From NCBI RefSeq assembly GCF_044324785.1, contig NZ_CP172127.1: a DNA stretch of 64,000 nucleotides, one strand, 5' to 3'. Source of the DNA: Escherichia coli (GTDB taxonomy: Bacteria > Pseudomonadota > Gammaproteobacteria > Enterobacterales > Enterobacteriaceae). The notes beneath the pieces are model-generated. The model was not told the origin of the DNA, did no database searches, and worked only from the letters and a program-made list of their open reading frames with translations. Below are positions 1-64,000 of this stretch, piece by piece (within the stretch, counting starts at the first letter, position 1; each line of letters begins with the position of its first letter). The position numbers were made by a program, and so were the translations under genes.

Positions 1-57
1 CAGTTTCGCGAAATGAAACTGATGCGTAACCCGGGGTGTGAGGTGTGTGGGCAGTAA
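1..57 (+). CDS. moeB: MoeB (molybdopterin-synthase adenylyltransferase), 3-prime end only
   Basis: In-frame translation QFREMKLMRNPGCEVCGQ then TAA at 55-57 matches the MoeB C-terminus as I recall it; K-12 gene order places moeB next to fsaA. Confidence 0.7.
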   Translation, partial: QFREMKLMRNPGCEVCGQ

Positions 58-130
58 TTGCCACCTCAGGCCAGATAAGACGTAGCAGGCATCGGTGCAC
101 TCCGCCACGTCATCAGCAATTTATGAAGAT

Positions 131-160
131 GCAGAACGTCCGGTTAAATCGACGTTCTGC
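131..160. terminator. 10-bp inverted repeat (gcagaacgtc...gacgttctgc) between convergent moeB and fsaA; overlaps the fsaA stop codon
   Basis: Inverted repeat read directly from the sequence; no strong U-tract on either side. Confidence 0.35.
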
Positions 161-806
161 CAAACGCTCCCAGCCAGTCCTGTTCAAACTTCGCCACAGC
201 GGCATCAACCGCCGGATAGCTAATCATCTGTTGTGCCACATCCAGCGGCAGAGTAATTGATTCACACCCTGCCAGTAAGCAGTCCAGCGCCTGACGCGGG
301 GTTTTGAAACTCGCGGCTAACACTTTCGCCTGCGGCGCATGCATTTTCAATAACTGGTGTAAGTCGGTCACAGTCTGAATACCGCTACCGCCCTGAGCAT
401 CAATACGATTAACGTAAGGCGCAACATATTCCGCACCTGCCAGCGCCGACAGCAGCCCTTGTGCTGCGCCATATACCGCGGTTCCCAGCGTCGGAATCCC
501 TTCCGCTTTTAACATCTTAATAGCTGCCAGCCCCTCGGCGGTCACCGGAACTTTCACCACGATATCCGCAATAATAGAACGCAATTTACGTGCGTCATTC
601 ACCATCCCTTCAGCAGTGGTAGCCATTACCTGGGCAAACAGACGCCCCTGACCGCCCATCGCTTCATGAAGTTCCGGAAGCACAACCTCCAGCGGTTTTT
701 TACCCGCGGCGATAATGCTTGGGTTAGTGGTCACACCCGCCAGCGGAAAAATACGTGACAGCGCCTTCACCGCAACAACGTCTGAAGTATCCAGATACAG
801 TTCCAT
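144..806 (-). CDS. fsaA: fructose-6-phosphate aldolase 1
   Basis: ORF 144..878 (-); internal start [10 protein letters not shown] at 806 gives 220 aa; transaldolase-like sequence recognised as FsaA. Confidence 0.9.
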
Positions 807-936
807 AACCATCCTCAAAATGTACTTTTTGTCTGAATGTAGACTATCACGGGAAAACTCTCTGAACAGTTGACGCACATCAATCTAACTTTCATTCGAA
901 AGTATTTTAATGTTTGAACGAAACAGAGAGGCAACT

Positions 937-1836
937 ATGATTTTCAATATTCAGCGCTACTCGACCCATGATGGCCCCGGTATCCGCACGGTCGTATTTC
1001 TTAAAGGCTGTTCGCTGGGCTGCCGCTGGTGTCAGAACCCGGAAAGCCGCGCCCGCACGCAGGATCTGCTGTATGACGCACGTCTGTGTCTGGAAGGCTG
1101 CGAGCTGTGCGCTAAGGCCGCGCCGGAAGTGATTGAGCGCGCGCTGAATGGCTTGCTTATTCATCGGGAAAAGTTAACCCCGGAGCATCTGACAGCGTTA
1201 ACCGACTGCTGCCCGACACAGGCGTTAACCGTATGTGGTGAAGTGAAAAGCGTTGAGGAGATAATGAAGACCGTTCTGCGCGATAAACCGTTTTACGATC
1301 GCAGCGGCGGCGGCTTAACGCTTTCTGGCGGTGAACCCTTTATGCAGCCGGAAATGGCGATGGCGCTACTGCAAGCCAGCCACGAGGCCGGCATTCATAC
1401 TGCGGTAGAAACCTGTCTGCATGTGCCGTGGAAATATATCACCCCTTCTCTGCCCTATATCGATCTGTTTCTTGCCGATTTAAAACACGTTGCCGACGCA
1501 CCGTTTAAACAGTGGACCGACGGTAATGCCGCCAGGGTGCTGGATAACCTGAAAAAACTCGCCGCAGCGGGCAAAAAAATCATTATCCGCGTGCCGCTGA
1601 TTCAGGGCTTTAATGCCGACGAAACCTCTGTAAAAGCCATTACCGATTTTGCCGCCGACGAGCTGCACGTTGGCGAAATTCATTTCCTGCCCTACCACAC
1701 GCTGGGCATCAACAAATATCACTTACTTAATCTGCCCTATGACGCCCCGGAAAAACCGCTTGATGCGCCAGAACTGCTCGACTTTGCCCAGCAGTATGCC
1801 TGCCAGAAAGGGTTAACCGCGACCTTACGAGGATAA
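937..1836 (+). CDS. ybiY: glycyl-radical enzyme activating enzyme (radical SAM, PflA-like)
   Basis: ORF 910..1836; ATG at 937 has GAGAGG 5 nt upstream; CxxxCxxC radical SAM motif ([14 protein letters not shown]) plus extra Cys clusters. Confidence 0.85.
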
Positions 1837-1841
1837 CAACC

Positions 1842-4274
1842 ATGACCACACTGAAACTGGATACGCTCAGCGACCGCATTAAAGCGCACAAAAATGCGCT
1901 GGTGCATATTGTGAAACCGCCGGTCTGTACCGAGCGCGCGCAGCACTATACTGAGATGTATCAACAACATCTCGATAAGCCGATCCCGGTACGTCGCGCG
2001 CTGGCGCTGGCGCATCACCTGGCGAATCGCACCATCTGGATCAAGCACGATGAGTTGATCATTGGCAACCAGGCAAGCGAAGTTCGCGCCGCGCCGATCT
2101 TCCCGGAATATACCGTCTCCTGGATCGAAAAAGAGATTGATGATCTGGCGGATCGTCCGGGTGCTGGTTTTGCGGTGAGCGAAGAGAACAAACGTGTTCT
2201 GCATGAAGTGTGCCCTTGGTGGCGCGGTCAGACGGTACAGGATCGCTGCTACGGCATGTTTACCGATGAGCAAAAAGGTCTGCTGGCGACCGGAATCATT
2301 AAAGCGGAAGGCAATATGACCTCCGGCGATGCGCACCTGGCGGTGAATTTCCCGCTACTGCTGGAAAAAGGTCTTGATGGTCTGCGCGAGAAAGTAGCGG
2401 AACGTCGCTCGCGCATCAACCTGACGGTGCTGGAAGATTTGCACGGCGAGCAGTTCCTGAAAGCGATTGATATCGTGCTGGTGGCAGTCAGTGAACACAT
2501 TGAACGTTTCGCTGCCCTGGCGCGTGAAATGGCAGCCACTGAAACCCGCGAAAGCCGTCGCGATGAACTGCTGGCGATAGCAGAAAACTGCGATCTTATC
2601 GCCCACCAGCCGCCGCAGACTTTCTGGCAGGCGCTGCAACTGTGCTACTTCATCCAGTTGATTTTGCAGATCGAATCTAACGGTCACTCGGTATCGTTTG
2701 GTCGTATGGACCAGTATCTCTACCCGTACTATCGCCGCGACGTTGAACTGAACCAGACACTGGATCGTGAACACGCCATCGAGATGCTGCATAGCTGCTG
2801 GTTAAAATTGCTGGAAGTGAACAAAATCCGCTCCGGCTCGCACTCGAAAGCCTCTGCGGGAAGTCCGCTGTATCAGAACGTCACCATTGGCGGACAAAAT
2901 CTGGTTGATGGTCAACCAATGGACGCGGTGAATCCACTCTCTTACGCGATCCTCGAATCCTGCGGTCGCCTGCGTTCTACTCAGCCTAACCTCAGCGTGC
3001 GTTACCATGCAGGAATGAGCAACGATTTCCTCGACGCCTGCGTACAGGTGATCCGCTGCGGCTTCGGGATGCCGGCGTTCAACAACGACGAAATCGTCAT
3101 CCCGGAATTTATTAAACTCGGTATTGAACCGCAGGACGCTTACGACTATGCAGCGATTGGTTGTATCGAAACCGCCGTCGGTGGCAAATGGGGCTATCGC
3201 TGTACCGGCATGAGCTTTATCAACTTCGCCCGCGTGATGCTGGCGGCGCTGGAAGGCGGGCGTGATGCCACCAGCGGCAAAGTGTTCCTGCCACAAGAAA
3301 AAGCGTTGTCAGCGGGTAACTTCAACAACTTCGATGAAGTAATGGACGCATGGGATACGCAAATCCGTTACTACACGCGTAAATCAATCGAAATCGAATA
3401 TGTCGTCGACACCATGCTGGAAGAGAACGTACACGATATTCTCTGCTCGGCGCTGGTGGATGACTGTATTGAGCGAGCGAAAAGTATCAAGCAAGGCGGC
3501 GCTAAATATGACTGGGTTTCTGGCCTGCAGGTCGGCATTGCTAACCTCGGCAACAGCCTGGCGGCAGTGAAGAAACTGGTATTTGAACAGGGCGCGATTG
3601 GTCAGCAACAGCTGGCTGCCGCACTGGCGGATGACTTCGACGGCCTGACTCACGAGCAGCTGCGTCAGCGGCTGATTAACGGTGCGCCTAAGTACGGCAA
3701 CGACGATGATACTGTCGATACGCTGCTGGCTCGCGCTTATCAGACCTATATCGACGAACTAAAACAGTACCATAACCCGCGCTATGGTCGTGGTCCGGTT
3801 GGCGGCAATTATTACGCGGGTACGTCATCTATCTCCGCTAACGTACCCTTTGGCGCGCAGACGATGGCAACGCCGGACGGGCGTAAAGCCCACACCCCGC
3901 TGGCAGAAGGCGCTAGTCCGGCCTCCGGTACTGATCATCTTGGCCCTACTGCGGTCATTGGCTCAGTGGGTAAACTGCCTACGGCCGCGATTCTCGGCGG
4001 CGTGTTGCTCAACCAGAAACTGAATCCGGCAACGCTGGAGAACGAATCTGACAAGCAGAAACTGATGATCCTGCTACGCACCTTCTTTGAAGTGCATAAA
4101 GGCTGGCATATTCAGTACAACATCGTTTCCCGCGAAACGCTGCTGGAAGCGAAAAAACATCCGGATCAGTACCGCGATCTGGTAGTGCGTGTCGCGGGTT
4201 ATTCCGCCTTCTTCACTGCGCTCTCTCCAGACGCACAGGACGATATCATCGCCCGTACTGAACATATGCTGTAA
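1842..4274 (+). CDS. ybiW: glycyl radical enzyme, pyruvate formate-lyase family (PflF/YbiW)
   Basis: 810 aa; C-terminal glycyl radical motif RVAGYSAFF; immediately downstream of its activase. Confidence 0.9.
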
Positions 4275-4419
4275 CTCTTCCGCCCGGCGGCCACCGTCGC
4301 CGGGCCAAATCATTCACATCATCAATTTCATCCTCGCTTTCATTCGAAATATAATTTGTGCTCTGCGTCACATTGTTATTACACTGTTACGGTTTCATTT
4401 TCGAGCCAGGAGCACACCT

Positions 4420-5235
4420 ATGAGCGTAAAAGTTATCGTCACAGACATGGACGGTACTTTTCTTAACGACGCCAAAACGTACAACCAACCACGTTTTATG
4501 GCGCAATATCAGGAACTGAAAAAGCGCGGCATTAAGTTCGTTGTCGCCAGCGGTAATCAGTATTACCAGCTTATTTCGTTCTTTCCTGAGCTAAAGGATG
4601 AGATCTCTTTTGTCGCGGAAAACGGCGCACTGGTTTACGAACATGGCAAGCAACTGTTCCACGGCGAACTGACCCGACATGAATCGCGGATTGTTATTGG
4701 CGAGTTGCTAAAAGATAAGCAACTCAATTTTGTCGCCTGCGGTCTGCAAAGTGCATATGTCAGCGAAAACGCCCCCGAAGCATTCGTCGCACTGATGGCA
4801 AAACACTACCATCGCCTGAAACCTGTAAAAGATTATCAGGAGATTGACGACGTACTGTTCAAGTTTTCGCTCAACCTGCCGGATGAACAAATCCCGTTAG
4901 TGATCGACAAACTGCACGTAGCGCTCGACGGCATTATGAAGCCGGTTACCAGTGGTTTTGGCTTTATCGACCTGATTATTCCTGGCCTGCATAAAGCGAA
5001 TGGTATTTCGCGGTTACTGAAACGCTGGGATCTGTCACCGCAAAATGTGGTAGCGATTGGCGACAGCGGTAACGATGCGGAGATGCTGAAAATGGCGCGT
5101 TATTCCTTTGCGATGGGCAATGCTGCGGAAAACATTAAACAAATCGCCCGTTACGCTACCGATGATAATAATCATGAAGGCGCGCTGAATGTGATTCAGG
5201 CGGTGCTGGATAACACATCCCCTTTTAACAGCTGA
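4420..5235 (+). CDS. ybiV: HAD-family sugar phosphatase
   Basis: Internal ATG at 4420 of ORF 4189..5235; N-terminal HAD motif VTDMDGTFL; 271 aa. Confidence 0.9.
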
Positions 5236-5242
5236 CCTCTCT

Positions 5243-5278
5243 ACCGGAGCTATGCGCTCCGGTTTTCCCTTCTTTTTA
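5243..5278 (+). terminator. rho-independent terminator after ybiV
   Basis: Hairpin ccggagctatgcgctccgg followed by a T-rich tract. Confidence 0.55.
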
Positions 5279-5386
5279 CATCCTTTACATCACATCAAAT
5301 CATTAAACTTCCATTAACTTATTTATAACTTATATTGTCACATGCAAATCAGCATAGTTTCGAATGAAAGTTAATGCGAGGTGGTT

Positions 5387-6652
5387 ATGGCTTCTACTTT
5401 TACCAGCGACACATTGCCTGCCGATCACAAAGCAGCTATCCGTCAGATGAAGCACGCGCTGCGGGCGCAGCTTGGCGACGTCCAGCAGATCTTTAATCAG
5501 CTAAGCGATGACATTGCCACGCGAGTGGCTGAAATCAACGCACTCAAAGCACAGGGCGATGCCGTCTGGCCGGTGCTGTCTTATGCCGATATCAAAGCAG
5601 GTCATGTTACTGCAGAGCAGCGCGAACAAATTAAACGTCGCGGTTGTGCGGTGATAAAAGGCCATTTCCCCCGCGAACAAGCGCTAGGCTGGGATCAGTC
5701 GATGCTGGACTATCTGGACCGCAACCGCTTTGACGAGGTCTACAAAGGCCCCGGCGATAATTTCTTCGGGACACTCAGCGCTTCACGTCCCGAGATTTAC
5801 CCCATCTACTGGTCGCAGGCGCAAATGCAGGCCCGCCAGAGTGAAGAAATGGCGAATGTGCAGTCGTTTCTCAATCGTCTGTGGACATTTGAAAGTGATG
5901 GAAAGCAATGGTTTAACCCGGATGTGAGCGTCATCTACCCTGACCGTATCCGCCGCCGTCCGCCCGGAACGACCTCCAAAGGTCTTGGAGCGCATACCGA
6001 CTCCGGGGCGCTGGAACGCTGGCTGCTTCCAGCGTATCAGCACGTTTTCGCCAACGTCTTTAATGGCAATCTGGCGAAATACGATCCCTGGCATGCGGCA
6101 CATCGTACGGAAGTTGAAGAGTACACGGTGGACAACACCACCAAATGTTCCGTGTTTCGGACATTCCAGGGCTGGACAGCGCTCTCTGATATGCTGCCTG
6201 GTCAGGGGTTGCTGCACGTCGTGCCCATTCCTGAAGCCATGGCGTACGTACTGTTACGTCCGCTGCTTGATGATGTGCCGGAGGATGAACTGTGCGGCGT
6301 AGCGCCCGGAAGAGTGTTGCCGGTATCAGAGCAATGGCATCCACTGTTAATTGAGGCGTTAACCAGCATTCCAAAACTCGAGGCCGGAGACTCCGTCTGG
6401 TGGCACTGCGACGTCATCCATTCCGTTGCCCCCGTTGAAAATCAACAGGGTTGGGGCAACGTGATGTACATTCCTGCGGCACCGATGTGCGAGAAAAATC
6501 TTGCCTACGCGCACAAGGTGAAGGCCGCACTGGAAAAAGGCGCATCGCCGGGCGACTTCCCGCGCGAGGACTATGAAACAAACTGGGAAGGACGCTTTAC
6601 GCTTGCCGACCTCAACATTCACGGTAAGCGAGCGTTGGGAATCGACAGCTGA
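5387..6652 (+). CDS. ybiU: DUF1479-family protein YbiU
   Basis: ORF 5381..6652; ATG at 5387 has GAGG upstream; 421 aa recognised as YbiU. Confidence 0.85.
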   Translation: MASTFTSDTLPADHKAAIRQMKHALRAQLGDVQQIFNQLSDDIATRVAEINALKAQGDAVWPVLSYADIKAGHVTAEQREQIKRRGCAVIKGHFPREQALGWDQSMLDYLDRNRFDEVYKGPGDNFFGTLSASRPEIYPIYWSQAQMQARQSEEMANVQSFLNRLWTFESDGKQWFNPDVSVIYPDRIRRRPPGTTSKGLGAHTDSGALERWLLPAYQHVFANVFNGNLAKYDPWHAAHRTEVEEYTVDNTTKCSVFRTFQGWTALSDMLPGQGLLHVVPIPEAMAYVLLRPLLDDVPEDELCGVAPGRVLPVSEQWHPLLIEALTSIPKLEAGDSVWWHCDVIHSVAPVENQQGWGNVMYIPAAPMCEKNLAYAHKVKAALEKGASPGDFPREDYETNWEGRFTLADLNIHGKRALGIDS

Positions 6653-7722
6653 GTGTCGTACAGCCCTTCCCGTTCCACGGCGGTGTTCCCTTTTCCTGGG
6701 CGAACCCGCCGCACTGACTCCCGCACCGCCAATCGTCCGTGCAGCAGCAGCGAGCCCACCGGAGCATCCGGGCGAATCAGCCGCTGTTGCAACATTTGCA
6801 CCGCTTCATTGCCTAGCTCATCGCGTGGCACATGCACAGCCGTCAGGGGAACATCCTCGATTGCCGCAAGGTTAAAGCCGTCGATACTCATCACCGAGAC
6901 ATCCTGTGGTACGCGCAGACCACGACGATGTAGCGCATTTACCGTTCCCGCCGCCATAAAATCCCCGCCGACCAGAAACGCCGTCGGCAACGTCTTGCCA
7001 TTGGCGGCATCCAGCCACGCTCCGACCTTTTCTTCCGCTTCTTTAGCGCTAAAACTGCTGATATTCAGCAAATGACGGTCATGGTGAAAGGCCAGATTAT
7101 GCTGACGCCATGATTCTTTAATCCCTGCAAACCGCTGCTCCATAGTGTAGCGGCGCAGGCACATCACATTCATCACCTCCCGGTGACCCATTTCAAACAG
7201 ATAGCGGGCGGCGAACGCGCCAATTAACCGATGGTCCGGCGCAATCGCCGGGAGGCGCATTCGTTCATCACGGCAGTTGATCAGCACACAAGGCTTAGCG
7301 AGATCGGCGGCCAGATCATGGATGTGCGGATCGTCAATCCCCAGCAGGATCGCCGCCTGCGTATCTGCTTCATTCATCCGCGAGAGAAATAGCGCGGGAT
7401 CGCTGTCAAACTCCTCCAGCGCGCAGTAACGCAGCCGCACTTCATGCGGCGATAACGCTTTGCTGATGCTCTGGATCACACGGTAATAAAAGATATCAGA
7501 TCGTTGGTCAAAAGCGCGTTGCGGCGCGAAAATAATCAGGTTGTTCAGCAACATACGACCTGCTGCCATGCCATCCATCACGCCCAACTCACGCGCGCAG
7601 GCCAGCACCTGTTCGCGAGCGCGTGCACTGGTATTCGCTTTGCCAGCCAGCACCCGCGAAACCGTACTCGGCGATAGCCCGGTACGTGCGGCGATATCGG
7701 CGATTTTCAGCTTCTTGTCCAT
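6619..7722 (-). CDS. LacI-family transcriptional regulator (accessory locus)
   Basis: ORF 6619..7800 (-); likely start MDKKLKIADIAARTGLSPSTVSRVL (HTH at N-terminus) at 7722; periplasmic-binding-protein-like core; 3-prime end overlaps ybiU by 34 bp. Confidence 0.8.
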   Translation of the reverse strand: MDKKLKIADIAARTGLSPSTVSRVLAGKANTSARAREQVLACARELGVMDGMAAGRMLLNNLIIFAPQRAFDQRSDIFYYRVIQSISKALSPHEVRLRYCALEEFDSDPALFLSRMNEADTQAAILLGIDDPHIHDLAADLAKPCVLINCRDERMRLPAIAPDHRLIGAFAARYLFEMGHREVMNVMCLRRYTMEQRFAGIKESWRQHNLAFHHDRHLLNISSFSAKEAEEKVGAWLDAANGKTLPTAFLVGGDFMAAGTVNALHRRGLRVPQDVSVMSIDGFNLAAIEDVPLTAVHVPRDELGNEAVQMLQQRLIRPDAPVGSLLLHGRLAVRESVRRVRPGKGNTAVEREGLYDTQLSIPNARLP

Positions 7723-8016
7723 TTTGTGATCTGCCTCTAATTCGGAAATGACAGAATTTTCATGAGCAAAAAAGCCCATTCTGTCTGGCATTAAATCCAT
7801 TTCAGTAATGTATATCAGTCACTCATGGAAAAACGTGCACAAAACCCGCTTTCTTTCGCTTTTAGGGTCTCTTACTGTGAATTGGTAGAACAACTTCCAT
7901 ACAAAAATAATGGAAAAACGAACAACAAAGACTTTATTTATCAAAAAGTTAAAAGTGGTGTGACAACTCCATTCTGACGTTGCCGCACAAACCCTATACC
8001 ATTCTGTGGAGTGCAT

Positions 8017-9318
8017 ATGAGTCAGGGTATCAATAACGATATGACTGCCAGTAAACCGCGCCATATCGTCAAAAATCTGCGTTGGTGGATACTGGTCCTT
8101 TTTTTGCTCGGTGTTACTGTCAACTACATCACGCGTAACTCGCTGGGTATTCTCGCCCCCGAACTGAAAAGCAGCCTGGGGATTACCACCGAACAATATT
8201 CCTGGATTGTAGGTGCTTTCCAGCTCGCCTATACCCTATTCCAACCGTTGTGCGGATGGCTGATTGACGTCATTGGCCTCAAACTGGGCTTTATGATCTG
8301 CGCGGGACTGTGGGCACTGGCCTGTCTGATGCATGCGGGGGCGGGAAACTGGGTACATCTGGCGCTGTTGCGCTTCTTTATGGGCGGTGCGGAAGCCGCA
8401 GCAACCCCAGCAAACGCCAAAACCATCGGTGAATGGTTTCCAAAATCAGAACGCCCGATCGCCGCAGGCTGGGCAGGCGTCGGTTTTTCCATCGGTGCCA
8501 TGCTGGCCCCACCGATTATCTATTTTGCCCACGCTTCATTCGGCTGGCAGGGTGCATTTATGTTCACTGGCATCCTGGCGATGCTGTGGGTCGTGCTGTG
8601 GTGGGCGTTCTATCACAGCCCGGATAAGCATCCTAACCTCAGCAAAGCCGAGCTGGACTTTATTCGCCAGGATAACGAAGCGCCCCCGGTCAAGTTACCC
8701 TTTCTGACCGCACTGAAAACCGTGGGCAAAAATAAACGCTTTTACGGTATCGCTATCCCGGCCTTTATGGCAGAACCGGCGTGGGCGGTGATGAGTTTCT
8801 GGGTTCCGCTATACCTGTCCAAAACCTATGGCATGGACCTGAAGCAGATCGCATTATTCGCCTGGTTGCCGTTCCTCGCCGCTGATCTTGGCAGTATTGC
8901 CAGCGGCTATCTGACCAAACTTTACACCCGCCTGTTTGGGCTGAGTCGTGTGAACTCCGTTGTCGCATCATCGGTCAGTGGCGCATTCCTGATGGTTTCG
9001 CTGGCGGTGATGGCCTTTACCAATAACCCGTATATCGCCATCGTCCTTATCTCCATCGGCGGCTTCGGTCACCAGATCATCTCCTGCATGCTAAGCGCAC
9101 TGGTGGTGGAATCCTTCGACAAAGGTCAGATGGCCACTGTTAACGGCATGCGCGGTTCTGCCGCGTGGATCGCAAGTTTCCTGTTCTCCCTGATAATCGG
9201 GGTTACCGCAGACAAAATCGGCTTTAACCCCCTGTTTATCGCCATGGGCTTCTTTGACCTGATTGGCGCTTTCTTCCTGGTCACCTTTATTGCTGAACGT
9301 CGCGCAAAACGCGCCTGA
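8017..9318 (+). CDS. MFS transporter, anion:cation symporter family, ExuT (hexuronate transporter)-like
   Basis: ORF 8011..9318; ATG at 8017 has GGAG 5 nt upstream; N-terminal region aligns by eye with ExuT (LRWW..TRN...QYSWI...GEWFPKSER...IGAMLAPPI). Confidence 0.8.
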   Translation: MSQGINNDMTASKPRHIVKNLRWWILVLFLLGVTVNYITRNSLGILAPELKSSLGITTEQYSWIVGAFQLAYTLFQPLCGWLIDVIGLKLGFMICAGLWALACLMHAGAGNWVHLALLRFFMGGAEAAATPANAKTIGEWFPKSERPIAAGWAGVGFSIGAMLAPPIIYFAHASFGWQGAFMFTGILAMLWVVLWWAFYHSPDKHPNLSKAELDFIRQDNEAPPVKLPFLTALKTVGKNKRFYGIAIPAFMAEPAWAVMSFWVPLYLSKTYGMDLKQIALFAWLPFLAADLGSIASGYLTKLYTRLFGLSRVNSVVASSVSGAFLMVSLAVMAFTNNPYIAIVLISIGGFGHQIISCMLSALVVESFDKGQMATVNGMRGSAAWIASFLFSLIIGVTADKIGFNPLFIAMGFFDLIGAFFLVTFIAERRAKRA

Positions 9319-9332
9319 GAGTGGATGTAAAC

Positions 9333-11696
9333 ATGAAAACGCTGAAAAACTGGACCCTGCACAAACAGTCTGCCCACCACGTTGAACTGCTGGTCGATGG
9401 CCAGCATATCCTGTGCCTGTACGTGCTGGAAGAAAATCTGTTCCGCGTGCTGTTAAAACGCAAAGGCGAGCTGGCGCTGGATCGCACCTGGAGCATTGCT
9501 CCGGCGCAGGATGTGCCATGGGAAGGGCGCAGCCGCGAAGATCTCAGCGGCTTTAGCCTGCCCGCGTGGACATTGATCCAGCACGACGACACCGTGGTTA
9601 TCGCCACCGAGTCACTGCGTGTCACCGTTCACCAGCCGCTGTGGCTGGAGTGGCACTATCGTAACAACGAAGGCGAATGGCTGCCGTTGGTGAATGACCG
9701 CCCGACCAGCGCTTATCTGCTGAATGCCCACGGCGATGGCGTGGCACACTATCAGAGCCGTCGTAAAGATGAACGCTTTTATGGCCTCGGAGATAAAGCC
9801 GGCGACCTGCAACGCAACGGTAAACGTTACGAGATGCGTAACCTCGACGCGATGGGCTACAACGCCGTTAGTACTGACCCGCTGTACAAACACATTCCAT
9901 TCACCATCACCCGCCGCGATGACATTAGCTTCGGCCTGTTTTATGACAACCTCAGCAGCTGCTGGCTGGATCTGGGCAACGAGATCGACAACTACCACAC
10001 CGCCTATCGCCGCTGGCAGGCGGAAGCGGGTGATATCGACTACTACCTGTTTACCGGCGAACGCGTACTTGATATCACCAAAGCCTTCGTACGCCTGACC
10101 GGAAAAACCCTGTTCGGACCGAAATGGAGCCTGGGCTACAGCGGTTCAACTATGCACTACACCGATGCGCCGGACGCACAAAATCAGTTGATGAACTTTA
10201 TCCGCCTGTGTGAAGAACATGCAATTCCCTGCGATTCGTTCCAGCTCTCTTCCGGTTATACCTCAATTAACGGCAAACGCTATGTGTTCAACTGGAACTA
10301 CGACAAAGTGCCGCAGCCGAAAGTGATGAGCCAGGCATTTCACAATGCTGGTTTGCACCTGGCCGCCAATATCAAGCCGTGCCTGTTGCAGGATCACCCA
10401 CGCTATAACGAAGTGGCAGAAAGAGGACTGTTCATCCGTGATTCAGAAACAGATGAACCAGAACGTTCCAGCTTCTGGGATGACGAAGGTTCTAACCTCG
10501 ACTTTACTAATCCGCAGACCATCCAGTGGTGGCAGGAAGGCGTGACCACACAGCTTCTGGAGATGGGTATCGACTCCACCTGGAACGACAACAACGAATT
10601 CGAAGTATGGGACGGTGAAGCACGCTGTCACGGCTTTGGTCAGACGATCGCGATCAAACATATTCGCCCAGTGATGCCACTGCTGATGATGCGAGCCTCG
10701 ATGGAAGCCCAGCAGCGTTTCGCTCCGGAAAAACGTCCGTACTTGATCTCCCGCTCCGGCTGCGCGGGAATGCAGCGCTACGTGCAGACCTGGAGTGGCG
10801 ATAACCGCACTAGCTGGGACACTCTGCGCTACAACACCCGCATGGGTCTGGGGATGAGCCTCTCCGGGTTGTATAACCTCGGTCACGACGTCGGCGGTTT
10901 CTCCGGTGATAAACCGGACCCGGAACTGTTTGTACGCTGGGTACAAAACGGCGTGATGCATCCGCGCTTTACGATTCACTCATGGAACGATGACCATACC
11001 GTAAACGAACCGTGGATGTATCCGGGCGTCACTCCGGCGATCCGCAGCGCTATTGAGTTGCGCTATCGCCTGCTGCCCTACTTTTATACCCTGATGTGGC
11101 AGGCATACGCCGATGATGAACCAATGCTACGTCCGACTTTCCTTGACCACGAGCACGACGTTCAGACTTTTGAAGAGTGTGATGACTTCCTGCTTGGTCG
11201 CGATATTTTGGTTGCCAGCGTCGTAGAGCAAGGCGAGCGCCAGCGCCGTGTATGGCTGCCAGATAACGAAACTGGCTGGTACGATTTCTACAACGGCGAA
11301 TGGTTCAGTGGCGGTCAGTGGATCACCCTCGACGCACCGCTGGAGAAACTGCCGCTGATGGTGCGTGCCGGGGCTGGTCTACCGCTCAGCAAACGCATCA
11401 CCTATGTGAGCGCAGAACAAGACGATACCCGCGAACTGAAACTGTTCCCGCTGAAAGGTGTGGGCACAACGTCCGGCCTGCTGTTTGAAGACGATGGCGA
11501 AAGCTGGGGCTACCAAACTGGTAATGCGCTTTGGGTGGAATGGGAAATGGTTTGCGATGGGGCGACCATCAACCTGAAAGTCAACGCGCGCGGGGATTAT
11601 CGTCCTGCATGGAGTGCACTGAAAGTGTCATTACCATTGGAAGAAAAACGCACGCTGCTGGTCAATGGTGTTGAAGGGAGTGAATGGATGCGTTAA
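9333..11696 (+). CDS. glycoside hydrolase family 31 (alpha-glycosidase), specificity unknown
   Basis: ORF 9321..11696 (GTG at 9321 or ATG at 9333); GH31 motifs GIDSTWNDNNE (nucleophile region) and RSGCAGMQRYVQTWSGDNRTSW (acid/base region). Confidence 0.8.
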   Translation: MKTLKNWTLHKQSAHHVELLVDGQHILCLYVLEENLFRVLLKRKGELALDRTWSIAPAQDVPWEGRSREDLSGFSLPAWTLIQHDDTVVIATESLRVTVHQPLWLEWHYRNNEGEWLPLVNDRPTSAYLLNAHGDGVAHYQSRRKDERFYGLGDKAGDLQRNGKRYEMRNLDAMGYNAVSTDPLYKHIPFTITRRDDISFGLFYDNLSSCWLDLGNEIDNYHTAYRRWQAEAGDIDYYLFTGERVLDITKAFVRLTGKTLFGPKWSLGYSGSTMHYTDAPDAQNQLMNFIRLCEEHAIPCDSFQLSSGYTSINGKRYVFNWNYDKVPQPKVMSQAFHNAGLHLAANIKPCLLQDHPRYNEVAERGLFIRDSETDEPERSSFWDDEGSNLDFTNPQTIQWWQEGVTTQLLEMGIDSTWNDNNEFEVWDGEARCHGFGQTIAIKHIRPVMPLLMMRASMEAQQRFAPEKRPYLISRSGCAGMQRYVQTWSGDNRTSWDTLRYNTRMGLGMSLSGLYNLGHDVGGFSGDKPDPELFVRWVQNGVMHPRFTIHSWNDDHTVNEPWMYPGVTPAIRSAIELRYRLLPYFYTLMWQAYADDEPMLRPTFLDHEHDVQTFEECDDFLLGRDILVASVVEQGERQRRVWLPDNETGWYDFYNGEWFSGGQWITLDAPLEKLPLMVRAGAGLPLSKRITYVSAEQDDTRELKLFPLKGVGTTSGLLFEDDGESWGYQTGNALWVEWEMVCDGATINLKVNARGDYRPAWSALKVSLPLEEKRTLLVNGVEGSEWMR

Positions 11697-11875
11697 ATCA
11701 TTACCGGGGCCGGGAGGCGACTGCACCTTACCCGGTCCAGCCATCGAATCCTTTACCTCAGTATTTCACGCTGCAGGAAGGCAGCAAACCTGTAAACCCC
11801 GGGAGCTTAAATAAGTAAGTGACCGGGGTGAACAGGTGAAGCCAATGCATCTGCCGCATGAAAGACGGCGGGGAA

Positions 11876-13471
11876 TTAACCGTCGATCCCTTTACTACGC
11901 AGGTAATCTTCGTAATTACCGCTAAAGTCAATAACGCGTTCCGGGGTGATTTCCAGAATGCGGGTCGCCAGGGAGCTTACGAACTCACGGTCGTGTGAAA
12001 CAAAGATCAGCGTGCCCTGATACAGTTCCAGCGCCATGTTCAGCGACTCGATGGATTCCATATCCAGGTGGTTGGTCGGTTCGTCCATGATCAGAATGTT
12101 CGGCTTCTGCATCATTAACTTACCAAACAGCATCCGCCCTTTTTCCCCACCGGAAAGCACTTTCGCTGGTTTTTTGATGTCGTCCTGGCTGAACAGCAAA
12201 CGACCGAGAATGCTGCGTACCGCCTGCTCGTCATCGCCTTCCTGCTTCCACTGGCTCATCCATTCGAACACGGTCAGATCATTTTCAAACTCATATTCGT
12301 GGTCCTGAGCATAGTAACCAATGCGCGCGTTTTCAGACCATTTTACGGTGCCGCTGTCCGGTTGCAGATCGCCCACCAGCGTTTTCAGCAGCGTTGATTT
12401 ACCGACGCCGTTGGTACCCAGTACCGCAAGTTTTTCACCGACCTCCAGCAGCAGGTTGAGATTTTTAAACAGTGGACCGTTATCAAACCCTTTGGTCAGA
12501 CCTTCCACTTCCAGCGCGTTACGGAACAGTTTCTTATCCTGTTCAAAACGGATGAACGGGTTCTGACGGCTGGAGGCTTTCACCTCTTCCAGTTTGATTT
12601 TATCAATCTGGCGCGCGCGCGAAGTTGCCTGGCGAGATTTCGAGGCGTTGGCGCTAAAGCGGCTAACGAAAGATTGCAGCTCAGCAATCTGCGCTTTCTT
12701 CTTGGCGTTATCAGCCAGCAGACGTTCACGCGCCTGGGTCGCCGCCGTCATGTACTCATCGTAGTTGCCCGGATAAACGCGCAGCTCGCCGTAATCCAGA
12801 TCCGCCATATGGGTACAAACCATGTTAAGGAAGTGACGGTCGTGCGAGATGATGATCATGGTGCTGTCACGCTCGTTCAGCACCTGTTCCAGCCAACGAA
12901 TGGTGTCGATGTCGAGGTTGTTGGTCGGTTCGTCGAGCAGGAGAATGTCTGGATCAGCAAAAAGCGCCTGTGCCAGCAGCACACGCAGCTTCCAGCCAGG
13001 AGCAACTTCACTCATCGGGCCGTAGTGCTGTTCCACTGGAATTCCCACGCCAAGCAACAATTCACCGGCGCGAGCTTCCGCAGAGTAACCGTCCATTTCG
13101 CCGTATTTCACTTCCAGATCGGCCACTTTATAGCCGTCTTCTTCACTCATTTCCGGCAAAGCATAGATGCGGTCACGCTCCTGCTTCACTTCCCACAACT
13201 CTTTATGCCCCATGATCACCGTATCCAGCACAGTGAACTCTTCAAAGGCAAACTGATCCTGACGCAGCTTACCAATGCGCTCGTTGGGATCGAGGGAAAC
13301 GTTACCCAACGTCGGCTCTAAGTCGCCGCCGAGGATCTTCATAAAGGTGGATTTACCACTACCGTTCGCGCCAATCAGGCCGTAACGGTTGCCGCCGCCA
13401 AATTTGACGGAAATGTTTTCAAACAACGGCTTACTGCCGAACTGCATGGTGACGTTACTGGAAACTAACAC
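11876..13471 (-). CDS. ybiT: ABC-F family ATPase (tandem ABC domains) YbiT
   Basis: 531 aa; two Walker A motifs ([18 protein letters not shown]) and ABC signature motifs. Confidence 0.9.
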
Positions 13472-13689
13472 AGGCGTATCCTGAAAAGAGATATGACAAA
13501 CCGCGCATTATGCCATAAGTCTGAAAGAAGATCCTGCTCCTCGCTTAAGGTCTACACTCAAGCCAAAGGCAAAAAATGTGATTTCGTACACATCTGATTT
13601 CACTGTGAGCTGGAATGAACTTATAATGCGCTTCCAATACTCTAATATTCTCAACCCAATGGCCTGCCAGGCACAAAATCTCGCTTAAC

Positions 13690-14610
13690 ATGAATATGAA
13701 ATTGAAAACATTATTCGCAGCGGCCTTCGCTGTTGTCGGCTTTTGCAGTACCGCCTCTGCGGTAACTTATCCTCTGCCAACCGACGGGAGTCGCCTGGTT
13801 GGTCAGAATCAGGTGATCACCATTCCTGAAGGTAACACTCAGCCGCTGGAGTATTTTGCCGCCGAGTACCAGATGGGGCTTTCCAATATGATGGAAGCGA
13901 ACCCCGGTGTGGATACCTTCCTGCCGAAAGGCGGTACTGTACTGAACATTCCGCAGCAGCTGATCCTGCCGGATACCGTTCATGAAGGCATCGTCATTAA
14001 CAGTGCAGAGATGCGTCTGTATTACTATCCGAAAGGAACCAACACTGTTATCGTGCTGCCGATCGGCATTGGTCAGTTAGGCAAAGACACGCCTATCAAC
14101 TGGACCACCAAAGTTGAGCGTAAAAAAGCAGGCCCGACCTGGACGCCGACCGCCAAAATGCACGCAGAGTACCGCGCTGCGGGCGAACCGCTTCCGGCTG
14201 TCGTTCCGGCAGGTCCGGATAACCCGATGGGTCTGTATGCACTCTACATCGGTCGCCTGTACGCTATCCATGGCACCAACGCCAACTTCGGTATCGGCCT
14301 GCGTGTAAGTCATGGCTGTGTGCGTCTGCGTAACGAAGACATTAAATTCCTGTTCGAGAAAGTGCCTGTCGGTACTCGCGTGCAGTTTATTGATGAGCCG
14401 GTGAAAGCGACTACCGAACCAGACGGCAGCCGTTACATTGAAGTCCATAACCCGCTGTCTACCACCGAAGCCCAGTTTGAAGGTCAGGAAATTGTGCCAA
14501 TTACCCTGACGAAGAGCGTGCAGACAGTGACCGGTCAGCCAGATGTTGATCAGGTTGTTCTGGATGAAGCGATCAAAAATCGTTCCGGGATGCCGGTTCG
14601 TCTGAATTAA
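13690..14610 (+). CDS. ldtB: L,D-transpeptidase LdtB (YbiS)
   Basis: 306 aa; signal peptide; catalytic motif [20 protein letters not shown]. Confidence 0.9.
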
Positions 14611-14630
14611 TCGTCAAAACGTAAAACAGA

Positions 14631-14659
14631 GGCGGACTCATCATCCGCCTTTTTTATTT
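14631..14659 (+). terminator. rho-independent terminator between convergent ldtB and ybiR
   Basis: Hairpin ggcggactcatcatccgcc followed by ttttttatttg. Confidence 0.7.
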
Positions 14660-14667
14660 GCCAGACC

Positions 14668-15786
14668 CTACCAGGCCGGGATCATAACCAACAAAACGTA
14701 TCCCACCAGCGCCGCCCACAACAGCATCGGTATTGAATAGAGATGGAAACGCCACCAGATACGGCGATCGTTCGCCATCCGTAACGCAATCAAATTTGCC
14801 AGCGATCCGGGTAATAAACCAAAGCCACCTACGTTAACCGCCCATGCCAGCAGCAACGACGGCGGCACATAATTGAGCAGCAAAATGGTACTCGGCACGT
14901 TACTGATCACCTGCGATAAACCGATTGCCGTTAACCATAACCCGGGTTCAGATAAATGACTCACGTTACCCAACACACCTTGCAACGCTGGAAGCTGGGT
15001 CAGTAAATGGACGTCGATAAACATCGCCATAAACACCAGCAGCAGCGTCCAGTCCACACTCAACACCACGCGACGTGCCAGCAGCGCAAAGCCCGCCGCC
15101 ACAATCACCAGTCCCCACAGCTCTTGTTTTAACTCCAGCGCCGTCAGAAAGACGATATACAGCCCCAGACAACTCCACACCAGCCGCGGTTTCCACTCCG
15201 GAGTTTGCACCCCCGTATGGTATTGGAGTGCCTTTCCAGGGAAACAACACCAGCACAGGAGCAGGAGCGTCAGCATCATTGCGCCAGCCAGTGGTGCCAT
15301 TTGGGCAATAAATCCGGCAAACGAAAGACCAGAACGTCCCCAGATAAGAATATTTTGCGGGTTGCCAATTGGCGTCAGTAGCGAACCAGCGTTGACTGCC
15401 AGCGCCTCAAAAATAATCAGCCGATTAACCGGGATCTCACACAGTCTTTTGAGCGTGATAGTCAGCGGAACAACTATAAACAGCGCGACATCGTTGGTCA
15501 GAAAGGTAGAAAGCAGCGCCGCCGCCAGCACCATAAACATCGCCAGCCGACGCTCCGTAGCAAAGCGGCGCACCATTTTGCGCCCCAGCACATCAAAATA
15601 ACCGCTTAGCTCCACACCTTTAGTCAGCAGCATCAGGCCGCTTAAGGTGATGATGGTGTGCCAGTCGATAGCAGCAGGCCAGGATTTCGGTGCAAAGGGA
15701 ACAAAAAAACTTAATCCGATGCCAACAAGAATTAATAACTGAAAAAAACGATCGCCTTGCAGCGTGCGTAAAAAAGGCAGGCTCAT
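14668..15786 (-). CDS. ybiR: inner membrane transporter YbiR (anion permease family)
   Basis: 372 aa polytopic membrane protein recognised as YbiR. Confidence 0.9.
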
Positions 15787-16250
15787 TTGGCACCGTGTTT
15801 CTGGGTAAACAAACGAAAGGCATCCAGCGTCTCTTCACTAACATGGTGCTCCATGCCTTCCGCGTCGCGACGGGCGATTTCCGGACTGACGCCCAACACC
15901 AACAAGAAATTTTCGACTATCTGATGTCGCTCGCGGCTTTCCTGCGCCAGTTTCTCTCCTTCTGCCGTTAAAAACACGCCACGCCAGGGGATCATTTCAA
16001 TCAGCCCCATGGTTGCCAGCCGCTTAAGCATTTTCGCCACCGTCGGTTGCGAAACCCCCAGACGAGCAGCCATGTCCACCTGACGAGCTTCCCCCACTTC
16101 CCTGATCAAGTCAGAAATCAGCTCAACGTAATCATCAATAAGCTCGCGCCGATGCGCCTCTCTGACCTGGCGGAACCCTTCAACGTGCTCTTCCACGTTC
16201 ACTAACTGCGTCACTTTTTTTGCTGTTGGCGTACCTGCGCGACGACTCAT
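15783..16250 (-). CDS. mntR: manganese-responsive transcriptional regulator MntR
   Basis: 155 aa DtxR-family sequence recognised as MntR; 4-bp overlap with ybiR. Confidence 0.9.
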
Positions 16251-16351
16251 TGTGCTTCCTCATTATGGTGACGCATACCTAGCGTTCTCATTTCGTGCGC
16301 ACATTGTAAACCAGAGTTGCGAAGGTACAAAAAATTAACGTTTTAGCAATA

Positions 16352-16380
16352 GCTATATAATATAGCCTGTGCTATATCTG
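16352..16380. promoter_or_regulatory. candidate MntR operator in the mntS promoter region
   Basis: Near-palindrome gctatataatatagc plus adjacent gctatatctg upstream of mntS; resembles MntR box half-sites (TAGC/GCTAT). Confidence 0.4.
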
Positions 16381-16435
16381 TATGTAATGCAATCATCCCT
16401 CAAGGATCGACGGGATTAGCAAGTCAGGAGGTCTT

Positions 16436-16564
16436 ATGAATGAGTTCAAGAGGTGTATGCGCGTGTTTAGTCATTCTCCCTTTAAAGTACGGTTAATGCT
16501 GCTCTCTATGTTGTGCGATATGGTCAACAACAAACCGCAGCAAGATAAACCTTCCGATAAATAG
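16436..16564 (+). CDS. mntS: small protein MntS (42 aa)
   Basis: Translation MNEFKRCMRVFSHSPFKVRLMLLSMLCDMVNNKPQQDKPSDK read by hand; absent from the ORF track (<60 aa); SD-like AGGAGG upstream. Confidence 0.8.
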   Translation: MNEFKRCMRVFSHSPFKVRLMLLSMLCDMVNNKPQQDKPSDK

Positions 16565-16835
16565 CGGCGTCGCGGTACGCCGCTTCACTCCTGCTTTTAT
16601 GCAGGCACAACGCGTTTTGGTCTGAAAAACCCCACTTTTTGTCGGATTTGCAATCCCCTTCGCAAAAGATTTGTTCGTCAGTAGTTGACCTGAACGGCGG
16701 CTCGCTCTATCTTCTTGCAGCCCTGCGTATATTGCGGCTCGCGGATGCGGACCCCTTTCCCCTCTTCACGCACTCTTGCAGGTATTGACCCTTGACGCCA
16801 GGGTAAGCACATGGCGTTTGTTACGATAGTGGCAT

Positions 16836-18419
16836 ATGAATTTAACCCTCAAAGAATCGCTTGTTACCCGTAGCCGGGTATTTAGCCCGTGGACTGCGTT
16901 CTACTTTTTACAGTCGCTATTAATTAACCTCGGCTTAGGTTATCCCTTCAGTTTGCTCTACACCGCTGCGTTTACGGCTATTTTGCTTTTGCTATGGCGA
17001 ACATTGCCTCGCGTACAAAAAGTTCTGGTCGGTGTCAGTTCGCTGGTGGCGGCTTGTTATTTCCCTTTTGCTCAGGCCTACGGCGCGCCTAATTTCAATA
17101 CATTGCTGGCATTGCACTCCACCAATATGGAAGAGTCGACCGAAATCCTGACGATTTTTCCGTGGTACAGCTACCTGGTCGGCTTATTTATTTTTGCGCT
17201 CGGCGTAATAGCAATCAGGCGAAAAAAAGAGAATGAAAAAGCGCGCTGGAATACCTTCGACAGCCTGTGTCTGGTATTCAGTGTGGCGACATTTTTTGTT
17301 GCTCCCGTGCAAAACCTGGCCTGGGGCGGCGTATTTAAACTGAAAGATACTGGCTATCCGGTATTTCGTTTTGCTAAGGATGTCATCGTCAATAATAACG
17401 AGGTGATTGAAGAGCAAGAACGGATGGCAAAACTGTCCGGAATGAAAGATACCTGGACGGTCACTGCCGTTAAGCCGAAATATCAGACTTATGTGGTGGT
17501 GATCGGTGAAAGCGCGCGTCGCGATGCCCTCGGTGCCTTTGGCGGTCACTGGGACAATACCCCGTTTGCCAGCAGCGTTAACGGTTTGATATTTGCTGAC
17601 TACATTGCCGCCAGTGGCTCCACGCAGAAATCGCTTGGCTTAACGCTCAATCGCGTAGTCGATGGCAAACCACAGTTTCAGGATAACTTTGTCACCCTGG
17701 CAAATCGCGCGGGCTTCCAGACCTGGTGGTTTTCCAACCAGGGCCAAATCGGCGAATACGATACCGCCATCGCCAGCATCGCCAAACGTGCAGATGAAGT
17801 GTACTTCCTGAAAGAAGGTAATTTTGAAGCAGATAAAAACACGAAAGACGAAGCGTTACTGGATATGACCGCTCAAGTGCTGGCACAAGAGCACTCGCAA
17901 CCGCGGCTGATTGTTCTACATCTGATGGGCTCACATCCGCAGGCCTGCGACCGGACACAAGGCAAATACGAAACCTTTGTGCAATCGAAAGAAACGTCGT
18001 GCTATCTCTATACCATGACGCAAACGGACGATTTACTGCGCAAGCTGTACGATCAGTTACGCAACAGCGGCAGCAGCTTCTCGCTGGTTTACTTTTCTGA
18101 CCACGGTCTGGCTTTTAAAGAGCGCGGCAAAGACGTGCAATACCTTGCCCATGATGATAAGTATCAGCAAAATTTCCAGGTGCCTTTTATGGTCATTTCG
18201 AGCGACGATAAAGCGCATCGGGTGATTAAAGCCCGCCGCTCAGCCAATGACTTCTTAGGTTTTTTCTCCCAGTGGACGGGAATTAAAGCGAAGGAAATTA
18301 ACATCAAATACCCGTTTATATCTGAGAAGAAAGCCGGGCCGATATACATCACCAACTTCCAGTTACAGAAGGTAGATTACAACCATCTCGGAACCGATAT
18401 TTTCGACCCGAAACCTTAA
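16836..18419 (+). CDS. opgE: phosphoethanolamine transferase OpgE (YbiP)
   Basis: 527 aa; N-terminal membrane domain plus sulfatase-like domain. Confidence 0.9.
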   Translation: MNLTLKESLVTRSRVFSPWTAFYFLQSLLINLGLGYPFSLLYTAAFTAILLLLWRTLPRVQKVLVGVSSLVAACYFPFAQAYGAPNFNTLLALHSTNMEESTEILTIFPWYSYLVGLFIFALGVIAIRRKKENEKARWNTFDSLCLVFSVATFFVAPVQNLAWGGVFKLKDTGYPVFRFAKDVIVNNNEVIEEQERMAKLSGMKDTWTVTAVKPKYQTYVVVIGESARRDALGAFGGHWDNTPFASSVNGLIFADYIAASGSTQKSLGLTLNRVVDGKPQFQDNFVTLANRAGFQTWWFSNQGQIGEYDTAIASIAKRADEVYFLKEGNFEADKNTKDEALLDMTAQVLAQEHSQPRLIVLHLMGSHPQACDRTQGKYETFVQSKETSCYLYTMTQTDDLLRKLYDQLRNSGSSFSLVYFSDHGLAFKERGKDVQYLAHDDKYQQNFQVPFMVISSDDKAHRVIKARRSANDFLGFFSQWTGIKAKEINIKYPFISEKKAGPIYITNFQLQKVDYNHLGTDIFDPKP

Positions 18420-18427
18420 AAACAAAA

Positions 18428-18453
18428 ATCCGCCCCGAGAGGCGGATTTTTTA
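18428..18453. terminator. bidirectional rho-independent terminator between convergent opgE and ompX
   Basis: Hairpin atccgccccgagaggcggat flanked by an A-run and a T-run. Confidence 0.75.
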
Positions 18454-18467
18454 TATCACCGAAGTGA

Positions 18468-18983
18468 TTAGAAGCGGTAACCAACACCGGCAATCCAGGT
18501 GCCTACGTCAACGCTACGAATACGGCTCTGCTCGTAAGAGAAGTCCAGAGCAACGTTTTCCATCGGGTTGAACTGCAGACCAGCACCGTAGGAGAAACCG
18601 TAGTCGCTGGTGTCGTGTTTGTAGGTCGGGTATTCAGTGGTCTGGAATTTACCATAACCCACACCCACTACACCGTAGATGCTTGCCCAGTCGTTAATGC
18701 GGTAAGCCGGACCAGCAGTGATGCCGTAGTACTGGTTTTTGTTGTAGTCACCAGAGCTTGCAGTACGGCTTTTCTCGGTGTAAGTGAAAGAACCGATCAC
18801 ACCCAGCGGGCTGTTGTCTTCTTCATAGCGGTATTTCAGGTTGAAACCGCCCATTTTGTTCATTTGGCCCTGAGCGTCGCTCTGTGCGTAACCGCCAGTT
18901 ACGGTAGAAGTCGCAGCTACGGAAGTACCTGCGGTGAAAGCCAGAACTGCGGCCAGTGCTGAAAGACATGCAATTTTTTTCAT
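18468..18983 (-). CDS. ompX: outer membrane protein OmpX
   Basis: Start MKKIACLS at 18983 (171 aa); beta-barrel ending in terminal F. Confidence 0.9.
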   Translation of the reverse strand: MKKIACLSALAAVLAFTAGTSVAATSTVTGGYAQSDAQGQMNKMGGFNLKYRYEEDNSPLGVIGSFTYTEKSRTASSGDYNKNQYYGITAGPAYRINDWASIYGVVGVGYGKFQTTEYPTYKHDTSDYGFSYGAGLQFNPMENVALDFSYEQSRIRSVDVGTWIAGVGYRF

Positions 18984-19335
18984 AACCACCTCAAATGTGA
19001 TTCAAATAAGTCCTAAGTTTTAAATATATCAAAAATTAATGGGAAACTCTTCGCGATTTGTGATGTCTAACGGGCCATTTCATGTAACAGAACGTTTCCA
19101 TACACCGCTATCCATCTAAATTTAAATCACTTTTTCAGAGAACTGCGTAAGTATTACGCATGTTTTCCCTGTCATTCATCCAGATTATTCCTAATCACCA
19201 GACTAATGATTCCATCAATCCTGGCGCATTTTAGTCAAAACGGGGGAAAATTTTTTCAACAAATGCTCAACCAGCATTGGGTATATCCAGTACACTCCAC
19301 GCTTTACTTAAGTCTAGATATTTGTGGGAGAAAGG

Positions 19336-20223
19336 ATGCCTGGTTCATTACGTAAAATGCCGGTCTGGTTACCAATAGTCATATTGCTCGTTGCCATGGC
19401 GTCTATTCAGGGTGGAGCCTCGTTAGCTAAGTCACTTTTTCCTCTGGTGGGCGCACCGGGTGTCACTGCGCTACGTCTGGCATTAGGAACGCTGATCCTC
19501 ATCGCGTTCTTTAAGCCATGGCGACTGCGCTTTGCCAAAGAGCAGCGGTTACCGCTGTTGTTTTACGGCGTTTCGCTGGGTGGGATGAATTATCTTTTTT
19601 ATCTTTCTATTCAGACAGTACCGCTGGGTATTGCGGTGGCGCTGGAGTTCACCGGACCACTGGCGGTGGCGCTGTTCTCTTCTCGTCGCCCGGTAGATTT
19701 CGTCTGGGTTGTTCTGGCGGTTCTTGGTCTGTGGTTCCTGCTACCGCTGGGGCAAGACGTTTCCCATGTCGATTTAACCGGCTGTGCGCTGGCTCTGGGG
19801 GCCGGGGCTTGTTGGGCTATTTACATTTTAAGTGGGCAACGCGCAGGAGCGGAACATGGCCCTGCGACGGTGGCAATTGGTTCGTTGATTGCAGCGTTAA
19901 TTTTCGTGCCAATTGGAGCGCTTCAGGCTGGTGAAGCACTCTGGCACTGGTCGGTTATTCCATTGGGTCTGGCGGTCGCTATTCTCTCGACCGCTCTGCC
20001 TTATTCGCTGGAAATGATTGCCCTCACCCGTTTGCCAACACGGACATTTGGTACGCTGATGAGCATGGAACCGGCGCTGGCTGCCGTTTCCGGGATGATT
20101 TTCCTCGGAGAAACACTGACACCCATACAGCTGCTGGCGCTCGGCGCTATCATCGCCGCTTCAATGGGGTCTACGCTGACAGTACGCAAAGAGAGCAAAA
20201 TAAAAGAATTAGACATTAATTAA
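19336..20223 (+). CDS. rhtA: threonine/homoserine exporter RhtA (DMT family)
   Basis: ORF 19324..20223; start MPGSLRKMPVWL at 19336 (295 aa). Confidence 0.85.
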   Translation: MPGSLRKMPVWLPIVILLVAMASIQGGASLAKSLFPLVGAPGVTALRLALGTLILIAFFKPWRLRFAKEQRLPLLFYGVSLGGMNYLFYLSIQTVPLGIAVALEFTGPLAVALFSSRRPVDFVWVVLAVLGLWFLLPLGQDVSHVDLTGCALALGAGACWAIYILSGQRAGAEHGPATVAIGSLIAALIFVPIGALQAGEALWHWSVIPLGLAVAILSTALPYSLEMIALTRLPTRTFGTLMSMEPALAAVSGMIFLGETLTPIQLLALGAIIAASMGSTLTVRKESKIKELDIN

Positions 20224-20231
20224 ATTTACAT

Positions 20232-20268
20232 TTCTGCATGGTTATGCATAACCATGCAGAATTTCTCG
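20232..20268 (+). terminator. perfect 30-bp palindrome plus T-rich tract after rhtA
   Basis: ttctgcatggttatg/cataaccatgcagaa is exactly self-complementary and is followed by tttctcg. Confidence 0.6.
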
Positions 20269-20377
20269 CTACTTTTCCTCTACACCGTCTTTATATATCG
20301 AATTATGCAAAAGCATATTTATTCCGAAAATTCCTGGCGAGCCAATAAATAAGAATTGTTCTTATCAATATAACTAA

Positions 20378-21025
<648 letters not shown>

Positions 21026-21354
21026 ATCCATCGCTGATGGTGCAGAACTTTAGTACACGATAAAAGCGGCTTCCTGACAGGAGGCCGTTTTGTTTTGTAG
21101 CCCGCCTCAACGCACTTATTTAGTGCATCCATCTGCTATCCCCAGCTGGTTAAGTAAATTTTTTGTATCCACATCATCACACAATCGTTACATAACGATT
21201 GTTTTTTCATCAGGTTTTACGCTAAATAATCACTGTGTTGAGTGCACAATTTTAGCGCACCAGTTTGGTGCCCCAGAATGGTGCATCTTCAGGGTATTGC
21301 CCTATAAATCGTGCATCACGTTTTTACCGCATCTCGATAAATCAATGAGTTGCA

Positions 21355-21376
21355 AAACTGGCACGATTTTTTCATA
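21355..21376 (+). promoter_or_regulatory. sigma-54-type promoter (glnHp2-like)
   Basis: TGGCAC at 21359-21364 followed by a -12-like element about 50 bp upstream of glnH. Confidence 0.5.
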
Positions 21377-21413
21377 TATGTGAATGTCACGCAGGGGATC
21401 GTCCCGTGGATAG

Positions 21414-22175
<762 letters not shown>

Positions 22176-22195
22176 TAACGCTACGCCTGTAAAGC

Positions 22196-22258
22196 GCACT
22201 GGCAGTTCCCTCTCCCCTCTGGGGAGAGGATTAGGGTGAGGGGCGCAAACCCGCTCCG
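22196..22258 (+). repeat. GC-rich intercistronic stem-loop / repeat-like element between glnH and glnP
   Basis: cctctcccctctggggagagg forms a 9-bp stem with 3-nt loop, followed by gggtgaggggcgc. Confidence 0.5.
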
Positions 22259-22313
22259 GGGCCATTAATTACCCTGAATTTGATTATTTACACCACGGTA
22301 ACAGGAACAACAT

Positions 22314-22973
22314 ATGCAGTTTGACTGGAGTGCCATCTGGCCTGCCATTCCGCTTCTGATTGAAGGTGCCAAAATGACCCTGTGGATTTCGGTCCTCGGT
22401 CTGGCTGGCGGCCTGGTGATCGGATTGCTGGCAGGTTTTGCACGCACCTTCGGTGGTTGGATAGCCAACCACGTCGCGCTGGTCTTTATTGAAGTGATCC
22501 GCGGCACACCTATCGTCGTCCAGGTGATGTTTATCTACTTTGCCCTGCCGATGGCGTTTAACGACTTACGCATCGACCCGTTTACTGCGGCGGTGGTCAC
22601 CATCATGATCAACTCCGGCGCGTACATTGCAGAAATCACGCGTGGTGCGGTGCTGTCTATTCACAAAGGTTTTCGTGAAGCAGGACTGGCGCTCGGTCTT
22701 TCACGTTGGGAAACCATTCGCTACGTCATTTTACCGCTGGCATTGCGTCGTATGCTGCCGCCGCTGGGTAACCAGTGGATCATCAGCATTAAAGACACCT
22801 CGCTGTTTATTGTTATCGGCGTGGCGGAACTGACCCGTCAGGGGCAAGAAATTATTGCCGGTAACTTCCGCGCCCTTGAGATCTGGAGCGCCGTGGCGGT
22901 GTTCTATCTGATTATTACCCTGGTGCTGAGCTTTATTCTGCGTCGTCTGGAAAGAAGGATGAAAATCCTGTGA
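22314..22973 (+). CDS. glnP: glutamine ABC transporter permease
   Basis: 219 aa polar amino acid ABC permease. Confidence 0.9.
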
Positions 22974-23692
22974 TTGAATTTAAAAACGTCTCCAAGCATT
23001 TTGGTCCAACCCAGGTGCTGCACAATATCGATTTGAACATTGCTCAGGGCGAAGTCGTGGTGATTATCGGGCCGTCCGGTTCCGGTAAATCGACCCTGCT
23101 GCGCTGCATCAACAAACTGGAAGAAATCACCTCCGGCGATCTGATTGTCGATGGCCTGAAGGTTAACGATCCGAAAGTTGACGAGCGCCTGATTCGCCAG
23201 GAAGCAGGTATGGTGTTCCAGCAGTTTTACCTCTTCCCGCATCTGACGGCGCTGGAAAACGTCATGTTTGGTCCGCTACGCGTGCGTGGCGCGAACAAAG
23301 AAGAGGCGGAAAAACTGGCGCGTGAGCTGCTGGCGAAAGTCGGCCTGGCAGAACGCGCTCACCACTACCCTTCCGAGCTTTCTGGTGGTCAACAGCAGCG
23401 TGTGGCGATCGCACGCGCGCTGGCGGTGAAGCCGAAAATGATGCTGTTTGATGAACCGACTTCCGCTCTTGACCCGGAACTGCGCCATGAAGTGCTGAAG
23501 GTTATGCAGGATCTGGCTGAAGAAGGGATGACGATGGTGATCGTGACACACGAAATCGGTTTTGCCGAGAAAGTAGCTTCGCGCCTGATCTTTATCGACA
23601 AAGGCCGGATTGCGGAAGATGGCGATCCGCAGGTGTTGATCAAGAACCCACCGAGCCAGCGCTTGCAGGAATTTTTGCAGCACGTCTCTTAA
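22970..23692 (+). CDS. glnQ: glutamine ABC transporter ATP-binding protein
   Basis: 240 aa; Walker [10 protein letters not shown]; signature LSGGQQQR; 4-bp overlap with glnP. Confidence 0.9.
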
Positions 23693-23700
23693 CTTCTCAG

Positions 23701-23724
23701 CCTCCCTTTCCCCCGAAAGGGAGG
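23701..23724 (+). terminator. stem-loop after glnQ
   Basis: cctcccttt...aaagggagg hairpin; weak U-tract. Confidence 0.45.
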
Positions 23725-23808
23725 CACACCAGATTCCTCTCATTTAAAATCGCCCCTCCCCCAGCATCTATACTTATCTTTTTGCTCTGTTTTCTCACTG
23801 GAGGAGTC

Positions 23809-26034
23809 ATGCGGTGGATCCTGTTCATCCTCTTCTGCCTGCTGGGCGCACCTGCCCACGCGGTATCCATACCCGGCGTTACAACCACAACGACAACGGA
23901 CTCAACGACTGAACCGGCCCCGGAACCGGATATCGAACAAAAAAAAGCGGCCTATGGCGCACTGGCGGATGTGCTGGATAATGACACCTCGCGTAAAGAG
24001 TTGATCGACCAGTTGCGCACCGTCGCCGCGACGCCCCCTGCGGAACCCGTACCGAAGATCGTGCCGCCGACGCTGGTTGAAGAGCAAACCGTGCTGCAAA
24101 AAGTCACCGAAGTCAGCCGCCATTATGGTGAAGCCCTTTCCGCCCGCTTCGGACAACTTTATCGCAATATCACCGGCTCCCCGCATAAGCCGTTTAATCC
24201 ACAAACCTTCAGCAATGCGTTGACCCATTTTTCAATGTTAGCGGTATTAGTGTTTGGTTTTTACTGGCTGATTCGCCTGTGCGCACTTCCGCTGTATCGC
24301 AAAATGGGTCAGTGGGCGCGGCAAAAAAATCGTGAGCGCAGTAACTGGTTGCAGCTTCCGGCGATGATTATCGGGGCGTTTATTATCGACCTGCTGTTAC
24401 TGGCGCTGACATTGTTTGTCGGCCAGGTATTAAGCGACAACCTGAATGCGGGCAGTCGCACCATCGCTTTCCAACAAAGTTTGTTTCTCAACGCCTTTGC
24501 CCTGATTGAATTTTTCAAAGCTGTACTACGCCTGATTTTTTGCCCAAATGTGGCGGAGCTGCGCCCGTTCACGATTCAGGACGAGAGCGCCCGTTACTGG
24601 AGTCGTCGCCTGAGCTGGTTAAGCAGCCTGATTGGCTATGGCCTGATTGTGGCCGTGCCGATTATCTCTAATCAGGTGAATGTACAGATAGGTGCGCTGG
24701 CGAACGTCATCATTATGCTGTGCATGACGGTCTGGGCGTTGTACCTGATCTTTCGTAATAAAAAAGAGATTACCCAGCATTTGCTCAACTTCGCGGAGCA
24801 TTCGCTGGCCTTTTTCAGCCTGTTTATCCGCGCCTTTGCGCTGGTGTGGCACTGGCTGGCAAGCGCCTATTTTATCGTGCTGTTTTTCTTTTCGTTGTTC
24901 GATCCGGGCAACAGCCTGAAATTTATGATGGGTGCAACGGTGCGCAGCCTGGCGATTATTGGTATCGCAGCGTTTGTTTCCGGTATGTTTTCCCGCTGGC
25001 TGGCGAAAACCATCACCCTCTCGCCACATACTCAGCGTAACTATCCAGAGCTGCAAAAACGGCTGAATGGCTGGCTTTCGGCGGCGCTGAAAACAGCGCG
25101 TATTCTGACAGTCTGCGTGGCGGTAATGCTGCTGTTGAGCGCATGGGGATTGTTCGATTTCTGGAACTGGCTGCAAAACGGTGCGGGGCAGAAAACCGTA
25201 GATATCCTGATCCGTATCGCACTCATTCTTTTCTTCTCGGCGGTTGGCTGGACGGTGCTCGCCAGTTTGATCGAAAACCGGCTGGCTTCGGATATTCATG
25301 GCCGCCCGCTACCCAGCGCCCGCACGCGTACCCTGCTGACGCTGTTTCGTAACGCGCTGGCGGTGATTATCAGTACCATCACCATCATGATTGTGTTGTC
25401 GGAAATCGGCGTCAATATCGCGCCATTGCTGGCAGGTGCCGGGGCATTAGGTCTGGCTATCTCGTTTGGTTCGCAAACGCTGGTGAAAGATATTATCACC
25501 GGGGTATTTATTCAGTTTGAAAACGGCATGAACACTGGAGATTTGGTTACTATCGGGCCGTTGACCGGTACTGTGGAACGGATGTCGATTCGCTCCGTGG
25601 GCGTGCGTCAGGATACCGGGGCGTATCACATCATTCCGTGGTCTTCGATAACCACCTTTGCTAACTTCGTCCGCGGCATTGGTTCGGTGGTGGCAAATTA
25701 CGATGTTGATCGCCATGAAGATGCTGATAAAGCCAATCAGGCACTGAAAGATGCGGTAGCTGAATTGATGGAAAACGAAGAAATTCGCGGGTTGATTATC
25801 GGTGAACCGAACTTTGCCGGGATTGTCGGCTTAAGCAATACCGCGTTTACACTGCGTGTTTCGTTCACCACGCTGCCACTCAAACAGTGGACGGTCCGCT
25901 TTGCCCTCGACAGCCAGGTGAAAAAACATTTCGACCTGGCGGGTGTTCGCGCGCCGGTACAGACTTATCAGGTGCTGCCTGCTCCGGGCGCGGCCCCGGC
26001 TGAACCGTTGCCGCCGGGGGAACCAACGCTTTAA
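23809..26034 (+). CDS. ybiO: mechanosensitive channel, MscS/MscK-like (YbiO)
   Basis: ORF 23782..26034; start [12 protein letters not shown] at 23809; signal peptide, multiple TM segments, MscS-like C-terminal domain. Confidence 0.85.
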
Positions 26035-26957
26035 CGCTGGCGATTGACAAAACGGCGGCGCTGCTCGTCGTTCATAAAGGTCCAGGCAATAAAGCGACTC
26101 TGCTTTTGCCCCTGGGCCATCTCTTTTTTAACCACCTTCACCGCGCCCACGTCCGTCAGGGCACGATACAACGGCGGTAAGTTTTCACCACGAGATACCA
26201 GTGAGGTAAACCACATCACCTGCTTCGCGAAGCCTTTGCTCTCTTCAATCATCTTTTTGATAAAGGTGACTTCACCGCCTTCACACCACAACTCCTGTTG
26301 CTGGCCGCCAAAGTTCAGTGCATCGTCTTTGTTTAGCCCCAGGTTACGGCGTTTACGTTCACTACCTGCCCGTGCCGCAGCGGCGGAATCGTGGAATGGC
26401 GGGTTACACAAGGTCGCGTCGTATTGCTCGTTTTTATGGATGATGCCGTTAAAAATCGCCCCACTCTCTTTTTGCCGACGCAGACGAATGGCGCGGTTAA
26501 GCCCCGGATTAGCACTGATGATCGCCTGCGCACTGCTTAACGCCTGGCTGCTGGTTTCACTACCAGTAAAACGCCAGCCATATTCATGTACGCCAATCAG
26601 CGGGTAAATACAGTTCGCACCAACGCCGATATCCAGAATGCTGGCATTAGCTGGAATTGTTCCGCTTGCTTCTGCCAGTAAATCGGCAAGGTGATGAATA
26701 TAATCCGCCCGGCCCGGTACTGGTGGGCAGAGAAAACCGTCGGGGATATCCCAGTTCGCTACGGCGTAAAAATGGGCCAGCAACGCCTTATTGAGCGCCT
26801 TCACCGCCAGCGGATTGGCAAAGTCTACGCTTTGCTCCCCGGCGGGTGTAAGCGTGAGGAATTGCCTGAGTTCAGGATTGACCTGACAAAGCGTGGCGAG
26901 ATCGTAGCGGCTGTGATGACGGTTGCGCGGATGCAACCCCGGTTTCTGGGCGGACAT
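26031..26957 (-). CDS. rlmF: 23S rRNA m6A1618 methyltransferase RlmF
   Basis: ORF 26031..27038 (-); start [12 protein letters not shown] at 26957 (308 aa); SAM-dependent MTase motifs. Confidence 0.85.
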
Positions 26958-27232
26958 AGCATTCTCCTTTAAGCAGCGGCGTAAGATACCCGCATAACGC
27001 GACAGGGTAAATATCTGGCTGCGTTTATCATTCCCCAAAACCTTAACATGGCTATGGTTTATGGCAATTCATCATAAAAATCAGCATCATGCATTTCATT
27101 GATTTGTCTTATTTTGTAAAAATATATCGTTCAAAAAATAAGCACATCTCTGTCAATTTTTTGCGTCATTTTCATCGCCCAGGCGACCTACACTTATCAG
27201 GCACTACCCGTTGTATTTATGAGGATGTCATT

Positions 27233-27493
27233 ATGAAAAAGTGCCTCACACTACTGATTGCCACCGTCCTGAGCGGAATCTCTCTCACGGCTTATGCCGC
27301 GCAACCGATGAGTAACCTGGACAGCGGTCAGCTACGGCCCGCCGGTACCGTTTCGGCAACTGGCGCATCAAACCTAAGCGATCTGGAGGATAAACTGGCA
27401 GAAAAAGCGCGCGAGCAAGGCGCGAAAGGTTATGTCATTAATTCCGCAGGCGGAAATGACCAGATGTTCGGTACTGCAACCATCTACAAATAA
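27233..27493 (+). CDS. mcbA: DUF1471 (YdgH/BhsA/McbA-like) periplasmic protein
   Basis: Internal ATG at 27233 of ORF 27089..27493; 86 aa with signal peptide; symbol assigned from K-12 gene order and could be swapped with ybiJ. Confidence 0.7.
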   Translation: MKKCLTLLIATVLSGISLTAYAAQPMSNLDSGQLRPAGTVSATGASNLSDLEDKLAEKAREQGAKGYVINSAGGNDQMFGTATIYK

Positions 27494-27627
27494 CCCCACC
27501 AACGTAACTGCATTCGCCTCTGGATGCAGTTTTCGCCTGTTTTGTAATCAAAAAACATCAAATATGAACGCAATGTAAATAAATGTATTTCTTTTTCGCG
27601 CAATGGGTGATAGAAAATCGCGCCAAG

Positions 27628-27655
27628 TGATAATGCTTATCAAAATTATTATCAC
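27628..27655 (+). promoter_or_regulatory. Fur box upstream of fiu
   Basis: tgataatgcttatcaaaattattatcac matches GATAATGATAATCATTATC-type Fur operator. Confidence 0.75.
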
Positions 27656-27757
27656 TTGCACGAACACTATCACGAGATTAACAGTGGCATCGCATCCGCA
27701 GAGAGGCTTTCTCGTGGCAGTGAAAATTTCAACATATAAGAAAAAGTCACCTGCAAA

Positions 27758-30040
27758 ATGGAAAACAATCGCAATTTCCCTGCCAGACAATTTCATTCGC
27801 TCACGTTCTTTGCCGGTCTTTGTATTGGCATCACGCCTGTGGCTCAGGCACTCGCCGCCGAAGGGCAAGCAAACGCGGATGACACGCTGGTTGTCGAAGC
27901 ATCAACGCCTTCGCTTTATGCGCCACAACAATCTGCTGATCCGAAATTCTCGCGTCCGGTAGCGGATACTACCCGCACGATGACGGTGATTTCTGAACAA
28001 GTGATTAAAGATCAGGGCGCAACCAACCTTACCGACGCGCTCAAAAACGTCCCCGGCGTGGGTGCGTTTTTTGCGGGTGAGAACGGTAACTCCACCACTG
28101 GCGACGCCATTTATATGCGTGGTGCCGATACCTCTAACAGTATTTATATTGATGGCATTCGCGATATCGGCAGCGTCTCGCGCGACACCTTCAATACCGA
28201 GCAGGTCGAAGTGATTAAAGGGCCGTCCGGCACCGACTACGGGCGCAGCGCACCGACGGGCTCGATCAATATGATCAGCAAGCAGCCGCGCAATGACTCA
28301 GGCATTGACGCCTCCGCGAGTATTGGCAGCGCCTGGTTCCGCCGCGGCACGCTGGACGTCAATCAGGTCATTGGTGATACCACTGCGGTGCGCCTGAATG
28401 TGATGGGTGAAAAAACGCACGATGCCGGACGCGACAAAGTCAAAAATGAGCGTTACGGCGTCGCCCCTTCTGTCGCTTTTGGCCTTGGCACAGCGAATCG
28501 TTTGTATCTTAATTATCTACATGTCACCCAGCACAACACGCCAGACGGCGGCATTCCGACCATCGGTTTGCCGGGCTATTCTGCCCCATCTGCGGGAGCG
28601 GCGGCCCTGAATCATTCCGGAAAAGTAGATACGCATAACTTTTATGGCACGGATTCCGATTACGACGATTCGACCACCGATACCGCTACCATGCGTTTTG
28701 AGCACGATATCAACGATAACACCACCATTCGCAATACTACCCGTTGGTCGCGCGTGAAGCAGGATTACCTGATGACGGCGATTATGGGCGGGGCGTCGAA
28801 TATTACCCAGCCCACCAGCGATGTGAATAGCTGGACCTGGTCACGCACGGCGAATACTAAAGATGTGAGTAATAAAATTCTCACCAACCAGACCAACCTG
28901 ACCTCGACGTTCTATACCGGTTCTATCGGTCATGATGTCAGTACCGGCGTGGAATTTACCCGTGAAACGCAGACTAACTACGGCGTTAATCCGGTGACGT
29001 TACCTGCGGTAAATATTTATCATCCTGACAGCAGCATTCATCCCGGCGGCCTGACGCGCAACGGCGCAAACGCCAATGGTCAGACGGATACCTTCGCAAT
29101 TTACGCTTTCGATACGCTGCAAATCACCCGTGATTTTGAGCTGAACGGCGGGATCCGTCTGGATAATTATCATACTGAATATGACAGTGCCACCGCCTGC
29201 GGCGGCAGCGGACGCGGTGCCATCACCTGCCCTGCTGGCGTGGCAAAAGGTTCTCCGGTCACCACCGTCGATACCGCCAAGTCGGGCAATCTGGTGAACT
29301 GGAAAGCCGGGGCGCTGTATCACCTGACGGAAAACGGCAATGTCTATATTAACTATGCTGTTTCCCAGCAGCCTCCGGGCGGCAACAACTTCGCCCTTGC
29401 GCAGTCTGGCAGCGGTAACAGTGCCAACCGCACCGATTTTAAACCGCAAAAAGCCAACACCAGCGAGATTGGCACCAAATGGCAGGTTCTGGATAAACGC
29501 CTGTTGCTCACCGCCGCGCTGTTCCGTACTGATATCGAAAATGAAGTTGAGCAAAATGATGACGGAACTTACTCGCAATACGGTAAGAAACGCGTCGAAG
29601 GCTATGAGATATCCGTGGCCGGGAATATCACTCCCGCGTGGCAGGTGATTGGCGGCTATACCCAGCAAAAAGCAACCATCAAAAACGGCAAAGATGTTGC
29701 CCAGGATGGTTCCTCATCGCTGCCGTATACCCCGGAGCACGCCTTTACCTTATGGAGCCAGTATCAGGCAACCGATGATATTTCCGTTGGTGCGGGCGCA
29801 CGCTATATCGGCAGTATGCATAAAGGTTCTGACGGCGCGGTGGGAACGCCAGCGTTTACCGAAGGTTATTGGGTCGCCGACGCTAAACTGGGGTATCGGG
29901 TTAATCGCAATCTCGACTTCCAGCTAAACGTCTACAACCTGTTTGATACCGATTACGTCGCCTCAATCAACAAGAGCGGCTACCGTTATCACCCGGGCGA
30001 GCCAAGAACCTTCCTGCTCACGGCCAATATGCATTTCTGA
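27758..30040 (+). CDS. fiu: TonB-dependent catecholate siderophore receptor Fiu
   Basis: 760 aa; signal peptide; TonB box region; C-terminal aromatic residue. Confidence 0.9.
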
Positions 30041-30081
30041 TTCAGATGTGGGGCGCAGGCCCCACTTTTTGGAGAACTTGT

Positions 30082-30759
30082 ATGATGTACCACATTCCCG
30101 GCGTGCTATCGCCAAAGGACGTCGCCCGTTTTCGCGAACAACTGGAACAAGCCGAATGGGTGGATGGACGCGTCACCACTGGCGCACAAGGTGCGCAAGT
30201 TAAGAACAATCAACAGGTAGACACCCGCAGCACGTTATACGCCGCCCTGCAAAATGAGGTGCTGAACGCGGTTAACCAACATGCTTTGTTCTTTGCCGCG
30301 GCCTTACCGCGTACCCTTTCCACGCCGCTGTTTAATCGCTATCAGAACAATGAAACCTATGGTTTTCATGTGGATGGCGCAGTACGCAGTCACCCACAAA
30401 ACGGCTGGATGCGCACTGACCTTTCTGCCACACTGTTTTTAAGCGATCCACAAAGCTACGACGGCGGCGAACTGGTCGTTAATGACACCTTCGGACAACA
30501 TCGGGTAAAACTCCCGGCAGGCGATCTGGTGTTGTATCCCTCCAGCAGCTTGCATTGCGTGACACCCGTAACCCGCGGCGTACGAGTGGCATCATTTATG
30601 TGGATCCAGTCGATGATCCGTGATGATAAAAAGCGCGCCATGCTGTTTGAACTGGACAACAATATTCAGTCGCTGAAAAGCCGCTACGGCGAAAGTGAAG
30701 AGATCCTGTCGCTGCTCAATCTTTATCATAATCTGCTGCGGGAATGGTCGGAGATCTGA
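30082..30759 (+). CDS. ybiX: Fe(II)/2-oxoglutarate-dependent oxygenase YbiX (PKHD-type hydroxylase)
   Basis: ORF 30046..30759; ATG at 30082 has GGAG upstream; 225 aa. Confidence 0.85.
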
Positions 30760-30832
30760 CGCTTGAACTGCCCGAGTTCGTCCCTATATTAGCTACACTT
30801 AACTGTACAAGTATTGATATGGGGAGGACGAT

Positions 30833-31099
30833 ATGGCATCCGGTTGGGCTAACGATGACGCCGTCAACGAACAGATCAACAGTACAATTGAAGATGCGAT
30901 TGCCCGCGCTCGGGGTGAAATTCCGCGTGGTGAAAGCCTGTATGAATGTGAAGAGTGCGGCGCACCTATCCCACAGGCCCGTCGGGAAGCCATTCCTGGC
31001 GTGCGCTTATGCATTCATTGTCAGCAGGAGAAAGATTTACAAAAACCAGCTTATACAGGATATAATCGCAGAGGTTCGAAAGACAGCCAGTTACGTTAA
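30833..31099 (+). CDS. ybiI: DksA/TraR-family C4-type zinc finger protein YbiI
   Basis: 88 aa with CxxC...CxxC (CEECG...CIHC). Confidence 0.85.
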   Translation: MASGWANDDAVNEQINSTIEDAIARARGEIPRGESLYECEECGAPIPQARREAIPGVRLCIHCQQEKDLQKPAYTGYNRRGSKDSQLR

Positions 31100-31363
31100 C
31101 TACAACTGGCGGGATGTATAGCGAGTATAATTTGTATTTTGCGTGGCATTCCGTGCCTTTAACGCTGTCGTGACTGCCACGCTGCATAAAACAAGTCCAT
31201 AAGTTCAACAAATAAATGGATTATCAGTATGTTAGATATCAATCAATTTATTTGAACAAGGCGGTCAATTCTCTTCGATTTTATCTCTCGAAAAAAAACG
31301 TGATACTCATCACATCGACGAAACAACGTCACTTATACAAAAATCACCTGCGAGAGATTAATT

Positions 31364-31624
31364 ATGAAAACTATCAATACTGTTGTTGCTGCTATGGCTC
31401 TTTCAACTCTGTCATTTGGCGTGTTTGCCGCGGAACCGGTAACGGCATCCCAGGCACAGAACATGAATAAAATCGGCGTGGTTTCTGCCGATGGCGCATC
31501 CACCCTCGATGCCCTGGAAGCGAAACTGGCTGAGAAAGCTGCGGCAGCTGGGGCGAGTGGATACAGCATCACTTCTGCCACCAACAACAATAAATTAAGC
31601 GGTACTGCGGTAATTTATAAGTAA
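31364..31624 (+). CDS. ybiJ: DUF1471 periplasmic protein (paralogue of the gene at 27233)
   Basis: 86 aa with signal peptide; symbol by gene order. Confidence 0.7.
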   Translation: MKTINTVVAAMALSTLSFGVFAAEPVTASQAQNMNKIGVVSADGASTLDALEAKLAEKAAAAGASGYSITSATNNNKLSGTAVIYK

Positions 31625-31735
31625 TTCGTAAGCCGGATCAGTCGTTTACGCTACGTCCAGCACAAGTATTTCCCTGTCTGTTTGCCGACAGACGCATATG
31701 CTCTAACCCTCATTGATCCTATATTACCCTTGTTT

Positions 31736-31764
31736 GCCCGTCCGTTACTGGACGGGCTTTTTTG
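31736..31764 (+). terminator. rho-independent terminator downstream of ybiJ
   Basis: gcccgtccgttactggacgggc followed by ttttttg. Confidence 0.7.
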
Positions 31765-32473
31765 TGCACAGAAAACCCCCAGCTAGGCTGGGGGTTCCGG
31801 AAAGCTTTCAGCTTTGAGCCAGTTATTAAAACCCCTTTTGATTTGTTAAAACACCTTGCGGTCTGGCAACTGCAAGTGTCAAACAAGAAATCAAAAGGGG
31901 GTCCCAATGGGGGACGAAAAGAGCTTAGCGCACACCCGCTGGAACTGTAAATATCACATAGTTTTTGCGCCGAAATACCGAAGACTGGCGTTTTACGGAG
32001 AGAAGCGTAGGGCGATAGGCAGTATTTTGAGAAAGCTGTGTGAGTGGAAAAGCGTACGGATTCTGGAAGCAGAGTGCTGCGCAGATCATATCCATATGCT
32101 TGTGGAAATCCCACCCAAAATGAGCGTATCCGGCTTTATGGGATATCTGAAAGGGAAAAGCAGTCTGATGCTTTACGAGCAGTTTGGGGATTTGAAATTC
32201 AAATACAGAAACAGGGAGTTCTGGTGCCGAGGGTACTATGTCGATACGGTGGGTAAGAACACGGCGAAGATACAGGACTACATAAAGCACCAGCTTGAAG
32301 AGGATAAAATGGGGGAGCAGTTATCGATTCCATATCCGGGCAGCCCGTTTACGGGCCGTAAGTAACGAAGTTGAATGCAAATGTCAGATCGTATGCGCCT
32401 GTTAGGGCGCGGCTGGTAACAGAGCCTTACAGGCGCATTTGAAAAACCTCCGGCTATGCCGGAGGATATTTAT
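31758..32473 (+). mobile_element. IS200 insertion sequence (ends approximate)
   Basis: Y1 transposase gene flanked by similar subterminal hairpins (cccccagc-tag-gctggggg at 31776-31794 and cctccggc-tat-gccggagg at 32447-32465); RBS-sequestering stem-loop at 31829-31904; about 0.7 kb. Confidence 0.75.
31907..32365 (+). CDS. tnpA: IS200 transposase TnpA (Y1/HUH)
   Basis: ORF 31856..32365; start MGDEKSLAHTRWNC at 31907 (152 aa); HUH motif HIHMLVEI and catalytic Tyr region. Confidence 0.9.
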   Translation: MGDEKSLAHTRWNCKYHIVFAPKYRRLAFYGEKRRAIGSILRKLCEWKSVRILEAECCADHIHMLVEIPPKMSVSGFMGYLKGKSSLMLYEQFGDLKFKYRNREFWCRGYYVDTVGKNTAKIQDYIKHQLEEDKMGEQLSIPYPGSPFTGRK

Positions 32474-33694
<1,221 letters not shown>

Positions 33695-33699
33695 GAAAA

Positions 33700-34662
<963 letters not shown>

Positions 34663-34689
34663 TTACGACTCCTTACCTGACTCACATCA

Positions 34690-36840
34690 TTAACGCCGCC
34701 GACGGCGTGGGGATTTCGTTTTTTCTTTCTTTTTAACTATACCTTCAGGGACTTCCGGTTGCTCTATCGGAAATACCGGTAATGCATCCAGTAGCCGCTT
34801 GCCATAATTTTTGGTCAGCAAGCGTTTGTCGTAAATCACCACTTCGCCCCAGCAACCGTGGCTTCGAATCAGTCGCCCAACCTGCTGAATCAGGTTAAAC
34901 GAGGCGCTCGGCAGGCTTTGCACCTCAAACGGATAGCGGTTGAGGCTTTTCAGCCATTCTCCTTCGGTGATCACCACCGGGCTGTCGATGGGCGGAAAAG
35001 CGATTTTGTGGATATGCACCTGGCTGAGCAGATCGCCTTTCAAATCAAGCCCTTCGGCAAATGACTGCAAGCCCACCAGCACGCTACGCTCACCGTTGGC
35101 AACGCGTTTGCGGTGCAGTTCAACTAAACGGTAACGCGGCTGATCGCCCTGCACCAGCAACATCAGGCGTAAATCCGTCACATAGTCGAGAAACCGCTGC
35201 ATCGCCCGTCCGCTGGCAAACAGTACCAACATACCGAGATGTTTTTTGCTCTCCACCTGTTTACGGAAAAAGGCCGCCATTTCGGCAATGTGCTGCTCTT
35301 CGTTGTCGATGGAAGGCTCAACGCGCATCCGGGGAATAACAATTTTGCCCTGTTCGCAGTGGTTAAAGGGCGAATCCAGCGCCACAAAGCGGTCGCCCGC
35401 TTTCTCTTTCAGCCCGCTCATCTCCTGCAAACGCGAAAAACTGTTCAGCGAACGCAAGGTTGCGGAAGTGACAATAATGTGCGGAATACTGCGCCACAGC
35501 AGCCTTTCCAGCTGATCGCTGACACGAATACCCACGCAGTGAAACCAGAGATGCAGCTGCCCTTCGCGCTCTTCCCGCGTCGCCCATTTGGTCACCGGCG
35601 CACCGGAAGATTGCGCCAGAGACGCCAGCCGCCAGAGTTTGCTTTGCGCCTCGAACATCCCCAGCGCGCGGTTCATCTGCAAAATCAACCGATGCAGACG
35701 TACAATGTCATGGCTGCCGGTTTTCTCACTTAAATCGTTAAGAAATAACTCCGCCAGACCACGCAGCATCTCGGTGAGTTTTGCCAGCCGTTGGCAGATC
35801 TCCAGCACTTCATCAGGCAGTTCGCCCATCGCAAAACGGTGCTCTGCCTCCTGCCCGGCAGGCATGTAGAGGTTGAGAATGTTGTTTAACGAGGCGATAA
35901 GCTCATACAACTCTTCACAATGGGCATTCAAACGCTCGGGGATCGCCAGCGGAGGGATGGTCTTCGGGCGAAACTGCTCCATACAGGTAGCGACCAGTTT
36001 CGTGAACAAGTCCAGCTGTAGCCGATACCAGGGCGCGGTGATTTCGGCGCTCATCTCCAGCGCATCCCGTGCCACATCCGGCAGGTGATGACCTTCGTCC
36101 AGCACCAGCAGTAAATTTTTCGGGTCAGGCAATACGGCTTCGCTTTCCATCGCCGCCATCACCAGCGCATGGTTTGCCACTACAACTTCCGCTTCCTGAA
36201 TTTCCCGACGAGCGACAAAAAACGGGCATTCGCGATAGTAATAACAGTTGCGGTTGAGGCAGCTGGCTTTGTCGGTACTCAACCGACGCCAGAGATCATC
36301 ATCAATGGCGATATCCGTATGATCGCGCAGACCATCCCATTTATAAGTGTCGAGATCGCCCTTCAACTTTGCACAACGCTTTTGCTCTTCCTGATTGTTC
36401 GGCGTCAGCTCGTCGTCAAGAAACGCCAGCAGATCCTGTTGCGTGGGTTCAGTACTGGCAAGCGCTGTCAGATTACGCGGGCAAACGTAGCGCCCACGCC
36501 CAAAAGCGGCAGTGAATTTAAGATCGGGAATGATCTTTTTCAGCAATGGTAAATCTTTGCTGTAGATCTGATCCTGCAACGCCACGTTGGCGGTACTCAC
36601 CACCAACGTTTTTTGCTCTTCGCGGGCAATGGCGATGCCGGGAATCAAATAGGAGAGCGTTTTCCCAACGCCGGTGGGTGCTTCAATCGCCAGATGCCGC
36701 CCTTCTTCTCCGGCCAGCGTTTTGGCGACGTCCGCAATCATCTGCCGCTGCGGCGCACGGGGAATAAAGTCGGGGATCTGTTCCTGAAGCGCCTTATACC
36801 AGGCGGCAATTTGCGCTTTAAGCGCGGCGGTTAATGCCAT
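34690..36840 (-). CDS. dinG: ATP-dependent DNA helicase DinG
   Basis: 716 aa; Walker A APTGVGKT; DEGH box; Fe-S cluster cysteines. Confidence 0.9.
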   Translation of the reverse strand: MALTAALKAQIAAWYKALQEQIPDFIPRAPQRQMIADVAKTLAGEEGRHLAIEAPTGVGKTLSYLIPGIAIAREEQKTLVVSTANVALQDQIYSKDLPLLKKIIPDLKFTAAFGRGRYVCPRNLTALASTEPTQQDLLAFLDDELTPNNQEEQKRCAKLKGDLDTYKWDGLRDHTDIAIDDDLWRRLSTDKASCLNRNCYYYRECPFFVARREIQEAEVVVANHALVMAAMESEAVLPDPKNLLLVLDEGHHLPDVARDALEMSAEITAPWYRLQLDLFTKLVATCMEQFRPKTIPPLAIPERLNAHCEELYELIASLNNILNLYMPAGQEAEHRFAMGELPDEVLEICQRLAKLTEMLRGLAELFLNDLSEKTGSHDIVRLHRLILQMNRALGMFEAQSKLWRLASLAQSSGAPVTKWATREEREGQLHLWFHCVGIRVSDQLERLLWRSIPHIIVTSATLRSLNSFSRLQEMSGLKEKAGDRFVALDSPFNHCEQGKIVIPRMRVEPSIDNEEQHIAEMAAFFRKQVESKKHLGMLVLFASGRAMQRFLDYVTDLRLMLLVQGDQPRYRLVELHRKRVANGERSVLVGLQSFAEGLDLKGDLLSQVHIHKIAFPPIDSPVVITEGEWLKSLNRYPFEVQSLPSASFNLIQQVGRLIRSHGCWGEVVIYDKRLLTKNYGKRLLDALPVFPIEQPEVPEGIVKKKEKTKSPRRRRR

Positions 36841-36854
36841 GAGAAAACCTGAAA

Positions 36855-36874
36855 TACTGTATAAACAGCCAATA
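36855..36874. promoter_or_regulatory. LexA (SOS) box of dinG, asymmetric type
   Basis: tactgtataaacagccaata immediately upstream of the dinG start; CTG...CAG half-sites with non-canonical spacing. Confidence 0.6.
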
Positions 36875-37010
36875 TTGTGGCATTTTTCGGTTTTCAGGGG
36901 TAATGGTTTTTCTGTTTCTGGAAAGCGGCTCGCAATAACGTTTTCTGGAAGTGAGATTTTCCCGCAGCAGAAGAAACATCATTGCGTAGTAAAAGACAAT
37001 GCACGCAGGC

Positions 37011-37292
37011 TTATTGCGCTGGTGGCCATTGCAGGGCGGTATGCAAAACACGCAGTACCGAGAGCGTATCGCCCTCCACTTGGTAGATCAGCACATAATG
37101 CGGTCTGACAACGGCTTCATGAGTGCCAGCGACTCGTCCGGCCCGATACATCTGCGGGCGTTCACAAACCTGTTCCGCAATGGCTTCAAATTGATTATCA
37201 AGGGCAATTGCCGCTTGCGGATTATCTTTACTGATGTATACCATGATTTGCTCCCTGTCAGACAGGGACATTGGCTTCCATTCCAGACGCAT
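37011..37292 (-). CDS. RelE/ParE-family toxin (ParE-like), 93 aa
   Basis: Pattern typical of ParE/RelE-fold toxins (YISKDNPQAA ... YVLIYQVEGDTLSVLRVLHTALQWP); start ATG overlaps the upstream stop (TAATG). Confidence 0.7.
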   Translation of the reverse strand: MRLEWKPMSLSDREQIMVYISKDNPQAAIALDNQFEAIAEQVCERPQMYRAGRVAGTHEAVVRPHYVLIYQVEGDTLSVLRVLHTALQWPPAQ

Positions 37293-37732
37293 TAATCCCC
37301 CTTCAACAAGGCTTTTTTACGGGCAGCAAATAGACTTTTGGCCTCTTCATGAGAGAGCGCTGGGCGTGGATCGTCAATGGCGGCCTGCACCTGCTCTCGA
37401 AACCAGGCATCATACGCGGCAGCTTCATGAGCTCGTTTTAATGCCTCTGCCCTGTCAGGTCGGGTCGTTTTCTTCTGACCATCCGGGTCGTAATTAGAGG
37501 CGTCGACTTCAAACCGGGCAATACCAACATCTTTCAGGTAGTTGACAACCGTTTCCAGCCGTTTGAACAGGCGGATTTGCCGACTGCGTTGTGCTGCAAG
37601 AGGCCGTTCAGTGTGGCCGTATTTCACGGTCAACGACCAGCCTCCCTGGGTGCCAATAACGTGTGCTGCATCCACTACGCCAGACTCAACCAGTTTATGT
37701 AAGGTTGAGTGATCGATCGTTTCTGGTGCCAT
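37292..37732 (-). CDS. putative antitoxin partner of the ParE-like toxin, atypically long (146 aa), function unknown
   Basis: Coupled to the toxin gene by a 1-nt overlap; AGAGG about 10 nt upstream of the ATG; no confident family assignment by eye. Confidence 0.55.
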   Translation of the reverse strand: MAPETIDHSTLHKLVESGVVDAAHVIGTQGGWSLTVKYGHTERPLAAQRSRQIRLFKRLETVVNYLKDVGIARFEVDASNYDPDGQKKTTRPDRAEALKRAHEAAAYDAWFREQVQAAIDDPRPALSHEEAKSLFAARKKALLKGD

Positions 37733-37768
37733 AATGCGCTAACCTCTTTGTATACAGCATGCAATTTA

Positions 37769-37812
37769 TAATTAAAGATAGCGCAATTAATAATTAAAGA
37801 TAGCGCAATTAA
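37769..37812. repeat. perfect tandem direct repeat, 2 x 22 bp, in the promoter region of the toxin-antitoxin-like operon
   Basis: taattaaagatagcgcaattaa at 37769-37790 and again at 37791-37812, 37-80 bp upstream of the start at 37732; candidate operator. Confidence 0.6.
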
Positions 37813-37909
37813 TAATAAATTGCATTTTTTGATCGTAAATTGTCCAGGGTGAAATTGCGGTAGAAAGAGACTTGTTGCGAAGATGCCGGGCATCGCCCGG
37901 CATAAAAAG

Positions 37910-39271
37910 TTACTGCGCAGCGGCAGGTTTACGCGGACGGCGGCGACGTTGTTGTTCGCCTGCCGGTTTGGCATCGCCGAGACGACGAGACGGTTTTTCT
38001 GCAGGTTTTGCGCTTGCAGATTTTGCACCACCTTCAGCGCGGCGTGGTTGCTGTTGACCGCGACCACCGCCTTGTCCACGACCGCCGCCACGTTGCTGGC
38101 GACCATTCTGGATCGGTTCGGCTTTGATTGACGGGTCCGGCTCATAGCCCGGAATCGCAATGCGCGGGATCTCTTTTTTCAGCAGTTTTTCGATATCACG
38201 CAGCAGTTTGTGTTCATCCACACACACCAGCGATAACGCTTCACCGGTGGCTGCGGCACGACCGGTACGCCCGATACGGTGGACATAATCTTCCGGTACG
38301 TTTGGCAGTTCATAGTTGACCACGTGCGGCAGCTCTTCAATATCCAGGCCGCGCGCAGCGATGTCAGTTGCCACCAGTACACGAATATCGCCCGATTTAA
38401 AATCGGCCAGCGCACGGGTACGCGCACCTTGCGATTTATTACCGTGGATCGCCGCACTGCGGATGCCATCTTTATTGAGCTGTTCAGCCAGATGGTTAGC
38501 GCCATGTTTGGTACGGGTAAACACCAGCACCTGCTGCCAGTTCCCTTTCCCAATCATGTGCGACAGCAATTCGCGTTTGCGTTTCTTATCAACAAAGTGA
38601 ACATGCTGGGTCACCTGATCAGACGCGGTATTGCGGCGTGCCACTTCGATTTCCAGCGGGTTGTGCAGCAGTTTTTCCGCCAGGTTTTTAATATCGTCAG
38701 AGAAAGTGGCGGAGAACAACAGGTTCTGGCGCTTCGCTGGCAGCTTAGTCAACACACGACGGATATCGTGGATAAAGCCCATATCGAGCATGCGGTCAGC
38801 TTCATCGAGGACGAGAATTTCAACCTGATCCAGCTTCACTGCATTCTGATGTTCCAGGTCCAGCAAACGTCCCGGCGTTGCCACCAGCACATCAACGCCA
38901 CCGCGCAGCTTCATCATCTGCGGGTTGATGCTGACGCCACCAAACACCACCAGCGAACGAATGTTCAGGTATTTGCTGTAATCACGGACGTTTTCGCCAA
39001 TCTGCGCCGCCAGTTCACGGGTCGGGGTAAGAATGAGCGCACGTACCGGACGACGCCCTTTGGCGTGCGGCTGGCGAGTGATCAGGTGTTGCAACAGCGG
39101 CAGCGTAAAGCCCGCTGTTTTGCCGGTACCGGTCTGGGCACTGGCCATCAGGTCGCGGCCCTCCAGCACCGCAGGGATCGCCTGCTGCTGAATAGGGGTG
39201 GGTTCACGGTAACCCTGCTCGGCAACGGCGCGCAGGATATCAGGGCTTAAACCCAAAGAATCGAAAGACAT
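37910..39271 (-). CDS. rhlE: ATP-dependent RNA helicase RhlE (DEAD-box)
   Basis: 453 aa; Q motif, Walker [13 protein letters not shown] box, RG-rich C-terminal tail. Confidence 0.9.
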
Positions 39272-39499
39272 AACTACTCCGAACCGCCCCGACCGTTACC
39301 GGTGTAGTTTTCAGGGAGATACTGAAAAGGAAAATGACAAAAACCACAATGTCATGAGGGAGCGGAGTGTAGCAGTTTTTGTGACGCAGCGCATAAATTA
39401 TCCCTGTGACTGGCGTAGCTAAAATTCTTAGCCATACTGGACAACTCCCCTATGGAGTCATAATCTTAATCAATCATTTGATTAAGAATGGACTGTGTG

Positions 39500-42890
<3,391 letters not shown>

Positions 42891-42898
<8 letters not shown>

Positions 42899-44024
42899 TC
42901 CGATCCTGTCCTGGCGTCGCGTGCGGGCACTGTGCGTCAAAGAGACGCGGCAGATCGTTCGCGATCCGAGTAGCTGGCTGATTGCGGTGGTGATCCCGCT
43001 GCTACTGCTGTTTATTTTTGGTTACGGCATTAACCTCGACTCCAGCAAGCTGCGGGTCGGGATTTTACTGGAACAGCGTAGCGAAGCGGCGCTGGATTTC
43101 ACCCACACCATGACCGGTTCGCCCTACATCGACGCCACCATCAGCGATAACCGTCAGGAATTGATCGCCAAAATGCAGGCAGGGAAAATTCGCGGTCTGG
43201 TGGTTATTCCCGTGGATTTCGCCGAACAGATGGAGCGCGCCAACGCCACCGCACCGATTCAGGTGATCACCGACGGCAGTGAGCCGAATACCGCTAACTT
43301 TGTGCAGGGGTATGTCGAAGGGATCTGGCAGATCTGGCAAATGCAGCGGGCGGAGGATAACGGGCAGACTTTTGAGCCGCTTATTGATGTACAAACCCGC
43401 TACTGGTTTAACCCGGCGGCAATAAGCCAGCACTTTATTATCCCCGGTGCGGTGACCATTATCATGACGGTCATCGGCGCGATCCTCACCTCGCTGGTGG
43501 TGGCGCGAGAATGGGAACGCGGCACCATGGAGGCTCTGCTCTCTACGGAGATTACCCGCACGGAACTGCTGCTGTGTAAGCTGATCCCTTATTACTTTCT
43601 CGGGATGCTGGCGATGTTGCTGTGTATGCTGGTGTCAGTGTTTATTCTCGGCGTACCGTATCGCGGTTCGCTGCTGATTCTGTTTTTTATCTCCAGCCTG
43701 TTTTTACTCAGTACCCTGGGGATGGGGCTGCTGATTTCCACGATAACCCGCAACCAGTTCAATGCCGCTCAGGTCGCTCTGAACGCGGCTTTTCTGCCGT
43801 CGATTATGCTTTCCGGCTTTATTTTTCAAATCGACAGTATGCCCGCGGTGATCCGCGCGGTGACGTACATTATTCCCGCTCGTTATTTCGTCAGCACCCT
43901 GCAAAGCCTGTTCCTCGCCGGGAATATTCCAGTGGTGCTGGTGGTAAACGTGCTGTTTTTGATCGCTTCGGCGGTGATGTTTATCGGCCTGACGTGGCTG
44001 AAAACCAAACGTCGGCTGGATTAG
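42891..44024 (+). CDS. ybhS: ABC-2 family permease YbhS
   Basis: ORF 42885..44024; start [10 protein letters not shown] at 42891. Confidence 0.85.
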
Positions 44025-44034
44025 GGAGAAGAGC

Positions 44035-45141
44035 ATGTTTCATCGCTTATGGACGTTAATCCGCAAAGAGTTGCAGTCGCTGCTGCGCGAACCGCAAACC
44101 CGTGCGATTCTGATTTTACCCGTGCTGATTCAGGTGATCCTGTTCCCGTTCGCCGCCACGCTGGAAGTGACTAACGCCACCATCGCCATCTACGATGAAG
44201 ATAACGGCGAGCACTCGGTAGAACTTACTCAACGTTTTGCCCGCGCCAGCGCCTTTACCCATGTGCTGCTACTGAAAAGCCCGCAGGAGATCCGCCCGAC
44301 CATCGACACGCAAAAGGCGTTACTACTGGTACGTTTCCCGGCTGACTTCTCGCGCAAACTGGATACCTTCCAGACCGCGCCGTTGCAGTTGATCCTCGAC
44401 GGGCGTAACTCCAACAGTGCGCAAATTGCCGCTAACTACCTGCAACAGATCGTCAAAAATTATCAGCAGGAGCTGCTGGAAGGAAAACCGAAACCCAACA
44501 ACAGCGAGCTGGTAGTACGCAACTGGTATAACCCGAATCTCGACTACAAATGGTTTGTGGTGCCGTCGCTGATCGCCATGATCACCACTATCGGCGTAAT
44601 GATCGTCACTTCACTTTCTGTCGCCCGCGAACGTGAACAAGGTACGCTCGATCAGTTACTGGTCTCACCGCTCACTACCTGGCAGATCTTCATCGGCAAA
44701 GCCGTACCGGCATTAATTGTCGCCACCTTCCAGGCCACCATTGTGCTGGCGATTGGTATCTGGGCGTATCAAATCCCCTTCGCCGGATCGCTGGCGCTGT
44801 TCTACTTTACGATGGTGATTTACGGTTTATCGCTGGTGGGATTCGGTCTGTTGATTTCATCACTCTGCTCGACACAACAGCAGGCGTTTATCGGCGTGTT
44901 TGTTTTTATGATGCCCGCCATTCTCCTTTCCGGTTACGTTTCTCCGGTGGAAAACATGCCAGTATGGCTGCAAAACCTGACGTGGATTAACCCTATTCGC
45001 CACTTTACGGACATTACCAAGCAGATTTATTTGAAGGATGCGAGTCTGGATATTGTGTGGAATAGTTTGTGGCCGCTACTGGTGATAACGGCCACGACAG
45101 GGTCAGCGGCGTACGCGATGTTTAGACGTAAGGTGATGTAA
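44035..45141 (+). CDS. ybhR: ABC-2 family permease YbhR
   Basis: 368 aa, paralogous to YbhS. Confidence 0.85.
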
Positions 45142-45513
45142 CTTCTTATCTTTCGCCAGCAAAGACACTACCGCCGGGCCGGCAAGGATTGCCAGCCCTG
45201 CAATTGCCAGCAAAAAGTTGTTTTCCAGTACGCGGGACAACAGCCACAGCACAATCAGCGCTGCGCCAAAATACCAGGTCGTAGTCAGCTCTTCCAGCAC
45301 GTCTGCCACCTCACGCCAGCGTTGCTCGGGGTGGCGCTGAAACACCAGCATCATCACTACCGTGACACAATACAGTGCGCATAATCCCACGCCGACGTGA
45401 ACCAGAGTCTTACTCATCCAGCCCACCACCAGCAGCGCCACTACCAGTAAATGCAACATAATCTGCCAGCAACTTAGACCCGTTGCGACACGAACACGTT
45501 GTTGCCACTTCAT
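45103..45513 (-). CDS. ybhQ: inner membrane protein YbhQ
   Basis: 136 aa, four predicted TM segments; 39-bp convergent overlap with ybhR. Confidence 0.8.
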
Positions 45514-45645
45514 GGCTTCTCTCCTGAAGAATTTATCTCTACTTACTCAGAGTACCGAACTTTACGGAAAATTCCGTAAGACCGCACCTTTTTGTGACGC
45601 CGACTACACTATTTCAATGAGATAAGAGGCAAAGACAGGAAAATT

Positions 45646-46407
45646 ATGCCCGATCAAACACAACAATTTTCGTTCAAGGTGCTCACCATCAATATTCACA
45701 AAGGCTTTACCGCGTTTAACCGACGCTTCATTTTGCCGGAACTTCGCGACGCCGTGCGTACCGTCAGCGCCGATATTGTTTGCCTGCAGGAAGTGATGGG
45801 CGCGCACGAAGTTCATCCGCTGCATGTGGAAAACTGGCCCGATACTTCGCACTACGAGTTTCTCGCCGACACTATGTGGAGCGATTTTGCCTATGGTCGC
45901 AATGCCGTATACCCGGAAGGGCATCACGGTAACGCGGTTCTTTCACGTTATCCCATTGAACATTATGAGAATCGTGATGTTTCGGTCGATGGTGCGGAAA
46001 AGCGCGGCGTGCTCTACTGCCGCATTGTGCCGCCGATGACCGGGAAAGCGATTCATGTGATGTGTGTACATCTGGGCCTGCGTGAGGCGCACCGTCAGGC
46101 GCAGCTTGCGATGCTCGCCGAATGGGTGAATGAGCTGCCGGACGGCGAACCGGTATTGGTGGCGGGTGATTTCAACGACTGGCGGCAAAAAGCTAATCAT
46201 CCGTTAAAAGTGCAGGCCGGGCTGGATGAGATATTTACCCGCGCCCACGGACGCCCGGCGCGCACGTTTCCGGTGCAATTTCCTCTACTACGACTGGACA
46301 GGATCTACGTCAAAAATGCCAGCGCCAGCGCGCCAACCGCGTTGCCGCTGCGGACATGGCGACACCTTTCTGATCATGCCCCTTTAAGTGCGGAGATTCA
46401 TTTATGA
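45646..46407 (+). CDS. ybhP: endonuclease/exonuclease/phosphatase-family protein YbhP
   Basis: 253 aa recognised as YbhP. Confidence 0.85.
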
Positions 46408-47645
46408 AATGTAGCTGGCGCGAAGGCAATAAGATCCAGTTGCTGGAAAACGGCGAGCAATATTATCCCGCGGTGTTTAAGGCGATTGGCGAGGCACAAG
46501 AACGCATCATTCTTGAAACGTTTATCTGGTTTGAGGATGACGTCGGCAAACAGCTGCATGCGGCGCTACTGGCAGCAGCGCAACGCGGGGTAAAAGCGGA
46601 AGTCTTGCTGGATGGCTACGGTTCGCCGGATCTCAGCGATGAGTTTGTCAATGAACTGACGGCAGCTGGCGTGGTGTTCCGCTACTACGATCCCCGCCCT
46701 CGCCTTTTTGGTATGCGCACCAATGTGTTTCGCCGGATGCATCGCAAAATTGTGGTGATCGACGCGCGTATTGCCTTTATTGGCGGGTTGAACTACTCCG
46801 CCGAGCATATGTCCAGCTACGGTCCGGAGGCTAAACAGGATTACGCGGTACGCCTCGAAGGGCCGATTGTCGAAGATATTCTCCAGTTTGAGCTGGAAAA
46901 CTTGCCAGGACAAAGCGCGGCACGACGCTGGTGGCGACGTCATCATAAAGCGGAAGAAAATCGCCAGCCGGGAGAAGCGCAGGTATTGCTGGTCTGGCGC
47001 GATAACGAAGAACATCGCGATGATATCGAACGCCACTATCTGAAAATGCTCACTCAGGCGCGGCGGGAAGTGATTATCGCCAACGCCTACTTCTTCCCCG
47101 GCTATCGATTTTTACACGCCTTGCGTAAAGCGGCACGGCGCGGGGTGCGGATCAAACTGATCATTCAGGGCGAACCGGATATGCCGATTGTCAGAGTCGG
47201 TGCACGCTTGCTGTATAACTATCTGGTTAAAGGCGGCGTTCAGGTGTTTGAGTACCGCCGCCGTCCGCTACATGGCAAAGTGGCATTGATGGACGATCAC
47301 TGGGCGACGGTAGGGTCCAGTAATCTCGATCCGCTCAGTTTGTCACTGAATCTCGAAGCAAATGTCATCATCCACGATCGTCATTTTAACCAGACGCTGC
47401 GTGATAATCTGAACGGCATTATCGCCGCAGACTGCCAGCAGGTGGATGAAACCATGCTGCCCAAACGCACCTGGTGGAATCTGACCAAAAGCGTGCTGGC
47501 GTTCCACTTTTTACGCCACTTCCCGGCGCTGGTCGGCTGGCTTCCGGCACACACACCACGTCTGGCGCAGGTTGACCCGCCCGCTCAGCCGACAATGGAA
47601 ACGCAGGATCGGGTAGAAACTGAAAACACGGGGGTAAAACCCTGA
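46404..47645 (+). CDS. clsB: cardiolipin synthase B (phospholipase D family)
   Basis: 413 aa; two HKD motifs ([16 protein letters not shown]). Confidence 0.9.
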
Positions 47646-48601
47646 TGAGTAAATCACACCCGCGCTGGCGCTTAGCAAAGAAGATCCTCACCTGGCTGTT
47701 TTTTATCGCGGTGATTGTGTTGCTGGTGGTCTACGCCAAAAAGGTGGACTGGGAAGAGGTCTGGAAGGTCATCCGCGACTACAATCGCGTTGCGCTGCTT
47801 AGTGCGGTCGGGCTGGTGGTCGTCAGTTATCTGATTTACGGCTGCTATGACCTGCTCGCCCGCTTTTACTGCGGTCACAAACTGGCGAAGCGCCAGGTGA
47901 TGCTGGTGTCGTTTATCTGCTACGCCTTCAACCTGACGCTCAGTACCTGGGTCGGCGGCATTGGTATGCGCTATCGTTTGTACTCCCGGCTAGGGTTACC
48001 GGGCAGCACCATTACGCGGATTTTCTCGCTGAGTATTACCACCAACTGGCTGGGCTATATTTTACTGGCGGGGATTATCTTTACCGCGGGCGTGGTGGAG
48101 CTGCCGGATCACTGGTATGTCGATCAAACTACACTGCGTATTCTCGGCATTGGCTTATTGATGATTATCGCGGTTTATTTGTGGTTTTGCGCTTTCGCGA
48201 AGCACCGCCATATGACCATCAAAGGGCAAAAACTGGTGCTGCCTTCATGGAAATTTGCCCTCGCCCAGATGCTGATTTCCAGCGTTAACTGGATGGTAAT
48301 GGGAGCGATTATCTGGCTGTTACTCGGTCAAAGCGTAAACTATTTCTTTGTACTGGGTGTGTTGCTGGTTAGTAGCATTGCTGGCGTCATCGTGCATATT
48401 CCGGCGGGAATTGGTGTGCTGGAAGCGGTATTTATCGCGCTACTGGCTGGGGAGCATACCTCCAAAGGCACAATTATCGCCGCCCTGCTCGCTTACCGTG
48501 TGCTGTATTACTTTATCCCACTGCTGCTGGCGCTGATCTGTTACCTGCTACTGGAAAGTCAGGCGAAGAAGCTACGGGCGAAAAATGAAGCGGCGATGTG
48601 A
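47645..48601 (+). CDS. ybhN: inner membrane protein YbhN
   Basis: 318 aa polytopic membrane protein; overlaps clsB stop. Confidence 0.85.
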   Translation: MSKSHPRWRLAKKILTWLFFIAVIVLLVVYAKKVDWEEVWKVIRDYNRVALLSAVGLVVVSYLIYGCYDLLARFYCGHKLAKRQVMLVSFICYAFNLTLSTWVGGIGMRYRLYSRLGLPGSTITRIFSLSITTNWLGYILLAGIIFTAGVVELPDHWYVDQTTLRILGIGLLMIIAVYLWFCAFAKHRHMTIKGQKLVLPSWKFALAQMLISSVNWMVMGAIIWLLLGQSVNYFFVLGVLLVSSIAGVIVHIPAGIGVLEAVFIALLAGEHTSKGTIIAALLAYRVLYYFIPLLLALICYLLLESQAKKLRAKNEAAM

Positions 48602-48636
48602 AGTTTAGTTAAGTTCTTTAGTATGTGCATTTACGA

Positions 48637-49086
48637 CTAATGAAAAAAACGCGTATGCCTTTGCCAGACAAGCGTTATCGCTATTGCTGCAAGAATCCCA
48701 AAGAAGCCGATAAAATAGTAATAGAGTGTTAATGCACCTGTAACAGCGCAACGAACCGGACTCCACAATTCTTCGCTATGGCATTTTCCTGCCAGTTCAA
48801 GGAGCTTATTTCGTCCATGCGAGATAATGCCTGACCATAAAACAATCATTAAGCAACTTATTACCCAAATGGGCCGTTCACTCATTAATGCGGCATTCAC
48901 GATGATCACCAGGGCCAACCCTGTCAACGTCATCATAATGATAAAACGGTGAGAACCAGGATCAACATTAAATAATAAACCGGCCAGCATACTGATTAAA
49001 AACATCGCGCCCGCAGTGCTGAACACAAGGATAATGGCAGATACAGGAAGTGACTGCTCCCCGTCCTGTCGGGCGAGGCTTCCCAC
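48637..49086 (-). pseudogene. ybhM: ybhM (BAX-inhibitor/YccA family), C-terminal fragment; upper boundary approximate (about 49030)
   Basis: Minus-strand ORF whose TM-rich sequence continues the N-terminal fragment at 50769..51113; separated from it by the tnpA/tnpB element. Confidence 0.65.
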
Positions 49087-49089
49087 TTC

Positions 49090-50259
49090 TTAAGCCGCAA
49101 CCGTCTGTGTGACGGATTTATGCTGGCCTCCATGGGCAGAAACGACGAGTCCCGCCGCTTGTAATTCCAGTATGCCCTTGCGTTTGATGTTGAGCGCCGC
49201 GTTGATATCGCGGTCATGTTCAACTCCACACTCTGGACACTGCCAGATGCGCTTACGTAATGGCATCTCCGACATTTTGTGACCGCAGCAGTGGCAGGTT
49301 TTCGAACTGGCGAACCATTGATCCAGTTTCACCAGATGCACACCTTTCTCTGCTGCTTTATATTCCAGTTTTGTGATGAATCCAGACCATCCAGCATCGC
49401 CTATCGCACGAGCCAGATGGTGATTTTTCATCATATTTGCCGTTTTCAATTTCTCGACAATTACCGCTTGGTTTTCGTCAACAATTGCGCGAGATAACTT
49501 GTGCTGGAAATCGGCACGGGCACTGGCTACCCGTTCGTGAACGGCTGCAAGTTGTATTCTGGCTTTGCGCCTGTTTGCGCTCCCTTTTTTCTTACGGGAC
49601 AGTGCTTTCTGCTTCCGGCGCAGGTTGCGACTTGCATTGATTAGGTGGCGGGGACTGGCAATTTTATTGCCGTCCGATTTGATGACAAAATGCGCCAGCC
49701 CCATATCCAGCCCTGTCACATTTGATATCAGTGCGGGCTTTGCCGGCGCTTCCATCCCGTCGTCACAGAGTAACGACGCGTAGTATTTCCCGGTTGCGCT
49801 GCGGCTCAACGTGATACTTTTCAGCATTCCCGTAATTTCACGATGTAAACGCGCTTCAATCGGCAAGATTTTCGGTATTTTTATCGCACCATCAAGGACT
49901 TTTATGCCAACACAATGATAGCTCGATTGTCTGCCGTGTTTACTTTTAAAGGTAGGTTTACCTGCTTTCAGTTTCGGATTGAAAAAGTTAGAAAAAGCCA
50001 CGTCGAGGTTAATTACCGCCTGCTGCAACGCAATAGAATCATATTCTTTAAGCCATCCATACCGGCGGGATTTCTTCGCCACTGCAAGCAGTGGTTTGAG
50101 GTCTTTACGCGGGTTTAAATTTACGCGGTGCCGCTGGTAAGAATGTTTCTTGATATGCAGAGCTTTGTTGTACGCAAAACGCACTGCACCGAACTGGGCG
50201 TTGATAAATTCAGCCTGTTCTGGTGTCGGGTAGATGCGTACTTTTGTTGCTCTTAACAT
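49090..50259 (-). CDS. tnpB: TnpB (IS605-family OrfB; RuvC-like RNA-guided endonuclease)
   Basis: 389 aa; RuvC-I GLDMG, zinc finger CHCCG...CPECG, RuvC-III HDRDINAALN; apparently intact. Confidence 0.85.
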   Translation of the reverse strand: MLRATKVRIYPTPEQAEFINAQFGAVRFAYNKALHIKKHSYQRHRVNLNPRKDLKPLLAVAKKSRRYGWLKEYDSIALQQAVINLDVAFSNFFNPKLKAGKPTFKSKHGRQSSYHCVGIKVLDGAIKIPKILPIEARLHREITGMLKSITLSRSATGKYYASLLCDDGMEAPAKPALISNVTGLDMGLAHFVIKSDGNKIASPRHLINASRNLRRKQKALSRKKKGSANRRKARIQLAAVHERVASARADFQHKLSRAIVDENQAVIVEKLKTANMMKNHHLARAIGDAGWSGFITKLEYKAAEKGVHLVKLDQWFASSKTCHCCGHKMSEMPLRKRIWQCPECGVEHDRDINAALNIKRKGILELQAAGLVVSAHGGQHKSVTQTVAA

Positions 50260-50315
50260 AATCAGCGCTCATTGATATAATGCTTTTATTTTAACACTTT
50301 AGGTGAATATATCAA

Positions 50316-50741
50316 TTGAGTAATCATGATGATTTACTGGCGGGATTTCTCCGCAAACGACACAGTGTCAGTAAGCTGGTTGTGCACCTTATTTTTACGA
50401 CAAAGTATCGACGCAAACTATTCGACAGTCAGATGATCGCTCAGTTGCGTGAGGCTTTTGGCTCCGCTGCGGCAAAGCTTGAATGCGAAATTATTGAGAT
50501 GGACGGGGAGCCAGACCATGTACACCTGCTGGTGGCCTACCCGCCAAAACTGGCGGTCAGTGTGATGGTCAATAATTTAAAATCGGTATCATCACGTTTG
50601 CTACGCCAGCAGAACGCGCATTTACGTATGCAGAGTAAAACGGGGCTTTTGTGGTCGAGATCGTACTTTGTCTGTAGCACCGGAGGGGCAACGATTGAAA
50701 CGCTCAGAGCCTACGTTCAGAGTCAGTCAACACCTGATTGA
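50316..50741 (+). CDS. tnpA: IS200/IS605-family transposase TnpA (Y1/HUH)
   Basis: 141 aa; HUH motif HVHLLV; C-terminal Tyr in RAYVQSQ. Confidence 0.85.
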   Translation: MSNHDDLLAGFLRKRHSVSKLVVHLIFTTKYRRKLFDSQMIAQLREAFGSAAAKLECEIIEMDGEPDHVHLLVAYPPKLAVSVMVNNLKSVSSRLLRQQNAHLRMQSKTGLLWSRSYFVCSTGGATIETLRAYVQSQSTPD

Positions 50742-50768
50742 TCTTTAAAGCCCTGCGGGCTTTTCGCC

Positions 50769-51113
50769 TTATATCCCCGCCCGCATTGGGCGAGGGTTTA
50801 CGGCGTTTTTCGCTAAACTTGCAACGACAATCGCCACCAAAGAGAGTAAAAACAGATATATTACGCCTGCGATGGCGGCATTTATCTTGTTGATATCCTT
50901 ACTTAAGCCATACATACAAAGTAATAATAACCCTATGGCGACATACATTGGTGGTGAATCATATTTGGTTGCCGTAATTTCGAGATACTTAGCTCCCCAG
51001 GCCAGTCCTGCGGTTGCCACCAAACCTAAAGCGGTAATGAGCCATATACCGTTTAATATCCTGGCCTCGTGCTGAAAATCTAATTTATTGCTGTTTTGCG
51101 AGTATGATTCCAT
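50769..51113 (-). pseudogene. ybhM: ybhM N-terminal fragment; the reading frame runs into the IS end and stops
   Basis: ORF 50769..51140 (-); start MESYSQNSNKLDF at 51113; last codons (NPRPMRAGI) overlie the IS subterminal hairpins. Confidence 0.65.
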
Positions 51114-51318
51114 TCTTTTAGTTGTCCTTAGAAAAAACATTAATATTTACCATCAATAAATTTAAAGCCACGCATACAAAATACTTTTTTATTTATGGAT
51201 ACGGAAAACGCTTCCGCTCGCTCATAAGGCATATTTTATACCTGGTACTTGTTAAGTGTCGTTTTTTCGTAAGAAAAAATCCCGACACATGGCCGGGATA
51301 TTGATGGTGAAAAAAGAA

Positions 51319-52023
51319 TTAACGGCGGTTGCCGAAGATCCGCAGCAACATCAGGAACAGGTTGATGAAGTCCAGATACAAGGTTAACGCGCCAAGAATG
51401 GAATATTTGCGCAGGTTCGACGTGTCGCGGGTATCAATCTGCTCACCCATATTTTTCAGTTTCTGCGTGTCATACGCCGTCAATCCGACAAAGACAATCA
51501 CGCCGATGTAGGTGACTGCCCACATCAATGCTTCGCTTTTCAGCCAGAAGTTGACCAACGATGCCAGCACAATGCCGATTAACGCCATAAACAGCATATT
51601 GCCAAAGCCGCTTAGATCGCGCTTCGTGGTGTAACCGTACAGGCTCATTGCGCCAAACATCCCGGCAGTAACGACGAAAGTACTGGCGATAGAAGCAGCG
51701 GTATAGACAATGAAAATACTGGAAAGCGTAAGACCCGTCAGCGCCGAATAAAGCATAAAGAGCATCGTCGTCACACCTGCGCTCAGCTTTTGAATCATCG
51801 CTGATAACACAATAACCAATGCTAATTGCGCGATGATCAGACCGATTAAAAAGACACGGTTAGTGAACAACAGCTCCATCACGGCCGCGGAATTAGCCGC
51901 ATACCAGGCAACAAATGCGGTCAGCAACAAGCCAACGGTCATCCAGCCATAGACTTGCGCCATATAAGTTTGCAAGCCAGCCCGGGGTTGTACAATTGAA
52001 TCAGAACGTGGGAATCTGTCCAT
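51319..52023 (-). CDS. ybhL: BAX-inhibitor/YccA-family inner membrane protein YbhL
   Basis: ORF 51319..52104 (-); start MDRFPRSDSIVQ at 52023 (234 aa). Confidence 0.85.
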   Translation of the reverse strand: MDRFPRSDSIVQPRAGLQTYMAQVYGWMTVGLLLTAFVAWYAANSAAVMELLFTNRVFLIGLIIAQLALVIVLSAMIQKLSAGVTTMLFMLYSALTGLTLSSIFIVYTAASIASTFVVTAGMFGAMSLYGYTTKRDLSGFGNMLFMALIGIVLASLVNFWLKSEALMWAVTYIGVIVFVGLTAYDTQKLKNMGEQIDTRDTSNLRKYSILGALTLYLDFINLFLMLLRIFGNRR

Positions 52024-52122
52024 GATGATCTCCTGAAGATATAAGGAATATCTTAAGGATACTGCAAAATGATGAGGCTGTGCATCGACGCAGCGTAAAC
52101 GCATGTACTGAGCGGTGAAATT

Positions 52123-52153
52123 GCCGGACGCAGCGGTGCCTTATCCGGCTAAC
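52123..52153. repeat. REP (repetitive extragenic palindromic) element downstream of moaE
   Basis: gccggacgcagcggtgccttatccggctaac closely matches the REP consensus. Confidence 0.7.
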
Positions 52154-52159
52154 AAAAAA

Positions 52160-52612
52160 CTACCAGCGTTTTGCCGCCTGCTGATCGCTCTCCCGAGCTT
52201 CAACCCAGCGGTCGCCTTCCGGCGTGGCTTCACGCTTCCAGAACGGTGCGCGGGTTTTGAGATAATCCATAATAAACTGCCCGGCTTCAAACGCACTGCT
52301 GCGATGCGCACTGGTGACACCGACAAAAACGATTTCATCTCCCGGCCATAATTCCCCGATGCGGTGAATCACCGTGACGCGCCCCAGCGGCCAGCGGTTA
52401 CGCGCTTCATCGACAATTTCTGCCAGTGCTTTTTCAGTCATCCCCGGATAGTGTTCGAGGGTTAATGCTTTGACGCTGTCGCCAAGGTTATGGTTGCGCA
52501 CCTTACCGGTAAAGGTGACTACCGCACCGTCTTCATCACGCTCCGCCAGCCACGGATACTCTTCTCCTACGCTGAATGGCTGCGGGCCGACAACAATTTT
52601 GGTTTCTGCCAT
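52160..52612 (-). CDS. moaE: molybdopterin synthase catalytic subunit MoaE
   Basis: 150 aa recognised as MoaE. Confidence 0.9.
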   Translation of the reverse strand: MAETKIVVGPQPFSVGEEYPWLAERDEDGAVVTFTGKVRNHNLGDSVKALTLEHYPGMTEKALAEIVDEARNRWPLGRVTVIHRIGELWPGDEIVFVGVTSAHRSSAFEAGQFIMDYLKTRAPFWKREATPEGDRWVEARESDQQAAKRW

Positions 52613-52613
52613 C

Positions 52614-52859
52614 TTAACCTCCGGTTACCGGCGGGAAGAAAGCCACTTCGTCGCCGTCAGTCAGCGGATGGTCAAAACTCACCAGCGTCTGGTTGACGGC
52701 AGCCAGCAATTTGCCATCTTCCAGCGCCAGCGCCCAGCGATCGCTCTGCGCAGCCAGATGTTGGCGTAACGCTTCAACGGTTGGGAAATCCGCAGCCACT
52801 TCGGTTGCATCTGTTCCCACCAACTCGCGCACCTGGGCGAAAAAAAGAACTTTAATCAT
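52614..52859 (-). CDS. moaD: molybdopterin synthase sulfur-carrier subunit MoaD
   Basis: ORF 52614..52922 (-); start [13 protein letters not shown] at 52859 (81 aa); C-terminal GG. Confidence 0.85.
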
Positions 52860-53337
52860 CCGCTTCCACCTTAAAGTCACCCGACTTGCCGCCGCTCTTT
52901 GCCAGCAAACGTACCGGACCAATCACCATATCTTTTTGCACCGCTTTGCACATGTCATAAATGGTCAGCGCCGCCACGGAGGCCGCGGTTAATGCTTCCA
53001 TTTCGACACCGGTTTTCCCGGTCAGGCGGCATAAGGTTTCTATACGTACCCGATTGTGCTCCGGCTCGGCCTGTAAATTGACTTCAACTTTGCTGAGCAT
53101 CAGCGGGTGACAGAGCGGGATCAGATCCCAGGTGCGTTTTGCCGCCTGAATACCGGCAATACGCGCAGTGGCAAATACGTCGCCTTTGTGGTGGCGACCA
53201 TCAATAATCATCGCCAGCGTCTCGCTGCGCATGGTGACAAAGGCTTCGGCGCGCGCTTCACGCACGGTTTCCGCTTTGGCGGAGACATCCACCATGTGCG
53301 CTTCGCCAGCGGCGTTGATATGGGTCAGTTGCGACAT
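52852..53337 (-). CDS. moaC: cyclic pyranopterin monophosphate synthase MoaC
   Basis: 161 aa recognised as MoaC. Confidence 0.9.
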
Positions 53338-53339
53338 AC

Positions 53340-53852
53340 TTATTTCTTCAAATGTGGATGGAAATTACACGGACGCGTACGGGCATCCAGCTGCGGCGCG
53401 ATGATATTTTCCCATGCGGTACGGCACGCTTTGGTCGAACCCGGCATGGCGAAAATCAGCGTTTTGTTAGCGACGCCCGCTACCGCACGAGATTGCAACG
53501 TGGAAGTGCCAATCTCTTCAAACGACAACATACGGAACACTTCACCAAAACCTTCAACTTCACGGTCGAACAACGGCAGCAATGCTTCGGGAGCCTGATC
53601 ACCTTCCGTCAGGCCAGTCCCCCCCGTAATCAACACCACTTGTACATCGTCGCTGGCGATCCACGCAGATACCTGAGCGCGAATAGCGTAGCGGTTTTCT
53701 TTCACAATGGCTTTATCGACAACGTGATGGCCCGCTTCTTGCGCCGAATCGCGCAGATAGTGACCGGAGGTATCGTCTTCTTCACCGCGACGATTAGAAA
53801 CCGTAAGAATAGCAATACGGGTCGGGATAAATTCAGTGCTTACCTGACTCAT
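53340..53852 (-). CDS. moaB: molybdenum cofactor biosynthesis protein MoaB
   Basis: 170 aa MogA/MoaB-family. Confidence 0.9.
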
Positions 53853-53873
53853 CTGATCTCTCCTTTTGACGTT

Positions 53874-54863
53874 TTAGCCGCCAATGTACGATAAGTTTTG
53901 CGTAATACCGGTGTTGTTTTGATGCAGGAAATGGGTCTGTTTCTTCTCCCGCAGCGCCGCTGAAATACGCGCTTCCAGCGCCTGTTGCTGGGTATCGTCT
54001 TCCAGCAGATCGCGCAGGTTAACGCCGCCTTCACCAAACAGGCAGAGATGGAGTTTACCAGTGGAGGAAACGCGCAGGCGGTTGCAAGTGGCGCAGAAGT
54101 CTTTTTCATACGGCATGATAAGGCCAATCTCTCCGGCGTAATCCGGATGACAAAAGACTTGCGCGGGACCGTCGCTGCGTTGACGTAATTGGTGGATCCA
54201 GCCGCGACGCAGTAGCTCGTCACGCAGAACCTGACCAGAGATGTGATGCTTACGGAAGAGCTCGCTGCCCTCGCCCGTTTCCATCAATTCGATGAAACGC
54301 AGCTGGATAGGGCGATGCTGGATCCAGTTCAGAAAGGTGTCGAGCTGATGATGATTAACATCACGCATCAGCACGGTATTGACTTTGACCTTCTCAAAAC
54401 CGGCCTCAAATGCAGCATCGATCCCTGCCATGACCTGGTTGAATTTATCCTGCCCGGTAATGGCATGAAACTGGCGAGCGTCAAGGCTATCAACGCTGAC
54501 GTTGATGCCAGTAAGTCCCGCATCGCGCCAGTTCGCCACATCGCGTTCCAGACGGTAACCATTGGTGGTGACCGCAATCTGGCGGATAGCGTCGTTTTCC
54601 CGCACAGCGACGATGATATCGGTAAAGTCGCGGCGTAAAGACGGCTCACCGCCTGTCAGGCGCACTTTTTCGGTGCCCAGACTGGCAAAGGCGCGCGTAA
54701 CCCGGCGAATTTCATCGACGGTAAGAAAGCCTTTATTGGTGACGCCGCTCGGTTTGTAGCCATCCGGCAGGCAGTAGGTGCAACGAAAGTTACACACATC
54801 AGTAATCGACAGGCGCAAGTAGTAAAACTTACGCGCAAATGCATCAGTCAGTTGTGAAGCCAT
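53874..54863 (-). CDS. moaA: GTP 3',8-cyclase MoaA (radical SAM)
   Basis: ORF 53874..54944 (-); start [19 protein letters not shown] at 54863 (329 aa); CxxxCxxC motif CNFRCTYC. Confidence 0.9.
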
Positions 54864-54869
54864 GTACAC

Positions 54870-55010
54870 CTTTCCAGATACGGGAGGCGAAGTCATTTCT
54901 TCCTTCGCCCTGGTGGCAATCTTTACGAGCATTGTCACGGCCAAAGCACCGTATCAGTTGACCCAGGTGCAGAGGCTAGAGTGTTTAGTGGTTAAGCCGA
55001 TACTAGCGTG
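54870..55010 (-). ncRNA. candidate molybdenum cofactor (Moco) riboswitch in the moaA leader (boundaries approximate)
   Basis: Long leader between promoter and moaA start; placement follows the known Moco RNA motif upstream of moaA; I did not fold it or score a covariance model. Confidence 0.45.
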
Positions 55011-55038
55011 TAAATGAGATTTTTACCATCCACACTTT

Positions 55039-55062
55039 CGCTATGTAATCATGTATATAGCG
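55039..55062. promoter_or_regulatory. candidate ModE operator upstream of the moa operon
   Basis: Inverted repeat cgctatgtaatcatgtatatagcg (CGCTAT ... ATAGCG). Confidence 0.45.
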
Positions 55063-55199
55063 TCATGATCGTGCTATTTCGCTACAGAATAAGGGAAAAT
55101 GGCGGTTTTACTTTGATATACATCATCAGGAAGGCATAGCGTACATCGTCCTTTAGAGGTAGAAGAAAATAGTTTGTATCCTCAATATTGGCAGGTTAA

Positions 55200-56168
<969 letters not shown>

Positions 56169-56169
56169 C

Positions 56170-56198
56170 ACGAAGCCGGAAGAATATTCCGGCTTCGT
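56170..56198. terminator. bidirectional terminator hairpin between convergent ybhK and uvrB
   Basis: acgaagccgg-aagaatatt-ccggcttcgt. Confidence 0.6.
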
Positions 56199-56205
56199 CA
56201 TCTTG

Positions 56206-58227
56206 TCACGACGCGGCAATAAACAACTCACGCAGCTGATGCAACTGGTCACGAATTTGCGCCGCTTCTTCGAACTCCAGATTTTGCGCGTGTTGCATCA
56301 TCAGCCCTTCCAGTTCATGGATTTTCTGCTGCAACGCTTTCGGCGACATATCCATCGGCACATTATCCGGCTCAACAATCGGTCGCGCTTTTCCTCTGCC
56401 CTTCGCTTTGGTTTTGGCAATGTTCTGCCCCAGCGCCAGGATATCGACCACTTTCTTGTTCAAGCCCTGCGGCGTAATACCGTGTTCCTCGTTGTACTTC
56501 TGCTGTTTCTCGCGGCGACGTTCGGTTTCGCCAATCGCTTTCGCCATTGACGGGGTGATCTTATCGCCGTAGAGAATCGCTTTACCGTTAACGTTACGCG
56601 CCGCACGACCAATAGTCTGGATCAACGAACGTTCAGAACGCAGGAAGCCTTCTTTGTCGGCGTCGAGGATCGCCACCAGCGAAACCTCCGGCATATCCAG
56701 ACCTTCGCGCAGTAAGTTGATCCCCACCAGCACGTCGAACTCGCCCAGACGCAAGTCGCGGATAATCTCCATACGTTCGACGGTGTCGATATCTGAGTGA
56801 AGATAACGCACGCGCTCGCCGTGTTCTTCGAGATATTCCGTGAGATCTTCCGCCATTCGCTTGGTCAGTGTGGTGACCAGCACGCGTTCGTTAATTGCCG
56901 CTCGCTGACGAATCTCCGATAGAAGATCATCGACCTGTGTCGCCACTGGCCGCACTTCGATAATCGGATCAAGCAATCCGGTTGGACGCACCACCTGATC
57001 CACCACATCGCCGCCGGATTTTTCCAGCTCGTAATTACCCGGCGTCGCCGAAACATAGATGGTTTGCGGCGCTAATGCTTCGAACTCTTCAAATTTCAGC
57101 GGACGGTTATCCAGCGCTGATGGCAGGCGGAAGCCATACTCCACCAGCGTCTCTTTACGCGCCCGGTCACCGCGATACATGCCGCCAATTTGCGGAATGG
57201 TAACGTGAGATTCATCGACCACCAGCAGCCCATCGGCAGGCAGGTAATCAAACAGCGTCGGCGGTGGCTCACCCGGTCCACGACCGGAGAGGAAGCGCGA
57301 GTAGTTCTCAATCCCGGAACAGTAGCCCAGCTCGTTCATCATCTCCAGATCAAACTGGGTACGCTGGGTCAGCCGCTGCTCTTCAAGCAACTTGTTGTTC
57401 TCCAACAGCACTTTGCGTCTGGCGGCCAGTTCTTCTTTGATCTCTTCCATCGCCTGTACGATGCGCTCGCGCGGCGTGACGTAGTGCGTTTTCGGGTAGA
57501 TGGTAAAACGTGGAATAGTGGAAACAATCTGCCCGGTGAGCGGGTCAAATAACGACAATCGTTCCACTTCCTCGTCAAACAGCTCCACGCGAAGTGCAAT
57601 GTCATCCGATTCTGCCGGGAAGATATCAATCACCTCACCACGAACGCGGAAAGTACCACGCTGGAATGCCTGATCATTACGAGCGTATTGCAGCTCCGCC
57701 AGTCGGCGCAGGATCGCGCGCTGATCGATAATCATGCCGACCGTGAGATGGAGCATCATCTTGAGATATAAATCAGGATCGCCCAGACCATAAATCGCGG
57801 AAACAGACGCCACCACAACCACATCACGCCGCTCCAGCATCGCTTTGGTAGCGGACAAACGCATCTGCTCAATATGTTCGTTTACCGAGGCATCTTTCTC
57901 AATGAAGGTGTCGGAACTCGGTACATAGGCTTCCGGCTGATAGTAGTCGTAGTAGGAGACGAAATACTCCACCGCGTTTTCCGGGAAGAACTCTTTCATT
58001 TCGCCATACAGCTGGGCCGCCAGCGTTTTGTTGGGCGCAAGTACCATGGTAGGGCGCTGAAGGTCAGCAATGACATTGGCAATGGTGAAGGTTTTCCCGG
58101 AGCCAGTCACGCCAAGTAACGTCTGGTGCGCCAGGCCATCTTCCAGCCCCTCTTCGAGACGTCGAATCGCCTCTGGCTGATCGCCAGAAGGTTTAAAAGC
58201 GGAATTCAGTTTGAACGGTTTACTCAT
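56206..58227 (-). CDS. uvrB: excinuclease ABC subunit B
   Basis: 673 aa; Walker A GVTGSGKT; helicase motifs; C-terminal UVR domain. Confidence 0.95.
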
Positions 58228-58301
58228 GAGTCGCTACCTGAAGGAGTTGGGCGGGCAGGTATGTAATTTTACTCGTCGTACTTAATTATGCCAACAAATT
58301 A

Positions 58302-58321
58302 TACTGGATAAAAAAACAGTT
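58302..58321. promoter_or_regulatory. LexA (SOS) box in the uvrB promoter
   Basis: Minus-strand reading aCTGtttttttatcCAGta fits CTG-N10-CAG. Confidence 0.7.
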
Positions 58322-58623
58322 CCTCACCATAATATTTCTGTTACAGCGTAAACTCCGCTGTCAATCATGAGCAAAATTTACTCTGTGGCGAGATAAAACT
58401 CCGGCCTTACCGGGTTATCCCCAAAGCAACGGCTTTTTTAACATTTGTCAAGATGAGTGATGACAGTTTTATGGCAAGAGATGCCTCTTCAGTGACTGCC
58501 ATTGCAATTATCTAACCAGTTAAAAAATAAAAGATATTTCTTTAAGCCGTCTTTAACGCCAATTCGCGTGCAAGCCGCGTATTCTCTCGCTTGCCTCGTG
58601 TTTTCTAACTCTAATACACATGG

Positions 58624-58646
58624 TTATCCACAGGAATAGTGGATAA
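58624..58646. promoter_or_regulatory. pair of inverted DnaA-box-like 9-mers in the distal uvrB promoter region
   Basis: ttatccaca and its near-reverse-complement agtggataa separated by 5 bp. Confidence 0.5.
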
Positions 58647-58805
58647 CTGTCTGCAGCCCCTATCCCCCGCCGCCTGGGCAATTCCCACATTCATCGCATG
58701 ATGCGGAAGTAAAATTTTTTTCGTGATTATTTTAGAATTTAATTGGTTAAATTGCAGTCAACCGAAGACGCGATCTCGCTCGCAATTTAACCAAATACAG
58801 GATGG

Positions 58806-59483
58806 CTACAGCAAGGCAAGGTTTATGTACTTTCCGGTTGCCGCATTTTCTGGATTTTCTGCAAGCCAGGGGATCTCTCCCAGCAGCGGCGCGGGAATCA
58901 TGCGGGTGAGCGTGGCCATATATTCAGCGTGACGTTTTCCAGGAGGCGTGACATCATTCGCCACCCAACCTGCCAGAGTCAGTCCGGCGTGTTGTATTGC
59001 CTGTGCCGTCAACATCGCGTGATTAATGCAGCCGAGTTTCACGCCAACTACCAGTATCACCGGCAGTTGTTCCTGTGTTACCCAATCCGCAAAAGTGAAA
59101 GTGTCAGAAAGCGGCGTAAACCAGCCGCCAGCACCTTCCACTAACACCCAGTCAGCCTGTTGTTCAAGCGCGCGTAATCCGGCGCTCATTACCAATGATT
59201 CTATCGGCCTGCCCTCTTGTGCGCTGATGATGTGCGGCGAAGTGGGTTCTGCGAAGGTGTAAGGATTTACCGTTGCGTAATCCAGCTGCAGGCTACTGTT
59301 GCGCTGTAACGCCAGCGCGTCACTATTACGTAAGCCTTTCGGGGTCTTTTCGCTGCCAGAGGCGACCGGTTTATAACCTGCCGTCCGATAACCTGCTACC
59401 TTCGCGGCTTGTAAAAGTGCACAACTGGCGACAGTTTTCCCCACTTCGGTATCTGTTCCGGTGACAAAATAACGTTTACTCAC
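58806..59483 (-). CDS. bioD: dethiobiotin synthetase BioD
   Basis: ORF 58806..59489 (-); probable GTG start at 59483 ([17 protein letters not shown]); P-loop. Confidence 0.85.
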
Positions 59484-60231
59484 GAGCAATTACTCCCAAA
59501 AAAAGATGATACGTCAGAGGATATCGCCCCTGTTGTTGCGGCCAAGCCAGTTGTAATCGCTGCAACTGCGAACGCGTTAATATTCGCGGGTCGCGCCCTT
59601 CATGAAGATGCGTGGCACCGATGCCTTTCAGCGAACGCATGGCACTGAGCGCATCAGCAAACCACAGCGTGATGGGCTGAATATGATGTTGATAATCCAC
59701 GCCGTTCAGCGACTGTTCGATTTCATCTGGCGGTAAAAAGCGATTAGCATGCGGGCGCTCGTCCACCGCCTGCCACGCCTGATGTAATTCAGGGAGCGAT
59801 CCCTGCACCAGCGTGGTAAACGCGACCACGCCTCCGGGGCGCACCACCCGATACAGCTCGCGAAGTGCCGTGGATAAATTACCGCACCACTGTACCGCGA
59901 GATTGCTCCATGCAAGATCGAAGGTTGCAGTCGCTAACGGCAGGGATTCGATATCTCCCGCCAGATAATGGTCTGCGGCATCCTTCTGGCGAGCCTGAAC
60001 AAGCATTGGCGGCGAGAGATCTAACGCCGTCACCTGCGCGTGACGTTCCCGCCAATGGCGGCTCATCCAGCCAGGTCCACAACCCGCGTCCAGTACGTGG
60101 GTGTATTTACGCTGTGGGAGCATTGCCAGTAAGACGTCAGCACTCTGGCGCTGTAACTCTGCGTGTTGCTCATAGTGCGCGGCTGCCCGACCAAATGCCG
60201 CTGCAATGGCTTGTTTATTAACCGTTGCCAT
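59476..60231 (-). CDS. bioC: malonyl-ACP O-methyltransferase BioC
   Basis: ORF 59476..60270 (-); start [13 protein letters not shown] at 60231 (251 aa); SAM MTase motif LDAGCGPG. Confidence 0.85.
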
Positions 60232-61372
60232 GCAGCACCTCCAGCAGACGGTCGATATCCTGCATTTCATGCGCGGCGGTTAGTGTCAAGCGCAGTCGCG
60301 CAGTACCAGCGGGTACGGTTGGCGGGCGAATCGCCGTGACCCAGCAGCCTTGCTGGCGCAGTTTTTCTGCCAGTTGTAACGCACGGCTGTTATCACCGAC
60401 GATCAATGGCTGGATGGCGCTGCATGAATCAGCCAGCGTAAACGGCAAATCCTGTACTCCGGCACGAAAACGCGCAATGAGTGACACCAGTTTTTCGCGC
60501 CGTGCATCACCCTCATCACAGCGAATGACCGCCAGCGACGCACGTAATGCCTGCGCCTGAGCGGGCGGCATACTGGTGCTGTAGATAAGATGGCGGGCGA
60601 ATTGCAGCAGATAATCCGCCACCGTACTGGAGCAAAGCACCGCTGCCCCGCTGACGCCAAATCCTTTGCCAAAAGTCACCACCAGCAATTCTGGTTTTAC
60701 CTTTTGCAGCCAGCAGCTGCCACGCCCCTGCTCCCCGATAACGCCCGTGCCGTGGGCATCATCAACCATCAACCAGCCATTGTGCTGTTGCGTTACCTGC
60801 TGGATTTCCGCCAGTGGCGCACTATCGCCGTCCATGCTGAACACGCCTTCTGTCACCACCAGTTGCTGCCCCGGACAGGGGGAAGCAAGCAGTCGCGCCA
60901 GATGAGCGACATCGTTATGGGTAAAACGTCGAAGCTGCGACGGGCTTAAACTGGCAGCCTCCAGCAATGAGGCATGGCTAAGCCGGTCGGCAACAATACG
61001 GTCCTCTTTCGCCATCATCGCGGCAATGACTGCCTGATTAGCGGCAAAACCAGAGATAAACAGCAGTGCCCGCGAATAGCCCAGCCACTCGGCCAGTTCT
61101 TCTTCCAGCGCCTGATGTGCCACGCTATAACCGCTGACGTGACCGGAACCGCCGCTACCGACGCCAAATTGCTCCGCTCCCTGCTTCCATGCACGAATGA
61201 TGTCCGGATGATGGCTTAAGCCGAGGTAATCATTGCTGGAAAAGTTCAGATACTGGCGATCATCCGCCACCAGCCAGCGTCCGGCCCCTTGCGCCACTGG
61301 ATAACGGCGACGCAGGGCATCGGCAGCACGCCGCGCATCGAGCGCCGCGTTGATTTTCTCCTGCCAGCTCAT
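60218..61372 (-). CDS. bioF: 8-amino-7-oxononanoate synthase BioF
   Basis: 384 aa PLP-dependent; lysine motif region TFGKGFG. Confidence 0.9.
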
Positions 61373-62409
61373 AGTGCTGCCGCGTTGTAATATTCGTCAG
61401 TGTCCGGGGTCATCAGTGCCTGCTCCAGACGCTGCTGTTGTTCGTTATCCCCTGCCAGCACGGCAGTTTGCTGCGGATTTAGCCCCAGTTTGCGGAACAG
61501 TTGCAGGTCTTTATCTTCTTCCGGATTCGGCGTGGTTAGCAGTTTGCAACCGTAGAAAATTGAGTTAGCCCCGGCCATAAAGCACATCGCCTGAGTCTGT
61601 TCATTCATCTGCTCGCGTCCGGCAGAAAGGCGCACGTATGAGGTCGGCATCATGATCCGCGCTACGGCAATGGTGCGAATAAAATCAAAGGCATCGACAT
61701 CATCGTTATCCGCCAGTGGAGTGCCTTTCACCTTCACCAGCATGTTGATTGGCACGCTTTCCGGCGGCGTCGGCAGGTTTGCCAGTTGCAGTAATAATCC
61801 GGCGCGATCTTTCACCGTTTCGCCTAAGCCCACAATGCCACCTGAGCAGACTTTGATCCCGGCATCGCGCACTTTTTCCAGCGTATCAAGGCGTTCCTGA
61901 TAAGTGCGTGTGGTGATGATATTGCCGTAAAACTCCGGCGAGGTGTCGAGGTTGTGGTTGTAGTAATCCAGCCCGGCGTTCGCAAGGCGCTGCGCCTGAG
62001 ATTCACTCAACGTACCCAGCGTCATACACGCCTCCAGCCCCATCGCTTTTACTCCCTGCACCATTTGTTCCAGGTAGGGCATATCGCGTTCGTGGGGATT
62101 CTTCCACGCCGCGCCCATACAGAAACGTGTTGATCCCGCCGCTTTCGCTTTGCGCGCCGACTCCAGCACCTGTTCAACTTCCATCAGCCGCTCGGCTTCC
62201 AGCCCGGTTTTATAGCGCGAGCTTTGCGGGCAATATTTGCAATCTTCCGGACAAGCTCCGGTTTTAATCGACAGCAAAGTGCTGACCTGCACCTGACGTG
62301 GATCGAAATGCTGACGATGCACCTGCTGCGCTTCAAACAGCAGATCCAGCAACGGTTTTTCAAATAATTCTGTGACTTGCGACAATGTCCAGCGTGGGCG
62401 GTGAGCCAT
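61369..62409 (-). CDS. bioB: biotin synthase BioB (radical SAM)
   Basis: 346 aa; CxxxCxxC motif CPEDCKYC. Confidence 0.95.
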
Positions 62410-62454
62410 GGGGCTTCTCCAAAACGTGTTTTTTGTTGTTAATTCGGTGTAGAC

Positions 62455-62494
62455 TCGTAAACCTAAATCTTTTCAATTTGGTTTACAAGTCGAT
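62455..62494. promoter_or_regulatory. bio operator (BirA binding palindrome) in the divergent bioB/bioA promoter region
   Basis: ttgtaaacc...ggtttacaa inverted repeat (cgtaaacctaaatcttttcaatttggtttacaagtc). Confidence 0.75.
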
Positions 62495-62495
62495 T

Positions 62496-63785
62496 ATGAC
62501 AACGGACGATCTTGCCTTTGACCAACGCCATATCTGGCACCCATACACATCCATGACCTCCCCGCTACCGGTTTATCCGGTGGCGAGCGCCGAAGGTTGC
62601 GAGCTAATTTTGTCTGACGGCAGACGCCTGGTTGACGGTATGTCGTCCTGGTGGGCGGCGATCCACGGTTACAATCACCCGCAGCTTAATGCGGCGATGA
62701 AGTCGCAAATTGATGCCATGTCGCATGTGATGTTTGGCGGTATCACCCATGCGCCAGCCATTGAGCTGTGCCGCAAACTGGTGGCAATGACGCCGCAACC
62801 GCTGGAATGCGTTTTTCTCGCGGACTCCGGTTCCGTAGCGGTGGAAGTGGCGATGAAAATGGCGTTGCAGTACTGGCAAGCCAAAGGCGAAGCGCGCCAG
62901 CGTTTTCTGACCTTCCGCAATGGTTATCATGGCGATACCTTTGGCGCGATGTCGGTGTGCGATCCGGATAACTCAATGCACAGTCTGTGGAAAGGCTATC
63001 TGCCAGAAAACTTGTTTGCTCCCGCCCCGCAAAGCCGCATGGATGGTGAATGGGATGAGCGCGATATGGTGGGCTTTGCCCGCCTGATGGCGGCGCATCG
63101 TCATGAAATCGCGGCGGTGATCATTGAACCGATTGTCCAGGGCGCAGGCGGGATGCGCATCTACCATCCGGAATGGTTAAAACGAATCCGCAAAATGTGC
63201 GATCGCGAAGGTATCTTGCTGATTGCCGACGAGATCGCCACTGGATTTGGTCGTACCGGCAAACTGTTTGCCTGTGAACATGCAGATATCGCGCCGGACA
63301 TTTTGTGCCTCGGTAAAGCCTTAACCGGCGGTACAATGACCCTTTCCGCCACACTCACCACGCGCGAGGTTGCGGAAACCATCAGCAACGGCGAAGCCGG
63401 TTGCTTTATGCATGGGCCAACTTTTATGGGCAATCCGCTGGCCTGCGCGGCAGCAAACGCCAGCCTGGCGATTCTCGAATCTGGCGACTGGCAGCATCAG
63501 GTGGCGGCTATTGAAGTACAACTGCGCGAGCAACTTGCCCCCGCCTGTGACGCCAAAATGGTTGCCGATGTGCGCGTACTGGGGGCAATCGGCGTGGTCG
63601 AAACCACTCGTCCGGTGAATATGGCAGCGCTGCAAAAATTCTTTGTCGAACAAGGTGTCTGGATCCGGCCTTTTGGCAAACTGATTTACCTGATGCCGCC
63701 CTATATTATTCTCCCGCAACAGTTGCAGCGTCTGACCGCAGCGGTTAATCGTGCGGTGCAGGATGAAACATTTTTTTGCCAATAA
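62496..63785 (+). CDS. bioA: adenosylmethionine-8-amino-7-oxononanoate aminotransferase BioA
   Basis: ORF 62385..63785; start [17 protein letters not shown] at 62496 (429 aa). Confidence 0.9.
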
Positions 63786-63843
63786 CGGGAAGTCAGCGTG
63801 AGGGTTTCTGGCTACACTTTCTGCAAACTAGAAAGGAGGGTTC

Positions 63844-64000
63844 ATGAAACTCATCAGTAATGATCTGCGCGATGGCGATAAGTTGCCGCATCGTCATGTC
63901 TTTAACGGCATGGGTTACGATGGCGATAATATTTCACCGCATCTGGCGTGGGATGATGTTCCTGCGGGAACGAAAAGTTTTGTCGTCACCTGCTACGACC
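63844..64000 (+). CDS. ybhB: YbhB (PEBP/RKIP-family), 5-prime part only; runs off the window
   Basis: AGGAGGG SD then ATG at 63844; translation MKLISNDLRDGDKLPHRHVFNGMGYDGDNISPHLAWDDVPAGTKSFVVTCYD. Confidence 0.75.
   Translation, partial: MKLISNDLRDGDKLPHRHVFNGMGYDGDNISPHLAWDDVPAGTKSFVVTCYD

Follow-up and report, generated by a model that had tools for sequence, protein, structure and literature searches.

The ybiW locus of Escherichia coli raises the question of which substrate its glycyl radical enzyme acts on, and whether the aldolase and phosphatase genes beside it share that pathway. A sequence-only reading of positions 937–5235 of the window (that is, the whole 64-kb stretch of DNA analysed; Table 1) had described ybiY and ybiW as a tight operon flanked by fsaA and ybiV, had taken these neighbours to point to an anaerobic transformation of a sugar or sugar phosphate, and had considered the substrate not firmly settled. 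The gap between ybiY and ybiW is 5 bp, so the tight operon holds. As for the flanks, fsaA and ybiV are indeed the neighbours, but fsaA lies outside that interval and on the opposite strand, transcribed divergently from ybiY with 130 bp of intergenic DNA in between, and ybiV is 145 bp away from ybiW, across a spacer that contains a strong hairpin and a promoter-like region of ybiV's own.

This fsaA–ybiY–ybiW–ybiV layout is the ordinary one for E. coli, matched in 5,425 of 5,426 complete genomes, and at fsaA and ybiY-ybiW the gene order and orientation are identical to those of K-12. Protein comparison with K-12 (98–100% identity) found four substitutions in YbiW (806 of 810 residues identical), two in YbiY, four in FsaA and none in YbiV, the two YbiV proteins being identical; in the fsaA/ybiY intergenic region 2 of 130 bases differ, and the FNR box and the operator described below are the same. 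In the shared genes, nothing of substance differs from the K-12 anhydroglucitol-phosphate locus (b0825, b0824 and b0823). Further downstream, a LacI-MFS-GH31 island follows ybiU in the present strain, whereas in K-12 ybiT comes directly after ybiU.

Table 1. Genes, motifs and regulatory elements of the fsaA–ybiU region (positions in the window)
Feature	Position	Strand	Model, structure or basis
fsaA, fructose-6-phosphate aldolase 1, 220 aa	144..806	-	NF009296, PDB 1L6W
Putative extended -10 of fsaA promoter (TGnTAnnnT)	841..849	-	sequence; predicted promoter function
FNR box TTGACGCACATCAA, common to divergent fsaA and ybiY promoters	870..883	.	pattern match, ChIP
Palindromic operator ACTTTCATTCGAAAGT, ybiY promoter, candidate YciT site	888..903	.	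13-mer, conservation
Putative ybiY -10 (TTTAAT)	906..911	+	conserved block ATTTAAT in cross-species alignment
Degenerate second operator-like element GTTTGAACGAAA, 22 bp from the first; putative function	912..923	.	sequence and alignment
ybiY, radical SAM glycyl-radical enzyme activase, 299 aa	937..1836	+	TIGR02494, CX3CX2C
ybiW, glycyl radical enzyme, 810 aa	1842..4274	+	TIGR01774, PDB 8ID7/8YJN
Cys-loop GCIE codons (residues 440-443; Cys441, Glu443), thiyl-radical site	3159..3170	+	motif position
RVAGY glycyl radical motif codons (residues 783-787, Gly785)	4188..4202	+	motif scan
GC-rich hairpin directly after ybiW stop codon, without U tract	4282..4305	+	folding
Operator copy GCTTTCATTCGAAATA in ybiV promoter, abutting perfect TATAAT (4350..4355)	4336..4351	.	
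CRP-like palindrome TGTGC-N6-TCACA, ybiV 5' region	4357..4372	.	
ybiV (supH), Cof-type HAD-IIB sugar phosphatase, 271 aa	4420..5235	+	TIGR00099, PDB 1RLM/2HF2
Intrinsic terminator after ybiV, 8-bp stem, T-rich tail	5243..5263	+	
Operator copy AGTTTCGAATGAAAGT, directly upstream of ybiU ribosome-binding site	5356..5371	.	
ybiU, Gig2-like/DUF1479, Fe(II)/2-oxoglutarate dioxygenase-like fold	5387..6652	+	

In a profile scan, YbiW scored 1408.9 bits against TIGR01774 (cut-off 678.2), and its Pfam domains are PF02901 (PFL-like; 697 bits) and PF01228 (Gly_radical; 113 bits), the latter spanning residues 688–792. YbiY scored 370.5 bits against the glycyl-radical enzyme activase model TIGR02494 (cut-off 174.35) and carries CX3CX2C at residues 25–32 plus a second Cys cluster at 51–58. 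Together with the RVAGY motif, the two TIGR models bear out the earlier identification of an activase and a glycyl radical enzyme. A single Cys followed by Glu on the Cys loop marks the dehydratase/eliminase class of these enzymes, whereas pyruvate formate-lyase has a Cys-Cys pair, and the catalytic role of the Cys and the Glu is known from the family; the active-site loop of YbiW reads G-C-I-E and lacks a Cys-Cys pair. Judged by profile and motifs, YbiW can be placed in the glycyl radical PFL2-3 (dehydratase/eliminase) subfamily. PDB 8ID7/8YJN ('Probable dehydratase YbiW') matches it over its full length at 1855 bits, and among non-orthologues with solved structures, B12-independent glycerol and diol dehydratases come closest to it.

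Legacy names present YbiW as a pyruvate (or 2-ketoacid) formate-lyase isoenzyme, to which the aldolase and phosphatase neighbours would be irrelevant, and a near-identical structure, PDB 6XS4, is named 'Formate C-acetyltransferase'. Yet YbiW scores far under the cut-offs of the formate C-acetyltransferase equivalogs (582 versus 1109 for NF007437; 160.8 versus 994.2 for TIGR01255), and its nearest solved non-orthologues are the dehydratases just named. These scores, the GCIE loop with one Cys and one Glu, and the activity on anhydroglucitol-6-phosphate reported in the review PMC12441222 effectively refute the formate-lyase assignment, which has next to no chance of being right.

The substrate question had in fact been solved in the 2024 literature, as ring opening of 1,5-anhydroglucitol-6-phosphate (1,5-AG6P). 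As stated in the same review, which cites Ma et al. (JACS 2024), YbiW and PflD turn 1,5-AG6P and 1,5-AM6P into 1-deoxyfructose-6-phosphate after phosphorylation by the PTS, and this route makes growth of E. coli on 1,5-anhydroglucitol possible (PMC12441222). Crystal structures have been deposited under the names YbiW (8ID7 and 8YJN) and PflD (8YJO). With a biochemical assignment published and these structures available, the view of the substrate as not firmly settled no longer holds. The anaerobic sugar-phosphate transformation suggested by the neighbours agrees with the reaction from 1,5-AG6P to 1-deoxyfructose-6-phosphate summarised in PMC12441222. Nor is the published reaction unrelated to the neighbours, because YbiW yields an aldolase substrate.

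The locus very probably serves the anaerobic breakdown of 1,5-anhydroglucitol, called 'radical-mediated glycolysis', under control by FNR and YciT. In the proposed sequence of events, 1,5-anhydroglucitol would be taken up and phosphorylated by a PTS to the 6-phosphate, and the radical SAM activase YbiY would put a radical in place on Gly785 of YbiW. The Cys441 thiyl radical may then take the hydrogen adjoining the C2 hydroxyl, the mechanism being conjectural at this level of detail, and elimination of the C1–O5 ring ether bond would yield the open-chain ketone 1-deoxyfructose-6-phosphate. FsaA would split this ketone into glyceraldehyde-3-phosphate, which would enter glycolysis, and hydroxyacetone. 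Ma et al. reportedly have FsaA/FsaB give these two products, with GldA acting next. FsaA scored 452 bits against NF009296 (cut-off 306) and 282 against TIGR00875 (cut-off 246), matched PDB 1L6W (E 2.5e-136) and has the Schiff-base lysine Lys85 within DIVVK. Hydroxyacetone is accepted by FSA as a donor, and what the enzyme does physiologically has been termed enigmatic (PMC7767278). 1,5-Anhydroglucitol itself is a food sugar-alcohol derivative.

YbiW has TIGR01774, the Gly loop and the Cys-x-Glu loop in common with the glycyl radical 1,2-eliminases (1R8W, a B12-independent glycerol dehydratase; 5I2A, a diol dehydratase; CutC, choline TMA-lyase; and hydroxyproline dehydratase), and on both sides a dedicated activase carries extra Fe-S cluster motifs. 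They are also alike in their chemistry, namely radical abstraction beside a hydroxyl and then departure of a leaving group in the beta position. The 1,2-eliminases lose water, amine or sulfite, whereas with YbiW it is the ether oxygen in the ring of a cyclic polyol phosphate that leaves, and the ring opens; against the equivalog models of the known 1,2-eliminases, YbiW scores far under every cut-off. Another comparison is offered by K-12, where gldA-fsaB-ptsA, divergent from frwCB-pflD-pflC-frwD, forms a paralogous set for the 1,5-anhydromannitol-6-phosphate branch; the product reported for it in PMC12441222 is likewise 1-deoxyfructose-6-phosphate. Identities are 38% between YbiW and PflD, 36% between the activases and 70% between FsaA and FsaB. 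The pflD locus has PTS components and gldA of its own, whereas the present locus has the HAD phosphatase and ybiU instead, and neither an FNR box nor a TTTC-N4-GAAA operator was found in the ptsA-frwC intergenic region.

Across 80 Enterobacterales species (fsaA scored in 78 and ybiV in 74), ybiY adjoins ybiW in all 80, a divergent fsaA is present at the locus in 61 of 78, and ybiV in 58 of 74. An arrangement kept in this way across genera reflects more than chance. The aldolase gene is missing in the other 17 species, among them Klebsiella, Raoultella, some Kosakonia and Yersinia, so an aldolase link in cis is not a requirement, and ybiV is absent in 16. The neighbour sets of ybiYW vary between genera, as would suit an alternative in which 1,5-AG6P is merely one in vitro substrate and the physiological one is another sugar or polyol phosphate, explaining YbiV and YbiU too. 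In the literature on the pathway and on YciT, these two regulon members have no pathway step; YciT is tied experimentally only to osmotic or sorbitol phenotypes (PMC8464067); and in Yersinia ybiYW instead falls under SgrR, the regulator of sugar-phosphate stress, flanked by sgrR and by the sgrS/setA side. Against this stand the reported growth of E. coli on 1,5-anhydroglucitol by the YbiW route (PMC12441222), the origin of the YbiW PDB entries in the same work as the reaction, and the paralogous system for the C2 epimer with a PTS and an aldolase of its own. Moreover, genes for a ROK kinase, a GldA-like Fe-ADH, an MFS transporter and a PtsG-like EIICB are also present in the Rouxiella island, which holds just the functions needed for the published pathway (PtsG-like transporter/kinase, radical enzyme, aldolase and GldA-like dehydrogenase). 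We consider a different physiological substrate improbable.

The FNR box between fsaA and ybiY is the sole match to TTGAYNNNNATCAA in the window and, as a near-consensus site, agrees at 9 of 10 positions with TTGAT-N4-ATCAA. In the cross-species alignment, its half-sites TTGA/TCAA are kept in 72 of the 80 species, with the spacer varying freely. An FNR ChIP-seq and ChIP-chip peak, 'ybiY/fsaA', has been listed in K-12 with the motif TTGATGTGCGTCAA (Myers 2013, Tables S5/S6; PMC3688515), which is the reverse complement of the present box. That study saw no FNR-dependent expression change at ybiY/fsaA in glucose medium, as a second, repressive input predicts, and in Reg-Seq the ybiY promoter was active in anaerobic conditions only. 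In 44 of 58 fsaA-bearing species the putative fsaA −10 is present, always 35.5 bp away from the centre of the FNR box, and the spacing of the FNR site to the putative −10 elements fits class II on both sides. From this class II geometry, ybiY transcription would start near position 918, with FNR at about −41.5. The single box, probably centred ~41.5 bp from either divergent core promoter, would restrict activation to oxygen-free conditions.

Three exact copies of the 13-mer CTTTCATTCGAAA lie in the window, all of them in the 5′ regions of ybiY, ybiV and ybiU. At ybiY, 73 of 80 species keep the operator, and its distance to the FNR centre is 19 bp in 66 of 67; TTTC-N4-GAAA is found upstream of ybiV in 57 of 59, its central four bases flipping between ATTC and GAAT, and upstream of ybiU the operator is found in 55 of 57. 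Over the 1.58 Mb of the 80 loci, 218 TTTC-N4-GAAA sites were observed versus ~24 expected, and 189 of the 218 fall within 150 bp upstream of these genes. ChIP-exo peaks of YciT and expression changes in a yciT deletion have been reported at fsaA, ybiY and ybiV (PMC8464067), and a DNA-affinity pull-down recovered YciT on the ybiY promoter (Reg-Seq). Relative to the predicted ybiY start, Reg-Seq put YciT near −5 and an activator that it left unnamed near −20 to −30; its authors themselves suspect that this start is mis-set, so the registration with the present sites is plausible, not proven. Eleven of the 80 species, in other genera, have a gene for a YciT orthologue (58–78% identical) next to ybiYW; on the other side of the balance, the 300 bp upstream of K-12 yciT yielded no operator. 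From the shared operator, the YciT data and the neighbouring orthologues we infer that the palindrome ACTTTC-N4-GAAAGT is the YciT operator. Through this site the DeoR-type repressor YciT would hold the promoters of ybiY, ybiV and ybiU until relieved by an inducer, probably the sugar phosphate itself, and the combination would probably act as an AND gate that needs both anaerobiosis (through FNR) and substrate (through relief of YciT).

These shared elements also bear on whether ybiV (and fsaA) came to lie beside ybiYW by historical accident, as independent units with no functional tie. Such an accident would suit the promoter-like region and terminator that ybiV has of its own, the strong hairpin between it and ybiW, the loci lacking ybiV or fsaA, and the family of YbiV, that of a broad-range HAD phosphatase. 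It is nevertheless very improbable in view of the identical 13-base operator before ybiY, ybiV and ybiU, with its conservation in ybiV promoters, the YciT peaks and expression changes, the FNR box common to fsaA and ybiY at fixed spacing, and the duplication of the GRE–FSA pairing at the pflD locus. Co-regulation, proposed earlier as a check on the cluster, is documented by the YciT data at fsaA, ybiY and ybiV (PMC8464067), the FNR peak (PMC3688515) and the anaerobic-only ybiY promoter (Reg-Seq).

YbiV carries DMDGT at residues 9–13 and GDSGND at 214–219 (HAD motifs I and IV) and scored 221 bits against TIGR00099 (cut-off 137), and YbiU has an invariant HxD...H motif. An FNR box was found at ybiV in 0 of 59 species and at ybiU in 0 of 57, both genes carrying the operator. 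A tentative and rather unlikely extension would make the locus a YciT regulon of five genes, with an FNR-gated arm (fsaA and ybiYW) and an FNR-independent arm (ybiV and ybiU) for the same sugar phosphate. If so, the ybiV/ybiU arm would handle this compound under conditions that disable the oxygen-labile radical enzyme: YbiV would act as a phosphatase of 1,5-AG6P (or 1-deoxyfructose-6-phosphate), a bacterial counterpart of human G6PC3, and YbiU would oxidize the substrate with O2, for example by C1 hydroxylation beside the ring oxygen to give glucose-6-phosphate. Two systems resemble YbiV by analogy only. In E. coli, SgrR/SgrS with the HAD phosphatase YigL form a sugar-phosphate stress system, whereas YbiV has a YciT-type operator and not SgrS control; in humans, G6PC3/G6PT dephosphorylate 1,5-AG6P, which is toxic there. 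YbiV, in turn, is a Cof-type HAD phosphatase co-regulated with genes handling a non-glycolytic glucose-6-phosphate analogue.

A 348-aa GTG open reading frame at 4189..5235 was rejected as an ORF-caller artefact. The CRP-like palindrome upstream of ybiV fits by its position neither class I nor class II activation, and TGTG-N8-CACA is kept at ybiV in 45 of 59 species. The hairpin after ybiW folds at −22.1 kcal/mol (z-score −4.7; 0 of 200 shuffles equally stable) and may be either a weak terminator or a 3′ stabilizer.

Of 5426 complete E. coli genomes, 5425 match bases 1-8000, with an identity of up to 98.6%; this stretch is ordinary E. coli chromosome, with fsa, ybiY, ybiW, ybiV and ybiU as its annotated features; ~4324 of the 5425 genomes cover at least 80% of this stretch. 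The clustering of glycyl radical enzyme, activase, aldolase and sugar phosphatase proposed in the sequence-only reading was borne out by the open reading frames, family scans, sequence motifs and K-12 gene order. However, fsaA, which does adjoin ybiY, is divergent from it and lies outside the 937-5235 stretch assigned to the cluster, and ybiV, which does follow ybiW, is set apart from it by 145 bp and forms a unit of its own, with its own terminator. The gap between ybiY and ybiW is 5 bp. Gene order and orientation are identical in K-12, and each of the five proteins differs from its K-12 counterpart at 0-5 residues. A 348-residue GTG-initiated frame from the end of ybiW through ybiV (4189..5235) was rejected as an artefact; in K-12 and RefSeq, as here, ybiV starts at the ATG at 4420. 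The locus is the K-12 locus itself, a member of a known system rather than a new variant.

Coordinates of genes and of the repeated 13-mer at the ybiYW locus
Feature	Position	Strand	Basis and remarks
fsaA	144..806	-	ORF listing and family scans
ybiY	937..1836	+	ORF listing and family scans; CX3CX2C at residues 25-32
ybiW	1842..4274	+	ORF listing and family scans; RVAGY at 783-787 (Gly785), Cys loop GCIE at 440-443
ybiV	4420..5235	+	ORF listing and family scans; HAD motifs DMDGT and GDSGND
ybiU	5387..6652	+	ORF listing and family scans; Gig2-like/DUF1479
13-mer copy	889..901		before ybiY
13-mer copy	4337..4349		before ybiV
13-mer copy	5358..5370	-	before ybiU; whole operator 5356..5371

YbiW is a glycyl radical enzyme of the PFL2-3 subfamily (TIGR01774, 1409 bits; cut-off 678) and scores below the cut-off of every equivalog model (for example, formate C-acetyltransferase, 582 against 1109). 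Among solved structures, it matches PDB 8ID7 and 8YJN (‘Probable dehydratase YbiW') over its full length and 8YJO (‘Probable dehydratase PflD') more distantly, its best non-orthologous relative being B12-independent glycerol dehydratase. According to a review (PMC12441222) citing Ma et al. (JACS 2024), a PTS turns 1,5-anhydroglucitol and 1,5-anhydromannitol into their 6-phosphates, and these are converted by YbiW and PflD, respectively, in a glycyl-radical-dependent and oxygen-sensitive manner, to 1-deoxyfructose-6-phosphate; this route enables growth of E. coli and many gut bacteria on 1,5-anhydroglucitol, probably under strictly anaerobic conditions. The substrate of YbiW, long annotated as a putative pyruvate formate-lyase, is thus already known. 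The statement of the sequence-only reading that this substrate was not settled is outdated, as the substrate is published and crystal structures (8ID7 and 8YJN) are deposited, yet its inference from the neighbouring genes was well founded and foreshadowed the published result. RefSeq still names the protein ‘glycyl radical protein' or ‘putative pyruvate formate lyase', and NCBIfam holds no equivalog model for YbiW; this lag of the databases behind the published function explains why an open question was seen.

In the chemistry proposed for YbiW, YbiY would generate the radical at Gly785, Cys441 would abstract the C2 hydrogen of the substrate, and the resulting alpha-hydroxy radical would expel the ring oxygen at the C1-O5 bond to yield a 2-keto, 1-methyl open-chain product. 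The logic is that of glycerol dehydratase, choline TMA-lyase and hydroxyproline dehydratase, and such a course would explain why a single product arises from both C2 epimers. Retro-aldol cleavage by FsaA would follow: FsaA or FsaB reportedly splits 1-deoxyfructose-6-phosphate into glyceraldehyde-3-phosphate and hydroxyacetone, and GldA reportedly reduces the latter to 1,2-propanediol. The aldolase step is supported independently by the enzymology of FSA, for which hydroxyacetone is a documented donor, and whose physiological role has been termed enigmatic and chromosomal expression very low (PMC7767278).

The conservation of the locus was examined in 80 Enterobacterales loci, one per species, each encoding a YbiW at 85% identity or above and ranging from Escherichia to Yersinia, Serratia and Brenneria. 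The ybiY gene adjoins ybiW in all 80; fsaA occurs in divergent orientation in 61 of the 78 assessable loci, and ybiV lies downstream in 58 of 74. Both fsaA and ybiV were found in 44 loci, fsaA only in 12, ybiV only in 12 and neither in four, with the link to fsaA extending further (to Brenneria, Serratia, Buttiauxella and Mangrovibacter) than that to ybiV. E. coli carries a second set, in which gldA-fsaB-ptsA is divergent from frwCB-pflD-pflC-frwD (identities of 38% for YbiW-PflD, 36% for YbiY-PflC and 70% for FsaA-FsaB). That the same trio of radical enzyme, activase and aldolase is found at two loci of a single genome is separate evidence that they are functionally linked.

The 130-bp intergenic region between fsaA and ybiY holds an FNR box, TTGACGCACATCAA, at 870..883, which is the sole match to TTGAYNNNNATCAA within the 64-kb window. 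Its half-sites TTGA and TCAA are kept in 72 of the 80 loci, including those where fsaA is absent, with the central four bases free to vary. FNR ChIP-seq and ChIP-chip identified a ‘ybiY/fsaA' peak with the motif TTGATGTGCGTCAA (Myers et al. 2013; PMC3688515 Tables S5, S6), which is the reverse complement of the 870..883 site, and the peak was grouped with those at which expression in glucose minimal medium did not change in an FNR-dependent way (PMC3688515 Table S9). On the fsaA strand, the element TGnTAnnnT stands at an invariant 35.5 bp from the centre of the FNR box (44 of 58 species), and on the ybiY side a conserved TTTAAT stands ~34.5 bp from it. Judging from these putative −10 elements, a single FNR dimer could be placed near −41.5 of both divergent promoters, whose predicted starts would fall at ~834 (fsaA) and ~918 (ybiY) in the window. 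A scan of bases 1..7000 for sigma-70 promoters (which also covered terminators) returned hits at chance level (6 against 5.0 expected), and the one near ybiY, which overlaps the start codon, was not used. An Rfam scan of 1..8000 gave neither riboswitches nor sRNAs between the genes, the one match being snoRNA-like and sub-threshold.

A second element is shared by three of the transcription units. Exact copies of the 13-mer CTTTCATTCGAAA are found at just three places in the window, one each before ybiY, ybiV and ybiU, and the complete element is the palindrome ACTTTC-N4-GAAAGT. Across the 80 loci, its core TTTC-N4-GAAA was found at 218 sites (~24 expected), of which 189 lie at most 150 bp upstream of fsaA/ybiY, ybiV or ybiU, the others being mostly a coding coincidence inside ybiW (4126..4137 in the window) or scattered singletons. 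The central four bases alternate between ATTC and GAAT across species, as expected of a symmetric dimer site, and the distance from operator centre to FNR-box centre is 19 bp in 66 of 67 species. The DeoR-type regulator YciT has ChIP-exo peaks at ybiV, ybiY and fsaA, and its deletion changes the expression of the same genes (PMC8464067). In a massively parallel reporter study, the ybiY promoter was active only anaerobically, YciT was pulled down and an activator was reported but left unnamed; a companion preprint locates the signal of that activator between −30 and −15 relative to a predicted start that its authors suspected to be mis-assigned. If that start is ~20 bp too far upstream, the signal corresponds to the FNR box. 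The published YciT ChIP-exo, expression and promoter data fit the conserved operator as a candidate YciT site.

This assignment was accompanied by a new observation: in 11 of the 80 loci (Serratia, Buttiauxella, Brenneria, Affinibrenneria, Rouxiella, Mangrovibacter and others), a gene directly beside ybiYW codes for a YciT orthologue sharing 58-78% identity with the K-12 protein, mostly in the place held by ybiV in E. coli. The Serratia cluster is flanked by rnb and lapA/lapB, as judged by eye from the N-termini of predicted products, and these are the genes that flank yciT in E. coli K-12. No operator was found within 300 bp upstream of K-12 yciT when autoregulation was considered. In the ptsA-frwC promoter region, neither operator nor FNR box was found, indicating that the two anhydro-sugar loci are regulated differently.

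In the simplest model, control would be that of an AND gate, in which lack of oxygen is signalled by FNR and presence of the substrate by YciT. The fsaA and ybiY promoters would then require anaerobiosis with FNR in addition to either the substrate or loss of YciT, and those of ybiV and ybiU would respond to substrate or YciT loss in air too. Such a gate would explain why FNR is bound yet silent in glucose medium. The inducer of YciT would be a sugar phosphate, the usual kind of inducer for DeoR-family sensors. The model unites four published observations, namely silent FNR binding, the YciT peaks, the anaerobic-only ybiY promoter with its activator, and the enzyme function. The contribution of this analysis is that unifying regulatory picture, together with the inclusion of ybiV and ybiU in the same conserved regulon.

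The operators at ybiV and ybiU stand without an FNR box (0 of 59 and 0 of 57 species, respectively). YbiU belongs to the Gig2-like/DUF1479 family and has solved crystal structures (2DBI, 2CSG and 4RGK) but no assigned function. Its HxD (203-205) and H340/H345 (HxD...H) are invariant and retained as far as Candida Gig2, and its fold is predicted to be Fe(II)/2-oxoglutarate dioxygenase-like, from a model of 46 orthologues (pLDDT 66, pTM 0.71) that serves for fold-level comparison only; a single-sequence AlphaFold model was set aside (pLDDT 39). In Rouxiella and Mangrovibacter, ybiU lies directly upstream of a yciT orthologue, beside the cluster. Joint control of an oxygen-dependent and an oxygen-sensitive enzyme by one repressor that responds to the substrate suggests, speculatively, aerobic and anaerobic handling of one compound. 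By analogy with human G6PC3, which removes 1,5-anhydroglucitol-6-phosphate, YbiV could, again speculatively, be a phosphatase safety valve. That YbiV and YbiU form a second arm of the regulon acting on the same sugar phosphate is nevertheless considered unlikely, and the probably strictly anaerobic growth on 1,5-anhydroglucitol, as stated in the review PMC12441222, argues against an efficient aerobic route. 1,5-Anhydroglucitol-6-phosphate is the toxic metabolite in human G6PC3 and G6PT deficiency, and a bacterial phosphatase or oxygenase for it would thus be of some interest.

Just downstream of the ybiV operator and a TATAAT lies a CRP-like palindrome, TGTGC-N6-TCACA (4357..4372), with TGTG-N8-CACA conserved at ybiV in 45 of 59 species. 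Its reading as a CRP activator site of class I or class II was rejected, as the spacing to any plausible −10 element misfits. Directly 3′ of the ybiW stop codon, a 10-bp GC-rich hairpin without a U tract (4282..4305; −22 kcal mol−1, z-score −4.7) may act as a weak terminator or stabilise the 3′ end of the mRNA.

Several genera depart from the E. coli arrangement. In Klebsiella and Raoultella (locus L030 and others), fsaA is missing and moeB directly abuts ybiY, with FNR box and operator kept; the aldolase step must come from elsewhere in these genera. The Rouxiella aceris locus (L068, 5074..19056) is an expanded island with ybiU, two yciT-like genes and fsaA divergent from ybiYW. It also encodes two enzymes, a ROK kinase and a GldA-like iron alcohol dehydrogenase, and two transport proteins, of which one is an MFS transporter and the other a PtsG-like EIICB. 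The kinase, dehydrogenase, transporter and EIICB are functions that the published pathway needs. An operator-like site, TTTCATATGAAA, occurs at 17334 of this locus, upstream of the MFS gene. In two Yersinia loci (L081 and L082; 7310..14134), ybiY-ybiW lies between sgrR and a setA-like efflux gene, in agreement with a 2009 report of its insertion in the sgrR-sgrS region. Neither FNR box nor operator was found at these Yersinia genes, which may be under sugar-phosphate-stress control, sgrR encoding the regulator of that stress.

Elsewhere in the window, ybiU and ybiT are separated by an island of three genes (6619..11696), one for a LacI-family regulator on the minus strand and the others for an anion:cation symporter-type MFS transporter and a GH31 glycoside hydrolase; the island is absent from K-12, where ybiT directly follows ybiU. 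The GH31 enzyme as an alpha-glucan lyase supplying anhydro-sugars found no support, its closest solved relatives being ordinary alpha-glucosidases. The segment 49050..50816 matches an IS200/IS605-like element with tnpA and a TnpB/InsQ RNA-guided endonuclease gene (ISEc46 family in the reference annotation), inserted at a different spot from that in the closest E. coli genome, and explains why window 28-53 kb has multi-copy and plasmid matches. Two short segments, 31764..32479 and 36936..37909, do not align to the closest genome, which at these positions carries an IS3 element and a type III effector gene (espX2-like), thus marking variable spots between ybiJ and hcxB and between dinG and rhlE.

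Follow-up and report, generated by a model that had tools for sequence, protein, structure and literature searches.

Several described systems of Escherichia coli come close to the locus analysed here. In the β-glucuronide operon uidABC (gus), a cytoplasmic GH2 β-glucuronidase is paired with the proton-coupled permease UidB of the GPH family, and the operon is controlled by the TetR-family repressor UidR together with UxuR, with glucuronate passing on to UxaC/UxuAB. The K-12 exuT/uxaCA/uxuAB regulon comprises the hexuronate permease ExuT and genes for the isomerase, reductases and dehydratases of hexuronate catabolism. GH31 enzymes are found in the yicJ-yicI (α-xyloside) and yihOPQ (sulfoquinovose) loci, where hydrolysis is cytoplasmic and uptake is by cation-coupled permeases of the GPH family. 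Known α-glucuronidases belong to families GH67, GH115 and GH4, and we know of no GH31 enzyme that acts on a uronic-acid glycone.

The locus between ybiU and ybiT resembles uidR-uidABC as a hexuronide-type module, with a predicted cytoplasmic glycosidase, a proton-coupled permease, a local regulator next to an ExuR/UxuR-like box where uid has its own repressor plus UxuR, and, as we propose, delivery of glucuronate to UxaC/UxuAB; a porin, as in uid, is also encoded beside one distant homologue. It differs in having an α-specific retaining GH31 enzyme instead of a GH2 β-glucuronidase, an ExuT-like permease of the ACS family (MFS) instead of UidB and a LacI-family instead of a TetR-family regulator. 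With the hexuronate regulon it shares the ExuT-type permease and the operator-like palindrome, but it has a glycosidase gene and a LacI-family regulator of its own, and in Enterobacteriaceae it lacks its own isomerase, reductase and dehydratase genes. With yicJ-yicI and yihOPQ it shares the combination of a GH31 enzyme, a cation-coupled sugar permease and cytoplasmic hydrolysis, but its enzyme is of another GH31 subfamily and its permease is ExuT-like. Our overall reading, to which we assign a probability of about 0.6, is that the locus is an ancestral operon, lost from most E. coli lineages, for importing and splitting a hexuronate-containing α-glycoside.

The window is the 64,000-nucleotide stretch of an E. 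coli chromosome (NZ_CP172127.1) that was analysed. Gene coordinates were taken from the ORF listing and from the RefSeq annotation of E. coli strain S10, whose genome is 99.6% identical. The core genes ybiU (5387-6652, + strand; DUF1479/Gig2-like) on the left and ybiT (11876-13471, - strand; ABC-F ATPase) on the right are separated by an intercoding distance of 5,223 bp. A LacI/GalR-family transcriptional regulator (6619-7779, - strand), called by the ORF listing, RefSeq and NCBIfam, is followed by an MFS permease of 433 aa (8017-9318, + strand) and a GH31 glycosidase of 787 aa (9333-11696, + strand), all three being full length when compared with more than 80 orthologues. ORFs and annotation thus bear out the gene set given in a preliminary description of this DNA, as well as its divergent transcription, with the regulator on the - strand and the transporter-hydrolase pair on the + strand, and the convergent overlap of exactly 34 bp between the regulator gene and ybiU (6619-6652). 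The MFS and GH31 genes are probably co-transcribed, because only 14 nt separate the MFS stop from the GH31 start. A 22-nt imperfect inverted repeat (11788-11837) in the gap where GH31 and ybiT converge is possibly a bidirectional terminator hairpin; the terminator scan did not score it as an intrinsic terminator. An Rfam scan of 5000-14000 matched no family.

Among 5,426 complete E. coli genomes, 575 (~10.6%) have the whole locus, in every case on the chromosome, which establishes its accessory status in this species. The carriers fall into two haplotype groups, at ≥99% (487 genomes) and ~98% identity (89 genomes), a core-like diversity of the locus within E. coli. One carrier is labelled ST69, which we place in phylogroup D. 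Genomes of K-12 type lack the locus and have ybiU next to ybiT, as the preliminary description had stated. The presence/absence and junction mapping that it suggested showed that homology to the window ends at 6639 and resumes at 11883, so that a 257-bp REP-containing spacer stands in place of 5,243 bp (6640-11882). A sensitive BLAST comparison of this spacer with the 5.2-kb segment yielded nothing beyond chance matches (9-15 nt), and by this comparison no remnant of deleted genes is detectable in the spacer. The gene ybiU itself is missing from ~20% of E. coli genomes; the spacer of this ybiU-less type is homologous to the K-12 spacer, and both types have the same right junction.

The absence of the locus from K-12 and from ~89% of complete E. 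coli genomes would fit the view of the preliminary description that an accessory island was acquired horizontally by a minority of strains and inserted flush against ybiU. Synteny largely refutes this. The order ybiU-lacI-MFS-GH31-ybiT was also found in Enterobacter (including E. kobei), Klebsiella (including K. pneumoniae), Citrobacter, Kluyvera, Salmonella diarizonae and many further genera. A scan of genome contigs gave, among the matches listed, 80 species-representative loci; 40 of these, from many Enterobacteriaceae genera, have the extended order ybiW-ybiV-ybiU-lacI-MFS-GH31-ybiT-ldtB, and 17 more have lacI-MFS-GH31-ybiT. E. fergusonii, E. albertii and S. enterica subsp. enterica fall outside the matches listed, which is not evidence of absence. 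Other genera likewise have lacI and ybiU overlapping convergently, by 31-82 bp; the overlap is an old feature and no insertion scar. Position, orientation and overlap being the same in so many genera, an insertion specific to some E. coli strains is hard to reconcile with the data.

Divergence and composition argue in the same direction. Nucleotide identity to other genera is ~70-85% for the three genes and 74-88% for the flanking genes, and in none of the genera compared was the locus closer to E. coli than its own flanks. Within E. coli, the flanks of genomes with and without the locus keep 98-99% identity as far as the ends of the genes. The comparison of GC and codon usage with the flanking genes, also suggested earlier, revealed no anomaly: GC is 54.3% in the segment and 52.2% elsewhere in the window, with GC3 at 0.61-0.65 for its genes and 0.54-0.64 for the flanks, which we read as within the flank range. 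The three ORFs fill the 5.2 kb, which contains no mobility-related ORF such as an integrase or IS element; no direct repeats were seen at the junctions by eye, and the RefSeq annotation of strain S10 has no tRNA gene here. Both the mobility features and the compositional or phylogenetic anomaly expected of a genomic island are thus missing. The empty site is also not that of a clean excision, since 257 bp of unrelated REP-containing sequence lie there. Some non-vertical history is hinted at by the E. coli lacI and MFS genes, which are somewhat closer to those of Kluyvera and Pseudocitrobacter than to those of Citrobacter, and some ancient recombination within the locus may have occurred; an insertion next to ybiU nevertheless seems very improbable to us. 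The shared synteny, the conserved overlap, the matching divergence, the normal composition, the lack of mobility genes and repeats, and the spacer that replaces the locus all indicate that the K-12 state is the derived one, a deletion. We are therefore highly confident that the operon is ancestral in Enterobacteriaceae and that most E. coli lineages, including K-12, lost it by deletion. The terminal residues of YbiU and YbiT were also considered as markers of polarity and were discarded, because the genera that carry the locus include some with K-12-type and some with window-type termini.

The GH31 protein has the domains PF13802, PF01055, PF21365 and PF17137, as do glucosidase II and GAA (5f0e, 5nn3) and entry 6jr6. 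Its predicted nucleophile D419 (WNDNNE) and acid/base D490 (WSGDN) align with the glucosidase II motifs and are invariant in 83 orthologues, which together with the domain set places it in family GH31 as a predicted retaining α-glycosidase. Its N-terminus does not resemble a signal peptide on inspection, and the enzyme is predicted to be cytoplasmic. The WxD nucleophile, the WxGDN acid/base, an Arg (R474) and the DVGGF motif are all conserved with the glucosidase II/GAA type. However, E-values to that type reach only ~1e-80, identity looks like roughly a third by eye from the alignment, and the present enzyme is bacterial, cytoplasmic and paired with an anion transporter. Differences are also found in the pocket. 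In human GAA, D404 hydrogen-bonds the sugar at the -1 subsite (PMC5653652). The alignment has Ser at the equivalent position of the E. coli enzyme, Met in place of W376, Lys in place of the Asp of the β4 'xDP' motif, and Asn in place of M519, the Met that follows the nucleophile; the Ser, Lys and Asn substitutions are invariant in the 83 orthologues.

These positions define a signature (M274, S306-S307, K348, N420). Among ~90 subfamily-type representatives drawn from 105 full-length best matches, the Ser, Lys and Asn and the catalytic Asp residues are common to nearly all, with S or G at 306, whereas canonical α-glucosidase-type matches have D/D/M at the three substituted positions. Judged by these alignments, the enzyme belongs to a distinct GH31 subfamily in which the Asp residues of the α-glucosidase pocket are replaced (D to S and D to K). 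Named families fit it poorly. The best NCBIfam match is α-glucosidase MalA (E 7e-91), with a score of 305 against a cut-off of 800; the α-xylosidase (YicI) model gives 230 against 606, and PRK10426, which we take to be the YihQ-type model and whose NCBI name is 'alpha-glucosidase', gives 138 against 553. With scores under the cut-offs and different specificity residues, the protein does not group with the MalA, YicI or YihQ equivalogs. The closest solved structures are of neutral α-glucosidases, namely the glucosidase II α subunit (E 1e-79) and GH31 entry 6jr6 from F. johnsoniae, presumably a dextranase; YicI (E 3e-36) and YihQ (E 2e-31) are more distant.

The permease is 43% identical to K-12 ExuT over 414 aa, i.e., over the whole length. 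Its best NCBIfam match, TIGR00893, is end to end (E 4.5e-79) and gives 266 bits, under the subfamily cut-off of 395. The full-length similarity places it in the anion:cation symporter group of ExuT/DgoT/GudP type, and it is 46% identical to the MFS protein beside a distant member of the GH31 subfamily. Given the 43% identity and a GH31 gene that always follows the MFS gene, it does not qualify as ExuT itself; because E. coli and the other genera that carry the locus retain a separate exuT, these comparisons identify it as an ExuT paralogue and not an orthologue.

The regulator is annotated in RefSeq with 386 aa; an alternative start at 7722 (MDKKLKIADIAARTG..., 367 aa) would put the helix-turn-helix at the usual N-terminal position. 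Its orthologues have the LacI/Peripla_BP domains PF00356, PF00532 and PF13377, which assigns it to the LacI/GalR family. Its NCBIfam LacI-family matches range from E 1e-32 to 1e-20, those to the RbsR, CytR and PurR models being full length (E 1e-32 to 1e-27). No named group (RbsR, CytR, PurR, GntR, IdnR, MalI and others) claims it, the best score being 113 bits against a cut-off of 382. All scores are far under every equivalog cut-off, so that homology does not reveal the effector.

For the MFS-GH31 operon, a σ70 promoter-like site (7882-7911, + strand; TTGGTA, 18 nt, AATAAT) was located by consensus scan only, in a region where the count of such sites is not above shuffled expectation. Its -35 element is overlapped by an ExuR/UxuR-type operator-like palindrome, GAATTGGTAGAACAACTT (7879-7896), which is the sole match to AATTGGTATACCAATT with at most 3 mismatches in the 64 kb. 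It has 4 mismatches to the 18-nt ExuR/UxuR consensus, a match as good as those of the boxes in the uxaC-exuT and exuR regions of K-12. A box with at most 5 mismatches was found in 28 of 74 orthologous MFS upstream regions and in 2.3% of shuffles, a statistic that is not clean because the loci are phylogenetically related. Near-perfect boxes lie upstream of the MFS gene in Serratia and Hafnia, and in many loci of Enterobacter and Klebsiella the boxes are only weak (6-8 mismatches). The -10 hexamer is straddled by a separate inverted repeat, TTCCAT-N9-ATGGAA (7895-7915), which we regard as a candidate operator of the local LacI-family repressor; it is conserved in a Kluyvera locus and partly in the S. 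diarizonae locus.

Gene context in other bacteria connects the pair with hexuronate catabolism. In Erwiniaceae (8 loci), the MFS-GH31 pair is always transcribed divergently from uxuA, with a TTGGTTGACCAA box between them in each locus, and adjoins a uxuA-uxaC-uxuR group in which uxuR is found in 7/8 and uxaC in 6/8; the locus with neither uxuR nor uxaC ends early upstream. Among distant subfamily members, 9 contexts were looked at, 4 of which were short uninformative contigs. A 47%-identical member lies between dctM and dctP in a cluster with a uxuB-like gene, uxaC, manD, kdgK and eda, a 46%-identical member adjoins uxaC, and one with 42% identity comes after eda-kdgK in an overlapping operon. 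A 48%-identical member is in an ExuT-like MFS-GH31-porin arrangement. TRAP transporters are included in the clusters of distant members with hexuronate genes. Because of this linkage and the ExuR/UxuR-type operator, the operon probably feeds the core hexuronate pathway, and the suggestion in the preliminary description that it forms a self-contained module appears doubtful.

From context and sequence, the best reading of the function is probably uptake and cytoplasmic hydrolysis of an α-linked glucuronate-containing glycoside. The ExuT-like proton-coupled permease would import a small anionic α-glycoside with a hexuronic acid, most likely D-glucuronate, and the cytoplasmic GH31 retaining α-glycosidase would cleave it, so that the freed glucuronate could enter the core UxaC/UxuB/UxuA (Ashwell) pathway. 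The divergent LacI-family regulator probably represses the operon in a substrate-specific manner, and ExuR/UxuR probably also represses it through the box over the -35 element; such dual repression would parallel the control of uidABC. We consider it reasonably likely that the operon handles a hexuronate-containing substrate. The uronic acid may be the glycone, which would make the enzyme an α-glucuronidase, or the aglycone, with a neutral α-sugar on glucuronate. The more specific proposal, that the subfamily marked by M274/S-S306-307/K348/D-N-N419-421 is the first GH31 clade for uronic-acid glycones, consisting of retaining cytoplasmic α-glucuronidases and forming with the permease an α counterpart of uidABC, is tentative and rather speculative at present. 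Candidate substrates of such an enzyme are xylan-derived aldobiuronate (4-O-methyl-GlcA-α-1,2-Xyl), α-glucuronosyl-glycerol and the α-glucuronosyl-inositol head groups of plant lipids. A literature search on the ybiU/ybiT locus and on a link between GH31 and α-glucuronidase found nothing on this locus.

Two other functions have to be weighed against a hexuronate-containing substrate. The enzyme could be an α-glucosidase in a module for neutral α-glucosides or α-xylosides of the maltose, isomaltose, nigerose or isoprimeverose type, as would fit its best NCBIfam matches (MalA, then α-xylosidase), its nearest solved structures and the name α-glucosidase that some sources give to its orthologues. 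Those matches, however, are far under their curated cut-offs, the pocket Asp residues of α-glucosidases are Ser and Lys throughout the subfamily, the transporter is in the organic-anion (ExuT/DgoT) group and not in a neutral-sugar MFS group, and genes for hexuronate catabolism (uxaC, uxuA or manD, kdgK, eda) and for TRAP transporters recur near members of the subfamily; we consider a neutral substrate unlikely. To our knowledge, the sulfoquinovosidases (YihQ) alone among GH31 enzymes act on an anionic glycone, and the anion-type transporter might likewise suit a second sulfoquinovosidase-type system that imports and cleaves an anionic 6-sulfo-glucoside. Yet identity to YihQ is just 28%, in the catalytic domain alone, and the PRK10426 score is only a quarter of its cut-off. 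Of what we take to be the YihQ sulfonate triad (R301/W304/Y508), R301 aligns with R316, an Arg that is also present in glucosidase II, and Phe residues (F319 and F523) stand opposite W304 and Y508. There are no sulfoglycolysis genes nearby, the linked genes being hexuronate genes. A sulfoquinovosidase identity was dropped on the basis of the YihQ alignment, and we give this possibility hardly any credence. The hexuronate-containing α-glycoside accords with the transporter type, the pocket substitutions and the linked genes.

The direction of the event is thereby corrected: the apparent "island" is an ancestral operon of enterobacteria, missing from K-12 because this reference strain lost it, and K-12-centred presence/absence calls can mislead. 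The analysis also provides a specific, testable hypothesis, α-linked glucuronate-containing glycosides as substrates, for an uncharacterised and very widespread GH31 subfamily. If true, it would bring a new specificity into GH31, enlarge the hexuronate regulon, offer a possible explanation of how plant-associated enterobacteria use the acid-resistant aldouronates of xylan, and point to a metabolic difference between E. coli lineages with and without the locus. Enterobacter asburiae JDR-1 reportedly ferments methylglucuronoxylose (work attributed to Bi, Rice & Preston, 2009). Should the α-glucuronidase reading hold, it would identify the genes behind this fermentation and imply a strain-variable nutrient niche in E. 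coli. The GH31 subfamily has members across Enterobacterales and many distant relatives outside this order.

The ORF list and the RefSeq annotation of E. coli strain S10, whose chromosome is 99.6% identical to the window, gave the same gene map: ybiU (DUF1479 protein, 5387-6652, plus strand), a LacI-family regulator (6619-7779, minus strand), an MFS transporter (8017-9318, plus strand), a GH31 hydrolase (9333-11696, plus strand) and ybiT (ABC-F ATPase, 11876-13471, minus strand). The stop codon of the regulator gene lies 34 bp within ybiU (6619-6652), and 14 nt separate the permease stop from the hydrolase start. The preliminary description of the genes, their positions and the 34-bp overlap was accurate to the base, and its statement that ybiU and ybiT are neighbors in K-12 was borne out in a K-12-like genome. 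In pairwise BLAST, K-12-type homology to the window stops at 6639 and restarts at 11883; thus, 5,243 bp are replaced in K-12-type genomes by a 257-bp spacer composed mostly of REP-type repeats and a hairpin. The architecture is that of an ordinary regulator-transporter-glycosidase catabolic operon. Its annotation is generic only, and a literature search on the ybiU-ybiT locus found no paper.

The whole locus was found in 575 of 5,426 complete E. coli genomes, always at the same chromosomal site. Relative to the window, 487 genomes are at least 99% identical and 89 form a second group at about 98%; one carrier is labeled O15:H18 ST69. The exact GH31 protein of the window is an E. coli protein found on 249 contigs, and its 90% cluster also takes in Shigella sonnei. 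Decaying or rearranged E. coli copies also occur (match rows H53, H68 and H90). The copy in Z0117EC0056 has an IS1A insertion, GH31 in Ec-U18 is split and annotated as two proteins, and three partial copies occur in strain IH5, one beside a phage capsid gene.

Empty sites are of three types: the K-12 spacer, the K-12 spacer with IS621, and a form that also lacks ybiU. Thus ybiU varies in its own right: by megablast, it has no match in about 1,100 of the 5,426 genomes, and in strain KE41 ybiT directly follows ybiV (8797-8997 of its locus L004). The ybiU-less spacer has its right junction at 11883, as the K-12 spacer does, and its right-hand portion matches the latter at 86% identity. A further 220 records match ybiU at just 60-80% identity and may carry a divergent allele. 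IS621, an IS110-family element that prefers REP sequences, interrupts the K-12-type REP spacer of many E. coli genomes and was seen there in several of 30 sampled genome match rows, for example in E. coli 2010C_3902 (L003, 2254-3767, equivalent to window 6640-11882), which is consistent with this preference.

The locus had been proposed to be an insertion, with the overlap at ybiU as its mark, but the comparison with other genera points instead to an ancestral locus that was lost. The GH31 proteins of Enterobacter kobei (89%) and Klebsiella pneumoniae (86%), the closest outside E. coli, are encoded in the order ybiY-ybiW-ybiV-ybiU-lacI-MFS-GH31-ybiT-ldtB, the same site as in the window. A scan of species-representative genomes listed at least 80 loci; among the 80 listed, ybiU-lacI-MFS-GH31-ybiT was complete in 40 and lacI-MFS-GH31-ybiT was present in 17 more. 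The full order occurs in Enterobacter, Klebsiella, Raoultella, Citrobacter, Kluyvera, Kosakonia, Leclercia, Pluralibacter, Trabulsiella, Pseudocitrobacter, Siccibacter and Salmonella diarizonae. The convergent overlap is itself conserved in other genera at 31-82 bp, which removes it as a sign of insertion; the 34-bp class, including the window, encodes the LacI C-terminus IP(S/N)ARLP. The locus failed each mobile-island test applied. Nucleotide identity to other genera is 70-85% for the island genes, overlapping the ranges of the flanks (76-88% for ybiW, ybiU, ybiT and ldtB, 70-80% for ybiV), and in none of the genera compared is the island nearer to E. coli than its own flanks. GC content is 54.3% in the island and 52.2% elsewhere in the window, with GC3 inside the range of the flanking genes. 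No mobility genes were found among the locus ORFs and no repeats at either junction. Based on the synteny, conserved overlap, flank-like divergence, normal composition and lack of mobility signatures, we consider the locus ancestral to the family and the K-12 state a deletion, with a probability of roughly 0.85-0.9. We conclude that REP elements, and in some strains IS621, colonized the deleted site later. This evolutionary point is a useful correction, though unsurprising.

The surroundings of the locus vary. In several genera (L015, L022, L034 and L036), an extra 0.8-3.2 kb separates the GH31 gene from ybiT, and some lineages have gained additional genes there. Upstream of ybiU, the block of ybiW (glycyl-radical enzyme) and ybiV (sugar phosphatase), at 1842-5235 in the window, accompanies the locus in most genera; in KE41, ybiY and fsa lie further upstream. 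YbiW/YbiY and FsaA have been linked to anaerobic 1,5-anhydroglucitol-6-phosphate catabolism.

The regulator belongs to the LacI/GalR family and matched no named orthologue group above its cut-off (best score 113 bits, cut-off 382). The permease is an MFS member of the organic-anion (ExuT/DgoT) group, with 43% identity to K-12 ExuT along the entire protein; it was rejected as an ExuT orthologue. The hydrolase carries the GH31 domain set with intact nucleophile (WND419NNE) and acid/base (WSGD490N) motifs, and by eye its N-terminus is unlike a signal peptide. YicI-like, YihQ-like and MalA-group identities were ruled out by the E-values (YicI 3e-36, YihQ 2e-31, glucosidase II 1e-79), by Phe at both sulfonate-binding positions of YihQ (W304 and Y508), and by scores well under the cut-offs of all named NCBIfam equivalogs.

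The hydrolase belongs to a large, sharply bounded GH31 subfamily in which four -1 pocket positions differ systematically from the alpha-glucosidases. Met274 replaces the Trp corresponding to W376 of human GAA (Tyr/Phe in bacterial matches), Ser306 the Asp of D404 (Gly in some subfamily members), Lys348 the Asp of the beta4 'xDP' motif, and Asn420 the Met of M519. D404 of GAA hydrogen-bonds the bound iminosugar (PMC5653652). All four residues are invariant across 83 orthologues, whereas canonical alpha-glucosidase-type matches in the same search retain Y/F, D, D and M. Judged from sequence, the loss of two carboxylates and the gain of a lysine are what would be expected of a pocket accommodating a carboxylate.

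This signature is one of four independent lines tying the MFS-GH31 pair to hexuronate catabolism, which does not support the earlier view of a self-contained module. The second is an operator-like palindrome, GAATTGGTAGAACAACTT, at 7879-7896 in the lacI-MFS intergenic region. It is the sole match in the 64 kb with at most 3 mismatches to the ExuR/UxuR palindrome core, and its fit to the consensus is as good as that of the K-12 boxes in the uxaC-exuT and exuR regions. A single promoter-like site precedes the MFS gene, and the palindrome overlaps its -35 hexamer. Boxes with at most 5 mismatches precede 28 of 74 orthologous permease genes, compared with 2.3% of shuffles, and those in Serratia and Hafnia are near perfect (e.g., GAATTGGTATACCAACTT). 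The third line comes from Erwiniaceae. In all eight loci listed the LacI gene is missing and the pair is divergent from uxuA, with a TTGGTTGACCAA box between them; uxuR was detected in seven loci and uxaC in six, and the locus that shows neither is incomplete upstream. Finally, the gene of a distant member (47% identity) is flanked by dctM and dctP, which encode parts of a TRAP (organic-anion) transporter, in a cluster with glucuronate isomerase, a fructuronate-reductase-like dehydrogenase, the mannonate dehydratase ManD, KDG kinase and Eda. Other distant members adjoin uxaC (46%), follow eda-kdgK with overlapping genes (42%), or stand between an ExuT-like MFS gene and a porin gene (48%).

We propose that the permease would import a small anionic alpha-glycoside containing glucuronate, which the cytoplasmic GH31 enzyme would cleave, and that the released glucuronate would feed the UxaC/UxuB/UxuA pathway. 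Control of expression would fall jointly to the local LacI-type repressor, sensing the specific substrate, and to ExuR/UxuR, sensing pathway flux. The beta-glucuronide operon uidABC, controlled by UidR and UxuR, follows the same two-regulator logic. Glucuronate could be the glycone, which would make the enzyme an alpha-glucuronidase with a specificity new to GH31, or else the aglycone, with a neutral alpha-sugar on GlcA. According to work attributed to Bi, Rice and Preston (2009), Enterobacter asburiae JDR-1 reportedly takes up 4-O-methylglucuronosyl-alpha-1,2-xylose and hydrolyses it intracellularly, by genes that are not known. The locus is present in a different E. asburiae strain, INSAq146 (L016), and its involvement in this trait of JDR-1 is a lead. 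For a widespread, uncharacterized GH31 subfamily, the functional prediction is specific, testable and context-based.

In distant bacteria (L099, 8001-14416; L100; L103, 8001-14345; L104), the subfamily also occurs in a different operon, in which an AraC-type regulator gene diverges from GH31 and genes for a GDE_C/GH63-like hydrolase, a GPH-type MFS transporter and a PIG-L-family de-N-acetylase come next; uxaC is next door in one case. This suggests a larger substrate with N-acetyl-hexosamine and uronic acid.

Across the regulator, promoter region and permease (6619-9318), E. coli resembles Kluyvera, Pseudocitrobacter and S. diarizonae more than Citrobacter and Enterobacter (loci L012, L029, L049, L015, L022 and L086). 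LacI is 83-89% identical to the former at the amino-acid level, 73-76% to Citrobacter werkmanii and Enterobacter, and an intermediate 80% or so to C. amalonaticus. The GAATTGGTAGAACAACTT box is identical in Kluyvera and Pseudocitrobacter and differs in S. diarizonae. The flanking genes track the expected phylogeny. The family seems to hold two circulating haplotypes of regulator and promoter. Since lacI and MFS are somewhat nearer to Kluyvera and Pseudocitrobacter, which share the promoter-region haplotype, than to Citrobacter, the locus may have undergone some ancient recombination. The lacI-MFS intergenic region also holds, in 7823-7850, a block within about 7824-7846 (ATGGAAAAACGTGCACAAAACCCGCT in the window) containing the palindrome GTGCAC at 7835-7840. 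In the intergenic alignment, its short motifs, ATGA.AA and TTGCA.AAA in the consensus, are well conserved across genera and the bases between them vary; the block could be part of the regulator's own promoter/operator or a CRP-like site.

Follow-up and report, generated by a model that had tools for sequence, protein, structure and literature searches.

A likely dually repressed control region with LacI-type and ExuR-type sites between lfaR and a transporter/GH31 operon of Escherichia coli, and short repeats that probably arose by coincidence

The 294 bp at positions 7723-8016 of the 64,000-nucleotide Escherichia coli sequence analysed here (the window) are most probably an ordinary, dually repressed control region of a sugar-acid operon. 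As was originally predicted, the region is a divergent one, separating a LacI-family regulator gene from a transporter/GH31 operon. According to the comparison with orthologous loci, the best explanation, which is considered likely, is that this lfaR-transporter/GH31 control region carries conserved LacI-type sites (O1 and O2) together with conserved ExuR-type sites (G1 and G2), and that the short motifs flagged earlier within it are coincidental.

The cassette consists of 3 genes, with lfaR divergent from the MFS transporter gene, which is followed by the GH31 glycosidase gene. The regulator gene (6619..7722, minus strand, 367 aa, start ATG at 7722) is an ortholog of the RegPrecise regulator 'LfaR'. 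Its product has Pfam LacI, Peripla_BP_1 and Peripla_BP_3 matches and, over the full length, shares 78% identity with Ent638_1314, which is entered in RegPrecise as LfaR. The RefSeq models of this regulator differ, with 367 aa in strain B1 and 386 aa, starting at 7779, in strain S10. The Met at 7722 is the alignment start in 79/79 regulator orthologs, and the N-terminus of the 386-aa model is probably 19 residues too long. On the plus strand, the MFS transporter gene (8017..9318; Pfam MFS_1) encodes a protein of the anion:cation symporter type, in the D-galactonate/hexuronate transporter family. The top NCBIfam match of this transporter is TIGR00893, the D-galactonate transporter subfamily, at 266 bits, under the 395-bit cutoff of that model. 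The Shine-Dalgarno sequence GGAG of the transporter gene (8008..8011, plus strand) is located in a conserved TGTGGAG block, 5 nt before the ATG at 8017. The third gene (9333..11696, plus strand, RefSeq start) encodes a glycoside hydrolase family 31 alpha-glycosidase with Pfam GH31 domains, and its closest solved structures are alpha-glucosidase II and a Flavobacterium GH31.

The cassette at ybiU/ybiT is ancestral to the Enterobacteriaceae and has been lost from most E. coli; it is no acquired island. About 11% of E. coli retain it, and K-12 is without it. Across 24 genera, the neighbours of the cassette are ybiT, ybiU, ybiV, ybiW and ybiY, or moeB and moeA, and no GntR-family gene was found beside it in any of them.

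For comparison, 78 orthologous intergenic regions between the regulator and transporter genes were collected from about 25 genera of enterobacteria, giving 79 loci with the present one and a non-redundant set of 63. Two LacI-type sites of 16 bp can be recognized as candidate LfaR operators. O1 (7748..7763) is the palindrome ATGACAGAATTTTCAT, with the consensus ATGAAAAAATTTTCAT, and scores 18.5 bits with a symmetrised matrix. O2 (7825..7840) is ATGGAAAAACGTGCAC, with the consensus ATGARAA-NNN-TTGCAY, and scores 11.2 bits in E. coli. Their joint consensus is ATGAAAA-WW-TTTKCAY. In 79/79 loci, O1 has its start 26 bp upstream of the regulator ATG and lies 77-78 bp from O2. Both sites were matched in 78/79 loci, at offsets of 26 and 103-104 from the regulator ATG. 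Over 957 kb of loci, the O matrix produced 165 matches of at least 10 bits; 157 of these are O1 or O2, and the other 8 all score 11.7 bits or less. Serratia, Pectobacterium and Yersinia were left out of the O matrix and, with their different chromosomal contexts, represent an independent test. The sole matches above 11 bits in their 10-kb loci are found at offsets 26 and 103-104, with scores of 15-25 bits. A further O-type match, at 18968 of the window, is the ompX start codon (ATGAAAAAAATTGCAT) and was discarded as a coincidence.

Palindromic pairs over the 63 orthologs average 6.0/8 for O1 and 4.3/8 for O2. In E. coli the values are 5/8 and 3/8, the O2 of this species being degenerate; in Buttiauxella and Cedecea, O2 is a near-perfect palindrome. 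Sites of the LacI family are mostly even palindromes of 16-22 bp, and a central CG is typical. With 16 bp, O1 and O2 fall within this size range, but the central CG pair is missing from both, the centre being AA, AT or TT. Among 1,303 LacI-family regulators, a non-CG centre is recorded for 78 in total (49 with a different centre and 29 with a degenerate one), and therefore the centre of O1/O2 is no bar to membership. O2 is situated 177-192 bp from the transporter ATG, beyond the usual range of 30-140 bp. It is the architecture of the sites, their co-occurrence with the regulator gene and the site count that point to O1 and O2 as candidate LfaR operators.

A different assignment, by which O1 and O2 would be sites of a global factor such as CRP, with TGTGATC at 7725-7731 in the same system, appears unlikely. 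Both sites show the 5-6-5 CRP layout, and O2 of the Enterobacter group, TGAGA-N6-GCACA, resembles a CRP site with 8/10 core matches. Additionally, hexuronate genes are dependent on catabolite control, and TTTGTGATCT has the sequence of a perfect CRP half-site. The invariant TTTGTGATC (7723..7731), which adjoins the regulator start codon on its upstream side, carries about 2 bits per position at 8/9 positions in the 63 non-redundant orthologs; it is also found in Serratia, Pectobacterium and Yersinia, and may represent a CRP-like half-site or a translation initiation region. However, the second G of TGTGA is missing from O1 throughout, and the 'spacer' AAATTT of O1 is as well conserved as the arms. 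In the distant genera a TCACA half is lacking from both sites, whose sequence is ATGAAAAT-ATTTTCAW or has TTGCAA at its end. Moreover, the sites accompany the regulator gene in three different chromosomal contexts, and their offset from the regulator ATG does not change. CRP was rejected for O1, O2 and also G2, on account of the conserved 'spacer' and the lack of a conserved TCACA half.

Apart from the candidate LfaR operators, the region contains two predicted ExuR-type boxes of 19 bp each. G1 (7879..7897) is GAATTGGTAGAACAACTTC, with the core TGGT-AGA-ACAA, and scores 22.8 bits; G2 (7952..7970) is AAAGTGGTGTGACAACTCC, with the core TGGT-GTG-ACAA, and scores 23.6 bits. The consensus of the FadR subfamily is TKGT-N3-ACMA in an A/T-rich context, the N3 spacing being given for ExuR (PMC4494728). 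Both G1 and G2 match this palindrome. G1 is 54 bp from O2 in 66/69 loci, and G2 is identical to the K-12 uxaCA ExuR site AAATTGGTGTGATAACTTT at 15/19 positions. Although the G matrix was built solely from the G1/G2 ortholog sites of the cassette, it scored the published K-12 ExuR sites at 20.8 (uxaCA), 18.7 (exuT), 13.4 (exuR) and 20.9 bits (uxaB), and gave additional unlisted matches of 16.1 and 12.6 bits upstream of uxaB. The background of this matrix is about 5 independent matches of at least 13 bits per Mb. No match was obtained in the UxuR-type gntP-uxuA and uxuR regions. The boxes had first been likened to the UxuR box, AAATTGGTATACCAATTT. UxuR identity was rejected, and G1/G2 are classed as ExuR-type, since they have a GT-AC spacing of 3 instead of 2 and the uxuA and uxuR promoters are without a matrix match.

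ExuR sites upstream of this cassette have already been predicted in Enterobacter, Citrobacter and Klebsiella. Suvorova et al. 2015 (PMC4494728, supplementary file 2) listed such sites for Enterobacter sp. 638, C. koseri, K. pneumoniae, Serratia and Pectobacterium; the entries include Ent638_1313-1312/1314, CKO_02295-02297 and KPN_00852-00854, and second sites at this locus are given for Enterobacter sp. 638 and C. koseri. The G1 ortholog of the Enterobacter group is identical to the published Ent638_1313-1312 site, with an exact 21-mer match in six of the loci examined here. The boxes thus support placing the E. coli cassette in the hexuronate (ExuR) regulon, and exuR itself is carried by 5,420/5,426 E. 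coli genomes. Suvorova et al. had probably brought the cassette into this regulon in 2011. A full-text literature search for LfaR together with ExuR was without result.

The promoters of the region are less clearly marked. A conserved TAnnnT (TACTGT; 7873..7878, plus strand), in which T1, A2 and T6 carry about 2 bits each, is a putative -10 hexamer of the transporter/GH31 promoter. It abuts G1 and is the most consistent promoter-like position on the plus strand, scoring in 46% of the orthologs; no convincing -35 hexamer was seen alongside it. Consensus promoter scans over the orthologs returned no conserved -35/-10 pair, and the promoters discussed here are therefore putative.

From these elements, a mode of regulation can be proposed. 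The -10 hexamer of the transporter promoter would most likely be the TAnnnT at 7873-7878. With ExuR on G1, about -6 to +13 would be covered and RNA polymerase blocked, and G2, farther downstream in the leader, would reinforce this block, which hexuronates would lift. LfaR bound to O1 and O2 would repress its own promoter, located between or over both sites. Through O2, which would be about 50 bp ahead of the start site of the transporter operon, LfaR would repress that operon too, possibly with looping between O1 and O2. Repression by LfaR would last until a sugar effector binds.

The copies of CCATTCTG in the region, discussed below as coincidences, might alternatively happen to supply promoter hexamers in the Escherichia lineage without being operators, which is regarded as improbable. 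A plus-strand promoter close to the transporter gene would take CTGACG from the end of copy 2 and TACCAT from the start of copy 3, and the regulator gene, on the minus strand, would have CAGAAT of copy 1 for its -10 hexamer. CTGACG-17-TACCAT at 7974-8002, which includes bases of copies 2 and 3, is indeed the top sigma-70-like match of the E. coli region (9.06 bits), and CTGAAA-16-CAGAAT at 7805-7778 on the minus strand scores 5.93 bits. However, a start about 7 nt past 8002 would coincide with the GGAG at 8008 or immediately precede it, and almost no leader would be left. The pairs use different parts of the 8-mer, which leaves the repeat as such without a role, and promoters of this kind are not conserved. 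Moreover, a simple scan found the region no richer in promoter-like sites than its shuffles (1 against 0.9).

Exactly three copies of CCATTCTG are present in the intergenic region, as originally predicted. The first had been placed correctly at 7776, whereas the positions given for the other two, 7961 and 7992, were off by 8 and 7 bases. All three are on the plus strand. Copy 1 (CCATTCTGT, 7776..7783) is not conserved; it lies in the poorly conserved O1-O2 spacer, where it overlaps the alternative start codon annotated by RefSeq (7777-7779) as well as the inverted repeat's right arm. Copy 2 (CCATTCTGA, 7969..7976) is likewise not conserved, and shares its first two bases with the end of G2. 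In copy 3 (CCATTCTGT, 7999..8006), the 3' TCTG alone belongs to a semi-conserved stretch that precedes the Shine-Dalgarno sequence, and the copy as a whole is not conserved. A fourth, near-copy (CCATTTTGT, 7719-7727) runs across the regulator start codon. The 8-bp inverted repeat GACAGAAT/ATTCTGTC that had been reported is real, with its arms at 7750-7757 and 7778-7785.

Neither the triplicated 8-mer nor the inverted repeat exceeds chance. When the 294-bp region was subjected to 20,000 dinucleotide-preserving shuffles, some 8-mer occurred in at least 3 copies in 880 of them (4.4%), and a perfect 8-bp inverted repeat within 40 bp occurred in 4,315 (21.6%). A triplicated 8-mer is also seen in 9 of the 434 half-overlapping 294-bp segments of the 64-kb sequence. 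Over the whole window, CCATTCTG was observed 5 times against 1.88 expected, a count to which 5 of 100 shuffles get. The copies are not a duplication, because their flanks share nothing past 8-9 bases.

The possibility that the CCATTCTG(T/A) copies and the inverted repeat are operators of the LacI-family regulator, as was first proposed, is very remote. It can be said for this proposal that three exact copies stand in the 294 bp between the two genes, and that the left arm of the inverted repeat is within a conserved element. However, CCATTCTG is absent on either strand from 75 of the 78 orthologous intergenic regions, as well as from the three distant loci (Serratia, Pectobacterium, Yersinia), even though the regulators of the 78 loci are 70-92% identical and keep the HTH. 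Copies 2 and 3 vary even inside Escherichia. Copy 2 is mutated to CCAGTCTG in E. coli strain B1, and copy 3 to CTATTCTG in Escherichia sp. MOD1-EC7003, with the conserved elements of both intact; of 14 variable positions within Escherichia, 2 are found in the 24 bp of CCATTCTG copies and 0 in the 79 bp of conserved elements. Additionally, CCATTCTG is not self-complementary, and its copies are direct repeats with spacings of 193 and 30 bp, which do not fit a dimeric repressor of the LacI type. As to the inverted repeat, its left arm (7750-7757) falls inside the conserved O1 because O1 is itself palindromic, and its right arm (7778-7785) is located in unconserved spacer.

The comparison of motifs across homologous loci, which had been suggested together with the original prediction, has thus revealed the very lack of conservation in orthologs that was named there as refuting it. 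The prediction of operator elements holds in that the region does contain conserved operator-like palindromes; it does not hold for CCATTCTG, a direct repeat that is missing from most orthologs and polymorphic in Escherichia. In all likelihood, given their distribution among the loci, neither the CCATTCTG copies nor the inverted repeat are binding sites; they would have arisen by coincidence in the Escherichia lineage alone, within or beside unconstrained spacer. It is a useful negative that a triplicated 8-mer in an A/T-rich intergenic region can be within chance and no operator. That CCATTCTG is a lineage-specific site for some other factor is hardly to be expected.

It is also most improbable that the conserved blocks act as RNA, whether through a folded 5' leader, through sequestration of the Shine-Dalgarno sequence in a hairpin, or through a leader peptide. 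Lineage-specific hairpins do follow G2 in Kluyvera and Pseudocitrobacter, and in two loci (L007 and L008) a 13-bp helix pairs CUCUCCAC... to the Shine-Dalgarno region, with z about -4. Mini-ORFs also begin at the ATG of O1 and of O2, the latter in E. coli being a 50-codon ORF from the ATG at 7825 to a TGA at 7977, with its stop in CCATTCTG copy 2. However, RNAalifold found no consensus structure in two leader segments of the 63 orthologs on either strand. Folding of the leader from G2 to the ATG, compared with shuffles, gave a median z of 0.03 over the 63 orthologs and -0.11 in E. coli. With this median, a conserved hairpin and Shine-Dalgarno sequestration were dropped, and a leader hairpin that pairs with the Shine-Dalgarno sequence is confined to Pseudocitrobacter and a few other lineages. 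A search of Rfam on both strands with E up to 10 gave no match at any gathering score, only chance eukaryotic snoRNAs and a 13.8-bit speF fragment. Leader peptides were rejected, as no Shine-Dalgarno sequence is present and a stop follows after 5 codons in many genera, including the Citrobacter group. Furthermore, O1, O2, G1 and G2 are DNA palindromes that match known protein-binding motifs.

The cassette combines an anion-type MFS transporter with a cytoplasmic GH31 alpha-glycosidase, two ExuR boxes and a substrate-specific LacI-type repressor whose atypical, non-CG candidate operators keep a rigid spacing of 77 bp, which suggests a pathway for a hexuronate alpha-glycoside. A function of the cassette in the use of an alpha-glycoside that contains or releases hexuronate is a tentative reading, and somewhat doubtful. 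A substrate of this kind has been assigned neither to this cassette nor, to our knowledge, to any GH31 enzyme. The link to ExuR narrows the search for the substrate of the transporter and the GH31 enzyme to uronate-containing alpha-glycosides. Four conserved candidate repressor sites can now be added to the annotation of the LfaR cassette of E. coli.

One of the closest known systems is RegPrecise regulog 4996, 'LfaR' (LacI family, Enterobacteriales), from the supplement of Ravcheev et al. 2014 (PMC4052901), which is described under 'sugar utilization' with the effector listed as unknown and has 23 predicted sites in 6 genomes. Its members CKO_02295, KPN_00854, Spro_3600, ECA1966 and y3231 head the same regulator-MFS-GH31 cassette as the one described here. 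The E. coli copy is outside this regulog because the E. coli genome of that study was K-12, which is without the cassette.

The ExuR operators of uxaCA, exuT, exuR and uxaB share with G1/G2 the TKGT-N3-ACMA core and its AAA/TTT flanks. Unlike the ExuR operators of the hexuronate regulon, G1 and G2 are placed about 73 bp apart in one leader region, and the E. coli G2 has ACTCC as its right flank, a less symmetric sequence than the canonical ExuR flank ACTTT. O1 and O2, for their part, are 16-bp even palindromes with the half-site (A/T)TG(A/C)AAA, and resemble operators of the PurR/RbsR type, having the length and register of ACGCAAAC followed by GTTTGCGT. They differ from these in the centre, which is A/T in O1/O2 and CG in the PurR/RbsR type, and in an alignment by eye the LfaR hinge reads GMAAGRMLL, against SAVARSLKV in PurR. 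In their arrangement, O1 and O2 are comparable to gal OE/OI and lac O1/O3, as paired sites that keep a distance of about 7 helical turns (11 bp per turn) and would bracket a promoter. Like gal OE, O2 would precede the regulated start site by about 50-60 bp.

The three-gene cassette is located at 6619-11696 of the E. coli chromosomal window, flanked by ybiU and ybiT, and comprises a LacI-family regulator gene on the minus strand, a divergent MFS transporter gene and, downstream of the transporter, a GH31 glycosidase gene. It is carried by 577 of 5,426 complete E. coli genomes. Homology of K-12 to the window ends at 6645 and restarts at 11883 (boundaries 6645/6646 and 11882/11883), and about 250 bp with REP-like repeats stand in place of the cassette (4557-4796 of the comparison locus L089). 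The last ybiU codons differ between K-12 and the window; the regulator gene and ybiU are convergent, with a 34-bp overlap of their 3' ends (6619-6652). Across genera, ybiT is found on one side and ybiU, ybiV, ybiW, ybiY (or moeB, moeA) on the other. As these neighbours are common to many Enterobacteriaceae genera, the cassette appears to be ancestral at this position, with loss from most E. coli rather than gain by the carriers. The best family match of the transporter is the D-galactonate/hexuronate type of MFS carriers and the GH31 enzyme is closest to alpha-glucosidases, suggesting that the substrate may be a uronate-containing alpha-glycoside.

The original prediction assigned an operator or promoter role to three copies of the 8-mer CCATTCTG in the 294-bp control region between regulator and transporter (7723-8016). 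All three copies are present, at 7776-7783, 7969-7976 and 7999-8006; the original coordinates of the second and third were 8 and 7 bases lower than these. GACAGAAT/ATTCTGTC likewise occurs as an inverted repeat, with arms at 7750-7757 and 7778-7785. Among 20,000 dinucleotide-preserving shuffles of the region, some 8-mer occurred in three copies in 4.4% and a perfect 8-bp inverted repeat within 40 bp in 21.6%. A triplicated 8-mer was also seen in 9 of 434 real 294-bp windows of the 64-kb sequence, and the sequences flanking the three copies are unrelated to one another. Both features are real observations that lie within chance.

An ortholog scan with one genome per species yielded 80 loci whose regulators share 69-97% identity with the query. 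They represent, among others, Kluyvera, Citrobacter, Enterobacter, Klebsiella, Raoultella, Salmonella diarizonae, Kosakonia, Buttiauxella and Cedecea. The regulator-transporter-GH31 layout is common to all loci of sufficient length, and the regulator and transporter proteins both align from residue 1. On both strands, CCATTCTG is absent from 75 of the 78 usable orthologous intergenic regions (255-312 bp). Even within Escherichia, copy 2 is CCAGTCTG in E. coli strain B1 and copy 3 is CTATTCTG in Escherichia sp. MOD1-EC7003; of 14 intergenic positions variable in these two strains, 2 fall within the 24 bp of the copies and none within the 79 bp of conserved elements. Therefore, judged by comparison of homologous loci, CCATTCTG evolves like neutral spacer, and its copies are refuted as operators by the very condition, lack of conservation in orthologous loci, that the original prediction had set.

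Copy 1 lies within an unconstrained spacer and overlaps the start codon (7777-7779) of a 386-aa RefSeq model. RefSeq regulator starts differ by strain, 386 aa from 7779 (WP_000505359.1) or 367 aa from 7722 (WP_001571153.1); the start at 7722 is supported because orthologs, HTH position and RegPrecise entries agree. The first bases of copy 2 are the last two of G2, one of two 19-bp boxes, while copy 3 ends one base 5' of the Shine-Dalgarno sequence and only its TCTG part is semi-conserved. The left arm of the inverted repeat is inside O1, a 16-bp palindrome, and the right arm corresponds to copy 1. The best sigma-70-like match in the E. coli region, CTGACG-17-TACCAT (7974-8002), uses bases from copies 2 and 3; its start site would land on the Shine-Dalgarno sequence, and the match is not conserved. 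An ORF of 50 codons at 7825-7977 (MEKRAQNPLSFAF...), found only in E. coli and lacking a Shine-Dalgarno sequence, runs from an ATG inside the second palindrome, O2, to a TGA inside copy 2; its frame stops after 5 codons in the Citrobacter group and after 16 in Kluyvera and Enterobacter.

Alignment of 79 regions (63 after pairs at least 90% identical were dropped) displayed discrete conserved blocks with unconstrained sequence between them. These are an invariant 9-mer (7723-7731, TTTGTGATC), the O1 region (7746-7763, AAATGAAAAAATTTTCAT), the O2 region (7825-7843, ATGAAAAAACTTGCACAAAA), a putative -10 element (7873-7878, TAnnnT), parts of the boxes G1 (7889-7902, ACAACTTCCATAC) and G2 (7957-7968, GGTGTGACAACT), and the Shine-Dalgarno block (8004-8011, TGTGGAG). 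Directly 5' of the regulator ATG, TTTGTGATC is invariant or nearly so across the 79 orthologs, as well as in Serratia, Pectobacterium and Yersinia; no operator is conserved as strongly. The 9-mer contains GATC and forms a perfect CRP-like half-site, without a good partner half. In E. coli strain IH5 (NZ_CP168949.1, 5107035-5107310) the match to the control region begins only at window 7765 (query base 66), with no annotated regulator gene beneath it; this strain seems to lack, or to carry in disrupted form, the 5' end of the regulator gene, TTTGTGATC and O1.

O1 (7748-7763, ATGACAGAATTTTCAT) and O2 (7825-7840, ATGGAAAAACGTGCAC) are two versions of one imperfect palindrome, ATGAAAA-WW-TTTKCAY, and are almost identical to each other in Buttiauxella and Cedecea (e.g. 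ATGAAAATTTTTTCAC). With a symmetrised matrix, 957 kb of loci gave 165 matches scoring 10 bits or more; 157 represent two sites per locus and the remaining 8 are all at or below 11.7 bits. In 79 of 79 loci the distance from the regulator ATG to the start of O1 is 26 bp, and O2 follows at 77-78 bp. As an independent test, a published table supplied the regulators of Serratia, Pectobacterium and Yersinia, and their loci were fetched; the cassette occurs in all three, each time in a different chromosomal context, the sole matches above 11 bits per 10-kb locus lie at offsets 26 and 103-104 (15-25 bits), and TTTGTGATC is kept, with CCATTCTG not found. RegPrecise regulog 4996 'LfaR' ('sugar utilization', effector unknown, 23 sites in 6 genomes) includes Ent638_1314, with which the regulator shares 78% identity. 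We infer that O1 and O2 are candidate LfaR operators. The strongest match outside the locus (19.6 bits, ATGCAATTTTTTTCAT, 18968-18983) was rejected as a coincidence, being the ompX start codon region (ATGAAAAAAATTGCAT, MKKIAC, minus strand); genes of proteins starting Met-Lys-Lys mimic the motif.

The blocks around ACAACT form a direct repeat of a 19-bp element, G1 (7879-7897, GAATTGGTAGAACAACTTC) and G2 (7952-7970, AAAGTGGTGTGACAACTCC), each an imperfect palindrome. Each matches the FadR-subfamily consensus (boxes TKGT and ACMA) with the 3-nt spacing of ExuR, the hexuronate repressor, UxuR spacing being 2 nt (Suvorova et al. 2015, PMC4494728). A matrix made solely from cassette G1 and G2 orthologs was applied to K-12, with a background of about five independent matches of at least 13 bits per megabase. 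It matched the uxaC-exuT intergenic region (20.8 and 18.7 bits) and the upstream regions of exuR (13.4 bits) and uxaB (20.9, 16.1 and 12.6 bits); the 20.8, 18.7, 13.4 and 20.9-bit matches coincide exactly with the ExuR sites given for b3092-3091, b3093, b3094 and b1521 (PMC4494728). ExuR sites are already tabulated for the cassette orthologs Ent638_1313-1312, 1314, CKO_02295-02297, KPN_00852-00854, Spro_3598-3600 and ECA1966-1968 (PMC4494728), and six Enterobacter-group loci have a G1 identical to the published Ent638 sequence TGAACTTGTCACACAACTTCC. G1 and G2 are therefore classed as ExuR-type boxes. A UxuR-type reading (the UxuR site of the uxuR promoter is AAATTGGTATACCAATTT) was rejected on the spacing and on the lack of any match of at least 12 bits in the K-12 gntP-uxuA and uxuR intergenic regions. 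At the G1 position, Yersinia and Pectobacterium carry UxuR-like 2-nt GT-AC boxes (TTGGTGAACCAA, TTGGTAAACCAA), versus 3-nt ExuR-type spacing in Enterobacteriaceae. An ExuR-like match, CGAGCGGTCTGACATCTTT (13-15 bits), recurs about 216 nt inside the regulator coding sequence of 36 orthologs (e.g. L043 6216) and is absent from that of E. coli; it probably reflects a single coincidence maintained through orthology. Nearly all E. coli genomes (5,420 of 5,426) carry exuR, and membership of the operon in the hexuronate regulon is a known, published prediction for orthologs.

Together, O1, 77 bp, O2, 54 bp and G1 form a rigid module, in which TAnnnT, directly 5' of G1, is the sole well conserved promoter-like feature. 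With a start site near 7885, G1 would span about -6 to +13, permitting steric repression by ExuR, G2 would lie at about +68 to +86 and the O2 centre near -52. The LfaR promoter, whose candidates vary between genera, would overlap the two palindromes or lie in the interval separating them. Release from ExuR would come from hexuronates, and release from LfaR from its own effector. Structured RNA, leader peptides, CRP as the O1/O2 binder and a possible GntR gene adjoining the cassette were examined and set aside. In two Pseudocitrobacter loci (L007, L008), the leader from G2 to the transporter ATG contains a 13-bp helix between CUCUCCACGGAGUU and the Shine-Dalgarno region (z about -4), which looks like a lineage-specific sequestering structure; such a helix is absent from the E. 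coli leader (z -0.11).

The region is read as a putative, ordinary dual-repressor control region, with ExuR sites and regulator family already catalogued for orthologs in other enterobacteria. By analogy with known systems, LfaR on both O1 and O2 could loop out its own promoter, 77 bp being about 7 turns if the in-vivo helical repeat is taken as roughly 11 bp, and LfaR at O2 could likewise interfere with the transporter promoter, in the manner of GalR at OE. LacI-family operators are even palindromes of 16-22 bp, usually with a central CG. O1 and O2 resemble them in architecture but lack that CG; 78 of 1,303 members of the family are documented to deviate in this way.

Follow-up and report, generated by a model that had tools for sequence, protein, structure and literature searches.

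A strain-variable GH31 glycosidase and transporter cassette of Escherichia coli with links to glucuronate catabolism and a predicted retaining alpha-glucuronidase activity

GH31 is among the best-studied glycosidase families, with members of medical relevance such as GAA, glucosidase II and the intestinal maltase/sucrase, and the activities known from bacterial GH31 enzymes are those of alpha-glucosidase, alpha-xylosidase, alpha-galactosidase, alpha-GalNAc-ase, sulfoquinovosidase, lyase and transglycosylase. The alpha-glucuronidases known to us either invert or depend on NAD+; those of GH67 are intracellular enzymes and partners of aldouronate importers. A literature search for GH31 or 'retaining' alpha-glucuronidases, which did not cover the GH31 subfamily study, found no report, and searches for GH31 with glucuronate, ExuT or UxaC, for the RefSeq accession and for glucuronosylglycerol catabolism returned nothing relevant. 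The sulfoquinovosidase YihQ carries a Q/E-R-W-Y motif, by which the sulfonate and the side chain are recognised and which consists of Q288, R301, W304 and Y508 (PMC12780224).

We analyzed a stretch of 64,000 nucleotides of E. coli DNA (the window), in which a sequence-only reading had pointed to a 787-aa GH31 protein with the motifs WNDNNE and WSGDN and to an ExuT/ACS-family MFS protein as its upstream partner. Both proposals were borne out, as the GH31 gene was intact with the Pfam architecture of the family and both catalytic motifs (residues 417-422 and 487-491), and the MFS protein showed 43% identity to E. coli K-12 ExuT over 414 residues and homology to DgoT. The ORF of the GH31 gene runs from 9321 to 11696 (+) with a GTG start, the ATG at 9333 giving the 787-aa protein, which RefSeq names 'glycoside hydrolase family 31 protein'; the RefSeq annotation was taken from a 99.6% identical locus. 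The MFS gene stops 14 bp short of the GH31 start, and the two genes make up a three-gene cassette with a divergent LacI-family regulator (Table 1). The presence of this regulator was absent from the sequence-only reading. Of 5426 complete E. coli genomes, 577 (~11%) carried the cassette, flanked by ybiU and ybiT; K-12 lacked it and had nothing between these two genes. The cassette is an accessory, strain-variable element of E. coli.

Table 1. Features of the cassette and its flanks (positions in the window)
Feature	Position	Strand	Basis and remarks
ybiU, left flank, outside the system	5381..6652	+	RefSeq; adjacent to ybiT in K-12
LacI-family transcriptional regulator	6619..7779	-	RefSeq annotation, 99.6% identical locus; divergent from MFS-GH31; ORF extends to 7800, RefSeq start at 7779
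Divergent intergenic control region	7780..8016		Between LacI gene and MFS
ACS family MFS, ExuT-paralogous anion:cation symporter, predicted importer of the GH31 substrate	8017..9318	+	433 aa; homology to ExuT/DgoT
Cytoplasmic GH31 retaining glycosidase, predicted alpha-D-glucuronidase	9333..11696	+	Pfam, motifs, AlphaFold2, Foldseek, hhalign
ybiT (ABC-F ATPase), right flank, outside the system	11876..13471	-	RefSeq; adjacent to ybiU in K-12

Membership of the enzyme in GH31 was confirmed by its architecture of N-terminal beta-sandwich, TIM barrel and C-terminal beta domains (PF13802, 27-213; PF01055, 263-587, E 4.6e-88; PF21365, 596-681; PF17137, 700-759). The AlphaFold2 model (pLDDT 97.2) showed beta strands from residue 2, so that no signal peptide was apparent. 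The nucleophile D419 in WNDNNE and the acid/base D490 in WSGDN were invariant in a 100-sequence alignment, and R474 and H549 were also retained. Foldseek gave a TM-score of 0.87 with probability 1.0 to FjDex31A, and the best solved structures were at 26% identity. The canonical -1 subsite of alpha-glucosidases, namely beta3 Asp-Ile-(Asp/Glu/His), beta4 Ile-x-Asp-Pro and a Met after the nucleophile, was not met in this enzyme, which has S306-S307-G308, N346-I-K348-P and N420 instead. Canonical relatives, including the glucosidase II and FjDex31A motifs, have D, I, D/H, I, D and M at the positions of S306, S307, G308, N346, K348 and N420. These six residues, together with R316 and R545, were specific to the clade of the cassette enzyme and kept at 89-100% among 81 cluster representatives. 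The substituted residues were located at the C-terminal strand ends on the catalytic face of the AlphaFold2 model (beta3, 302-305; beta4, 342-347; nucleophile strand, 415-418), and the alignment showed acidic residues lost and basic ones gained at the canonical glucose-binding positions. N346-I-K348 is similar to the N-x-K motif with which GH2 beta-glucuronidases bind the carboxylate.

An ordinary neutral alpha-glucosidase of the nigerose, kojibiose or isomaltose type, to whose specificity the ExuT-like carrier would be irrelevant, would agree with the retained catalytic Asp pair, R474 and H549, with best solved relatives that are alpha-glucosidases or a dextranase, and with public annotations as 'alpha-glucosidase'. 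Those annotations are, however, automatic, the pocket no longer has its canonical Asp, Ile and Met, and the NCBIfam equivalog scores were all far under their cutoffs (MalA, 305 against 800 bits; YicI, NF007940, 230 against 606; YihQ, NF007746, 138 against 553). The recurrent anion transporters of two unrelated families and the embedding in glucuronate operons, both described below, also count against a neutral substrate, which we regard as improbable. The YicI-type alpha-xylosidase, judged by an equivalog match, Cys-Phe after the beta3 Asp and a K-T-D-F-G-E nucleophile motif, was not met either, the enzyme having 23% identity and other motifs in addition to the low score. Clear orthology to a neutral alpha-glucosidase or alpha-xylosidase, by which the sequence-only reading would have been refuted, was thus not found in the equivalog scores or among the best structures.

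The alignment with YihQ was made by hhalign (probability 99.9); the MAFFT alignment was unreliable around beta3. The GH31_13 motif of YihQ was not met, as R316, invariant in the clade, aligned with R301, F319 and F523 occupied the positions of W304 and Y508, and Q288 and D289 had no counterpart. The conserved Arg nevertheless leaves room for a sulfoquinovosidase of a second kind, or for an enzyme that hydrolyses some other 6-anionic glucoside, with a 6-sulfo or 6-phospho group in place of a carboxylate. One Pelagibacteraceae member of the clade, followed by split TPP_enzyme_N and TPP_enzyme_C genes (sulfopyruvate decarboxylase-like) and a 2-hydroxyacid dehydrogenase gene and not located beside uronate genes, points the same way and counts against a glucuronidase, and sulfoquinovosidase activity has evolved more than once in GH31 (PMC12780224). 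The replacement of both YihQ aromatic residues by Phe, the low YihQ equivalog score and the clustering of the 82 orthologous loci described below, which gave glucuronate genes while no sulfoglycolysis genes were seen, make this explanation highly improbable. The SqgH clade also lies elsewhere, near GH31_3 and GH31_6, with other residues (PMC12780224). Identity of the cassette enzyme with this marine sulfoquinovosidase clade was rejected on the published description (R302, T377, K412 and F513), without direct sequence comparison.

The MFS protein was assigned to the ACS family (TC 2.A.1.14) by its homology to DgoT, the sole solved relative (E 1e-38), and by an aligned Arg. In this alignment YITRN was paired with YVDRA, with Arg on Arg in the first transmembrane motif, and GAEAAATP with IFEAPAFP. 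The Arg of DgoT reportedly serves in carboxylate binding. The best NCBIfam match was TIGR00893, an ACS subfamily model, with 266 bits under the cutoff of 395. The protein was not an ortholog of ExuT, from which it differed far more than from the Erwinia protein adjoining uxuA-uxaC (81% identity), the partner of the Erwinia GH31 enzyme; its locus and regulator also differed from the ExuT context (uxaCA-exuT-exuR).

The gene neighborhood was then compared among 82 orthologous loci from other species (GH31 identity 58-90%). An anion-type transporter was observed directly upstream of the GH31 gene on the same strand in 80 of the 82, of which 69 had an ExuT-like MFS and 11 a TRAP DctM, and the gap between the MFS and GH31 genes had a median of 8 bp (ORFs called in this analysis). 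Such recurrence indicated that the pairing was not a matter of chance. TRAP is a carboxylate-type transporter, and the closest solved structures to the TRAP binding protein of some lineages were the DctP-family proteins 4n8y, 4n15 and 4mhf, which are reported as complexes with hexuronates. A LacI gene family flanked the transporter-GH31 pair in 58 loci. The loci without LacI, about 20 in number (19-21), carried UxaC, UxuA, UxuB, KdgK, Eda and an UxuR-like regulator, and thereby glucuronate isomerase, mannonate dehydratase (TIGR00695, 735 bits) and fructuronate reductase or D-mannonate oxidoreductase. Indeed, wherever LacI was missing, the pair was found inside a D-glucuronate catabolic locus, in lineages comprising Erwinia, Pantoea, Aeromonas, Vibrio, Marinomonas, Pasteurellaceae, Pseudovibrio, Pannonibacter and Zophobihabitans. 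The gene order was DctQ-DctM-GH31-UxuB-UxaC on one strand in Vibrio hannami and UxuB-UxaC-MFS-GH31 in Zophobihabitans. No UxaA or UxaB family emerged from the clustering of the orthologous-locus genes. Among the Enterobacterales, the cassette mostly stood without adjacent catabolic genes, a point against a glucuronidase, and the neighbors of the LacI-type loci were unrelated synteny blocks that differed from genus to genus, so nothing was learned from them about the aglycone.

These results supported a narrowing of the acidic substrate to glucuronate, without settling whether glucuronate is glycone or aglycone. The sequence-only reading had suggested an acidic alpha-glycoside, either uronide-like or sulfoquinovoside-like; the former was strengthened by the glucuronate operons, anion transporters and pocket residues, and the latter lost ground with the absence of the YihQ Trp and Tyr and with no sulfoglycolysis genes seen, but the substrate remains a prediction. 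In the main rival explanation, glucuronate is the aglycone, and an alpha-glycosidase (glucosidase, xylosidase or GlcN/GlcNAc-type) cleaves an imported X-alpha-(1->n)-GlcA disaccharide to free GlcA and a neutral sugar. Linkages of this kind occur in nature as GlcNAc-alpha-1,4-GlcA in heparosan and Xyl-alpha-1,3-GlcA in matriglycan. The association with glucuronate catabolism and anion transporters applies equally to such an enzyme, as the transporters need recognise the GlcA moiety only, and two distant clade members adjoin genes for PIG-L/BshB-like de-N-acetylases, enzymes whose substrates are alpha-GlcNAc glycosides, and for a second, (alpha/alpha)6-type hydrolase. On the other hand, the clade-wide substitutions, including the loss of the beta3 Asp, fall on the canonical -1 (glycone) pocket positions, which a normal alpha-glucosidase would be expected to keep, and the pocket has gained in polar and basic character without the blockage seen in the xylosidases (Cys-Phe at this place in YicI). 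Genes for the catabolism of a second sugar did not recur in the orthologous loci. We thus consider the aglycone role unlikely, but not to be dismissed.

The LacI-family regulator matched the NCBIfam models for RbsR, CytR and PurR, all under the cutoffs. The divergent control region carried two copies of TGGAAAAACG, and no clear palindromic LacI operator was found in it. A weak sigma-70-like site at 7882-7911 (+), matching in 9 of 12 positions, gave no evidence of function, as such matches were no commoner there than in shuffled sequence.

The linkage to uronate genes was also observed in more distant relatives with 39-47% identity, since Vibrio mediterranei had TRAP, GH31, UxuB, UxaC, KdgK and Eda, and two metagenomic relatives had UxaC nearby; a Paraburkholderia relative in this range had an ACS MFS with GH31. 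The closest representatives clustered at 50% (P0121, P0122 and P0124) were on short metagenomic contigs with uninformative context. The transporter varied across the clade among ACS MFS, TRAP, GPH and ABC types, and the accessory enzymes varied too; a constant -1 subsite and uronate link combined with such variation is as expected for a fixed glycone with varying aglycones. The clade includes bacteria of the Proteobacteria, Actinobacteria, Firmicutes (with a very common gut Eubacterium cluster) and Pelagibacteraceae, and eukaryotes such as green and red algae, a liverwort, chytrids, Mucorales and choanoflagellates. It was present in many genomes of Klebsiella, Enterobacter, Cronobacter, Serratia, Erwinia, Pectobacterium and the Pseudomonas syringae group. 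No characterised member of the clade was found, and the AFDB50 matches from Foldseek bore no names other than the generic 'alpha-glucosidase'. That this large, pan-domain clade, so far uncharacterised, is as a whole a GH31 subfamily of retaining alpha-D-glucuronidases is a tentative proposal, to which we give somewhat less than even weight.

Glycosides of alpha-linked glucuronic acid are the probable substrates of the cassette enzyme, and their cleavage has yet to be described for GH31. In the proposed mechanism, the ExuT paralog would import a small anionic alpha-D-glucuronide (GlcA-alpha-OR), the LacI regulator would control the two-gene MFS-GH31 operon, and the GH31 enzyme would hydrolyse the glycoside in the cytoplasm by the double displacement usual in GH31, in which D419 would be the nucleophile and D490 the acid/base. 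The D-glucuronate freed would enter the core pathway of UxaC, UxuB, UxuA, KdgK and Eda. With the C4-C6-side residues Asp-Ile-Asp/Glu, Ile-x-Asp and Met replaced by Ser-Ser-Gly, Asn-Ile-Lys and Asn, the C6 carboxylate would fit the pocket, and the invariant Arg316 in the position of YihQ R301 may also take part in its accommodation. The contacts of individual residues to C6 are inferred from alignment alone, and the roles of single residues, the position of glucuronate as glycone and the identity of the aglycone are likewise inferences. Candidate substrates are aldouronates of xylan, for example (Me)GlcA-alpha-1,2-Xyl, the glucuronosylglycerol of GlcADG lipids and the GlcA-alpha-1,2-inositol of plant GIPC. 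The assignment as an alpha-glucuronidase (EC 3.2.1.139-like) has no biochemical data behind it and is supported indirectly by the operon linkage and the more basic -1 pocket. The glucuronate-gene linkage would fit equally with glucuronate as aglycone, and both the ExuT paralog and the binding protein of the TRAP system are similar to carriers of free hexuronate, so that the TRAP loci may import free glucuronate with a GH31 enzyme that is merely co-regulated. Taken as a whole, the view of the enzyme as a cytoplasmic retaining alpha-glucuronidase feeding UxaC/UxuAB is evenly balanced between right and wrong.

If this view is correct, the enzyme would represent a new GH31 activity and, as the known alpha-glucuronidases are inverting or NAD+-dependent, a new mechanism class for alpha-glucuronide cleavage. 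If the tentative proposal for the whole clade holds, it would define an unrecognised recycling route for alpha-glucuronides such as xylan aldouronates, GlcADG-derived glucuronosylglycerol and GlcA-inositol of GIPC sphingolipids, and a strain-variable nutrient niche for E. coli and other enterics. Enterobacter asburiae JDR-1 reportedly ferments methylglucuronoxylose, for which to our knowledge no cleavage enzyme has been identified; the cassette may explain this ability, and it was carried by the sampled E. asburiae genome (locus L014). As the clade is widespread, one biochemical assignment would re-annotate thousands of 'alpha-glucosidase' entries and could bring to light a carbon source that has been missed in the gut, on plants and in the sea.

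Compared with described systems, the enzyme shares the four-domain (beta/alpha)8 fold of the glucosidase II type (murine ER glucosidase II alpha, 5f0e; Flavobacterium johnsoniae dextranase FjDex31A, 6jr6; Sulfolobus MalA), with TM-scores of 0.84-0.87 and phmmer E-values of 1e-78 to 1e-80, and has the catalytic Asp pair, Arg (R474) and His (H549) in common with it. It differs from that type in overall sequence (~26% identity), in the changes of Asp-Ile-Glu/Gly to Ser-Ser-Gly, Ile-x-Asp to Asn-Ile-Lys and WNDMNE to WNDNNE, and in its partners, which are anion transporters and glucuronate genes. YihQ (GH31_13) is likewise a cytoplasmic enzyme for a 6-anionic alpha-glucoside, encoded next to transporters and serving a dedicated pathway, and its R301 has an invariant counterpart in the cassette clade. 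The E-value to YihQ chains was, however, just 1e-31, W304 and Y508 are replaced by Phe, the neighbors are YihO/YihP in one case and an ACS-family MFS or TRAP in the other, and the pathways are sulfoglycolysis and glucuronate catabolism, respectively. The alpha-glucuronidases of GH67, GH115 (xylan) and GH4 catalyze the reaction predicted here, the release of D-glucuronate from an alpha-glucuronide, but GH67 and GH115 invert and GH4 uses NAD+ and Mn2+, with folds and mechanisms unrelated to those of GH31, which would retain the configuration through a covalent glycosyl-enzyme. The cassette transporter is a paralog, not an ortholog, of ExuT in the ExuT/UxaC/UxuAB system and is in E. coli under LacI-type instead of GntR-type control; in other genera the pair stands among UxaC, UxuA, UxuB and the UxuR-like regulator, and the transporter is always coupled to the glycosidase.

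The locus is ordered ybiU, LacI-family regulator, MFS transporter, GH31 gene, ybiT, as annotated in RefSeq for a matching, 99.6% identical locus, and only 14 bp separate the transporter and GH31 genes. A 4.1 kb region around it showed 99.6% identity to many complete E. coli genomes, placing the window on the E. coli chromosome. The cassette was present in 577 of 5426 complete E. coli genomes, in every case on the chromosome. As ybiU directly adjoins ybiT in K-12 with nothing in between, the cassette (window 6619-11875) is a presence/absence polymorphism in E. coli. The identical site and flanks were found in Enterobacter, Citrobacter, Kluyvera, Leclercia, Kosakonia and Salmonella enterica subsp. 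diarizonae. This shared position, together with the rarity in E. coli, suggests that the cassette is ancestral at the ybiU-ybiT site and has since been lost by most E. coli, rather than recently gained.

Coordinates of the cassette genes in the window
Feature	Position	Strand	Source
LacI-family regulator	6619-7779	-	RefSeq annotation of matching locus
MFS transporter gene	8017-9318	+	
GH31 gene	9333-11696	+	

The upstream neighbours (window 1842-4274 and 910-1836) were the ybiW/ybiY glycyl-radical enzyme and its activase, fsa and the sugar phosphatase gene ybiV, ordinary core E. coli genes whose linkage to the cassette was not conserved beyond the Enterobacteriaceae synteny block. In the divergent promoter region (window 7826-7925), TGGAAAAACG occurred twice, approximately 80 bp apart; no inverted repeat of the LacI-family operator type was detected in this region.

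Pfam analysis detected a complete GH31 architecture, with the motifs of the nucleophile (WNDNNE, 417-422) and of the acid/base residue (WSGDN, 487-491) invariant among relatives, confirming the hallmark motifs noted in the sequence-only reading. The fold and catalytic machinery are those of an ordinary GH31 enzyme. As beta strands begin already at residue 2 in the very confident AlphaFold2 model (pLDDT 97.2), the enzyme is probably cytoplasmic, with no sign of a signal peptide. The NCBIfam equivalog scores were below the cutoffs for MalA alpha-glucosidase (305 against 800 bits), YicI alpha-xylosidase (230 against 606) and YihQ-type enzymes (138 against 553), and the nearest solved structures, ER glucosidase II and dextranase FjDex31A, shared only about 26% identity. 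Judged by sequence, the enzyme lies outside every characterised GH31 group. An ordinary neutral alpha-glucosidase, which the common machinery would allow, is improbable; no clear orthology to a characterised neutral glucosidase or xylosidase was found. Searched against 1.84 billion representative proteins, the enzyme fell within a large clade at 30-55% identity, for which public annotations are generic.

The transporter was also of the predicted ExuT/ACS type, only the divergent LacI-family regulator having been left out of that description. Its best NCBIfam model was TIGR00893, it shared 43% identity with E. coli ExuT, and its only solved relative was the galactonate transporter DgoT, an arginine of which was aligned with an arginine in the first transmembrane motif.

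A scan at one genome per species gave 80 orthologous loci (58-90% identity) from Enterobacterales, the Pseudomonas syringae group, Aeromonas, Vibrio, Marinomonas, Pasteurellaceae and several Alphaproteobacteria. With three loci fetched earlier, 82 loci with the GH31 gene were subjected to ORF calling and clustering, and recurrent families were named by NCBIfam. Directly upstream of the GH31 gene lay an ExuT-like MFS gene in 69 of the 82 loci and a TRAP large permease in 11; the nearest solved relatives of the TRAP binding protein were the DctP-family proteins 4n8y, 4n15 and 4mhf, which we take to be hexuronate complexes. The LacI regulator was found in 58 loci, where catabolic genes were absent nearby. 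Another 19-21 loci, lacking LacI, carried UxaC (glucuronate isomerase), UxuA (mannonate dehydratase), KdgK, Eda and a UxuR-like regulator, along with fructuronate reductase or D-mannonate oxidoreductase. Since neither a UxaA nor a UxaB family emerged from the clustering of the 82 loci, the linked genes represent the glucuronate rather than the galacturonate branch. The gene orders DctQ-DctM-GH31-UxuB-UxaC in Vibrio hannami and UxuB-UxaC-MFS-GH31 in Zophobihabitans, and the arrangement in Erwinia, where MFS-GH31 faces UxuR, UxaC and UxuA, these three sharing a strand, leave little doubt that the GH31 gene is co-expressed with the glucuronate genes. The Erwinia MFS protein was 81% identical to that of the window and 42% to ExuT, and is thus the ortholog of the former. 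It is likely, although predicted without enzyme assay, that an anionic alpha-glycoside is imported as the substrate and that its cleavage yields D-glucuronate.

The uronate link persisted among more distant clade members. Vibrio mediterranei (L094:4261-13381) carried TRAP, GH31, UxuB, UxaC, KdgK and Eda; Paraburkholderia carried an ACS MFS gene, GH31 and a porin; and two metagenomic loci (L095:9001-14072 and L096:6399-11481) carried clade members of 45-46% identity with UxaC nearby. Further genes of the V. mediterranei operon were an L-fucose-mutarotase-like gene, scoring 123 bits where the cutoff is 141, a psicose-epimerase/IolO-like gene and one for a 501-aa protein containing a Fucose_iso_C domain; speculatively, this set would suit a substrate of the GlcA-alpha-fucose type, for instance the branches of brown-algal fucoidan. 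The two metagenomic clade members adjoined BshB/MshB-like PIG-L de-N-acetylases and an unannotated GDE_C/MGH1-like hydrolase of 618-648 aa, which suggests a larger substrate containing GlcNAc and uronate. In a very common gut Eubacterium sp. (L098:6251-11304; protein cluster of 6055 members), a GPH/MFS_2 carrier, a type-B carboxylesterase and GH31 formed an apparent operon, and the esterase would be consistent with an esterified uronic acid as substrate. Unlike the uronate-linked loci, a Pelagibacteraceae metagenomic contig (L099:9001-13483) had an ABC sugar transporter preceding its clade member (40% identity, SSG and WNDNNE motifs kept), and, after it, split TPP enzyme genes similar to sulfopyruvate decarboxylase (TPP_enzyme_N, 165 aa; TPP_enzyme_C, 190 aa) and one for a 2-hydroxyacid dehydrogenase; the substrate may be sulfonated or otherwise different in these SAR11 relatives.

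Motif comparison of 81 cluster representatives of the clade with canonical GH31 relatives pointed to a remodelled -1 pocket, and the same replacements were visible in the pairwise alignments to glucosidase II and FjDex31A.

Clade-specific motifs compared with canonical GH31 enzymes
Location	Clade	Canonical GH31
After strand beta3	(Q/H)-L-S-S-G-Y	L-D-I-(D/H)-Y
Strand beta4	N-I-K-P	I-x-D-P
After nucleophile	WNDNNE	WNDMNE
Strand beta8	P-R-F-x-I-H	P-(L/F)-F-R-N-H

In the AlphaFold2 model, barrel strands 302-305, 342-347 and 415-418 carried the substituted positions at their C-terminal ends, on the catalytic face; the counterparts of these positions in GH31 structures (MGAM D327, I328, I364, M444; GAA D404, I441, M519) lie along the C4-C6 side of the sugar in the -1 subsite. 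As a net effect, acidic and hydrophobic side chains were lost and polar and basic ones gained. By analogy, N346-x-K348 resembles the carboxylate motif N-x-K found in GH2 beta-glucuronidases. Glucuronate might instead be the leaving group, the enzyme being an alpha-glycosidase on X-alpha-GlcA, from which glucuronate would likewise be released; we regard this as unlikely but not negligible. An alpha-glucuronidase holding glucuronate in the -1 subsite is favoured over it, because the clade-wide substitutions sit in the glycone pocket and turn it polar and basic, because this pocket and the uronate link are constant while transporters and accessory enzymes vary, and because no pathway for a second sugar recurred in the clustering of the 82 orthologous loci. 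This assignment remains a prediction without assay that we hold at about even chances.

Xylan aldouronates, alpha-glucuronosylglycerol from GlcADG lipids and GlcA-alpha-1,2-inositol from plant GIPC are speculative candidate substrates for such an alpha-glucuronidase. Enterobacter asburiae JDR-1 is reported by Bi and colleagues (2009) to ferment methylglucuronoxylose following uptake and intracellular cleavage, and the cleavage step is not known to have an assigned enzyme; the cassette was present in the sampled E. asburiae genome (L014). Neither a GH31 alpha-glucuronidase nor a study of the cassette was found in the literature searched. The novelty lies in the predicted specificity, still without enzyme assay, in the altered pocket and in the regular pairing with transporters of the hexuronate type.

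Alpha-glucuronosylglycerol is the carboxylate analogue of sulfoquinovosylglycerol, which YihQ cleaves. The sequence-only reading had proposed an acidic alpha-glycoside, either uronide- or sulfoquinovoside-like; the transporters, glucuronate genes and basic pocket sustained the anionic, uronide branch, while the low YihQ-type score counted against the other. A sulfoquinovosidase-like enzyme is very hard to credit, although the invariant R316 was aligned on YihQ R301 (profile alignment, probability 99.9), part of the motif recognising the sulfonate of sulfoquinovose (PMC12780224). The newly reported marine SqgH clade was also considered; as described, it belongs to another lineage, close to GH31_3 and GH31_6 (PMC12780224). 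In YihQ, R301 is partnered by W304 and Y508, whereas the clade has phenylalanine at both positions.

Follow-up and report, generated by a model that had tools for sequence, protein, structure and literature searches.

A 42-codon gene between mntR and opgE of Escherichia coli, almost certainly mntS, and the paired MntR boxes at its promoter

Some proteins of fewer than 50 amino acids, for example MgtS, AcrZ and KdpF, bind a larger membrane transporter and change its activity; these proteins are unrelated in sequence to MntS. MntS raises total cellular manganese, and loss of the protein MntP mimics MntS overproduction (PMC4361602). It needs MntP to cause manganese sensitivity, it binds MntP in two-hybrid assays and inhibits it, and it self-associates when manganese is present (Wright et al., bioRxiv 10.1101/2023.06.02.543501). 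The same study found that MntS is less hydrophobic than a typical membrane peptide, and reported homology and functional substitution between MntS and the SitA signal peptides of Rahnella and Sodalis, which are 40-45 aa long and linked to MntR. MntS differs from SitA in being a stand-alone ORF in which the AXA cleavage motif and the mature SitA domain were lost, and it was probably derived from a SitA signal peptide (Wright et al., bioRxiv 10.1101/2023.06.02.543501).

This body of work bears on an early hypothesis in which MntS acts as a chaperone handing manganese over to enzymes, an idea that survived in the 'manganese chaperone-like' label which the original prediction for this locus gave to the protein. 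The hypothesis goes with the observation that mntS-null mutants are defective in manganese-dependent enzyme activity at low manganese (PMC4361602). However, purified MntS does not help MnSOD metallation in vitro, and mutants in the candidate metal ligands (Glu, Cys, Asp, His) stay active (Martin et al. 2015, PMC4361602). The increase in total manganese, the equivalence between MntP loss and MntS overproduction, the requirement of MntP for MntS toxicity and the two-hybrid binding of the two proteins also speak against a chaperone. The idea was tested and found no support, which makes the label outdated, and we regard a chaperone role as exceedingly improbable.

The control of mntS by manganese has been described as well. 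MntR with manganese represses the gene (PMC4361602), and without mntR a PmntS-egfp fusion does not respond to manganese (PMC9806134). At mntS the promoter is overlapped by two 18-bp MntR sites, paired at exactly the spacing found in the B. subtilis operators of mneP and mneS; this common 18-bp site spacing suggests that the dimers bind cooperatively (PMC11275975). The outcome is not the same in the two species, since the bound array activates mneP whereas it represses mntS. The mntP operator also has two sites, but these lie 40 bp apart and far upstream, and they are activating, whereas the mntS pair abuts with a 1-bp gap. The gene dps is a further MntR target according to Yamamoto et al. 2011, as this work is quoted in the papers that cite it. 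The gene mntS, its regulation by MntR and the action of its product on MntP have all been published already, and practically every E. coli genome in RefSeq carries an annotation of the gene.

We analysed a stretch of E. coli DNA of 64,000 nucleotides (hereafter the window, to which all coordinates refer unless another sequence is named). The genes of the locus and the ribosome-binding site are the following:

15783 to 16250, minus strand: mntR, the divergent manganese-sensing regulator that acts on the boxes (155-aa ORF, NCBIfam, annotation)
16426 to 16431, plus strand: Shine-Dalgarno sequence AGGAGG, 4 nt 5' of the mntS ATG
16436 to 16564, plus strand: mntS coding sequence, 42 aa and stop (ORF, annotation, NCBIfam, K-12 identity, purifying selection)
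16836 to 18419, plus strand: opgE, encoding the phosphoethanolamine transferase OpgE of 527 aa, right neighbour of mntS

The locus is almost certainly E. coli mntS, also known as the RybA RNA, together with its MntR-controlled promoter. The original prediction, made from the letters alone, had described a 42-aa ORF with a good Shine-Dalgarno-like sequence between mntR and opgE and had named it mntS. The ORF is where it was said to be: its 129 nt run on the plus strand from the ATG at 16436 to the TAG at 16562-16564 and encode MNEFKRCMRVFSHSPFKVRLMLLSMLCDMVNNKPQQDKPSDK. The name is borne out by the NCBIfam profile NF033226 'small_MntS' (an equivalog), which covers residues 1-39 of 42 and scores 96 bits (E = 6e-28) where 36 would suffice as the cutoff, and by identity of the whole 42-aa product to K-12 b4705 (YP_009029995.1). 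It is also the name used by RefSeq: the 701 bases from 16200 to 16900 are 100% identical to several E. coli chromosomes, which annotate the ORF as "mntS: manganase accumulation protein MntS" (WP_001001761.1). No Pfam family was matched by MntS. The product of the neighbouring mntR matches NF008273 (MntR equivalog) with 269 bits against a cutoff of 153.

Comparison with K-12 revealed nothing different in the protein, in its position between mntR and opgE, in the Shine-Dalgarno sequence, in the promoter or in the operators. Four of the 701 bases differ between the window and MG1655, none of them in the ORF, promoter or operator. More broadly, the mntS region (16200-16900) has a match in 5421 of 5426 complete E. 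coli genomes, and the segment with promoter, ORF and hairpin (16330-16600) is present at a coverage of at least 80% in all 5421. The gene is absent from the ORF track because it is shorter than the 60-aa threshold. This had been suspected, and no ORF of at least 60 aa is listed that overlaps 16260-16830.

To see the locus in relatives we used 80 mntR-anchored loci from about 20 enterobacterial genera, among them Escherichia, Citrobacter, Salmonella, Enterobacter, Klebsiella, Raoultella, Kluyvera, Kosakonia, Leclercia, Lelliottia and Franconibacter. These were retrieved through MntR and not through MntS, so that a loss of the ORF would be visible. Such a loss in close relatives had been named in advance as the observation that would speak against the gene. 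We found the reverse: MntS adjoins mntR in 77 of the 80 loci (tblastn), and all 77 ORFs are intact, with lengths of 41-44 aa. As for the three loci without MntS, two have no upstream DNA on the contig and the third, from Citrobacter sp. R56, has foreign DNA in the promoter.

The pattern of substitutions is that of a coding sequence. In the first 33 ungapped codons of 74 distinct DNA sequences, the numbers of variable columns at codon positions 1, 2 and 3 are 16, 10 and 30 of 33. The median pairwise dN/dS against the window sequence is 0.09; in the two alternative frames of the same DNA it rises to 1.23 and 3.18. The invariant residues include M1, N2, E3, R6, C7, V10, F11, H13, S14, P15, F16, V18, R19, L20, L22 and K33. 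Upstream of the start codon, CAGGAGG is nearly invariant among 73 distinct orthologous upstream sequences. Judged by these substitutions, the mntS ORF is under purifying selection and is no chance ORF.

The gene lies within a longer transcription unit, for which we considered these features:

16369 to 16708, plus strand: RybA/mntS transcript, K-12 b4416, 340 nt, mapped from K-12 rybA 852725-853064
16396 to 16414, plus strand: small, weakly supported hairpin of the 5' UTR, specified by hand
16563 to 16584, plus strand: terminator-type hairpin AGCGGCGT-CGCGGT-ACGCCGCT, which starts within the mntS stop codon

In K-12, mntS is inside rybA, and the RybA 5' end corresponds to G16369, 67 nt 5' of the mntS ATG. 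A common 5' end has been described for seven RNA species that range from 205 to about 400 nt (PMC4361602). One could then suppose that the locus acts mainly as a non-coding sRNA, RybA, and that the 42-codon ORF is incidental. K-12 is indeed annotated with a 340-nt ncRNA, rybA, over the region, and Gerstle et al. 2012, as cited in PMC4361602, reported that RybA regulates aromatic amino acid biosynthesis genes in peroxide stress; PMC4361602 itself leaves room for an RNA role in other contexts. However, the coding signature given above holds across about 20 genera, with its low dN/dS and its excess of third-position variation, and synonymous sites diverge freely (pS up to 0.8), which shows that the coding part evolves without strong RNA-level constraint. 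At the level of the RNA, a search of Rfam with 15500-17500 at E <= 1 returned no match, neither a RybA family nor a riboswitch, the fold of the 232-nt RNA is no more stable than that of shuffled sequence (z = -0.67), and the RNA 3' of the hairpin (16563-16584) lacks conservation in genera other than Escherichia. The experimental evidence points the same way. RybA b4416 is the same transcript, and its manganese phenotype is due to the encoded protein: frameshift alleles abolish the phenotype and Hfq is dispensable (PMC4361602). We consider it very unlikely that the locus works mainly through its RNA, while a secondary RNA function of RybA is possible.

RNAalifold on 20 5' UTRs returned only a trivial 4-bp helix and did not predict the hairpin at 16396-16414. 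When this hairpin is imposed on the alignment, pairing holds in 81% of cells, whereas slid controls give 42-62%; three of the six pairs change on both sides. The hairpin at 16563-16584 has a GC-rich stem of 8 bp, and its sequence is conserved across genera. In most genera the tail that follows is TTCATTTTT, as in a normal intrinsic terminator, while in E. coli and E. albertii it is TTCACTCCTG (Escherichia tail TTCACTCCTGC; E. coli tail TTCACTCC). The E. coli hairpin has no adjacent T-run, and the terminator scan did not call a terminator at this place. The decayed T-run of E. coli and E. albertii may explain the read-through isoforms of RybA, and it is in keeping with the 340 nt annotated in K-12. 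If the 205-nt RNA starts at 16369, its end falls near 16573, within the hairpin, and the match between published size and hairpin position is only approximate.

Further downstream, a promoter-like site on the plus strand (TTGACC, 17-nt spacer, TATCTT; 16685-16713) lies in a conserved patch 5' of opgE and is probably the opgE promoter. The annotated 3' end of K-12 RybA (16708) falls inside it.

Upstream of the transcript, the promoter region has the following elements:

16341 to 16358, no strand assigned: MntR box 1, TTTTAGC-AATA-GCTATAT, one mismatch to the ATAGC-N4-GCTAT core, -28 to -11
16352 to 16366, no strand assigned: palindrome GCTATATAATATAGC, where the two boxes abut, with box 1 giving its right half, a single base pair in between, and box 2 giving its left half
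16356 to 16361, plus strand: putative -10 hexamer TATAAT, -13 to -8 relative to 16369, placed from the sequence and the annotated 5' end
16360 to 16377, no strand assigned: MntR box 2, ATATAGC-CTGT-GCTATAT, perfect inverted repeat, -9 to +9
16378 to 16388, no strand assigned: near-invariant block CTGTATGTAAT, +10 to +20 of the transcript, just 3' of box 2

The reference MntR sites with which we compared the boxes were read directly from sequence, at mntH and mntP of K-12 and at dps. The K-12 mntH site, AAACATAGCAAAGGCTATGTTT, written as halves AAACATAGC-AAAG-GCTATGTTT (ACATAGC-AAAG-GCTATGT), is a perfect ATAGC-N4-GCTAT. The two K-12 mntP sites are GAATTTAGC-CAAA-GCTATGTTT (TTTAGC-CAAA-GCTATGT; site 1) and AGACATAGC-TTAG-GCTATATTA (ACATAGC-TTAG-GCTATAT; site 2). 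From the mntH and mntP sites, the MntR recognition unit is therefore ATAGC-N4-GCTAT. The operators of mntH, mntP and dps share this unit with mntS, and the boxes of mntS and dps overlap a -10 hexamer. Box 2 of mntS has no mismatch to an 18-bp inverted repeat with this core, and box 1 resembles the mntP site GAATTTAGCCAAAGCTATGTTT. The two boxes, 19 bp apart from centre to centre, extend from -28 to +9 when counted from the annotated RybA 5' end (16369) and include TATAAT. The primary paper on the mntS operator and on the 5' end of the RNA is reportedly that of Waters et al. 2011.

The exact motif ATAGC-N4-GCTAT is rare in the 64-kb window. It has two matches, one at mntS (16362-16375, the core of box 2) and one at dps, where 0.04 are expected, and none of 100 shuffles reached two.

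The dps copy occupies 20459-20472 within ACATAGC-CGGT-GCTATAC (20457-20474). This box, which lies 48-65 nt 5' of the start codon of dps (20522) and shares bases with a TATACT hexamer, fits the published repression of dps by MntR.

Among 73 distinct upstream sequences, drawn from about 20 genera, the operator pair is well conserved. Bases of box 2 vary rarely or never, and the sole common change in this box, T16361C in 8 sequences, yields the mntH-type half-site ACATAGC. In box 1, TAGC and GCTATA are conserved. Positions T1, A2, A5 and T6 of the TATAAT hexamer are kept across genera (TAnnAT), while positions 3 and 4 vary. We found no good -35 hexamer for the mntS promoter, and the promoter scan did not call a promoter there.

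The original prediction had assigned MntR repression to a 15-bp near-palindrome upstream of the gene. The palindrome at 16352-16366 is real, and it is perfect rather than near (GCTATAT-A-ATATAGC, 7+1+7). It is built of MntR half-site sequence and sits over the -10 hexamer, as one would expect if it were itself an MntR binding site. However, its halves are in the polarity GCTAT..ATAGC with a 1-bp spacer, and the resulting GCTAT-N5-ATAGC reverses both the polarity and the spacing of every documented E. coli MntR site that we examined (mntH, two at mntP, and dps). An arrangement of the palindrome type was not seen at these other MntR targets. Conservation also argues against the palindrome as a unit. 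Its symmetry requires position 16358, and no base of the region varies more than this one (A 27, T 23, C 18 and G 5 of 73), whereas the partners that complete boxes 1 and 2 are conserved. Finally, the literature places two 18-bp sites at mntS (PMC11275975). We give almost no credence to the palindrome as a binding site; judged from polarity, spacing and conservation, it is a by-product of two adjacent MntR boxes and no site itself. The prediction of MntR operator DNA at the promoter stands, while the 15-bp palindrome has to be given up as its unit. A visible palindrome can arise from two neighbouring operators rather than from a binding site.

One other candidate operator was discarded: the best match to the Fur box consensus at the mntS promoter is 9/19, and 145 sites in the window reach at least 12/19.

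We propose a scheme for two adjacent boxes that takes MntR binding and repression, MntS translation and MntP inhibition from the literature, and gene identity, conservation, purifying selection and the operator architecture with its position relative to the 5' end from this analysis. When manganese is scarce, metal-free MntR would leave the mntS promoter free, and RNA polymerase would start at G16369 by means of TATAAT (16356-16361). The short mRNA would be translated from AGGAGG and the ATG at 16436 into the 42-aa MntS, and its synthesis would end at the hairpin 16563-16584, which would be leaky in Escherichia and give the longer RNA species. MntS then binds the MntP exporter and inhibits export, as described in the literature, and cytoplasmic manganese rises. 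When manganese is plentiful, Mn-MntR dimers would occupy 16341-16358 and 16360-16377, presumably in a cooperative manner, and transcription would be turned off. Bound in this way, MntR would sit on the promoter spacer, on the -10 hexamer and on the start site, a classical arrangement that suggests repression by occlusion.

The DNA of the palindrome turned up in another context. E. coli 1919D3 has a 28.9-kb prophage of the P2 family between mntR and mntS (locus L088, 10112-39204), with P2-type capsid, ogr/Delta, CI repressor and integrase genes; the integrase gene adjoins mntS. The closest integrase in a phage collection is 76% identical. The prophage is flanked by direct repeats of TATAATATAGC (16356-16366 in the window), and allowing one mismatch lengthens the repeat to GCT[A/T]TATAATATAGC, the palindrome 16352-16366. 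Strain PSJ-16 has a decayed remnant of 3.9 kb at the same junction, the left junction is identical in nine genomes, and the region is split into two places in about 33 of 5421 E. coli genomes. In Citrobacter sp. R56, a different insert is found at the same point, after 16366. From the sequence of the junctions, a few E. coli genomes have a P2-family prophage for which the palindrome 16352-16366 is the attB crossover core. Our literature searches for a prophage attachment site at mntS/mntR found no paper naming one, and an operator doubling as a phage attachment site is the only possibly new point of this locus.

Integration leaves different elements on the two sides of the prophage. On the side of mntS, the -10 hexamer, the start site and box 2 are kept, and the phage arm puts a look-alike of box 1, AGATAGTTGATGCTTTAT (AGATAGT-TGAT-GCTTTAT), exactly at the position of the former box 1. 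On the side of mntR, box 1 is kept and the right half of box 2 is lost. Lysogeny could in this way rewire the manganese control of both mntS and mntR.

The conservation of the promoter region extends beyond what two MntR boxes and the promoter model account for, as they leave the block CTGTATGTAAT unexplained. Nine of its 11 bases are invariant in 73 sequences from about 20 genera, with 16383 varying in 3 of them and 16384 in 7. A third MntR box at 16379-16396, which would have the 19-bp spacing, was rejected for this block, its half-sites matching poorly by eye. A promoter-like site on the minus strand overlaps the region: the TGTAAT of the block reads ATTACA on that strand (possible -35, 16388-16383), and an 18-nt spacer separates it from a possible -10, TATATT (16364-16359), inside the operator. 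It is one of three returned by the scan and would be the sole plausible candidate for an mntR promoter within conserved DNA. If there is such a divergent mntR promoter, it might explain part of the conservation of 16378-16388. Another of the minus-strand candidates, ATGAGA/CATAAT (16291-16262), is unlikely to be the mntR promoter, as no part of the spacer is less conserved than the one that holds it and as transcription would start about 5 nt before the mntR ATG.

The mntR-mntS spacer has two conserved islands, the A-rich ACAAAAAATTAACG (16326-16340) and CATTGTAAACCA (16302-16313), and the DNA between the two is poorly conserved. The A-rich island may act from an UP-like or weak -35 position of the mntS promoter.

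The operator pair could also serve a divergent mntR promoter, with negative autoregulation of MntR as the outcome, and/or be the place where a prophage rewires manganese control. We hold this extension to be rather unlikely. In the literature on mntR autoregulation, we found no paper that states autoregulation through these boxes.

The locus adds little new biology. It is a useful positive control for the reading of sequence. An ORF filter at 60 aa loses known genes, here MntS with its 42 aa and YliM with 21 aa, and reading the raw sequence recovered mntS. The gene for YliM (METFCYMKWPVRHHKSRRVSH) is annotated at 19036-19101 on the minus strand, between ompX and rhtA, and was hidden by the same 60-aa threshold.

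Follow-up and report, generated by a model that had tools for sequence, protein, structure and literature searches.

The hairpin between glnH and glnP of Escherichia coli belongs to a BoxC repeat and coincides with a mapped RNA 3' end

Introduction

The spacer between glnH and glnP of Escherichia coli holds a short GC-rich hairpin, and the locus raises the question of what kind of element this is and what it does to the glnHPQ message. The window analysed here, a stretch of 64,000 nucleotides, corresponds to the E. coli dps-glnHPQ region, with glnHPQ on the plus strand downstream of dps and rhtA. In the K-12 record NC_000913.3 nothing is annotated in the glnH-glnP spacer, and no repeat feature is given. 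An earlier note, made from the letters of the window, had described a 9-bp GC stem-loop with a G-rich tail and had proposed that it either protects the upstream glnH message or partially terminates transcription.

Three bodies of published work bear on this question. BoxC is known as a short dispersed palindromic repeat of E. coli of about 50-56 bp, with 22-32 copies reported in K-12: the earlier literature gives a unit of 56 bp and 32 copies (Bachellier et al. 1999, cited in PMC2267715), and the supplementary FASTA file of Petrillo et al. 2008 contains 22 K-12 copies (PMC2267715). Genome-wide, precise steady-state 3' ends of E. coli RNAs sit after stable stem-loops without U-tracts, to which PNPase and RNase II trim back (Dar & Sorek, PMC6061677), and the REP element between malE and malF is the classic precedent within an operon (PMC5927463). 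Finally, a Term-seq map of 3' ends in MG1655 under three growth conditions is available (Adams et al. 2021, PMC7815308).

The spacer hairpin is part of a BoxC repeat

The spacer contains an inverted repeat of 9 nt, CCTCTCCCC (22209-22217) and GGGGAGAGG (22221-22229), which is 100% complementary around a loop of 3 nt and is followed by a G-rich tail, gggtgaggggcgc, at 22234-22246, so that the stem-loop and the tail are present where they had been described. Folded in isolation, the hairpin had an energy of -18.3 kcal/mol, made up 93% of the ensemble and gave z=-2.6, with 2 of 200 dinucleotide shuffles folding as well. A z value of -1.97 was obtained for the whole 138-nt spacer and of 0.04 for the part downstream of the hairpin (22234-22313).

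The two features had been taken as local ones; they are in fact two boxes of one inverted BoxC repeat. We made a covariance model (R1) from the 21 published K-12 BoxC copies that remain when eco:8 is left out; it matched the minus strand of the spacer over its full length (model positions 1-51 of 51, 55.6 bits, E=7.6e-12). The copy left out, eco:8_BoxC (TGCGCCCCTCACCCTAATCCTCTCCCCATAGGGGAGAGGGAACTGCCAGTG), is identical to the opposite strand of the glnH-glnP spacer in K-12 and is one loop base off the window. Box by box, the family arrangement CCCCTCACCC-TAA-tCCTCTCCCC-loop-GGGGAGAGGg-AACTGCCAGTG could be matched, and the other family features were found as well: a full-length consensus, a palindromic core of the type of a stem-loop of about 10 bp, several copies per genome, an extragenic position wholly inside the 138-nt spacer and an entry in the published catalogue. 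At the level of sequence, the hairpin and the G-rich tail are thereby shown to be a single BoxC copy. The features of the locus are collected in the table.

Table 1. Features of the glnH-glnP region in the window, and other BoxC and BoxC-like copies (coordinates of the window unless K-12 or a locus is given)
Feature	Position	Strand	Basis or remark
glnH CDS, periplasmic glutamine-binding protein	21429..22175 (stop included)	+	ORF list; protein 100% identical to K-12 b0811
glnH-glnP intercistronic spacer, 138 nt	22176..22313	+	between glnH stop and glnP start
BoxC repeat element	22197..22247	-	inverted relative to glnHPQ transcription; covariance model and published catalogue
BoxC hairpin in mRNA, 9-bp stem CCUCUCCCC/GGGGAGAGG, loop UCU	22209..22229	+	inverted repeat and fold
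RNA 3' end (equivalent of K-12 847200, minus strand)	22233	+	Term-seq, Adams et al. 2021 Suppl. file 1
G-rich box GGGTGAGGGG, complement of BoxC 5' box CCCCTCACCC	22234..22243	+	published-copy and covariance-model alignments
A/U-rich stretch between BoxC and glnP ribosome-binding site	22265..22297	+	predicted poorly structured
Conserved block CACCACGGTAACAGGAACAACAT	22291..22313	+	79-species spacer comparison and Escherichia alignment
glnP CDS, permease	22314..22973	+	ORF list
glnQ, next after glnP	22970-23692	+	ORF list
K-12 BoxC copy after lldD, 3' end	3781065 (K-12)	+	BoxC forward relative to transcript; end 3 nt after stem
K-12 BoxC copy after yjbD, convergent with rluF, 3' end	4231270 (K-12)	-	BoxC forward relative to transcript; end 3 nt after stem
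K-12 BoxC copy after ppiC, convergent with ilvC, 3' end	3959467 (K-12)	-	BoxC inverted relative to transcript; end 4 nt after stem
K-12 BoxC copy in cstA-ybdD intercistronic spacer, 3' end	632098 (K-12)	+	BoxC forward relative to transcript; end 10 nt after stem
BoxC-like element at 527-aa ORF site	L059:5732-5781, L070:5952-6002, L055:6085-6134	-	
BoxC-like element at 527-aa ORF site	L062:6074-6122, L051:3298-3346, L081:6130-6178, L065:6144-6192	+	

A search for further genomic copies, which the earlier note had named as the way to recognise a repeat family, was positive. At the stringency set by a 28-Gb database, the 67-nt core has a median of 15 and a maximum of 30 matching places per E. coli genome. 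Within the 64-kb window the covariance model found no second BoxC, and there were short chance matches to AGGGTGAGGG only. Membership in this family is stronger evidence against a chance hairpin than the fold statistics. The Rfam scan of 20900-23100 at E<=10 gave hits at chance level only; the best one over the spacer scored 17.7 bits, where the gathering score is 40.

Compared with the rest of the family, the copy in the window belongs to a minority with a perfect stem, having GGGGAGAGG where others have GGGGCGAGG and hence a mismatch; most published copies read GGGGCGAGGG, which gives one stem mismatch. Its linker is TAAT instead of TAAC and it is inverted relative to the transcript, with otherwise no structural difference. 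On the bottom strand, the BoxC consensus in alignment A2 (GGGGAGAGGGTTAGGGTGAGGGG) has four G-tracts in the form of a canonical G-quadruplex motif. All four are intact in the glnH-glnP copy of E. coli E69 (L005:59-109), and in the window and K-12 copies the second tract is only GG (window GGATTAGGG).

The spacer as a whole was found in 5401 of 5426 complete E. coli genomes at a coverage of at least 80%, mostly with 95-99% identity. It contains no plus-strand ORF of at least 20 aa. A small ORF or peptide as the function of the spacer was therefore rejected for the plus strand, and the ORFs on the other strand, which run antisense to glnH or glnP, appear to be spurious. The sigma-70 promoter scan of 21000-23000 gave no internal promoter for glnPQ.

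Across genera, only the 3' end of the spacer is conserved, a C/A-rich block just before the glnP ATG (Table 1) that includes the Shine-Dalgarno sequence AGGA of glnP at 22303-22306. We take this block to resemble the CA-rich targets of the GcvB sRNA in other mRNAs for amino-acid ABC transporters.

One strain carries an insertion in this spacer. In E. coli B2.3 (NZ_CM185023.1), an IS21-like element, ISEc10 with istA/istB, lies between glnH and glnP (L082:38-2515) and parts glnPQ from the glnH promoters. Homology to the spacer of the window restarts within the left stem arm of BoxC (...CCCCGCCGGGGAGAGGATTAGGG), at about 22213, so that the IS must have been inserted into the BoxC hairpin.

An RNA 3' end lies directly after the hairpin

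In the public Term-seq data a 3' end is mapped at K-12 position 847200 on the minus strand, which could be transferred to the window because the K-12 (locus L001) and window spacers are collinear. The last base of the stem is 4 nt and the glnH stop 58 nt upstream of it. The three-sheet file has three entries for 847200; two of the rows give 30,332 and 130,459 reads, and in the same two sheets the terminator of the neighbouring dps gene, at 848340, is listed with 89,018 and 681,605 reads. The printed sequence reads ...CCCTCTCCCCTATGGGGAGAGGATT[A]GGGTGAGGGG, the 3'-end base being character 51 of the printed 61-mer, a convention that was checked on the sgrS row. The G-rich box thus lies beyond the mapped end and outside the stable RNA. 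Adams et al. 2021 labelled this end 'orphan' only on account of its distance from the stop codon, which exceeds the 50-nt limit of their 'primary' class; it can now be identified as the end of the glnH 3' UTR.

The stem is directly followed by AUUAGGGUGAGGGG and not by uridines. The terminator scan of 22100-22400 gave no terminator-like site on the plus strand, the tail of the stem being ATTAGGGTGA, without a U-tract. Between 846900 and 847399, no Rho termination region is listed in the one bicyclomycin dataset consulted (Adams 2021, Suppl. file 2). A transcript species that ends at the BoxC hairpin is real. Of the earlier proposal that the hairpin either protects the glnH message or terminates it, the transcript end at the hairpin stands, and neither mechanism is singled out by it, Term-seq not separating termination from processing. 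In these parts the finding is already known: the repeat and its eco:8 copy are in the literature, and the table of Adams et al. lists the 3' end.

A separate Term-seq 3' end, with 47,250 reads, lies 53 nt upstream of the glnH ORF, at about 21376 (K-12 848057, minus strand), directly after TGGCACGATTTTTTCAT. This sequence looks to us like the -24/-12 element of the sigma-54 promoter glnHp2. Transcripts that start at a promoter further upstream may end prematurely here.

Other BoxC copies and transcript ends

Curated Term-seq 3' ends were found at four other K-12 BoxC copies, 3-10 nt past the hairpin and with the repeat in both orientations relative to the transcript (Table 1); positions and strands of these four copies were upheld by the covariance model. 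Within co-directional gene pairs, RNA 3' ends at BoxC amount to two cases. The coincidence of five BoxC copies with mapped 3' ends suggests a testable function for a catalogued and so far unexplained repeat family. Full-text literature searches for an assigned function of BoxC gave only the Petrillo catalogue. The link between BoxC and RNA 3' ends was not found stated in the searchable literature, nor was the turnover of hairpin types at the glnH-glnP junction that is described below.

A further Term-seq 3' end, at K-12 position 2945855 on the minus strand and outside the window, comes directly after TTTAGGGTGAGGGATAACCTCGCCCTTTTTAA. This hairpin is terminator-like and has arms similar to the boxes of BoxC (GGGTGAGGG / CCTCGCCC); it is possibly a terminator derived from the repeat.

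Inverted pairs of BoxC occur as well. In K-12 such a pair lies between lldD and trmL (L083:2025-2073 on the plus and 2111-2161 on the minus strand), and in Enterobacter sp. kpr-6 an overlapping inverted pair is placed directly after glnQ (L053:11380-11428, plus; 11418-11466, minus).

Beyond E. coli, BoxC-like elements were seen in Enterobacter, Leclercia, Cedecea and Silvania, each 6-54 nt downstream of a stop codon. In Enterobacter and Leclercia one such element follows the stop of a shared 527-aa ORF at this same distance, in an orientation that varies by species (Table 1). From its size we presume the ORF to be ybiP-like. The opposite orientations at this site suggest repeated insertion or inversion at one place.

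Hairpins at the glnH-glnP junction across Enterobacteriaceae

A protein-guided scan for GlnP gave 80 loci from different species of Enterobacteriaceae, from which 79 glnH-glnP spacers could be extracted. A stable hairpin is present in all 79; its energy ranges from -13.9 to -28.6 kcal/mol (median -19.7 kcal/mol). Against dinucleotide shuffles the whole spacers gave a median z of -2.53, with 59 of 79 values below -2 and none above 0; as the 79 spacers are phylogenetically related, such shuffle statistics overstate their independence, and about five distinct classes of hairpin are represented.

The hairpins of these classes are, by their sequences, unrelated and non-homologous to one another. 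In 22 of the 79 spacers the hairpin is terminator-like, GGGGCG...CGCCCC, usually then followed by a T-rich run; the one of Buttiauxella passes the terminator scan. A further 37 spacers carry GCCCGG...CCGGGC palindromes, which we named REP-like from their form, and three more REP-like copies were found elsewhere in the Citrobacter loci. Klebsiella and Raoultella have long hairpins together with a terminator-like stem. The 232-nt spacer of Serratia sp. H1w (L079) holds an element CCCCAGGAGCTTAC...GTGACTGGGGTGAG, which we take to be ERIC-like. Intestinirhabdus alba (L031) has a spacer of 466 nt with a highly structured insertion. We count the Serratia sp. H1w and I. alba spacers as further cases in which repeats have colonised the junction.

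Among the spacers examined, BoxC was present in E. coli only, namely in the window, in K-12 and in strain E69 (72.7 bits). Escherichia albertii, E. whittamii and the strain SCPM-O-B-8794 (L002), deposited as 'E. coli', have another palindrome, GCCCGGCAG...CTGACCGGGC, and no BoxC, and their spacers share with that of E. coli only the first 7 and the last 34 or so nucleotides. A palindrome-type allele segregating in E. coli was considered and rejected, 0 of 5426 complete genomes covering at least 80% of the L002 spacer; SCPM-O-B-8794 probably represents an outlying lineage. We also considered an insertion of BoxC into the loop of a REP, with the flanks CACTGGCAG and CTCCGGGG as remnants of REP-like arms such as those of E. 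albertii and L002. For the left flank we discarded this idea, since CTGGCAGTT is the conserved 3' tail of BoxC itself. The change from the palindrome to BoxC looks like the replacement of a segment and not like a simple insertion with target duplication.

That about five unrelated hairpin solutions are found at one junction argues that a hairpin after glnH is kept by selection, and the presence of a hairpin in all 79 related spacers fits a selected role. Across species the glnH-glnP junction is thus a place where structure is conserved and sequence is not.

Discussion

We regard the BoxC copy at glnH-glnP as a genuine but unremarkable element of an mRNA 3' end, similar to REP. We consider it rather probable that the BoxC hairpin acts as a barrier to 3' exonucleases and thereby yields a stable glnH message, in the manner of the REP element of malE-malF. 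Upon transcription of glnHPQ, the palindromic core of BoxC would fold into the 9-bp G+C stem-loop. An endonuclease cut, probably in the A/U-rich part of the spacer (candidate site 22265-22297) or in glnP, would open an entry for exonucleases, and 3'-to-5' exonucleases would then strip the downstream RNA and stall at the BoxC stem. The product would be a stable monocistronic glnH mRNA with a 3' UTR of 58 nt, ending 4 nt past the hairpin, beside the read-through glnHPQ mRNA. The glnPQ RNA would decay faster than the hairpin-capped glnH message, and the outcome would be an excess of binding-protein over permease message of the REP type known from malE-malF. Of this scheme, the exonuclease barrier, the preceding cleavage and the consequence for the GlnH:GlnPQ stoichiometry are what we infer.

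As with the REP/BIME stabilisers (malE-malF; PMC5927463, PMC6061677), a repeat-derived intercistronic stem-loop follows the gene for the binding protein of an ABC transporter, and an RNA 3' end lies just past the stem, without a U-tract and inside the operon. The sequence family is a different one, and on direct reading of its sequence the spacer has no REP-type palindrome. The glnH BoxC is therefore not a REP/BIME by sequence and may, by analogy, work like a REP stabiliser. With the protective 3'-end stem-loops of Dar & Sorek 2018 (PMC6061677) it shares a stable stem-loop directly before a precise end, without uridines, but those are gene-terminal and Rho-dependent, whereas the glnH BoxC is internal to an operon and has no listed Rho region. 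The terminator-like spacer hairpins of Kosakonia, Buttiauxella, Cedecea, Leclercia and others likewise start 16-35 nt past the glnH stop and have a similar stability of -15 to -19 kcal/mol; there, however, a T-rich run follows the stem, which the E. coli BoxC lacks.

Some points speak against the barrier model. In Dar & Sorek 2018, glnHPQ is in the set analysed for differential decay (S2) and is absent from the list of differentially decaying pairs (S3), and the repeats may simply accumulate in tolerant spacers. The absence from S3 would fit an abundance that is set by transcription and not by decay, as expected if the hairpin were a weak non-canonical co-transcriptional terminator or pause, that is an attenuator, with the end at +4 as a trimmed termination product. 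The strong RNA 3' end in E. coli is compatible with this, and from the terminator-like hairpins of the 22 related spacers, that of Buttiauxella included, partial termination may be the ancestral logic of the spacer. We nevertheless regard attenuation as unlikely. The glnH BoxC has the stem of an intrinsic terminator and no U-tract, the terminator scan found no plus-strand site, and the end, only 4 nt from the stem, comes earlier than it would with the usual tail of an intrinsic terminator. By the Adams 2021 list the site is not a Rho-dependent terminator either. The lack of a U-tract together with the lack of a listed Rho region favours protection over partial termination. In addition, 3' ends are seen at BoxC copies in both orientations and with differing downstream sequence, as expected if the stem alone matters.

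In another reading, BoxC is neutral or selfish and sits in a spacer that tolerates it; the 3' end would then be a by-product of any stable hairpin, with no selected effect. BoxC is dispersed and without an assigned function in the literature reached; the operon works without it in E. albertii, E. whittamii and the L002 lineage, where another palindrome takes its place, and one E. coli strain tolerates an IS21-family insertion within the hairpin. Against this stand its near-fixation in E. coli (5401/5426 genomes) and the absence of any hairpin-free spacer among the species examined. Neutral insertion alone would hardly produce this pattern, which suggests that hairpin was replaced by hairpin. 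We judge a purely neutral repeat to be improbable, somewhat more so than attenuation. Other E. coli repeats, the BIMEs, bind DNA proteins, and the four G-tracts of the consensus bottom strand would allow for a role at the DNA level, as a putative protein-binding site or a former of a G-quadruplex or cruciform, that does not act through RNA. The second tract of the window copy is only GG, though, and the hairpin directly explains the RNA 3' ends at five copies, so that a DNA-level role appears very improbable.

A broader claim would be that the BoxC family consists of orientation-independent stabilisers of mRNA 3' ends and that selection maintains the presence of a hairpin at the glnH-glnP junction, with a type that changes from lineage to lineage (terminator-like, REP-like, ERIC-like, or BoxC as in E. 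coli). We hold this more tentatively than the barrier at glnH, at a little under even chances.

The findings require no new kind of mechanism. Two modest, testable points are added to what is known, namely the association of BoxC with RNA 3' ends and the turnover of hairpin types at this junction. On the exonuclease-barrier reading, E. coli would obtain a separate stable message for an abundant binding protein from a single promoter region. If the broader claim is true, BoxC would have a role, and small repeats would supply interchangeable regulatory hairpins.
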